From the IMG/VR virus record IMGVR_UViG_3300025387_000066, positions 1-25,583 of that record: a stretch of DNA of 25,583 bases. One strand, written 5' to 3'. Under the pieces are notes generated by a model. The model searched no databases, had not been told where the DNA came from, and saw only the letters and a list, made by a program, of their open reading frames with translations. The translations under genes were made by a program, and so were the position numbers. The stretch comes from a virus. Taxonomy: Duplodnaviria; Caudoviricetes. Every line of letters begins with the position of its first letter. The stretch's first letter is position 1. Of the stretch, positions 1-25,583 are shown in pieces.

Positions 1-3000
1 AACTTGCCTTAAAGGTCCAGTTTGTTGATTTGTTTGTTGAGCATCAGATTGTATTTCTTCAATAACAGCAGAATTAGGTTTTGTTTGTAACATTGATTGA
101 GATAAATTTTCACCAGGTTTATCTGCATTTAATATGGATGCTCCATCGGGGGTCATTGTACCCCGAAAATGACCTATGCCGTTATTAAAATTGCTGAAAT
201 GTTTATATAATTTATCATAATTGGGATGTGAAACGCCCATTTCAAAATAATTTTCCCGCAAAGATGGATTGTCTTTATCGAAAACTAATCTTTGAACATT
301 TCGATATTTAGGTCTTTTGATAACATTTGAATTACCAAACTGATCATTTAAGTGATCAATTTGTTCATTGTGCATATTAGTTAAATTATTTCTTGCTTGA
401 TTTAATTTGCTATTATATTGAGCAAAAAATTCAGGATATTGTTCTGGATATCTAATCACAGCAGCAGTTGTTTGCGTATTAAAATCATCGGACATTCTTC
501 TCAATTGTCTAAAATTATTTATTCCATACCAATGAGATAAAAAATATTTTACTTGAACTGGCAAAGTTATAAATTCATTTGCAGAATTTTGTGCAAGATT
601 AAATCTATCTATCATATCAGGTGTTTTAATACTATCGTCAATATAATCTCGTGATGATAATTCATTTAACAATTTATTATAAAATGAATGTCCTGCATCT
701 TTTAATACTTTAGAAGCTACAAATTGTGGCAAATTTTCATATTGGCTATTAAAATAATCATCTATATCGCCTTTAGCCTGATCATAATTTTGCATATCAA
801 GCGGTTCTTTATTATATTGTGATGCAGGCATATTATTGGCAAAATCATCTTTGCTCACTGTTGGCTTGTCAGCGAACTGAGATTTAATTTCTTCTAAACT
901 ATCAGGTGTAAATCCTTGCTTACCTTTAAGCTGATTTATAAAACTATCCACAGTTTGAACATCTGGGCCTTTTAAATCTTCCGCCTTTACGGATGGGCGT
1001 AAATTTAAATTACCTTCAGGATCAATTTGGCTGTAAGAAGTTTTTGATGTTTCAGGAATATTTGTCGTTGGTAAAGGTTCAGGTTCTTCAGGTATTTTAC
1101 TTAATGCTTTATCAACAATAGGAGTATTATTAATGATAGGCGCTTCTTCTTTAACTGCTGGAATATCTCCAGTTCTGCCTGTTTCAATTAATGCACTTTG
1201 CCCTAATGAATTTAAATCACGTTGCAGTTTATTTACATCTGTTTCATCAGCGCCTGTCGCTTCACCATAAGTTCCAGCTATTGCACCTGATGTTCCACCC
1301 ACAAGAGCATTAATTCCCCTGCCAGCCAAAGATATTGGCGTAGCCACGGATTGATAAATACCTTGGGCAATATTTAACGGCATTTCTAAATATGGATATT
1401 GTTTAGATATATCATCAATTTTTTGCTGATCTTCTGGATTATAACCTATTGGTTGGCTTCCAAATCCAGCACTTGCACCGCTTTGTATCCGTTCAGATAT
1501 AGGTTGTTTGTATTCCGTAGCACCTTGATCCATTTCTTTTTTGGCATCACTAATTTGCTGTAATGCCGTATCTAAGTCAGGATCACCTGTTGGCTGATAA
1601 TCACCAGCAGTTGGTGTATCCGCTGGATCTGTAACAGTGCCGTCTGTGGCGTAAGCTTTACGCAAAGCATGATTAATCATCCCGCCAGATGATACACTAA
1701 ATGCTTGATTAACAACAGATCCTCCAGAAGCAAAACGCTTGGAATATTCAATTCCACCAGTAAAGTTATGTGTTTTTGGAGTATAATTTCCAAACAAGTT
1801 TAAATTGCTGTCAGCATTGTTTTTGCCAAATGTAGCACCATACATTCTTCCAGATGGTGTATCACCAAATTGAGCATTGCTACTTATGTCGCTGTCATTA
1901 TAGCCAAAAGATGCGATATTAGATGAACCCGATTGAGAATTGCTCAATGGCGTTTGTCGTGTAAATGATGTGTTGAATTTTGGCGATAATTGTGCGCCCA
2001 ATGTAGTATTAAACATTGGATAAAGAGAAGCACCAGAACTTTGTTCTATTGGATTAACAGACCCAAATGATGCAGACAAATTGCCGTCAGACAGAGTAGC
2101 GTTTGTGTTATATTGATTTAAATTACCGCTAAATAAATCTTCTTTAGGCATTGAATTAGCTGTTAAAAGAGCATCACGAACAATTTTATCTTGATTAGAT
2201 AAATCTGCTTCTGGTGTTCCACCAGACGCATATCCTTGCCCCATACCTTGGCTGATTGCTTTATTTTGCAATAGTTTGCGTTGTGCGTCTGTTAATCCGC
2301 CAGCCCATGAACCGCCTTGCATACCGACCTTATCACCACCAAGGTCAAGGTGCATAATATCAACAGCTCCATAAGGGCCACCAAACGGATGTGTTTTGCC
2401 TGAAAAATATCCGCCCCAACGCAGCTGATCGTTTAACTCAGGATACATTTGCATTTGGGCTTTGCGAGCCGATTGAGCAAATTGTTCATAAGTTCTGAAG
2501 GCTGGCAAGTTTTGATAATTGTTTAAAACGTTGCCATTGGCATCGGTAATTTGAAAATCAACTGCTTTACCCTGCCCATGAAAACGAGGATCGCCAGCAC
2601 GATAACCAGACGTTAGTTGAACGCTGTAACCCTCTGGCAGGGATTTAGATGCCTCGTTGTAAATATCAATTAAACGTGGATCAACGCCCTTGACATTAAC
2701 GTTTTGTGGCGGAGGAACAGTCGAGCCACCTTGCGGAGCAGATGCAGGCGGCGCTTGAGTTGATGTATCTGTAGTTTCATCGCCTAAATTAGACGGCCTA
2801 ACGGGAGGCAACGGCACATTATTTGGCGTTGGATTGGGGATAACTTCTGGAGGAATAAGTCGTGGATTTGTGTTGCTATCAACGTCAGAATTTCCGTTAA
2901 GTATTTGATTTGAAACAGCTAATGCTTTTTGCAATTGTTGATCAGCACGAAAGAAATCAGCAGAACTATCAGGATTACCCCAATCAATACCATACAAACC

Positions 3001-3489
3001 AATATTTTGTTGGGTACTAGGAACAGGGGTATCTAGATCAATTAAACCGCCATCATAATAACCAACACGCCCACCACGCTTTTGCGTATTGGTTGATGTC
3101 GTTTCATCTTTTTTGGCAGCAGGCTTACCAGCCGCAGGCGTAGGCGTTGGAGCGGGTGTCGATGGCGTAGGAGCCGCAGGGCCAGCCGCCACAGAAGGAG
3201 CCGCCTGTCCAGCAGCAGGGGCTGACAATCCGCTAATATCTGGCTGAACGGAGCTAGGTGTGCCAGGCGTTTGCATCGCCGATGGTTTTGCCACAGAGGG
3301 AGCTATTCCCATCGGCAAAGATGTAGGTAACCCACTGTTATTTAATGAAGATTGACTGGCTGCGTCGCCATAACCTAACAAGCTATTGGCATAAGCAATT
3401 GGATCAGATGTATCACCCCCGTCAGCATAACCACCTCTTGCCATGCGTTTAGCAAGTAAAATGGCATGGAAGATCGGGTCATTTTCCAT
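1..3489 (-). CDS. Large multi-module (polyvalent) putative virion/ejected protein with M15 peptidase domain; 3'-truncated by window edge (>=1163 aa)
   Basis: Hand translation: ATG at 3489 overlaps the portal stop (TAATG) and the frame has no stop down to position 1. It begins MENDPIFHAILLAKRMARGGYADGG and ends ...IEEIQSDAQQTNQQTGPLRQV. It is probably absent from the ORF track because it lacks a stop codon. Confidence 0.92.
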   Translation of the reverse strand, partial: MENDPIFHAILLAKRMARGGYADGGDTSDPIAYANSLLGYGDAASQSSLNNSGLPTSLPMGIAPSVAKPSAMQTPGTPSSVQPDISGLSAPAAGQAAPSVAAGPAAPTPSTPAPTPTPAAGKPAAKKDETTSTNTQKRGGRVGYYDGGLIDLDTPVPSTQQNIGLYGIDWGNPDSSADFFRADQQLQKALAVSNQILNGNSDVDSNTNPRLIPPEVIPNPTPNNVPLPPVRPSNLGDETTDTSTQAPPASAPQGGSTVPPPQNVNVKGVDPRLIDIYNEASKSLPEGYSVQLTSGYRAGDPRFHGQGKAVDFQITDANGNVLNNYQNLPAFRTYEQFAQSARKAQMQMYPELNDQLRWGGYFSGKTHPFGGPYGAVDIMHLDLGGDKVGMQGGSWAGGLTDAQRKLLQNKAISQGMGQGYASGGTPEADLSNQDKIVRDALLTANSMPKEDLFSGNLNQYNTNATLSDGNLSASFGSVNPIEQSSGASLYPMFNTTLGAQLSPKFNTSFTRQTPLSNSQSGSSNIASFGYNDSDISSNAQFGDTPSGRMYGATFGKNNADSNLNLFGNYTPKTHNFTGGIEYSKRFASGGSVVNQAFSVSSGGMINHALRKAYATDGTVTDPADTPTAGDYQPTGDPDLDTALQQISDAKKEMDQGATEYKQPISERIQSGASAGFGSQPIGYNPEDQQKIDDISKQYPYLEMPLNIAQGIYQSVATPISLAGRGINALVGGTSGAIAGTYGEATGADETDVNKLQRDLNSLGQSALIETGRTGDIPAVKEEAPIINNTPIVDKALSKIPEEPEPLPTTNIPETSKTSYSQIDPEGNLNLRPSVKAEDLKGPDVQTVDSFINQLKGKQGFTPDSLEEIKSQFADKPTVSKDDFANNMPASQYNKEPLDMQNYDQAKGDIDDYFNSQYENLPQFVASKVLKDAGHSFYNKLLNELSSRDYIDDSIKTPDMIDRFNLAQNSANEFITLPVQVKYFLSHWYGINNFRQLRRMSDDFNTQTTAAVIRYPEQYPEFFAQYNSKLNQARNNLTNMHNEQIDHLNDQFGNSNVIKRPKYRNVQRLVFDKDNPSLRENYFEMGVSHPNYDKLYKHFSNFNNGIGHFRGTMTPDGASILNADKPGENLSQSMLQTKPNSAVIEEIQSDAQQTNQQTGPLRQV
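2335..2700 (-). other. Peptidase M15 (T5-endolysin-like L-Ala-D-Glu Zn-peptidase) domain inside the large ORF
   Basis: Motifs in the canonical order: GVDPRL, LTSGYR, HGQGKAVD (H-x6-D), LRWGG, DIMHLDL (D-x-x-H). Confidence 0.8.
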
Positions 3490-5795
3490 TACTGCACCGA
3501 GTTAGGCGTCGTTGGTAGCAATGAAGGTTCATTAGCTTCCAAGCGGTTTATCATATCTCCATGTAGCAGATTTTGCATTAGTGGGATAGCTTGTGGATTA
3601 GCAGCCATATCTTCTGCCAACTTAACAGCTGCTAAACGCTCACGGCTTTCACGATCACGCTTTCGGTTAATGGCATCAAGAACGGCATCCTGAGACTTTT
3701 GCTGCATTTCTTGCTGTTCAAGTTGCATCCTTGCCAACTCAACAGGGTCAACTGGCTTTTGCCCATTCTGACCATTTTGAATTTCGTTTTGCATTTGTGC
3801 AGCTTTTGCTTGAGCCATCATTGTCTTAGCATCAGCTTCTTGTTTCTTGATTTGAAGCTCTGCCATAGCCTGCTTCATTTGCGGAGGCATCTGGCCTTGG
3901 GTTTGCGGAGGAGCCATGAACTGCTCAGGGTTGCTCCAGCCAATAGCCTGCATAGCAGCCGTGTCAATCGCAATAGGATCGTACATGGTTGGGTTTTGCT
4001 GTTGCAGTTGTTTCAACGCCATAATCTTCATCAGGCGTTGGCTATGGCTTGATGTATTAGGATCAGCTTGTGGCTGAAGGTCAAAGTTTTCCAAAGCCTG
4101 CAAGAATGTTTGTTCATCCCATTCCATAGCTGGCTTGCGATTGCGTTGCCAGAAGCTCTCTGGATGCTCTTTAAAGCACTCAACAAGCAGGCGAAATTCC
4201 TCTGCCTGAGAAGCGTGCATCCGCTTATGAACGCTGTTTTCAATTTTTGTGGCCTGATCAATCATAGCCAGCGTTGTGCCTACAGCGGCGTCAGCTCGGC
4301 CCTCACCGACTTGCTGTTCAGATGTGCCACCGATGCGCATACCTGTTTGAGCCATATCCTGAACCAAGGCAGCAAGCGTGCTGGATGGCTCTTTATAGGG
4401 CAGGTTCATGATCGCTTGGTTGATCGGCATACCACCAGTTTTAACAAGAGCAGCTCCGCCTGGAGGAATACGAAAGATATTCGTATTCTGTCTAGCTCCC
4501 GTGTCCGCCATAAGGAAACCGGGAAAATTCGCATACATACCTGCGTCAAGAAGCTCACGCCACGCAGCAGTAACTGCATTGGTCGTATTGCCCAATATAT
4601 GCAAAAGTCCAATATCATAAAAACCCATGCCAGGAACGTATGTGTATTTGACGAAGTTTGAACGGGCTTCTGGTAGCTCTTGATCGTCTTCATCATAGTT
4701 CCTCACAATTGATAAAATTTCCTTAGAGGAAACGTCAATCGTCACACGATATGGAATTTCCAGACCGCTTTCTTTACCCTTATACTTATGTTCAAAGCCT
4801 TGGATGTCCAATTCACAATAGCACTCGTAAATTTCACGATCACGATCATCAGGGTTTTTTGTATCCAATTGGATACCCTGCTGATCCATTTTCTGGCGCT
4901 GTACGGCATCCAGCTTGGGCATAGCCGCCTGATGCAAATCAATGTCACGATAAACGCCGAGAATTTGAAGACGCTTAACTGTGCTTGGCTTCATGTACAC
5001 ACGATGTGTAATACGGCGTGCATTACGCAAATCAGTAGCTGCGTTGTTAACGATCAAGTCGTCAGCATCCACAGTTTCAGATACAGGGCGGTTTCTTAAT
5101 GGGCAGAAGTAAATTTTCTTAAAAGCTGTCCCACCAAAACCGAGCATAAGAAGCATACGATCTGTGTCTGGATAATACTCAGACGCCACGCTGGTCAGGT
5201 AATGGTTTAAATCCCGCTCCAGCGCACTCGCAAGCTGGTCCTCCCCCAAATAGGCATTATTATCGTCATTGCGGATTTTAACTGGACCATCCGTAGGAAG
5301 CATTTCACTACGAGCATTAGCCTGAAAACGAAGAACAGCCTCTAGCAATAGTGGGTGTCGGACTTTTGACATACCCTCGACAGGTGCTCCGTCAGATGCC
5401 CCTGCCAGATTAGGAAGCTCTACCTTCAAGCCTAAAAGTTTAATGCCTTGCGCACGATCCTCAATCCACTCTTTACGGCTATCCAAATCGTCTTGAATAC
5501 CCCGTAACAGTTCAGAGCTAATACGATTAAGCTCCAAACTATCAATCTCATCAACCAGATTGTCGAACCACCCCTTCGACGACTTTTGATCGCCTTCTTC
5601 AATTGGTCTGCCGTCCAAGGAGATAGTAATTGACCCATCGCCATGCTCTATCTCCAAAACGTTGCCTTTAGTATCAAAAACTGGCTGGTCGCCGTTTTCA
5701 ACCATTTCAATTACTACATCATCGGCAGAGGGCATTGGCTCTGCTTCAGGAGCTTCTTGGCGTATAGATGGCGTAAGGCCAGGAACTAAAGGCAT
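3489..5795 (-). CDS. Portal protein (P22-like, 768 aa)
   Basis: Size, HPLLLEAVLRFQA...GPVK segment, GFGGTAFKKIY, PGMGFYDIGL, a Q-rich coiled-coil C-terminus, and position downstream of the terminase. Confidence 0.88.
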   Translation of the reverse strand: MPLVPGLTPSIRQEAPEAEPMPSADDVVIEMVENGDQPVFDTKGNVLEIEHGDGSITISLDGRPIEEGDQKSSKGWFDNLVDEIDSLELNRISSELLRGIQDDLDSRKEWIEDRAQGIKLLGLKVELPNLAGASDGAPVEGMSKVRHPLLLEAVLRFQANARSEMLPTDGPVKIRNDDNNAYLGEDQLASALERDLNHYLTSVASEYYPDTDRMLLMLGFGGTAFKKIYFCPLRNRPVSETVDADDLIVNNAATDLRNARRITHRVYMKPSTVKRLQILGVYRDIDLHQAAMPKLDAVQRQKMDQQGIQLDTKNPDDRDREIYECYCELDIQGFEHKYKGKESGLEIPYRVTIDVSSKEILSIVRNYDEDDQELPEARSNFVKYTYVPGMGFYDIGLLHILGNTTNAVTAAWRELLDAGMYANFPGFLMADTGARQNTNIFRIPPGGAALVKTGGMPINQAIMNLPYKEPSSTLAALVQDMAQTGMRIGGTSEQQVGEGRADAAVGTTLAMIDQATKIENSVHKRMHASQAEEFRLLVECFKEHPESFWQRNRKPAMEWDEQTFLQALENFDLQPQADPNTSSHSQRLMKIMALKQLQQQNPTMYDPIAIDTAAMQAIGWSNPEQFMAPPQTQGQMPPQMKQAMAELQIKKQEADAKTMMAQAKAAQMQNEIQNGQNGQKPVDPVELARMQLEQQEMQQKSQDAVLDAINRKRDRESRERLAAVKLAEDMAANPQAIPLMQNLLHGDMINRLEANEPSLLPTTPNSVQ

Positions 5796-5804
5796 GGTAA
5801 AATC

Positions 5805-6017
5805 CTATTCCAAAGGCAGGCGTTCCATCTCATCAACAAAACGCCTAATTCCTTCTTGTGCCGCTAATGTATCAGACTTTGCAGCAATTTCATATATGCG
5901 AACAAAATCATAAGGTTCTTTACCCCAAGTCTCAACTCGGTAAGTAGCTAAACCCTTGTTGCCCATCTTAGGCTCTTTAATAATGTCAACTATTGCTTGA
6001 CAGTTCACCCGTTGCAT
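5805..6017 (-). CDS. Hypothetical protein upstream of portal
   Basis: Track ORF 5805..6050. The ATG at 6017 (MQRVNC) has a GGGG SD-like run and lies just 3' of a structured leader. Confidence 0.65.
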   Translation of the reverse strand: MQRVNCQAIVDIIKEPKMGNKGLATYRVETWGKEPYDFVRIYEIAAKSDTLAAQEGIRRFVDEMERLPLE

Positions 6018-6039
6018 AACGTACCCCAAAATAATTGTC

Positions 6040-6138
6040 CCGTTTGCCATCGTAGGCTAACCACAGTGAACGATGACTGACCTTTTCTGAGCAAAGAGGT
6101 TCTTACTTGTATCCCGCCACGGGAGCAAACAGCGGTTA
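6040..6138 (-). ncRNA. Candidate structured RNA (four-way junction, possible pseudoknot) in the leader of the portal operon
   Basis: Stems at 6040-6047/6125-6132, 6048-6053/6070-6075, 6080-6086/6093-6100 and 6112-6116/6120-6124. G-U wobbles favour the minus strand. Confidence 0.5.
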
Positions 6139-6141
6139 ATA

Positions 6142-6172
6142 TATATAGCACAAACAATCAAAATTAACCAAG
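6142..6172 (-). promoter_or_regulatory. Sigma70-type promoter for portal operon
   Basis: CTTGGT-N18-CTATAT, resembling the alphaproteobacterial CTTGAC-N17/18-CTATAT consensus. Confidence 0.5.
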
Positions 6173-6235
6173 TTATTACCTAAAAACTCTTTGTATTCAA
6201 AGTTTCATGCAATTGTGATATGTAATTTATAGTTT

Positions 6236-7255
6236 GTGGCGGAAACTATCATGATATTATCTTCTGAAGATATAGAACAATTACTCAAAAGGTTCGGTTC
6301 TAAAAACAAAGTAAGCAGGTATTTAGGGTTCCCAGAAAGTACGCTTAGAAGCAAAATTAAATTCAATAGAGAAATCCATGTATCAGACAGCTTGAAAGAG
6401 ATGTGGGCATTGGAAGAAGAAGTTAAGTCGCTCAAGAATGTCATCGAAAACATACAGAAAGCAAAATCCTTAAAGCCAAGGTATATTGCTGGCAGGGAAG
6501 ACGCAACGAGGGTTGTTGCTATTGGCGATATACATGACCAGCCCAATATGGACAAAGAACGATTTACATGGATTGCTCGTCATTGCGCCGAAACCCGACC
6601 ACATAGAATTATACAAATTGGCGACTTCTGCTCATGGGATAGCGTATCAACCCACGAGCCTATTGGCTCACAAGGATATGCTCAACGCCCAAGCTTTAAG
6701 AACGATCTTGAAAGCTGTGAAGAAGCAATGCGAGCTTTCTTAAAAGAAATCAATGGTTTAGATATACACATGGAGCTAATTGCTGGCAACCATGAAGATC
6801 GTATCAACCGATTTGAGAACAAATCACCTGAGACTGCTGGCTCTCTTTATATGCAGTTTGAAGAAATCTGTGCACAATATAGATGGCGTCTGCATGACTA
6901 TGGTCATTGGCTTTTTGTTGATGGCGTTGGCTTTACCCATGTACCCAAAAACATTATGGGCAAACCCTTTGGTGGACAAAACTCTGAAAATTCAATAGCT
7001 AACCACGCAACTCACTCAATTGTGTTTGGACATACTCATCGGGCAACCTTCCGAAAAGCTCCCAAGATTGGCATCAACAACAGCATTGAAGTCCTTAATC
7101 TAGGCTCTGCAATGCCTGATGGCTATGTGGCTAAGTATGCAGGAACGGCTACAAGCGGATGGAGTTATGGTATATTCGATCTATCCATCAAGTCAGGCCA
7201 TATTGTTTCTCATCGTTTTATAAATATGGCTGAACTGAAAGAAAAATACTCATGA
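6236..7255 (+). CDS. Calcineurin-like metallophosphoesterase with N-terminal HTH/coiled coil
   Basis: Motifs GDIHD, IGDFCSWD, GNHEDR, FTH and FGHTH. The N-terminal segment SKNKVSRYLGFPESTLR is HTH-like. Confidence 0.88.
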   Translation: MAETIMILSSEDIEQLLKRFGSKNKVSRYLGFPESTLRSKIKFNREIHVSDSLKEMWALEEEVKSLKNVIENIQKAKSLKPRYIAGREDATRVVAIGDIHDQPNMDKERFTWIARHCAETRPHRIIQIGDFCSWDSVSTHEPIGSQGYAQRPSFKNDLESCEEAMRAFLKEINGLDIHMELIAGNHEDRINRFENKSPETAGSLYMQFEEICAQYRWRLHDYGHWLFVDGVGFTHVPKNIMGKPFGGQNSENSIANHATHSIVFGHTHRATFRKAPKIGINNSIEVLNLGSAMPDGYVAKYAGTATSGWSYGIFDLSIKSGHIVSHRFINMAELKEKYS

Positions 7256-7530
7256 GGTTTGATAAAATGACTTCCGATGCTGTTGAGCTTTGCAAATTAT
7301 TTCGTGTGAAATTTGGCCCTGCTGATGCAGAAAATGAAATGGCTAGAGAATTACTAGAGTTAAATCAATTAATTACCAACCTTGAGCAACGGATTGTCTA
7401 TCTGGAACGGGACAGGCATCGTGCTTACCATCGTGAGAAGCCTCGTCAGCCAATAGCATTGTTCAAGTTTGAAGAAGATAATCCTGTCGAAACCGATGAA
7501 TGGATTGTAACGGGAAGGGAAACCGCATGA
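7252..7530 (+). CDS. Hypothetical protein
   Basis: ATGA overlap with the upstream gene; short coiled coil. Confidence 0.7.
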   Translation: MRFDKMTSDAVELCKLFRVKFGPADAENEMARELLELNQLITNLEQRIVYLERDRHRAYHREKPRQPIALFKFEEDNPVETDEWIVTGRETA

Positions 7531-7754
7531 ATGAAGATGATGAAGACTATGTATATCAAGAGGAAGTCCCGTCCCTTCCTTCTGACCCTATAGCTCAACG
7601 TGGGCTTGCTTTTGTTGTTGTGGCTAAATTTGCAAACACAACGGAAGACGAGACTATGCGTACTTTGTCCATTCTTATGATGAAAAAGATAATCTTATCC
7701 ATCCCTACCAAAAAGATGGGTGTTGTTGTTCCCTTTCAGCAAAAGAATGATTAG
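7527..7754 (+). CDS. Hypothetical protein
   Basis: ATG at 7527 overlaps the upstream TGA (ATGA) and is in frame with track ORF 7500..7754. Confidence 0.7.
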   Translation: MNEDDEDYVYQEEVPSLPSDPIAQRGLAFVVVAKFANTTEDETMRTLSILMMKKIILSIPTKKMGVVVPFQQKND

Positions 7755-8395
7755 TTAGCTTCCATCAAAGAATTAACAAAATCTAATAAAATGGCATGAT
7801 GGTATCCGTTGTGCCATTTTTTATTTAAATATTTATATTGTTTGTACCATTTTTCTTCGCTCTCAGGATGGCATCCTATAAGCCCTATACGGCCCTGACG
7901 TATTGCCATAGGGTCTCCATTTGAATATCTGGCTATGACCTGCGTGGAGCCTTCCCCTTGAAACGTTGGGCCATCGTAGAAAAACATTTCCTGAGGTATT
8001 CCCAACCAGTTGATCTTAGCAACTGTCGCATAAGACCTACGAATGTCACTTTCAGGACGCTTAATATACTGATGGGCAGTAATACCATCAAGAATATCAA
8101 AGTAATTACGATCAGCCCAATAAGCGCCCATACAAATTCCGAGATAGCGACCCCCACCCTCAACAAACTGGGCCACAAGATTACCTTCACGTCGTTTAAA
8201 AAAATCGTAATAACGATCTGCATCTCCGATACCCCCACCAAAGGCCACAAGATCAACTCCTTCAAAAGTTTTCTTAGTAAATTCAGTCTCATCAAATAGC
8301 CTTATCTGATAATGAGGGTACAACGCCGCAATCATGCCATCACAGCAATCGTCAGAACATTCTGGGTCATGCGTAAATATAGCTATGGTTTTCAT
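7751..8395 (-). CDS. Class I glutamine amidotransferase-like protein (BPL-N / biotin-protein-ligase N-terminal family)
   Basis: FGGG oxyanion loop, GGRYLGICMGAY nucleophile elbow and GCHPE (Cys-His-Glu triad). Confidence 0.82.
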   Translation of the reverse strand: MKTIAIFTHDPECSDDCCDGMIAALYPHYQIRLFDETEFTKKTFEGVDLVAFGGGIGDADRYYDFFKRREGNLVAQFVEGGGRYLGICMGAYWADRNYFDILDGITAHQYIKRPESDIRRSYATVAKINWLGIPQEMFFYDGPTFQGEGSTQVIARYSNGDPMAIRQGRIGLIGCHPESEEKWYKQYKYLNKKWHNGYHHAILLDFVNSLMEAN

Positions 8396-8496
8396 TTTGT
8401 TAAGGTTGAGTATGTCATGGCAATAGCAAATATTAACCAGACCAACCTTAACACATTATCTATGAAACGCTCATATTTATCTAAAGAAAACTTCAT
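8392..8496 (-). CDS. Small single-TM membrane peptide (34 aa), not in track
   Basis: MKFSLDKYERFIDNVLRLVWLIFAIAMTYSTLTK; AGGGG SD; the TGA overlaps the ATG of the next gene. Confidence 0.6.
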   Translation of the reverse strand: MKFSLDKYERFIDNVLRLVWLIFAIAMTYSTLTK

Positions 8497-8550
8497 AACA
8501 AACCCCTGTATATACAATGTACATACAATACAACGATAACAGGGTTGTGA

Positions 8551-8769
8551 CTACATAGACTTGCGCTGAGAAATAGGGTCGTATTTTAGTCCCCTAAGTA
8601 TTTCATTTTCTTCTTTTAAGTTTTTATTTTCATCCCGCAAGTCTTTTATTTCTTGTGCAGCTCTAACCAAAAGGCCAACCCATAGCTCGCCATGATCTGC
8701 GCAATATAACAATGCGTCAAGGACATCCATTTCCTTTTGTATTTTACTGTCATACCAGCGCAAAGTCAT
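8551..8769 (-). CDS. Hypothetical protein with coiled coil
   Basis: Track ORF with AAGGA SD; contains AAQEIKDLR, related to the AADRIE motif in neighbouring genes. Confidence 0.7.
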   Translation of the reverse strand: MTLRWYDSKIQKEMDVLDALLYCADHGELWVGLLVRAAQEIKDLRDENKNLKEENEILRGLKYDPISQRKSM

Positions 8770-8821
8770 TGTTCCAGTCCTTTAATGCCATGCTTATTAA
8801 ATGAACTTATCGTGATACCAA

Positions 8822-9046
8822 TCAGTCTCCTTTTGGCGGCTCAGGTAATGGCATCCAATGGGTCGGTTGAAACTCTGTATCTCCAGATAAAAACAAGCCG
8901 CCAACATTCCAAACCCTAATTGGCTCATCGTAAAAACCATCCATATCAGTTAAATCGCAATATGCGACTGCTTGTCTTCTATCACTTGAATAAACAAGAA
9001 TATCGGTCATTTCTGGTGCTGTTTCTATTGGTTTCCATTCAGCCAT
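8822..9046 (-). CDS. DUF551-family protein
   Basis: WKPIETAP ... PTHWMPLPEPP. Confidence 0.85.
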   Translation of the reverse strand: MAEWKPIETAPEMTDILVYSSDRRQAVAYCDLTDMDGFYDEPIRVWNVGGLFLSGDTEFQPTHWMPLPEPPKGD

Positions 9047-9243
9047 TACTTATTATCCTCTAATGCGGTGCGAGCTATTTCAGCACATTTGCAAACAAAC
9101 CCGCAGTCAACTTTTACAACTTCTCTTAATGCTGCTTCCAGCTGCTCAATGCGGTCGGCGGCTTGTTTGCGCTGCTCAATAGCTAATTCAATTTCCCAGT
9201 CGTGAAGTTCTTGTCGCAATTGTCCAACAAAATTGTCAACCAT
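9046..9243 (-). CDS. Hypothetical protein (AADRIEQLEAAL family)
   Basis: Coupled small ORF; paralogous to 9243..9458. Confidence 0.75.
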   Translation of the reverse strand: MVDNFVGQLRQELHDWEIELAIEQRKQAADRIEQLEAALREVVKVDCGFVCKCAEIARTALEDNK

Positions 9244-9458
9244 TATTTAATCTCCTTTAATGCAGCGTAAGCATAATCTTGCATCATTCTGATTTGCTCA
9301 TGTGGGTTTGAAATATTTCTAGGGAACCATCCTTTAATATTGGCTAATGCCGCCTCAAGTTTCTCAATTCGATCAGCAGCACAAGCGCATAGTTCCCCTT
9401 CGTAGCTCCAACTGACATCAACAGCCCGTAGCCGTTCCACAAGATTATCAGTCATCAC
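9243..9458 (-). CDS. Hypothetical protein (AADRIEKLEAAL family)
   Basis: Coupled small ORF; DNLVERLR...AADRIEKLEAAL. Confidence 0.75.
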   Translation of the reverse strand: MMTDNLVERLRAVDVSWSYEGELCACAADRIEKLEAALANIKGWFPRNISNPHEQIRMMQDYAYAALKEIK

Positions 9459-9655
9459 TTATTCTCCGTCGGTTTTTTTTCATAACCAAACACATCCATT
9501 TTTATATCGCCATTTTTAATTTGCTGATATAAATTAAATCCAAAATACTGCGTCCATCCTGGACCTTCAGCGACCAAACACATACTCTTCCCATAATAAA
9601 TATGCCAATCTCCCAATGGCATGGCCCTCCAATAAAATTTAGATTTATCCATCAC
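9455..9655 (-). CDS. Hypothetical protein
   Basis: GTGA overlaps on both sides in the tightly coupled array. Confidence 0.65.
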   Translation of the reverse strand: MMDKSKFYWRAMPLGDWHIYYGKSMCLVAEGPGWTQYFGFNLYQQIKNGDIKMDVFGYEKKPTENK

Positions 9656-9860
9656 TCAGTCTCTTTCGGTGGTTTGGGTAAAGGCATCCAGTGAGTAGCC
9701 TCATAATGTACAGATGAGGAGCAGCATCCGCAGCCATTGTGTTTTGGATACATTCCAAATTCTGTTTCAACCAGCCAAATATCTTTTCCATCCCAAACAA
9801 GGATTTCTGGACCCTTTGGTGCGGTTTGTATTGGCTGCCAATCAGTCATCACTCAGTCTC
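9650..9860. repeat. 14-bp direct repeat CATCACTCAGTCTC flanking a DUF551 gene
   Basis: Copies at 9650-9663 and 9847-9860. A second repeat, ATCAGTCATCACT, occurs at 9447-9459 and 9841-9853. Confidence 0.8.
9652..9852 (-). CDS. DUF551-family protein
   Basis: WQPIQTAPK ... ATHWMPLPKPP. Confidence 0.85.
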   Translation of the reverse strand: MMTDWQPIQTAPKGPEILVWDGKDIWLVETEFGMYPKHNGCGCCSSSVHYEATHWMPLPKPPKETE

Positions 9861-10169
9861 CATCTTTCGTGCTTCTAACATTGCATCAGCGATTTCATAA
9901 GCACGTTCAGCTTGTCTCTTTGCGATAGCGTTAGTTTTGAAAGATGTAAGTGCTGCCATAGCAAAGCGATCACGCATAGTTTCGTGATGTTCTTGAATTT
10001 GTGGTTTAGTAATATTGGTAATATTGTTCCACAGAGATGATTCCAGTTCCTCAATGCGATTAGCGGCTTCGTCAAATAAATCAGAACTTAATGTGAAATT
10101 TTGATTTTTTGGATCACGAATCCATTGTTCAAAATTACGCAGCCGTTTAACGATTAATTCTTTACTCAT
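9849..10169 (-). CDS. Hypothetical phage protein (two small modules)
   Basis: N-part contains AANRIEELE; C-part contains TMRDRFAMAAL...AERAYEIADAMLEAR, a common small phage motif. Confidence 0.75.
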   Translation of the reverse strand: MSKELIVKRLRNFEQWIRDPKNQNFTLSSDLFDEAANRIEELESSLWNNITNITKPQIQEHHETMRDRFAMAALTSFKTNAIAKRQAERAYEIADAMLEARKMETE

Positions 10170-10501
10170 AGTCCTTCTCCTTCTTCAACATCAATCTCAA
10201 CTTTTATGCAAGCCAAACGATCATCACCATCGTAATGATCAGCTTCTTCTTTGCTAGAACAACACAGAAAACAATATTCATATATATTTAACCAAATAGT
10301 CCGTTTAATTCGTGGTTTGACTTCAATGAGATCATTAACATCTGGCGCATTTAACAACACTTTACCAGTCTCCTCATCCCACTGATGCGAATACCAATCA
10401 ATACCTAGCTTAACCCAGCCATAAACAATGCCACGATCAATATGGCTCAACTTAATCTCATCATTGCGTTTGTTGGTGTATTTCTTTTCTAGATCAATCA
10501 T
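10166..10501 (-). CDS. Hypothetical protein, paralog of 16078..16476
   Basis: IDLEKKY ... DLIEVKPRIKRTIWLNIY ... RLACIKVEIDVEEGEGL. Confidence 0.78.
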   Translation of the reverse strand: MIDLEKKYTNKRNDEIKLSHIDRGIVYGWVKLGIDWYSHQWDEETGKVLLNAPDVNDLIEVKPRIKRTIWLNIYEYCFLCCSSKEEADHYDGDDRLACIKVEIDVEEGEGL

Positions 10502-10787
10502 CTGTATTTTCCTGATTTATAATATGAACATTATAATCTTTATCTTCTCTGATATGCCCATTGATGATGCTAAGATACAGTCGTATTTCCTCCTGCCTTT
10601 CAGAAGTAATGCCGTCAGTATTCAAATCATTTAGAATATTTTCAAACAATTCAGCGCATTTAAACAATGCACGAACAATGTTCTCATAATCTTTTCGTGG
10701 ATAGGATTGATAAAACAACTCATCAAGTTTGTTCTGTATATCTCTATAATCATTCCATATCTGTTGATTTGCAGCAGTGCGAAACAT
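10494..10787 (-). CDS. Hypothetical protein
   Basis: AGGAG SD upstream of the ATG at 10787. Confidence 0.7.
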   Translation of the reverse strand: MFRTAANQQIWNDYRDIQNKLDELFYQSYPRKDYENIVRALFKCAELFENILNDLNTDGITSERQEEIRLYLSIINGHIREDKDYNVHIINQENTDD

Positions 10788-10833
10788 ACTAATCTCCTAA
10801 TAAATATACTGTCAATATAATATAGACTAAATA

Positions 10834-12474
10834 TCAGACTGGGTAAAGCGGAACTGGCGGTTTGCCCCAATTTTTCTTACTAGCTTCTAATTCTTCAGCA
10901 AGTTCAGTTGGCCTTTGCAATAGCCCAGTTTGTCTAATGTGGCTCATAGCAATGCTGACTGTATCGACCAAGTCATCATGTGCGCCCTTGGGGAATGATG
11001 CGACTTGCTCAATTACCTCAGTGCTCCAAGACATCTCAGGTGCAAATACCAGCCCCTCCGCAAATAGATGCTGGACGGCATATAGGCGGCTTACCTTATC
11101 TTTGCCCTTACCCTTGTAATCTACGAGCTGGACGGCAAACTCCTCCGCTCCGTAAACACGCCGCAGCTCCTGAGACACGCTTATACCTGCTGCTTTAGCC
11201 TCAATAAGCAGTTTATCTATATTAAATTGCTTGGATGTCTTTTGTACTTTCTCTACTAAATCGTGGAACTGCAACCGAGCTTGCCATGCGCCGATCAGCA
11301 TAACCCTCGGCGACATCTGACCATAGCTACGCTCGACCTGCATTGTCCTACCATCTTCGCCAATAATACGAGATGATTTGGCTGTTATGTCATGCTCAAA
11401 GACGCCCCAAATAGACATAGCCGAAAAGTCATTTTCTTCCTTTTCCGTATATGCCGTATCCAAGGCTGCCACAATATAAGAAAACGGAGGGTATTCTGAT
11501 GCTTCCCATAACTTCCACCAATCGCTGTCAATGATACCACCGCCCTTTGGAACGGGTAACTGCTGCAACTGACCAGCGGCAGCAAATGGGCCGAGGTTAG
11601 TCTCAAGGTTCTTAACTTCTTCCTCCCCGAAGCGTTCAGGCCAGAGCAACTCACCCTCTTGAGTTCTCCAGTCTGACCAACCAATACTAGTTGTATAGCT
11701 TCGGGAAGGACTGAAACGCATCGGCAAGCACAGATGCGTCCATTCTTCAAAGTTCTTACTCATCAAATAACCCGTCAGATCACGCTCCGACAGTCTTTGC
11801 TGAATAACGACATAAGCGCCAGTCTTGGCATTGTTAAGGCGGGTTGATAAGGCGCCTGTCCACCATTCAATTGTGCTTTCAATCGTAGCATCAGAATAAG
11901 CTTCCTGTGCTGCGTTAGGATCGTCAACGATAATAATATTACCGCCTTCACCCGTAAGAGCCGAGCCCACAGACGTTGCCAGCCTCGACCCCTTCTTGTT
12001 GTTATCGAACCTGCCTTTAGCTGCTTGGTCAGGCATGAGCTGAAAGCGATCACCCCAATGCTTCTGATACCATTCGCTGGTAATCAAACGCCTCATCTTC
12101 AGGTTATCACGCAAACTCAATTGTTGCGCAAAGGATGCCGTTAGGAATTGAACGCCTGGTCCCGATGTATCAGACAATTGGCTTTGCGCCCACGTCCATG
12201 CAGGCCATGCCACACTTGTTAAGCTGGACTTAGCACAGCGTGGGGGAATGTTGATGACTAGTTTCTTAATCTGACCATCAGTCACAGCCATCAGATGCTC
12301 GGCAACGGCCTCAATGCAATTCCCGTCCACGAATGGAGAACTGTCAATGTACTTCCACGCCTTAGTCAGAAACTCATAAAGGCTTTCTTCACAGTCTTCC
12401 TTCTCGATCTCCTGCAATGTTTGATCGGGGTATTCCGTAATTAGCGTCTTTATGTAGCTGTCAAGGTCTAGCAT
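10834..12474 (-). CDS. terL: Terminase large subunit
   Basis: Walker A NIPPRCAKS, Walker B IIIVDDP, QQRL, nuclease motifs ALDTAY and FPKGAHDDLVD. Confidence 0.95.
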   Translation of the reverse strand: MLDLDSYIKTLITEYPDQTLQEIEKEDCEESLYEFLTKAWKYIDSSPFVDGNCIEAVAEHLMAVTDGQIKKLVINIPPRCAKSSLTSVAWPAWTWAQSQLSDTSGPGVQFLTASFAQQLSLRDNLKMRRLITSEWYQKHWGDRFQLMPDQAAKGRFDNNKKGSRLATSVGSALTGEGGNIIIVDDPNAAQEAYSDATIESTIEWWTGALSTRLNNAKTGAYVVIQQRLSERDLTGYLMSKNFEEWTHLCLPMRFSPSRSYTTSIGWSDWRTQEGELLWPERFGEEEVKNLETNLGPFAAAGQLQQLPVPKGGGIIDSDWWKLWEASEYPPFSYIVAALDTAYTEKEENDFSAMSIWGVFEHDITAKSSRIIGEDGRTMQVERSYGQMSPRVMLIGAWQARLQFHDLVEKVQKTSKQFNIDKLLIEAKAAGISVSQELRRVYGAEEFAVQLVDYKGKGKDKVSRLYAVQHLFAEGLVFAPEMSWSTEVIEQVASFPKGAHDDLVDTVSIAMSHIRQTGLLQRPTELAEELEASKKNWGKPPVPLYPV

Positions 12475-12727
12475 CGTTGATTTGCCGTTTCTTTGGCAGG
12501 GTGCAGAACTTCTCCCCGCTTGCCTTATCCATCCAGATTTCTAATGTCAGTCCATATTGGTGTCGTGGGTCATCTGTAAATAACAAGTCGCCGTTGGGCA
12601 TTTCATAGGCATAGCCAGCATCACTGTCATATTCAGGACGCTTGAGCCAGCCAAACGTGTGGTAGCTGGCTTTCGACAGGAATACGGCATCATTCTTCTT
12701 CATCGTCATCTTCATTTCCTGCCCCAA
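12461..12727 (-). CDS. Hypothetical protein between terS and terL (true start probably nearer 12703)
   Basis: Fills the gap and overlaps both neighbours. Confidence 0.6.
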   Translation of the reverse strand: MGQEMKMTMKKNDAVFLSKASYHTFGWLKRPEYDSDAGYAYEMPNGDLLFTDDPRHQYGLTLEIWMDKASGEKFCTLPKKRQINDARP

Positions 12728-13148
12728 CCTTAGCCGACATAATTAGTTCTTTAAGCATTGCTCGTTGATCGGCATCGAACTTCTTAACGTCTATTTTGAA
12801 TGTCCCCTCAATAGGCCCACCATTAGCGCCAGTTATTTCGGTCTTATTAGTCTCAGACCAACGGCCCCGTGTTTTCATCCAGAATATAGCAGCGGGAACA
12901 GCTCCCGGCTTATTGCTTGTTGCTATACTGTAGAGGTTAGAAGCCACAGCCATGTTAGCCATGTCCGTGCCAGTATCTAACTCGTCACGGAAATGCTTCC
13001 GAAGCGTCTCGTCAGAAACGCCAATGATCTTACCAATATTAACCTGCTGGATGCCCATACCTGCCATCATCCGAACTTGCTTTCGCTGTTGCTCGGTTGG
13101 CTGGAATGGAGCTGGGCCTCTTTTACCCCTCTTTACCATGTCGTTCAT
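12690..13148 (-). CDS. terS: Terminase small subunit
   Basis: N-terminal HTH (IGVSDETLRKHF), AAIFWMKTRGRWSE and EITGANGGPI; lies upstream of terL. Confidence 0.82.
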   Translation of the reverse strand: MNDMVKRGKRGPAPFQPTEQQRKQVRMMAGMGIQQVNIGKIIGVSDETLRKHFRDELDTGTDMANMAVASNLYSIATSNKPGAVPAAIFWMKTRGRWSETNKTEITGANGGPIEGTFKIDVKKFDADQRAMLKELIMSAKVGAGNEDDDEEE

Positions 13149-14406
13149 TTTTCATCTCATTAAATGTTCTGCCATCACCATCTAGAATGGCTTCTTGTCC
13201 AGTGAACTCTTGCCACCGCTTAACAATAACATCTACATATCTAGGGTCAAGCTCCATTAAATAAGCGTAACGACCATTTTTTTGCGCTGCAATAAGTGTT
13301 GTTCCAGAACCACCAAAGCTATCCAATACAATATCTCCACCCTTTGTATTGTTAAGCATTTGATATTCAAACAAAGCAACGGGTTTCATCGTAGGATGTT
13401 CACCATTGCGAGATGGTTTATCAAACTCAAGAAGCGTCGTTTGTTTTCTATCGGCTGCCCACAAATGTGAAGAACCTTCTTTCCAACCATATAGGCAAGG
13501 CTCATGCTTCCATTGATAATCTTGACGCCCCATGACCATAGTGGACTTAGCCCAAATTAAACATTGTCGAATTTTCCACCCAGCATCAAAGCAAGCTCCT
13601 CGGAAATTATATCCTTCACTATCAGCGTGCCAAATATAAAAAACAGCTCCAGCTTTCATAACTGTATCAGCAGCCACAAAAGCATCTCTAAGGAATTGTC
13701 TAAAACTTTCGTTGCTCATTGAGTCATTTTTAATTGTTAAGGCATCTTTAGTTTTACCTTCATAAGCAACATTATATGGAGGGTCAGTTAACCACATATC
13801 AACTAGACAATTATCCGTTAATCTTTGAATATGATCTATACTTGTACTATCACCACAAAGTAGGCGGTTTTTACCCATTATCCAAAGATCGCCTTGGACA
13901 GACACGGGGTTTTCAGGCGCTTCAGGCACTTCGTCTGGGTCGGTCAATCCCTCGGTCTTATCAGCCAGCAATCCCTCAAGCACCTTGCCGTCAAAGCCAA
14001 TAAGGTCAAGGTTGAAGTCCATACCTGCCAAATCTTTAAGCTCAACCGAAAGCAGGTCATTATCCCAGCCAGCGTTCATAGCCAGCTGGTTATCCGCCAA
14101 AACGTAAGCCTTCTTTTGCGCCTCAGTCCAGCCAGTTGCCGTCATTACAGGCACTTCCTTTAGACCAAGCTGACGAGCAGCCATCACACGCCCATGCCCA
14201 GCAATGATTTGCCCCGTCTCGTCAACCAGAACAGGCGATGTCCAACCCCATTCCTTGATAGACGCCGCAATCTGAGCCACCTGAGCATCGCTATGGGTTC
14301 TAGCGTTCCTTGCGTAAGGTATTAGTTTATCAATAGAAATTCGTTCAACCTTATCAGCAGGCCATCTTTCTTTTATAGACCCAACAGTTTTATCTGAGCT
14401 TGGCAT
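13123..14406 (-). CDS. ParB-like N-terminal domain fused to N6/N4 DNA methyltransferase
   Basis: PYARNARTH, IIAGHGR and LADN (ParB/Srx fold); TDPPYN, HPTMKP and LDSFGGSGTT (beta-class MTase). Confidence 0.93.
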   Translation of the reverse strand: MPSSDKTVGSIKERWPADKVERISIDKLIPYARNARTHSDAQVAQIAASIKEWGWTSPVLVDETGQIIAGHGRVMAARQLGLKEVPVMTATGWTEAQKKAYVLADNQLAMNAGWDNDLLSVELKDLAGMDFNLDLIGFDGKVLEGLLADKTEGLTDPDEVPEAPENPVSVQGDLWIMGKNRLLCGDSTSIDHIQRLTDNCLVDMWLTDPPYNVAYEGKTKDALTIKNDSMSNESFRQFLRDAFVAADTVMKAGAVFYIWHADSEGYNFRGACFDAGWKIRQCLIWAKSTMVMGRQDYQWKHEPCLYGWKEGSSHLWAADRKQTTLLEFDKPSRNGEHPTMKPVALFEYQMLNNTKGGDIVLDSFGGSGTTLIAAQKNGRYAYLMELDPRYVDVIVKRWQEFTGQEAILDGDGRTFNEMKNERHGKEG

Positions 14407-14432
14407 TATATTTAATTCCTCTGTAATTACAT

Positions 14433-14642
14433 TTAAATCGGAAGTATTGGTTCACCTACGCCATTATACAGCATTAATACGCAGTAAATACCATGATGAC
14501 AGGGTAATTCACTAATTACCGACCAATTTAATTCTAGGTATTTTTGTATATTGTTATGCTGCACATATTTATACCAGCTTATTTCAGGCATATTATCTGA
14601 CCTGCTTATAGACATTAGCCTTTTTGATCTAAAGCCAACCAT
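14433..14642 (-). CDS. Hypothetical protein
   Basis: Track ORF co-oriented with the operon; AGGT upstream; start uncertain. Confidence 0.5.
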   Translation of the reverse strand: MVGFRSKRLMSISRSDNMPEISWYKYVQHNNIQKYLELNWSVISELPCHHGIYCVLMLYNGVGEPILPI

Positions 14643-14654
14643 AATATTACCTAT

Positions 14655-14828
14655 TTAATTCAAGTCGCTCCATATTGCCAAGCAAATGCAATATATCGCA
14701 CAAAGGATTAATATACTTCCGTCAATACGGGGATTTATAACGAGAGCTATACCACCCCAGATGAACGCCACTCCCGACGCCGCCATCATCATTAGGCTCA
14801 GTAGATGCTTGTCTGTCTTCAGTCTCAT
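14655..14828 (-). CDS. Small two-TM membrane protein (57 aa), not in track
   Basis: MRLKTDKHLLSLMMMAASGVAFIWGGIALVINPRIDGSILILCAIYCICLAIWSDLN; AGGA SD; overlaps the 3' end of 14722..15006 in another frame. Confidence 0.6.
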   Translation of the reverse strand: MRLKTDKHLLSLMMMAASGVAFIWGGIALVINPRIDGSILILCAIYCICLAIWSDLN

Positions 14829-15006
14829 ATCTATTTATCCTATCTATAACTGCTTCAGCTTGCCCTGAGCAAAATATGCAAGCCCTATCACATCTTGAGC
14901 TATCTTCCCCTCCCAGCGAATATCCGCAAAGGGTCAATGCTATTTCTTCTATAAGTTTATCCGATCTGTCAACCATATCTTTACCCCCATTAATACTATA
15001 GCACAT
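14722..15006 (-). CDS. Hypothetical protein (likely start at MVDRSD)
   Basis: GGGG SD before the internal ATG; C-x3-C-x2-C cluster. Confidence 0.55.
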   Translation of the reverse strand: MCYSINGGKDMVDRSDKLIEEIALTLCGYSLGGEDSSRCDRACIFCSGQAEAVIDRINRYETEDRQASTEPNDDGGVGSGVHLGWYSSRYKSPY

Positions 15007-15060
15007 AACTTATTGAAAATTAATGACAAAAAAAATTATCAACAAATGATAAAATACCAC

Positions 15061-15089
15061 TTGCATTAGGACACTATGTCCTATATATA
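15061..15089 (+). promoter_or_regulatory. Sigma70 promoter with palindromic operator in spacer (copy 1)
   Basis: TTGCAT-N17-TATATA; the spacer is TAGGACA-CTA-TGTCCTA. Confidence 0.8.
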
Positions 15090-15131
15090 AACACTTATGG
15101 CATTGATTTGCCACATTATATGGAGATTAAA

Positions 15132-15419
15132 ATGACTACTCTTAATAAATTTTACCCTCTTGGTTGGACCAGCCCTGCTATCACATTTGGAGATCATTGC
15201 GAATGGAGCACTATCTGCTTATCTATTTACGAAAGCATTAACAGCGATAATATTGACGAGCTGGAAGCCACTGACCGCATCCATTTTAGAGAATTGGAGA
15301 CAGAGGATGGCAGCGATTATGTGGAAGGGGTATATCTTGACAATAAGCTAATTGGCTCATGGTCATACCCATTTACGCATAATCCAGAATTATACAGAGA
15401 AATTAAAATAAGCGTTTGA
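15132..15419 (+). CDS. Hypothetical acidic protein
   Basis: GGAG SD before the ATG at 15132, in frame with track ORF 15108. Confidence 0.75.
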   Translation: MTTLNKFYPLGWTSPAITFGDHCEWSTICLSIYESINSDNIDELEATDRIHFRELETEDGSDYVEGVYLDNKLIGSWSYPFTHNPELYREIKISV

Positions 15420-15444
15420 CAGGGGACAAAATGTCCTATATATA
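15416..15444 (+). promoter_or_regulatory. Sigma70 promoter with palindromic operator in spacer (copy 2)
   Basis: TTGACA-N17-TATATA; the spacer contains GGACA-AAA-TGTCC. Confidence 0.85.
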
Positions 15445-15485
15445 TAAATACATCAGCAACGAGCTGACATTATATGGAGATGACA

Positions 15486-15782
15486 ATGCTTAACAATTAC
15501 AACTCAGTTGACCGCTACTTCATCCTCAAGGACGAGATTGCAGCCCTCACAAAAGAGTTAGATGCACTCAAAGCAGAGTTTGTAGCCTCTGGCATGGAAA
15601 CCATCGAAGGTTCAATTGCCACAGTCACAGTAAAACTTGCAGAGCGTACAACTTTTGACGGCGCAGAAGCTAAAAAGCTTTTGACTGACGAACAGATCGC
15701 TAAATGCTCAAAGACATCTTTGATCACTAGCGTCACAATCAAAGCTAACGCAAAAGTAATCAAGTCAATGGTGGAGGCGTAA
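15486..15782 (+). CDS. Hypothetical protein (coiled coil plus beta region)
   Basis: GGAG SD before the ATG at 15486, in frame with track ORF 15474. Confidence 0.8.
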   Translation: MLNNYNSVDRYFILKDEIAALTKELDALKAEFVASGMETIEGSIATVTVKLAERTTFDGAEAKKLLTDEQIAKCSKTSLITSVTIKANAKVIKSMVEA

Positions 15783-15802
15783 GCCTCCCCCTAATAAGGG
15801 GG
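15773..15802 (+). other. GNRA hairpin and overlapping alternative hairpin
   Basis: GGAGGC-GTAA-GCCTCC (15773-15788) and CCCCCT-AATA-AGGGGG (15787-15802); no U-tract follows. Confidence 0.55.
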
Positions 15803-15807
15803 TTAAC

Positions 15808-15876
15808 ATGGAAATAATTATGTTTGGATTGGTTCCCTTTTTAATTATAATTATGGTGGAGGTGAAAAATGGATAA
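15808..15876 (+). CDS. Possible 22-aa hydrophobic peptide
   Basis: MEIIMFGLVPFLIIIMVEVKNG; TAAGGGGG SD; overlaps the next start. Confidence 0.45.
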   Translation: MEIIMFGLVPFLIIIMVEVKNG

Positions 15877-16078
15877 AGAATTAGAAATGCTTAAAGCTAA
15901 AATTAAATCTCTTGAAACTCATAACGCAGATTTAATTCAAGCACTTGATCTTGCAATAGAATATTTAGAAGACAGAGCAGATACGATTTGGGACGTTGAT
16001 GATGACGGAACTCCTCTTCCCAATAGAGAGTTAAATTTATTAAGTGAAATTCAACATCTGATCAATGGAGTCATATAA
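15869..16078 (+). CDS. Hypothetical protein
   Basis: GGAGG SD; TAATG coupling to the next gene. Confidence 0.75.
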   Translation: MDKELEMLKAKIKSLETHNADLIQALDLAIEYLEDRADTIWDVDDDGTPLPNRELNLLSEIQHLINGVI

Positions 16079-16476
16079 TGGGTAAGATTAAAAAAGTTAG
16101 AAAGCCAAAAAATCAAATTGATTTAAAAAAAGAATATCGCACACTAAACGGACAGGCTGTTCGATTATATGCAAAAGATGGAGATGGTGAATATCCTGTA
16201 CATGGAGCCGTATTTAGTTTGGAACATCAAGTGTGGGTTGTTTGCGAATGGACAATTTATGGAAGAGCATATCCATCTGACACTAAAAACTATTTAAATC
16301 TTGTTGAAATTCCGCCCAAAATTGAGCATGAATATTGGGCTAACGTTTATTCAACTGGCATTAAACTATTTCATACAAAACCTGAAGCAGATAAAAATGC
16401 TTCCGCAAACAGATTAGGTTGCGTAAAAATTAAAGTTGAATGTGAAATCGGAGAAGGAATTAAACATGGAAAATAA
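16078..16476 (+). CDS. Hypothetical protein, paralog of 10166..10501
   Basis: IDLKKEY ... NLVEIPPKIEHEYWANVY ... RLGCVKIKVECEIGEGI. Confidence 0.78.
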   Translation: MGKIKKVRKPKNQIDLKKEYRTLNGQAVRLYAKDGDGEYPVHGAVFSLEHQVWVVCEWTIYGRAYPSDTKNYLNLVEIPPKIEHEYWANVYSTGIKLFHTKPEADKNASANRLGCVKIKVECEIGEGIKHGK

Positions 16477-16705
16477 TACAATGATGACACCTAAATTAGC
16501 CGAACTCATGCTACAGCACATGGGCTATATACCTGATGATAAAAAACCATGTAGTGAGGTAAATCCTGAACTTTGGCAGCTATATTGTGCTGCCAAAAAC
16601 AGGCCCAGTTTCGTAGCTGCGCCTTGGTGGACAGAAGCAGATGTAGTGCAAGCCTGTGATCGTCTTATCAAAACAATGGAAGAAAATAATGAATTTATCT
16701 ACTAA
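16436..16705 (+). CDS. Hypothetical protein (likely start at MENN)
   Basis: AAGGA SD before the internal ATG; overlaps neighbours. Confidence 0.7.
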   Translation: MNVKSEKELNMENNTMMTPKLAELMLQHMGYIPDDKKPCSEVNPELWQLYCAAKNRPSFVAAPWWTEADVVQACDRLIKTMEENNEFIY

Positions 16706-16910
16706 CATAGTCGAACAATTTATATTTGCCACAGGTTGCACTAGCGCAGATGTGGCACACTACTTTGACGTATCAGTACGGCAAGTAACACGTTGGAGAA
16801 CTAACAGGTCTAAAATACCATTTATTGTTAGTCACCTCTTAGAGATTTTTTTATCAGGTGATTTCAAAAAAATAGAAAAAGACGCTAAATTAGAATTTCC
16901 TATGCTTTAG
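16689..16910 (+). CDS. Small HTH DNA-binding protein
   Basis: TSADVAHYFDVSVRQVTRWR is a typical HTH; it is the last gene of the rightward cassette. Confidence 0.75.
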   Translation: MNLSTNIVEQFIFATGCTSADVAHYFDVSVRQVTRWRTNRSKIPFIVSHLLEIFLSGDFKKIEKDAKLEFPML

Positions 16911-17406
16911 CTTTTAACTTCCAAGGACGCAAATCCTCTTGCGGTACAAACCAAGCGGGTGGGCGTCCTTGTGGCGTATCTAAATACCCATCCTTCATAG
17001 CCTCATGCCCGTACATCCAGCCTCTGATAATCATGTGGGGCATTTGACCAGTCACAAGCACATAACAATGATCTGGGTTATCTTTCTTGCGTACAATTAG
17101 CCGCCCGTGGTCTTTAAACGAATACCTGACTTGACCATCTACACCAACGTCGGCCTGTTTGAACGTATTATAACTTGCGTCAAAATATACGTTTCTTGAT
17201 GCAGCAACAGCTATTTCTGCCGCTACACCTTCAATCTCCATTGGCAATACAGGGTATTTAGACCTGTCAAACCCATTGGCATCTTTCAAACCCATCTTGT
17301 CACTTTCATTTTTGCGTACAATAGCCACAGTCGCAGCATATTGCATTTCACAAACATTTAGCTCGACATTGACAAAATTATTGCCATCAACCCACGTTTT
17401 TGCCAT
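16900..17406 (-). CDS. Conserved phage protein, possibly PD-(D/E)XK-like nuclease fold
   Basis: GGAG SD before MAKTW at 17406; EGVAAEIAVA...ADVG..GQVR pattern. The fold assignment is tentative. Confidence 0.6.
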   Translation of the reverse strand: MAKTWVDGNNFVNVELNVCEMQYAATVAIVRKNESDKMGLKDANGFDRSKYPVLPMEIEGVAAEIAVAASRNVYFDASYNTFKQADVGVDGQVRYSFKDHGRLIVRKKDNPDHCYVLVTGQMPHMIIRGWMYGHEAMKDGYLDTPQGRPPAWFVPQEDLRPWKLKAKA

Positions 17407-18340
17407 CGAAATATTCTCCACATGAAATATAATCACCTAATGTGTCACACCAGTCATATCCAATTTGGTGAGGATAAATAACTTCGGCTCTAATATGATA
17501 TTGAGTACAAAGCCGATTAGCTAACGTATATGCCTTTGCCAACCCCGTATAATTAACATCATTATCTGCATAAATATTTATATAATTTACTTCTTCAGGC
17601 GGTATCCATTTCGCCATCATTGCGCCGTTAATAGCTGCCCACACAGGCACGCCGTGGATAATTGACGCAGATATAGCAGTCTCTATCCCCTCAGCTATTC
17701 CCATCAACTCAGCAGGCTTACCAAGTCGTATAGCACAGCCATCTGGCAACTTACCTTTCATGACCCTTTTAACAGGGCTAACTGGAGCCTTATTCCCGTT
17801 ATTGTCTAGGTATGTTATGTGGATGTTTGCCCCTGCACCATCGACATCGGTGATCCTCGCAATCATAGCATTGAACCGCTGATCGCTGTTTGGATGCCGT
17901 ATATTAGATACCTCACGGATTGAATTAGAAAGCCACACACGCCCAACTCTTGATCGCAGGTAGGTAGCTACTACCCCATCCGGGTGTACTGGCCTGCCTG
18001 CCGCCCACAAACGCTTCATGCGTTCCTTTAAAACGGCTTCGTCCTCTACCTGAACATCCTGCACCATTTTTATTACCCCCCCTACCAGCGGTTTAATACG
18101 CTTCGATAGCTCACTAAAATTAAGGCCGAGCTTGCGCTGAACCAAATCAAAACCATCACCAGACCCACACTGCGAGCATATCCACGATCCCGTACCCTTC
18201 GTATCGTCAAACCTAAACCTGTCTTTGCCGCCGCAGATCGGACAAGGCCCATGCTTATTGCGAAGGTATTTACTATCTATTCCGAGTTGTGGAAGCAGAC
18301 CACGCCATTTGCCGATTGCCAGTTCTCTAGTTGGCGTCAT
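17387..18340 (-). CDS. Primase-like protein: Zn-binding domain plus TOPRIM
   Basis: HGPCPICGGKDRFRFDD...WICSQCGSGDG; IAEGIETA; IYADND. Confidence 0.92.
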   Translation of the reverse strand: MTPTRELAIGKWRGLLPQLGIDSKYLRNKHGPCPICGGKDRFRFDDTKGTGSWICSQCGSGDGFDLVQRKLGLNFSELSKRIKPLVGGVIKMVQDVQVEDEAVLKERMKRLWAAGRPVHPDGVVATYLRSRVGRVWLSNSIREVSNIRHPNSDQRFNAMIARITDVDGAGANIHITYLDNNGNKAPVSPVKRVMKGKLPDGCAIRLGKPAELMGIAEGIETAISASIIHGVPVWAAINGAMMAKWIPPEEVNYINIYADNDVNYTGLAKAYTLANRLCTQYHIRAEVIYPHQIGYDWCDTLGDYISCGEYFDGKNVG

Positions 18341-19910
18341 TTTTGTGCGCCTCTCTAAATGCTGCTTCGTCCCAATCGTCTTTCAACCGATTAATAGCTG
18401 GGTTAAATGTTTTACGTTCACCGCTAAATTTCCTGTCGAATGATTTCTTTTTAGATTTAGCTTGAGCAATGTTGAGATGAGTAATCCAACTCATTACTGC
18501 TGGCGATGGCGTTTTGGGTTGTTTGCTAATCCCGTTGAAGGGCCAAGAACCGAATTTCGCTTTGTATTTGTGAGCAGCCCACCCTTTTGAATAATTTTTG
18601 ATTTCCGTGTAGCCGAGCAGTTCACGATAAAATAATTCTTTTTCGGCGCTGGTGTATTGTGTTGGTTTTTTGTTTTTATTCCCATCCAATTCATGCAGCT
18701 CACCACCAATGTGGTCAACATCTGCACGAGGGTTGGGTTTGGCTCCGCAGTTGGGGCAAACAAATGCGCTAGGCGGTTTAAGGTAAGAGCAGGCATGACA
18801 TTCTTTCGGTAACTTTTCTTTAGGCTCTGCCTTTGCTGGTTTTTTCTTCTCATGTCCCATATCCAATTTGTTGTGGTGAATATCTGTGACGAAGCCAAGC
18901 GAAAGTGTGGTATCGCTGTGGTCTAGAATAATACAATCTTCTTTACCCTTAGCTGTACGAAGGCCACGACCAATCATTTGCACATATAAAATTTCTGATC
19001 TTGTTGGTCGTGCTAAAATTATACACCGAACATCCCAATCAACACCAGTAGTTAAAACACCGACATTGCAAACAACTTTAATATCGCCGTTGTGAAAATC
19101 TTTTGCAATTTGATTGCGTTCTGGAATATCTGAAAAAGCATCAACATAGCCAGTCCTAATACCAGCAGCCTCAAATTGCTCTTGAATGTTCTTTGCGTGG
19201 GTGCGGTTCACAGCAAAACAAATCGTTGGTCTGTTTTCACCCTTTTCAATCCAAGTCGATACAATATCAGCAACTAATGGTTTTTTATCCATTGCATCAC
19301 CGAGCTGACCAATATCGTAATCGCCAGCAACTGTTTTAACGCCAGTCAAATCTGGATGGGATGGTGCAAAAACTTTAAACTTTGATAAATGCCCCTGTTC
19401 GATCAGGTCAGTCATGGTAGTACCAACAATCAAATCGTCCCACAGTTTGCCCATGCTCTTAGCCCAAGGCGTTGCCGTCAGGCCAATAAACGGAATATCT
19501 TTCCAATAATCCATTTGCATCCACTTAGCGTAAAACTTAAATTGGACGTGGCACTCGTCGATAATAACCAAATCAACCTTTTGGATAATTTTACGCCGCA
19601 TCAAGGTCTGCACCGATGCCACTTGAACGTCAGCGTAAAAATTGGTCAGCTCGTGCATGGCCTGAATAACGCCAACATCGTAAATCCCGTTTTCACGGAA
19701 CCGCTCTACAGTCTGGTCAATCAAGCTAAGGCTTGAAACGCAAAACATAACCTTCTTGCCCTTGGCTAAGGCCATGTTGATGATCTCAGCCGCCACCACT
19801 GTTTTACCAGCGCCTGTGGGCATTTGGACAACGGGCCGTTTTTTACCCGCTCCAAGGGATTGCCTGAGTTTGAATATTGCCGTGTCCTGATAATCTCTAA
19901 GCTCTGCCAT
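18327..19910 (-). CDS. Superfamily 2 (DExH) helicase with C-terminal Zn finger
   Basis: LRDYQ, PTGAGKT, IIDECH, GLTATP, QMIGRGLR; CHAC...CPNC. Confidence 0.95.
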   Translation of the reverse strand: MAELRDYQDTAIFKLRQSLGAGKKRPVVQMPTGAGKTVVAAEIINMALAKGKKVMFCVSSLSLIDQTVERFRENGIYDVGVIQAMHELTNFYADVQVASVQTLMRRKIIQKVDLVIIDECHVQFKFYAKWMQMDYWKDIPFIGLTATPWAKSMGKLWDDLIVGTTMTDLIEQGHLSKFKVFAPSHPDLTGVKTVAGDYDIGQLGDAMDKKPLVADIVSTWIEKGENRPTICFAVNRTHAKNIQEQFEAAGIRTGYVDAFSDIPERNQIAKDFHNGDIKVVCNVGVLTTGVDWDVRCIILARPTRSEILYVQMIGRGLRTAKGKEDCIILDHSDTTLSLGFVTDIHHNKLDMGHEKKKPAKAEPKEKLPKECHACSYLKPPSAFVCPNCGAKPNPRADVDHIGGELHELDGNKNKKPTQYTSAEKELFYRELLGYTEIKNYSKGWAAHKYKAKFGSWPFNGISKQPKTPSPAVMSWITHLNIAQAKSKKKSFDRKFSGERKTFNPAINRLKDDWDEAAFREAHKNDAN

Positions 19911-20013
19911 ATTTCACCTTAACAATAGTTCCGTATATAGTAGCTATTCTAGTAATTCTTTTATACTGGTAGGGTATATTGGTTTTGGTTTTGGTTGCTA
20001 TAAGGACTGCTAT

Positions 20014-20126
20014 TAGCTGAGCTACATTCCAGCTACTAGCTGAGCTAATAGGTGAGCTATAATTTACCCTAAAAATCATCGTCAGATCCTGTAGGTAAGC
20101 TATTAGCTGAGCTACTAGCTGAGTTA
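20014..20126. repeat. Iteron-like array of 11-bp palindromes TAGCT-G-AGCTA (putative replication origin)
   Basis: Exact copies at 20014, 20037 and 20104; variants at 20049, 20092 and 20116; 12-bp period within clusters. Confidence 0.75.
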
Positions 20127-20461
20127 TTAGCCCACCTTTTAGCTGCGGTCTTTTTACCGCCATATACTCTAGCTTCATAAATCTTGGTTTGCCGTTCTAT
20201 CTCAAATTCTACACGTTCATGCCTATAACCACCATCTGGCAAAGGTTCAAAAAAGGTGTGGAGAACATAAGAAACTGCCTGCCTTTCCTCATCGGAATGA
20301 GCAGAGCATATCCTGAAGCATTGCTCCAAAGATCGTTTTAAATTTCCATTAGAATAATAAAAATCCAGCAAAAGATTATACGCCCCATGCTGCATTAAGC
20401 TTAAATCAGGGGTATCTTTTGCGTAGTCGCCGGGATAACGATTGTAGTAGGGAAGGCCCAT
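20069..20461 (-). CDS. DUF1376 (YdaU-like) replication initiator
   Basis: LPYYNRYPGDYAKDT.DLSLMQHGAYNLLLDFYY ... YRHERVEFEI; lies upstream of the helicase and primase. Confidence 0.85.
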   Translation of the reverse strand: MGLPYYNRYPGDYAKDTPDLSLMQHGAYNLLLDFYYSNGNLKRSLEQCFRICSAHSDEERQAVSYVLHTFFEPLPDGGYRHERVEFEIERQTKIYEARVYGGKKTAAKRWANNSASSSANSLPTGSDDDF

Positions 20462-20481
20462 AGATCACCTAATTTTATTGG

Positions 20482-20509
20482 TTGATCCGACGGGCAAACA
20501 AGGTATAAT
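20482..20509 (+). promoter_or_regulatory. Antisense sigma70 promoter
   Basis: TTGATC-N16-TATAAT pointing against the replication operon. Confidence 0.65.
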
Positions 20510-20514
20510 AACCC

Positions 20515-20590
20515 TGTTTTTACATCGGAACAGCTCCATTGTTCCGTAATTCAGGGCCATCAAGTTTGCAGCTTGGTGGCCCTTACTTTT
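20515..20590 (+). ncRNA. Candidate ~75-nt counter-transcribed sRNA over the initiator leader
   Basis: Promoter, hairpin CGGAACA/TGTTCCG (20526-20546) and then a terminator; no ORF. Confidence 0.6.
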
Positions 20591-20591
20591 A
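20553..20591 (+). terminator. Intrinsic terminator
   Basis: AGGGCCATCAAG/CTTGGTGGCCCT stem whose G-U pairs work only on the + strand, followed by TACTTTTA. Confidence 0.7.
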
Positions 20592-20592
20592 C

Positions 20593-20622
20593 AATTTGCC
20601 TCTAAATCTGATTTGCGTCAAG
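20593..20622 (-). promoter_or_regulatory. Possible promoter for initiator operon
   Basis: CTTGACG-N17-CAAATT; the -10 element is weak. Confidence 0.45.
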
Positions 20623-20644
20623 TGTTTTATTGTCTAGCATGACG

Positions 20645-21211
20645 CTAGCTATCTGCTAGCATTTCGCTAGCATTAGAATGATTGGAAATTATTTCTAACT
20701 TTACCTTGCCTGCATCTAATAGTTTCTTAAAGTTTCTTACCCCATGTAGAACAGTCGTATGATCAAAACCACCAGTTCGTTTGCCAATAACTGGCAGGCT
20801 TAACGACATATTATTGCGAGCTAAATACCAAATTTCCCACCTTGCCCAAACAATTTCACGCTGTCGGCTTTTTGACATTACCATTTGTTTTGTTAGGCCA
20901 CGCCTGCGACATACATCATGAACAATATCAAACAGGGCTATTCTCTGGTCAGGTTCAATATTGACCACGAGTTTATATTTATCAGTGATAGATAAAATCT
21001 TTTTAGGAGCTTGATTAAAAAACTCTTTGAGCTTTTTTTCGGCTAATTCTTCAGCAGAAATAGGCGGAGGTACGGGTTCTAAAGGCGGCGGCGGTAGTTT
21101 AGGTTTATTCTTTTCAGCCTTCATTTTTTCATAACGAGCCGCAGCTTCTGCCATTCTACGACGCCGAGCTTTGTGTGCCTCATACATTTCTTTTCTGGTT
21201 TTATATTCCAT
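20645..21211 (-). CDS. DnaA C-terminal (domain IV) HTH protein
   Basis: SRQREIVWAR ... SLPVIGKRTGGFDHTTVLHG; start at MEYKT after GGAGG. Confidence 0.85.
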   Translation of the reverse strand: MEYKTRKEMYEAHKARRRRMAEAAARYEKMKAEKNKPKLPPPPLEPVPPPISAEELAEKKLKEFFNQAPKKILSITDKYKLVVNIEPDQRIALFDIVHDVCRRRGLTKQMVMSKSRQREIVWARWEIWYLARNNMSLSLPVIGKRTGGFDHTTVLHGVRNFKKLLDAGKVKLEIISNHSNASEMLADS

Positions 21212-21212
21212 A

Positions 21213-21557
21213 TCAGCCCTCCGCTGGTTCAATTTTAATAACAAACGGGTCTCCATCTTTTACCCATTTGGCATTAACTTCTTCGCATAAATGATCATCT
21301 TCAATTATGCCTATGGTAACACATAAATCACTTGCCACTTTAATTAAGTTATCTATATCCCTGCGCCGTTTATCTGGTCTAACCGCTTGAATATAAAAAC
21401 GATATTTACCTTTGATTTGGTTAGGTTTTTGCAAACTTGCTTCCCACATAGCCTGCTTTTTCCATACCCTGTACTTTTCACTTAAATACATTTTACCCTT
21501 TCCCATCCGCCATAATTGGTTAACGCTGGGTGGATAAGGTAAGCTAAGGTAAATCAT
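21213..21557 (-). CDS. rusA: RusA-family Holliday junction resolvase
   Basis: LPYPPSVN, PDKRRRDIDNLIK and IIEDD. Confidence 0.9.
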   Translation of the reverse strand: MIYLSLPYPPSVNQLWRMGKGKMYLSEKYRVWKKQAMWEASLQKPNQIKGKYRFYIQAVRPDKRRRDIDNLIKVASDLCVTIGIIEDDHLCEEVNAKWVKDGDPFVIKIEPAEG

Positions 21558-21748
21558 TCGGGTGGATATATGTCAGGGCGTATTTCTTGGCGGGGTACGC
21601 CAGTCAACCGCTCCAAAATAAGGACGTAATCTACGGGAACCCGCTTCCATTGATAAATGGCTTGGCGGGATAGCTTAAGTTTTTCAGCTATTTCCTTGCG
21701 GGAATTAGGCGTCGGAAATAGCTTGGCAAATAATTCTGTATTGTTCAT
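21554..21748 (-). CDS. Cro-like (YdaS-type) HTH regulator
   Basis: IAEKLKLSRQAIYQWKRVP ... TGVPRQEIRPDIY. Confidence 0.88.
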   Translation of the reverse strand: MNNTELFAKLFPTPNSRKEIAEKLKLSRQAIYQWKRVPVDYVLILERLTGVPRQEIRPDIYPPE

Positions 21749-21754
21749 GCTTTA

Positions 21755-21806
21755 TCTTTAATGTGTAAATAAGAGTTTGACAAGTGGAAACTTGTGCTAT
21801 TATATA
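21755..21806. promoter_or_regulatory. Back-to-back promoters with overlapping -35 boxes and palindromic operator
   Basis: On +: TTGACA (21777) N17/18 TTATAT/TATATA. On -: TTGTCA (21783) N17 TAAAGA. Palindrome ACAAGT-GGAA-ACTTGT at 21780-21795. Confidence 0.72.
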
Positions 21807-21811
21807 ACGAC

Positions 21812-21991
21812 ATGGTTGAAGGGTCTATCACATTTCAAGAGATTATTGATCAAGGTTTATGCCTTGTTCGAAAAGATATATGGGAATGGGGACTTAAAGA
21901 ATACTACGATGTTATGGAGACAAATGATAAATTAAATCAAGAAATTGAAATACTAAAAGAACGGATAAGGGAATTAGAAAATGCCAAATGA
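21812..21991 (+). CDS. Hypothetical protein (probably leaderless)
   Basis: ATG at 21812 is in frame with the track ORF and lies 6 nt after the -10 box. Confidence 0.6.
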   Translation: MVEGSITFQEIIDQGLCLVRKDIWEWGLKEYYDVMETNDKLNQEIEILKERIRELENAK

Positions 21992-22196
21992 TGAAAAACA
22001 ATATGAAGAACAAATAACTAATTTACATAATGAAATTAAGCTATTGAATATAAAACTTTCCCTGATGAGGGATATGTTTAAAGCAAATATGGCTGCTTTA
22101 ACACCAATTCCAGATGAAGTATTAGACAGCCACATTGCTCGTGTAATGGATCTTGCACAAGCACAATACGATAAAGATAATCATACTGAACAATAA
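21981..22196 (+). CDS. Hypothetical protein
   Basis: AAGGGA SD; coiled coil. Confidence 0.7.
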   Translation: MPNDEKQYEEQITNLHNEIKLLNIKLSLMRDMFKANMAALTPIPDEVLDSHIARVMDLAQAQYDKDNHTEQ

Positions 22197-22210
22197 TATG
22201 GAGATGATAA

Positions 22211-22705
22211 ATGCAGATAGATGTGAAAAATCTATTACAGCAATTGGATGCTATGCTTCTTGAATATCCAGAGCTAAAAGATGACGAACAATTACGAAAT
22301 GATATGTTTGAAGGTTCTACCGATATTAAACAGGTAATTGATCGTATTGTTAGTTCAGAGGCTTACGACAGCCAAATGATTGAAGGAATTGATCAGCATA
22401 TTGATCAATTAAAAAAACGTAAAGAACGCCTTAAATATCGCACTGAAATAAAGCGTAAAATGATCCAACGAGTAATGGAAATTGGGCGTTTAAGAAAACT
22501 TGAAGTTGCATCTGGAACAGTTACTATATCAAGATCAACAGCATCTGTTATAATTACCGATGAAAGCTTGATTGATGATAAATATTGGCGTATTAAAAAG
22601 GAGATAAATAAAACGGAAATTAAAAACGATATGAGAGATGGCATAACTGTTAATGGCGCTTTTTTATCGAATGGCGATGAAACAGTTAGAATTACAAGGA
22701 TATAA
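22211..22705 (+). CDS. Siphovirus Gp157-family protein
   Basis: Coiled coil followed by GTVTISRS.ASVIITDESLIDDKY...INKTEIK...G..VNGA.L; adjacent to an SSAP. Confidence 0.8.
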   Translation: MQIDVKNLLQQLDAMLLEYPELKDDEQLRNDMFEGSTDIKQVIDRIVSSEAYDSQMIEGIDQHIDQLKKRKERLKYRTEIKRKMIQRVMEIGRLRKLEVASGTVTISRSTASVIITDESLIDDKYWRIKKEINKTEIKNDMRDGITVNGAFLSNGDETVRITRI

Positions 22706-22707
22706 AT

Positions 22708-23364
22708 ATGTTCACTAAAGATCAAAAAGAACAACTATCAGCACCCCTTAACAAACAATATGTAAAAGAACGTTCTCAATCAAATAGATCGTTTTCGTAC
22801 ATTGAAGGTTGGCACGCTATCGCAGAGGCAAATCGTATATTTGGATTTGATAGCTGGTCTCGTGAAACTTTTGAATGTCGATTGGTAAATGAAAATGCTT
22901 GTAAAGTTGGCTCTGCAAAACGGGATGGCTGGAATGTCACTTATATTGCTCGTGTGCGTATTCGCATTGGCGATATTATTAGGGATGGCACTGGCGCTGG
23001 TCATGGTAGTGATGCAAATCTTGGGTTGGCTCACGAAAGCGCCATTAAAGAGGCTGAAACAGATGCCATGAAACGGGCTTTAATGACCTTTGGTAACCCA
23101 TTTGGTCTTGCCCTTTATGATAAAGAGCAAAAAGAAGTTGTTGAAACTTCTTTGGAAGAAACAGAAATAATTAAAAAGTATATAGATGAAATTCAACTAA
23201 TTAACGATATTGAAATTTTGCGTGGATGGTGGAAAAAAACTTTACCTATACTTATTAAGGCTGGTTATCCATCTACAAGCAAAGAAGCCGACTTTATTCA
23301 TGCAGCTTGGTTACTGCATGGTAAAAAACTAAAAGCAAACGAAATCGTAGAAAGTAAGGAGTAA
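22708..23364 (+). CDS. Rad52/Rad22-family (Sak-like) single-strand annealing protein
   Basis: SYIEGWHAIAEANRIFGFDSWS ... KEAETDAMKRALMTFGNPFGLALYDK. Confidence 0.93.
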   Translation: MFTKDQKEQLSAPLNKQYVKERSQSNRSFSYIEGWHAIAEANRIFGFDSWSRETFECRLVNENACKVGSAKRDGWNVTYIARVRIRIGDIIRDGTGAGHGSDANLGLAHESAIKEAETDAMKRALMTFGNPFGLALYDKEQKEVVETSLEETEIIKKYIDEIQLINDIEILRGWWKKTLPILIKAGYPSTSKEADFIHAAWLLHGKKLKANEIVESKE

Positions 23365-23368
23365 TGAT

Positions 23369-23626
23369 ATGGCACAAAGATATGACGCACTTGTTGTTCG
23401 TAAAACAATCGTAAATGATGAAGAAAAATTGTTTTTCACTAAAATTGGAACAATGTTTCAAGGTCGTGATGGCAAAGACCAATTTATGCTTAAACTATCT
23501 GCATTGCCAGTAGGTGGTGCTGATGGTGAAGTGTCTATTCTTCTTCGTCCACCAATCGAAAAGAATAACAATTATAACAAACCATCCGCTCCAGCATCAG
23601 ATACAGAAGATGGTATTCCCTTCTGA
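23369..23626 (+). CDS. Small ssDNA-binding-like protein
   Basis: Beta-rich body (FTKIGTMF), acidic tail ending DGIPF; follows the SSAP. Confidence 0.7.
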   Translation: MAQRYDALVVRKTIVNDEEKLFFTKIGTMFQGRDGKDQFMLKLSALPVGGADGEVSILLRPPIEKNNNYNKPSAPASDTEDGIPF

Positions 23627-23943
23627 TGGATGCTGATAAACCACTTTCTGAGCAGTATCGAATTGTCGCAAAGCGTTGGGTCGATGCCGATACTGCTGCT
23701 GAAATGCTAGAACAGACTAAATCGGCTGTGTTAGCTAAAATGATGTCTGATTTTGGCGATATACCAGTTTCCAAGGCTGAGATGAAAGTCAAAGCCTCGG
23801 AAGAATGGAGTGCATTTATCATGCAAATGGTTGATGCTCGACAAAAAGCTGCATTGTTGAAAGTGCAACTTGAATACATTAGAATGAAGTTTAGTGAATG
23901 GCAGTCGCATGAAGCGACCAGACGCCACGAAATGAGGTTGTGA
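23626..23943 (+). CDS. Conserved helical phage protein in recombination module
   Basis: TGATG coupling; all-helical pattern; function not assignable. Confidence 0.75.
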   Translation: MDADKPLSEQYRIVAKRWVDADTAAEMLEQTKSAVLAKMMSDFGDIPVSKAEMKVKASEEWSAFIMQMVDARQKAALLKVQLEYIRMKFSEWQSHEATRRHEMRL

Positions 23944-24194
23944 TGCGGTTTATTTTAACAGTCATTATACCGAATGGACGGATGGATAAACCCATTCATC
24001 AGGTATTTTGCGAATATCCTGCACAAAGCCTTCAAGAGTTTGTAAAAATACTCAACAGCAGTGATTTTATTATTGTTGATGAGCTTTATTGGGACGCAAA
24101 CAGTAAAATGTATTACGTCGCAGGGCAAACAGCACTGAACTACAGATTTGTTGGTAAAGTAAAACTATTAATAGATGAATATGGCAAGACGTAG
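23940..24194 (+). CDS. Hypothetical protein
   Basis: Overlaps the upstream stop; GAGG SD. Confidence 0.7.
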   Translation: MMRFILTVIIPNGRMDKPIHQVFCEYPAQSLQEFVKILNSSDFIIVDELYWDANSKMYYVAGQTALNYRFVGKVKLLIDEYGKT

Positions 24195-24522
24195 AATATC
24201 AACAAAAGAAAGGGTTGCTATTTTTGAACGTGAAAGTGGCATTTGCCATTTTTGCAATCTTAAAGTGCAACCTGGTGAAGAATGGGACGTCTCTCACGAG
24301 ATACCACTAGAAATAGGAGGTGAAGATGGTGGAACTAATTTGCGGGTTGCTCATAGGACTTGTCATCGGCATCAAACTAAATCGGTGGATATTCCCAGAA
24401 TAGCCAAAACCAAGCGCCAAAAAGCAAAGCACTTGGGTGCGGTTAAAAGCAGAAACCCTCTACCAGCTGGCAGGGGGTCAAAATGGAAAAAGAAGATGGA
24501 TGGCACAGTTGTGCCTAGATAG
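24175..24522 (+). CDS. HNH endonuclease
   Basis: CHFC ... SHEIPLEIGGED...NLRVAHRTCH. Confidence 0.85.
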   Translation: MNMARRRISTKERVAIFERESGICHFCNLKVQPGEEWDVSHEIPLEIGGEDGGTNLRVAHRTCHRHQTKSVDIPRIAKTKRQKAKHLGAVKSRNPLPAGRGSKWKKKMDGTVVPR

Positions 24523-24530
24523 AAAAGGAA

Positions 24531-24869
24531 ATGGATATGAATTACGCAGACATTATGACAGCAGCAGCAGCAAAATCTAATGATTTATCAAAGACTTATG
24601 GGCAACAAGAGTCCATATATCGTAATAGCTCAGTTTTGGCTGGCATGGCAAAAGGAAAAGTAGTAGATTTACATGACACCGCAATGGCGTTGGTAGCTCA
24701 TAAATATGCAGAGCTGATTGCCAACCCAATGTTAACGGGTAGCTACATTGATTTGATCAATGCTGTTGCCCATGCAGCTACATTTAGTCCGTCATTGGAC
24801 GATTTGGATGAAGGTATCCAAAAGATCGCCCAAAAATTTGGGGCAAATGGTAGCGCAATCACGGAGTAA
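24531..24869 (+). CDS. Divergent DUF6378-like protein
   Basis: I...A......TYG ... D.AMALVAHK ... SYIDLIN spacing matches the family pattern as I recall it. Confidence 0.5.
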   Translation: MDMNYADIMTAAAAKSNDLSKTYGQQESIYRNSSVLAGMAKGKVVDLHDTAMALVAHKYAELIANPMLTGSYIDLINAVAHAATFSPSLDDLDEGIQKIAQKFGANGSAITE

Positions 24870-24871
24870 TC

Positions 24872-25507
24872 ATGAAAAAAGCTATCATTTCTGCGGTACT
24901 AGCTGCTCTAGTTTCGTCTTCTGCTGTGTCTATTAGCGAAGAAGAAACAGCTGCTGAGTTCTTCCGTAAGGATCAAGAACGAATGGGCAAAATACACGCA
25001 GAAGCTGAGTGCATTATGTTTTGCCAATCATTCTATGGGGAGCAGGATTTTTCTGCTCCCAAAACAAAAGTCACATCAATGATTGTGGCTGAAACTGAGC
25101 AGAAGATTGGTAAACGTTGGGTAACAACCATGCTATCGATCGCAAAGGTTGAAAGCAGCTACCAATGTAATGCAGTAGGCCCACGCCTTGGTAAGGGCCA
25201 TCATGGTGAAAGAGCTATGGGTATATTCCAAGTTCTTCCTTCATCGGCTCGTCAGTTAGGTTATTCAGGCTCTAAATCTGAGCTTCTTAGCTGCTCCAAG
25301 GGTATTGAAATAGGATTAGCCCACGCCAAACGCTGCCTTGATTGGGGCGTTAAATCACCTGCTGAAATGGCTTCTTGCCATGTGGCAGGGCCAGCTTGGA
25401 ACTATCCATTAAAGCGCAGACACGAAAACTACAAACGCAAGTATGTAAGTATGGTGCTTCACCGCTCCAGACGTGTTGTAACTGGGGAGTTATATGCGAA
25501 GAAATAA
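24872..25507 (+). CDS. Lytic transglycosylase (SLT domain) with N-terminal signal/SAR segment
   Basis: MKK followed by a hydrophobic helix; IAKVESS catalytic Glu; AMGIFQVLP. Confidence 0.85.
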   Translation: MKKAIISAVLAALVSSSAVSISEEETAAEFFRKDQERMGKIHAEAECIMFCQSFYGEQDFSAPKTKVTSMIVAETEQKIGKRWVTTMLSIAKVESSYQCNAVGPRLGKGHHGERAMGIFQVLPSSARQLGYSGSKSELLSCSKGIEIGLAHAKRCLDWGVKSPAEMASCHVAGPAWNYPLKRRHENYKRKYVSMVLHRSRRVVTGELYAKK

Positions 25508-25583
25508 TAATATATATAAAGATAAAATTATAGCTATGTGGCATCAAGACTATACATCAGGCCAAATAGCAAAGGAACTGGGC
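25494..25583 (+). CDS. GcrA-like regulator, N-terminal fragment (runs off window)
   Basis: GGGGAG SD; MRRNNNIYKDKIIAMWHQDYTSGQIAKELG matches the GcrA N-terminal W-x3-(L/Y)-(S/T)-x2-QIAxELG pattern. Confidence 0.6.
   Translation, partial: MRRNNNIYKDKIIAMWHQDYTSGQIAKELG

Follow-up and report, generated by a model that had tools for sequence, protein, structure and literature searches.

The gene that follows the portal gene in the 25,583-nucleotide stretch of caudoviral DNA analysed here (the window) encodes a giant protein that we read as a polyvalent protein, built of modules whose borders carry a recurring joint peptide. On balance it is probable that these joints are both module borders and exchange sites, that the protein is packed in the head and ejected, and that the joints act as processing or docking points. 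That the joint unit is a cassette border, taken by itself, is very likely.

The giant ORF comprises 1,163 codons in the window and continues past its start. Since the window is the entire contig and the 3′ end of the gene lies beyond it, only the first 1,163 residues could be read. Re-translation gave no stop codon, in agreement with the open frame reported in the initial annotation, and the coupling to the portal gene claimed there is evident from a TAATG overlap, in which the portal TAA and the giant ATG share letters. The large and small terminase subunits are encoded at 10834..12474 and 12690..13148 of the window, and capsid and adaptor follow downstream in locus L004, which gives the gene order terminase-portal-giant-scaffold-like protein-capsid-adaptor. 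The giant is located among the virion genes of a portal-terminase phage, in a head module that also contains an acidic coiled-coil scaffold-like protein and a GroES-like gene. Locus L003 matches residues 1-1067 of the window protein at 100%, and a full-length relative (1,710 aa, 92% identical) is encoded at L004:4153-9285. Three loci of the clade lack the giant, which is therefore dispensable. Among 50,697 records of cultured phages only five matched it, every one via an M15-like domain, and no sequence match outside that domain was found in this set. The portal gene and the parts of the giant along its length are as follows.

3489..5795, minus strand: portal gene (PF23899 SU10_portal, E 1.2e-16; phrog_1216, E 3.9e-35).
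1..3489, minus strand: giant ORF, N-terminal 1,163 codons of a predicted polyvalent multi-module protein (open frame and relatives).
3415..3489, minus strand: header, aa 1-25, helix PIFHAILLAKRMA, then RGG-YADGG (helix 5-17 predicted at low confidence).
3085..3414, minus strand: Pro/Ala/Ser-rich linker, aa 26-135 (P 0.16, A 0.19, S 0.15; mostly coil, pLDDT <30).
3046..3084, minus strand: joint 2, aa 136-148, QKRGGRVGYYDGG (homology blocks of five relatives begin at 134-145).
2701..3045, minus strand: block aa 149-263 (LIDLDTPVP.., then Pro-rich), which compact relatives retain along with the peptidase.
2233..2700, minus strand: predicted M15/LAS-type zinc peptidoglycan peptidase domain, aa 264-419 (fold and invariant H/D/H).
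2218..2232, minus strand: joint 3, aa 420-424, YASGG, immediately after the peptidase domain (116 of 141 block ends within 408-430).
1735..2217, minus strand: module aa 425-585, a helix followed by a Ser/Asn/Gly-rich stretch (composition; absent from variant P0076).
1639..1734, minus strand: joint 4, aa 586-617, FASGG-SVVNQAFSVSSGG-MINHALRKAYATDG, a tandem pair of helix-plus-GG units (motifs and tail profile).
1120..1638, minus strand: block aa 618-790, common to L005/P0004, P0007 and P0150.
1096..1119, minus strand: glycine-free helix unit, aa 791-798, IVDKALSK (helix-pattern match at 791).
1..1095, minus strand: block aa 799-1163 and beyond (homologs P0007 at 35% identity, P0150 and P0194).

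Each of the xxGG motifs noted initially was found at the residues and nucleotides given: MARGG/YADGG (16-25), KRGG..YYDGG (136-148), YASGG (420-424), FASGG (586-590), VSSGG (599-603) and YATDG (613-617). When the same protein was shuffled 5,000 times, [YF]xxGG occurred four times versus 0.68 expected (P 0.004), [YFM]xxGG five times versus 0.85 (P 0.002), and the general form hydrophobic-x-x-GG eight times versus 2.29 (P 0.002), all of these patterns having been picked after the data were seen. Two of the eight latter matches, LRWGG 356 and LDLGG 381, are conserved motifs of the peptidase domain and not joints. The repeat proved to be longer than had been recognised: a short helix of the pattern h-h-[ND]-x-A-L together with [Y/F]-A-x-G-G makes up the N-terminal header, all joints and the C-terminal tail. 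This helix unit, likewise a post hoc pattern, was observed three times versus 0.02 expected, and five times versus 0.03, and none of 5,000 shuffles reached such counts. A profile built from the C-terminal tails of relatives alone matches the internal copy at aa 584-601 (E 8e-4, read from L003), which provides independent support beyond the post hoc patterns. The enrichment is not a general property of polyvalent proteins, since in only 13 of 75 tested did at most 2% of shuffles reach the [YFWM]xxGG count, and five of these 13 are the window protein and its near-identical variants.

Conservation of the unit extends well beyond close relatives. Headers like residues 1-25 of the window protein were found in P0006, P0007, P0005, P0077, P0079 and P0093, and header, joints and tail recur in relatives at about 30-60% identity. 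In diverged loci, 11 distinct upstream proteins end in tails that have GG and xxRALxLxS in common; in A3 the GG is invariant and the A and L are nearly so. An aromatic residue, the GG and the helix A-L persist where neighbouring residues vary. The tail is basic (pI 9.8) with an RGRP-like sequence at its end, and in the model of relative P0079 its helix and that of the header reach a pLDDT of only about 50-60.

The structure model of the window protein is poor (mean pLDDT 34), so the borders were placed from homology blocks and the P0079 model instead. The limits of the homology blocks, compiled from 156 proteins, coincide with the joints, as had been claimed from the sequence: the M15-like block has median limits of 264 and 419, the larger blocks begin at 134-145, and further limits fall at 599, 610 and 787-808, the last of these being where homology resumes around the IVDKALSK unit. 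The alignments of P0077, P0078, P0079, P0080 and P0093 run from about 135-145 up to 425. In the P0079 model the confident fold changes to disorder at joints, with pLDDT falling below 50 immediately past RYANGG, the equivalent of joint 3. At the module borders the motifs are kept even in homologs as distant as about 30% identity. The composition of aa 26-135 bears out the proposed Pro/Ala/Ser linker. The proposed beta-rich module (aa 425-585) could not be confirmed, as two models both have pLDDT <50 there, and block aa 799-1163, mostly helical in a low-confidence model, gave no Pfam, PHROG or Atlas lead.

At least five architectures occur among proteins that are 84-99% identical in their common parts, and every break is located at joint units. 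P0003 and P0081 correspond to residues 1-1271 plus 1674-1710 of P0002, and P0076 to 1-424 plus 1271 onward, so that it breaks exactly at joint 3. In P0122 the joint at 586 is fused to the linker at 1284. P0004 switches to other cargo at about 788, at the IVDKALSK unit, and the L005 alignment stops at residue 788 of P0002. The window protein has one additional 13-residue unit in joint 4 that is missing from P0002. On the DNA level, two pairs of direct repeats in L004 encode joint units: one of 47 nt (7918-7964 / 9172-9218, 85% identity) with a cassette between its copies, and one of 38 nt (5914-5951 / 7963-8000, 82% identity). The description of the giant as a modular cargo cassette within the virion module is thus supported by whole-module differences cut exactly at the motifs, by the conservation of the motifs at module borders in homologs, and by probable membership in the polyvalent class.

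This probable class assignment draws on relatives. The giant family has 73 matches, most with ART-PolyVal or LPD domains and most with PF18760 in precomputed annotation. P0002, the closest full-length relative, adds an ART-PolyVal-like module that scores 24.6 bits, below the Pfam cut-off of 31.2; the same domain reaches 78.7 bits in P0122 against that cut-off and 92 bits in P0077. P0004 has LPD23 (71.4 bits versus a cut-off of 27) plus an HExxH motif. None of the signature polyvalent domains (ART-PolyVal, LPD, MPTase) was found in the window's own 1,163 residues, where the M15-like peptidase is the only recognised enzyme domain.

Most of the 866 library matches of the giant, indeed nearly all, are to this M15-like block. 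By its modelled fold and invariant H/D/H, aa 264-419 is an M15/LAS-type peptidoglycan peptidase of predicted activity, as originally proposed, despite the absence of a Pfam match to aa 255-420 at E values up to 10. Across 42 sequences, H175, D182 and H247 of P0079 do not vary (H-x6-D ... H triad); their counterparts in the window protein, as counted from the sequences, are the predicted metal ligands H304, D311 and H380. In the P0079 model the peptidase domain has a pLDDT of 89-98. Its best Foldseek matches are LysECD7 (8q2g), ChiX (5opz) and the RB49 and T5 L-Ala-D-Glu peptidases, with E values for the M15 L-Ala-D-Glu peptidases of 4e-5 to 8e-3, probability 1.00 and 15-24% identity; Ply500, LysB4, hedgehog N-domains, VldE and VanX come next. 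By sequence, VldE (9fln) alone was found in the PDB (E 0.03 with a single sequence, 1.7e-4 with a profile). The domain is a distinct M15/LAS subfamily without a Pfam model. Many tape-measure proteins have the same M15-like domain at 50-60% identity, and relatives of the giant replace it by SLT or Phage_lysozyme2. The phage type encodes a separate endolysin (L010:9965-10714).

The joint motif is not confined to the giant. It occurs in two other basic head-module proteins; the gene following the giant has 11 copies and a 123-aa protein has five. The conserved basic protein neighbouring the giant carries 10-18 copies and has at least 2,461 uncharacterised relatives. Tape-measure proteins offer further cases. 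T5 pb2 is cut after R1127 (PMC10038345), and at this position it reads VPR|AEGG. The cut falls inside the motif R|AEGG before the glycines, with Arg where the giant has Tyr or Phe; it is the sole mapped cut in such a motif, of which pb2 has just two copies. In lambda gpH, FATGG stands at 733, YATGG at 778 and MRDGG at 842. The protein is reported to be cut in a glycine-rich region that includes these motifs, the site being unmapped and the catalyst stated as unknown, and residues 818-849 (helix plus MRDGG) were resolved bound to the hub protein gpI (PMC12617516). In T5 and DT57C the C-terminal helices dock in the tail hub as trimers (PMC10038345, PMC10713586); for such C-terminal fragments the DT57C authors report no conserved motif (PMC10713586). 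In most tape-measure proteins with the same peptidase domain, no [YFW]xxGG directly follows that domain.

How the joints work can be read in several ways. In the initial annotation, the phage was proposed to supply its own protease, of the adenain, ASFV or ubiquitin-like type, which recognises xxGG and cuts the giant in the head into separate effectors. An enriched and conserved motif at module borders would suit such an enzyme, the copies in the next gene and in the 123-aa protein look like a substrate set, and the T5 cut maps within the motif. However, no protease family matched any of the 28 ORFs scanned among the 46 of the window (the 18 unscanned are all ≤103 aa), nor the 11 head-module genes of L004 or the nine tail and lysis genes of L010, scans that together span terminase to lysis of the phage type. 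In these ORFs no cognate cysteine protease gene of the adenain or pS273R type was found, the head module contains no prohead protease, and the suggested search for a protease gene beyond the window ended without a candidate in L004 and L010. Cleavage at the joints therefore stays putative. Adenoviral and ubiquitin-like proteases cut after GG, whereas the T5 cut precedes the glycines, and 15-20 conserved residues beside the glycines, termini included, exceed what a cleavage determinant needs. We thus regard cutting by a phage protease as improbable. Purely passive units, i.e. flexible linkers and recombination scars in which DNA repeats drive cassette exchange and the peptide is functionless, are slightly more improbable still. 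The 47- and 38-nt repeats flank cassettes and every observed rearrangement breaks in repeats, but the peptide is kept at 30-40% identity and in the lambda and T5 tape-measure proteins, where the DNA has long diverged, and its aromatic residue, GG and helix A-L are held while their neighbours vary.

A further possibility is that the helix-plus-GG motifs stay uncut and serve as an address label, by which both the giant chain and the basic protein with its many copies would dock to some component of the virion (the inside of the capsid, the scaffold, the channel of the portal or the DNA), so that any bracketed cassette is loaded and lined up for ejection. Header and tail persist at the very ends of the chain irrespective of cargo, the multiple copies in the basic protein are what multivalent binding predicts, the hub-docked helices of lambda gpH and T5/DT57C provide a parallel in the published accounts, and a basic tail with an RGRP-like end faces an acidic scaffold-like protein. 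Against this, tape-measure proteins and head cargo have the motif in common without a common structural partner, and the helices are modelled with low confidence. In this exclusive form the idea seems unlikely, although not to the degree of the two former ones. The helix beside the glycines and its placement at the extreme N- and C-termini are no less compatible with docking or addressing than with cleavage. For the helices alone, docking has about an even chance, and actual cleavage at some of the joints appears possible but somewhat doubtful.

The preferred explanation is the polyvalent protein whose joints act in processing or docking. As a virion-internal protein, the giant would be carried in the head and enter the host by ejection, with the peptidase breaching the cell wall and cargo, for example the ADP-ribosyltransferase found in relatives, acting once in the cell. 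Docking or bundling of the chain would fall to the header and tail helices, a role for which tape-measure C-terminal helices in the tail hub set a precedent. The [Y/F]-A-x-G-G joints might undergo cleavage like that of T5 pb2, carried out by the host or autocatalytically and not by a protease of the phage. A more far-reaching proposal, which we put forward as speculative and rather unlikely, is that helix plus [Y/F/R]-A-x-G-G constitutes a general phage code for tail-travelling proteins, in which a single peptide labels, joins and is cut, either by the host or by the protein itself. It would be common to the tape-measure proteins of T5 and lambda and to polyvalent cargo packed in heads, with bracketed modules loaded, ejected, released and traded by recombination at the unit.

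To our knowledge, the choice, loading and release of phage-injected proteins have been explained for little beyond T4, P22 and T7. A joint peptide found at each module border, in the neighbouring protein and at the T5 cut gives a defined target for mutagenesis. It can now be asked whether ejected proteins have a common processing or loading signal, and where lambda gpH is cut; the predicted site lies inside FATGG 733 or YATGG 778. Should the unit prove to be a label, it would also offer a way of loading foreign proteins into phage particles.

Among known systems, T4 combines a capsid-targeting sequence with processing by gp21, so that a terminal peptide could both target and be removed; the terminal peptides of the giant may be likened to it. 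Adenain, ASFV pS273R and ubiquitin-like proteases resemble the present case in a short glycine-containing determinant at borders of virion-internal proteins, but no such protease gene was found in the ORFs scanned here, and the motif of the giant adds a conserved helix. The M15 endolysins LysECD7, ChiX, RB49 and T5 have fold and metal triad in common with the giant's domain; they are free enzymes, whereas this domain appears, from its gene context, to be embedded in a virion protein. T5 pb2 and lambda gpH have the [R/Y/F]-A-x-G-G motif like the giant, in T5 with the cut next to a muralytic module, and in the giant YASGG stands right after the peptidase. Tape-measure proteins are ejected via the tail, as is proposed for the giant. 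They occupy the tail lumen of long-tailed phages, whereas the giant belongs to a head module beside an SU10-type portal. Kuravirus SU10 is similar to the window phage in its portal and adaptor families. The SU10 ejection proteins gp20-24 are carried in the head and leave it ahead of the DNA, and they include a cell-wall hydrolase; gp20 is a transglycosylase, whereas the giant has an M15-like peptidase within a much larger mosaic chain (PMC9509320). The closest parallel in architecture is the polyvalent class, described as giant, multi-domain, mosaic proteins among the virion genes of portal-terminase phages, with ART-PolyVal, LPD23, zincin-like HExxH and peptidoglycan hydrolase domains, as in relatives of the giant, and for which processing by embedded metallopeptidases has already been proposed (Iyer, Burroughs, Anand, de Souza, Aravind 2017, PMC5512222). 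Neither 'glycine' nor 'linker' appears in its main text, and no common header, joint or tail peptide is described there. Here, in contrast, the conserved part is the joints and not the domains, and the window variant is without an embedded zincin.

The reading frame at 1..3489 (minus strand), which the initial annotation had described as an open frame coupled to the portal gene, was recovered by ORF listing and re-translation as a single frame running from 3489 to 1, i.e. 1,163 codons with 0 stops, and it leaves the window. Since the window is a complete contig (25,583 bases; IMG/VR completeness rating 45%), this giant gene is really truncated by the contig end. Its ATG overlaps with the TAA of the upstream gene (TAATG), which encodes the portal protein (SU10_portal, E 1.2e-16, Pfam; phrog_1216, E 3.9e-35, PHROGs); the small and large terminase subunits are present in the window as well. 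In the locus of a close relative (L004) the head module includes, after the giant gene, genes for a basic protein of 467 aa, a GroES-like product, a scaffold-like protein (acidic, coiled-coil), the major capsid protein and an SU10-type adaptor. The GroES-like co-chaperonin gene (L004:11025-11441; Cpn10, E 1e-6; phrog_3188, E 3e-11) has that of the basic repeat protein on one side and that of the scaffold-like protein on the other. Elsewhere in the window, a ParB-like nuclease domain is fused to a DNA methyltransferase (13123-14406 (-); phrog_498, E 1.5e-174; phrog_620, E 3e-58) in the gene immediately upstream of that for the small terminase subunit. A metallophosphoesterase gene with a possible N-terminal HTH (6236-7255 (+); phrog_221, E 7e-35) points away from the portal gene, beside which it is kept in L004 and in a second related locus, L005.

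The 1,163 residues of the giant protein matched 0 families in Pfam and PHROGs, and pieces of it gave Pfam matches at chance level alone (DUF4866, E 0.03; T3SS_ATPase_C, E 0.1). A scan of viral contigs, however, revealed five close loci. The L004 protein (P0002) is 92% identical and complete at 1,710 aa, and residues 1384-1434 match ART-PolyVal below threshold (24.6 bits vs the cut-off of 31.2). The L005 protein (P0004) is the same as the giant over its first ~800 residues, after which come LPD23, at 71 bits, and a module with HExxH. Using P0002 as query, a PDB sequence search returned nothing but low-complexity matches (p53, PRAS40) and VldE, and a Protein Atlas search with residues 790-1255 gave no lead, the best matches (0.80-0.82) being unnamed viral clusters without structure. 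As the majority of 73 matches in a set of 5.8 billion proteins carry ART-PolyVal or LPD domains, the giant protein is a new addition to an established class, the phage polyvalent proteins described by Iyer et al. 2017 (PMC5512222, available text). The gene order terminase-portal-giant-capsid-adaptor also fits this class. The string IEEIQSD (aa 1141-1147) was considered as a decayed HExxH homologous to HEIQH of the L005 protein and was rejected, because BLASTP aligns neither region with the other.

An exhaustive HMMER search with the giant protein gave 866 proteins (602 with E no higher than 1e-10), and nearly all cover aa 265-420, often within proteins of tape-measure length. Among 50,697 records, five from cultured Rhizobium/Mesorhizobium phages match this domain, four of them in a gene annotated as tape-measure protein. 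The whole-protein model of the giant (8-row alignment, mean pLDDT 34) was usable for aa 264-360 only and was excluded from the fold search, for which we employed the model of a compact relative, P0079, with pLDDT 89-98 across the peptidase domain. Foldseek ranked M15 L-alanoyl-D-glutamate peptidases first (LysECD7, 4.3e-5; ChiX, 2.4e-4; RB49, 8.8e-4), followed by Ply500, LysB4, EndoT5, hedgehog N-domains, VldE and VanX, and an alignment of 42 members shows an invariant His and Asp (H-x6-D) and a later invariant His. This ranking and the invariant residues indicate that the M15 assignment of the initial annotation is right in fold and active site, even though Pfam is silent: the domain belongs to an M15-type subfamily without a Pfam model. 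The beta-rich module that had been proposed for aa 425-585 was not confirmed, with pLDDT <50 in this region in the models of both the giant and P0079. In relatives the wall hydrolase is exchanged, for SLT in P0007 and for Phage_lysozyme2 in P0078.

Every xxGG motif listed in the initial annotation is present at the residues named there. With patterns that were set after the data were seen, and 5,000 shuffles of the same protein, the giant contains four [YF]xxGG (0.68 expected, P 0.004), five [YFM]xxGG (0.85 expected, P 0.002) and eight hydrophobic-x-x-GG motifs (2.29 expected, P 0.002), although two of the last eight (LRWGG, LDLGG) are conserved motifs within the peptidase domain and not joints. 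The full recurring unit is longer than xxGG: a short helix, h-h-[N/D/H]-x-A-[L/F], lies a few residues ahead of [Y/F]-A-x-G-G. The helix pattern occurs three times in the giant (0.02 expected) and five times in P0002 (0.03 expected), and 0 of 5,000 shuffles reach either count.

Recurring units of the giant protein (minus strand)
aa 5-25, header: PIFHAILLAKRMARGG-YADGG
aa 137-148, joint unit: KRGGRVGYYDGG
aa 420-444, joint unit: YASGG, then IVRDALLTA
aa 586-617, tandem joint: FASGG-SVVNQAFSVSSGG-MINHALRKAYATDG
aa 791-798, helix unit: IVDKALSK

P0002 has a double unit at 1256-1287 and the C-terminus YEHGG-SVVNHALSVSS..RQLKRGRP. The extreme C-terminus of the tail reads ..KRGRP, ..RRGRP or ..PRGRP in P0002, P0003, P0004, P0080 and P0093, and ..QPGRG in P0077 and P0079; these RGRP/GRG ends look AT-hook-like, and they may touch DNA. 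The portal C-terminus (window 3489-3600 (-)) ends ..LMQNLLHGDMINRLEAN.., which is similar to the helix unit GGMINHALRKAY of the giant, possibly by chance. An analogy with double-glycine bacteriocin leaders (C39), which have a hydrophobic pattern at -4/-7/-12/-15, was dismissed, as the hydrophobic register of the helix is off this pattern and there was no C39 match.

When the giant was compared with 222 other fetched proteins by phmmer, 163 matches in 156 proteins were obtained. The peptidase block has median limits of 264-419, and of the 141 block ends 116 lie within 408-430, bracketing YASGG at 420-424; five larger blocks begin at 134-145, the second joint, and further limits lie at 599, 610 and 787-808. 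The earlier claim that the motifs stand at module boundaries is borne out, since the limits of the homology blocks coincide with the joints. In the P0079 model, the confident fold reaches only as far as the RYANGG joint, and the header and tail stand apart as helices.

A comparison of cassettes among proteins that are 84-99% identical in their shared parts points in the same direction. P0003 and P0081 correspond to P0002 1-1271 joined to 1674-1710, so that the ART module is absent, and P0076 corresponds to 1-424 joined to 1271 onward (P0002 numbering). In P0122 the 586 joint is fused to the 1284 linker and a different ART-PolyVal, P0004 switches cargo after the helix unit at 778-788, and the giant itself carries one additional 13-residue unit (590-602). 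P0081, 93% identical to giant aa 1068-1163, ends with the tail 144 residues further on. On the DNA level, direct repeats of 47 nt (85% identity) flank the ART cassette in L004, and a 38-nt repeat (82%) connects the joints at 586 and 1270. These alignments show the joints to be the sites of cassette exchange among near-identical proteins. The giant is a mosaic chain with a wall peptidase, in which conserved header, joints and tail double as exchange points.

The compact members P0077, P0078, P0079, P0080 and P0093 (419-902 aa) retain this plan with small gaps: a header (e.g. ..ANALYIARHMNRGGYLAGG), modules with [Y/F]-A-x-G-G between them, and a tail (..GGAIADRAIMLLSKKAKRQPGRG); the start of P0080, MNRGG, already lies within the header. 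For a survey of the clade, the gene that immediately precedes the basic repeat protein was inspected in 76 loci found via the adaptor protein. Eleven distinct upstream proteins share the tail type at their C-terminus. When these tails are aligned, GG is invariant and the A-L pair is almost so. A profile built exclusively from these tails matches the giant internally at aa 584-601 (E 8e-4) and P0002 at about 1256-1272 (E 2e-6), with internal sites also in L073 (E 0.02) and L015 (E 0.06). In L023, L046 and L049 the gene at this position has a portal-like C-terminus, so the giant is absent there, and its insertion between portal and repeat protein is thus optional; five other rows of the survey were spurious overlapping frames. 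The major capsid protein is 84-94% identical over most of the clade (L008-L083, e.g. L008:6770-7681) whereas the adaptor of these loci is only 43-66% identical, an unusually strong constraint on the capsid. Beyond the clade, the motif flanks ART-PolyVal domains in polyvalent proteins of about 30-40% identity (in P0010, for example, ..PRYQDGGRVG..IRAYHGSPH and ..EIVRRYARGG). Enrichment of [YFWM]xxGG is not universal: in only 13 of 75 proteins tested did <=2% of shuffles reach the observed count, and five of the 13 are the giant and its near-identical variants.

Per-gene counts of [RKYFWM]xxGG against shuffles gave five in the giant (1.56 expected) and nine in P0002 (2.48 expected), one in the portal and six in the 6,349 residues of the other 44 window genes. 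Two basic proteins of L004 also stood out, the longer with 11 copies (2.47 expected; 0 of 1,000 shuffles reach 11), the shorter with five (0.79 expected).

Further carriers of the motif
L004:9307-10710, basic repeat protein following P0002: 467 aa, pI 10.4, 11 copies of [F/K/R]-[K/R]-x-G-G-[K/R]-[A/V], Pro/Met-rich end
L004:15473-15844, His/Lys-rich protein in the head-to-tail module: 123 aa, H 0.15, K+R 0.20, five copies of basic-x-x-GG

Counterparts of the basic repeat protein occupy the same position in the clade in L005 (L005:7548-8269) and 20 or more other loci. Overall, P < 1e-3 with at least 4 copies is reached by 27 ORFs out of 3,323, spread over 25 of the 81 loci, the long ones having 10-18. 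None of at least 2,461 relatives has a name or Pfam domain; the protein may serve as a substrate for cleavage, act in multivalent docking, or bind DNA in an RGG-like manner.

The initial annotation had proposed that a phage protease cuts the giant at xxGG. Yet, no protease family was detected in the 28 of 46 window ORFs taken as genes (PHROGs; Pfam for four; the remaining 18 ORFs are all <=103 aa), in 11 head-module genes of L004 (Pfam and PHROGs), or in nine tail/lysis genes of L010 and two L004 genes (PHROGs). A distant or novel protease, or one encoded in unsequenced DNA, could still account for such cutting. We propose that the giant chain would be loaded into the head next to the portal and exit through the tail, by analogy with the ejection proteins of SU10, which leave by this route (PMC9509320, available text). 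The peptidase would then open the peptidoglycan, and the cargo modules would act in the cell. There may be an even chance that docking or bundling of the chain is the role of the terminal helices; cleavage of some joints, by the host or autocatalytically and not by a phage protease, is conceivable, at slightly below even. It is unlikely that the units are a purely passive linker, because Y/F, GG and A-L are retained where the DNA and the neighboring residues have diverged.

While the protein class is already known, we found no description in print, in a search that left subscription journals and supplements outside its scope, of the header/joint/tail code or its link to tape-measure maturation. 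The strings YADGG, YAEGG, YAKGG, YASGG, YQDGG and FADGG had no phage context among the literature matches listed, and none of those listed for capsid targeting, packaged proteins and polyvalent proteins was relevant. The available text of the Sulfitobacter phage GT1 paper (PMC10386132) contains nothing on cleavage, protease or polyvalent proteins. Among the matches listed for tape measures, cleavage sites and motifs, only the DT57C paper (PMC10713586) was relevant, in the available text of which an alignment of C-terminal fragments is reported to give no conserved motif.

For the unit, known tape-measure proteins supply a single precedent each for cutting and for docking. According to the available text of Linares et al. 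2023 (PMC10038345), the cut in T5 pb2 follows R1127, with a hydrophobic stretch on one side and the muralytic motif on the other. The T5 sequence at this position is NSFVPR|AEGGMMYPG, so that the cut falls inside a motif; pb2 contains just two copies of [YFWMRK]xxGG, and the chance of a random cut landing in one of them is about 1 in 100. In lambda gpH, FATGG stands at 733, YATGG at 778 and MRDGG at 842. This protein loses about 14 kDa from the glycine-rich region that holds these motifs, the site and catalysis being called unknown in the available text (PMC12617516), where residues 818-849, a helix ending in MRDGG, are resolved as a trimer on the hub protein gpI. The same trimeric C-terminal helix is reported for T5-like phages, 80alpha and lambda (PMC10713586, available text). 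The end of T5 pb2 (L007:20122-23781 (-), the T5 record), ..AFRDAVELALNENGTTLKSLGNS, resembles the tail of the giant, ..VVNHALSVSSKNGSTLPD.., and the sequence likeness hints at a possible relationship between this tail and the tape-measure helix docked in the hub.
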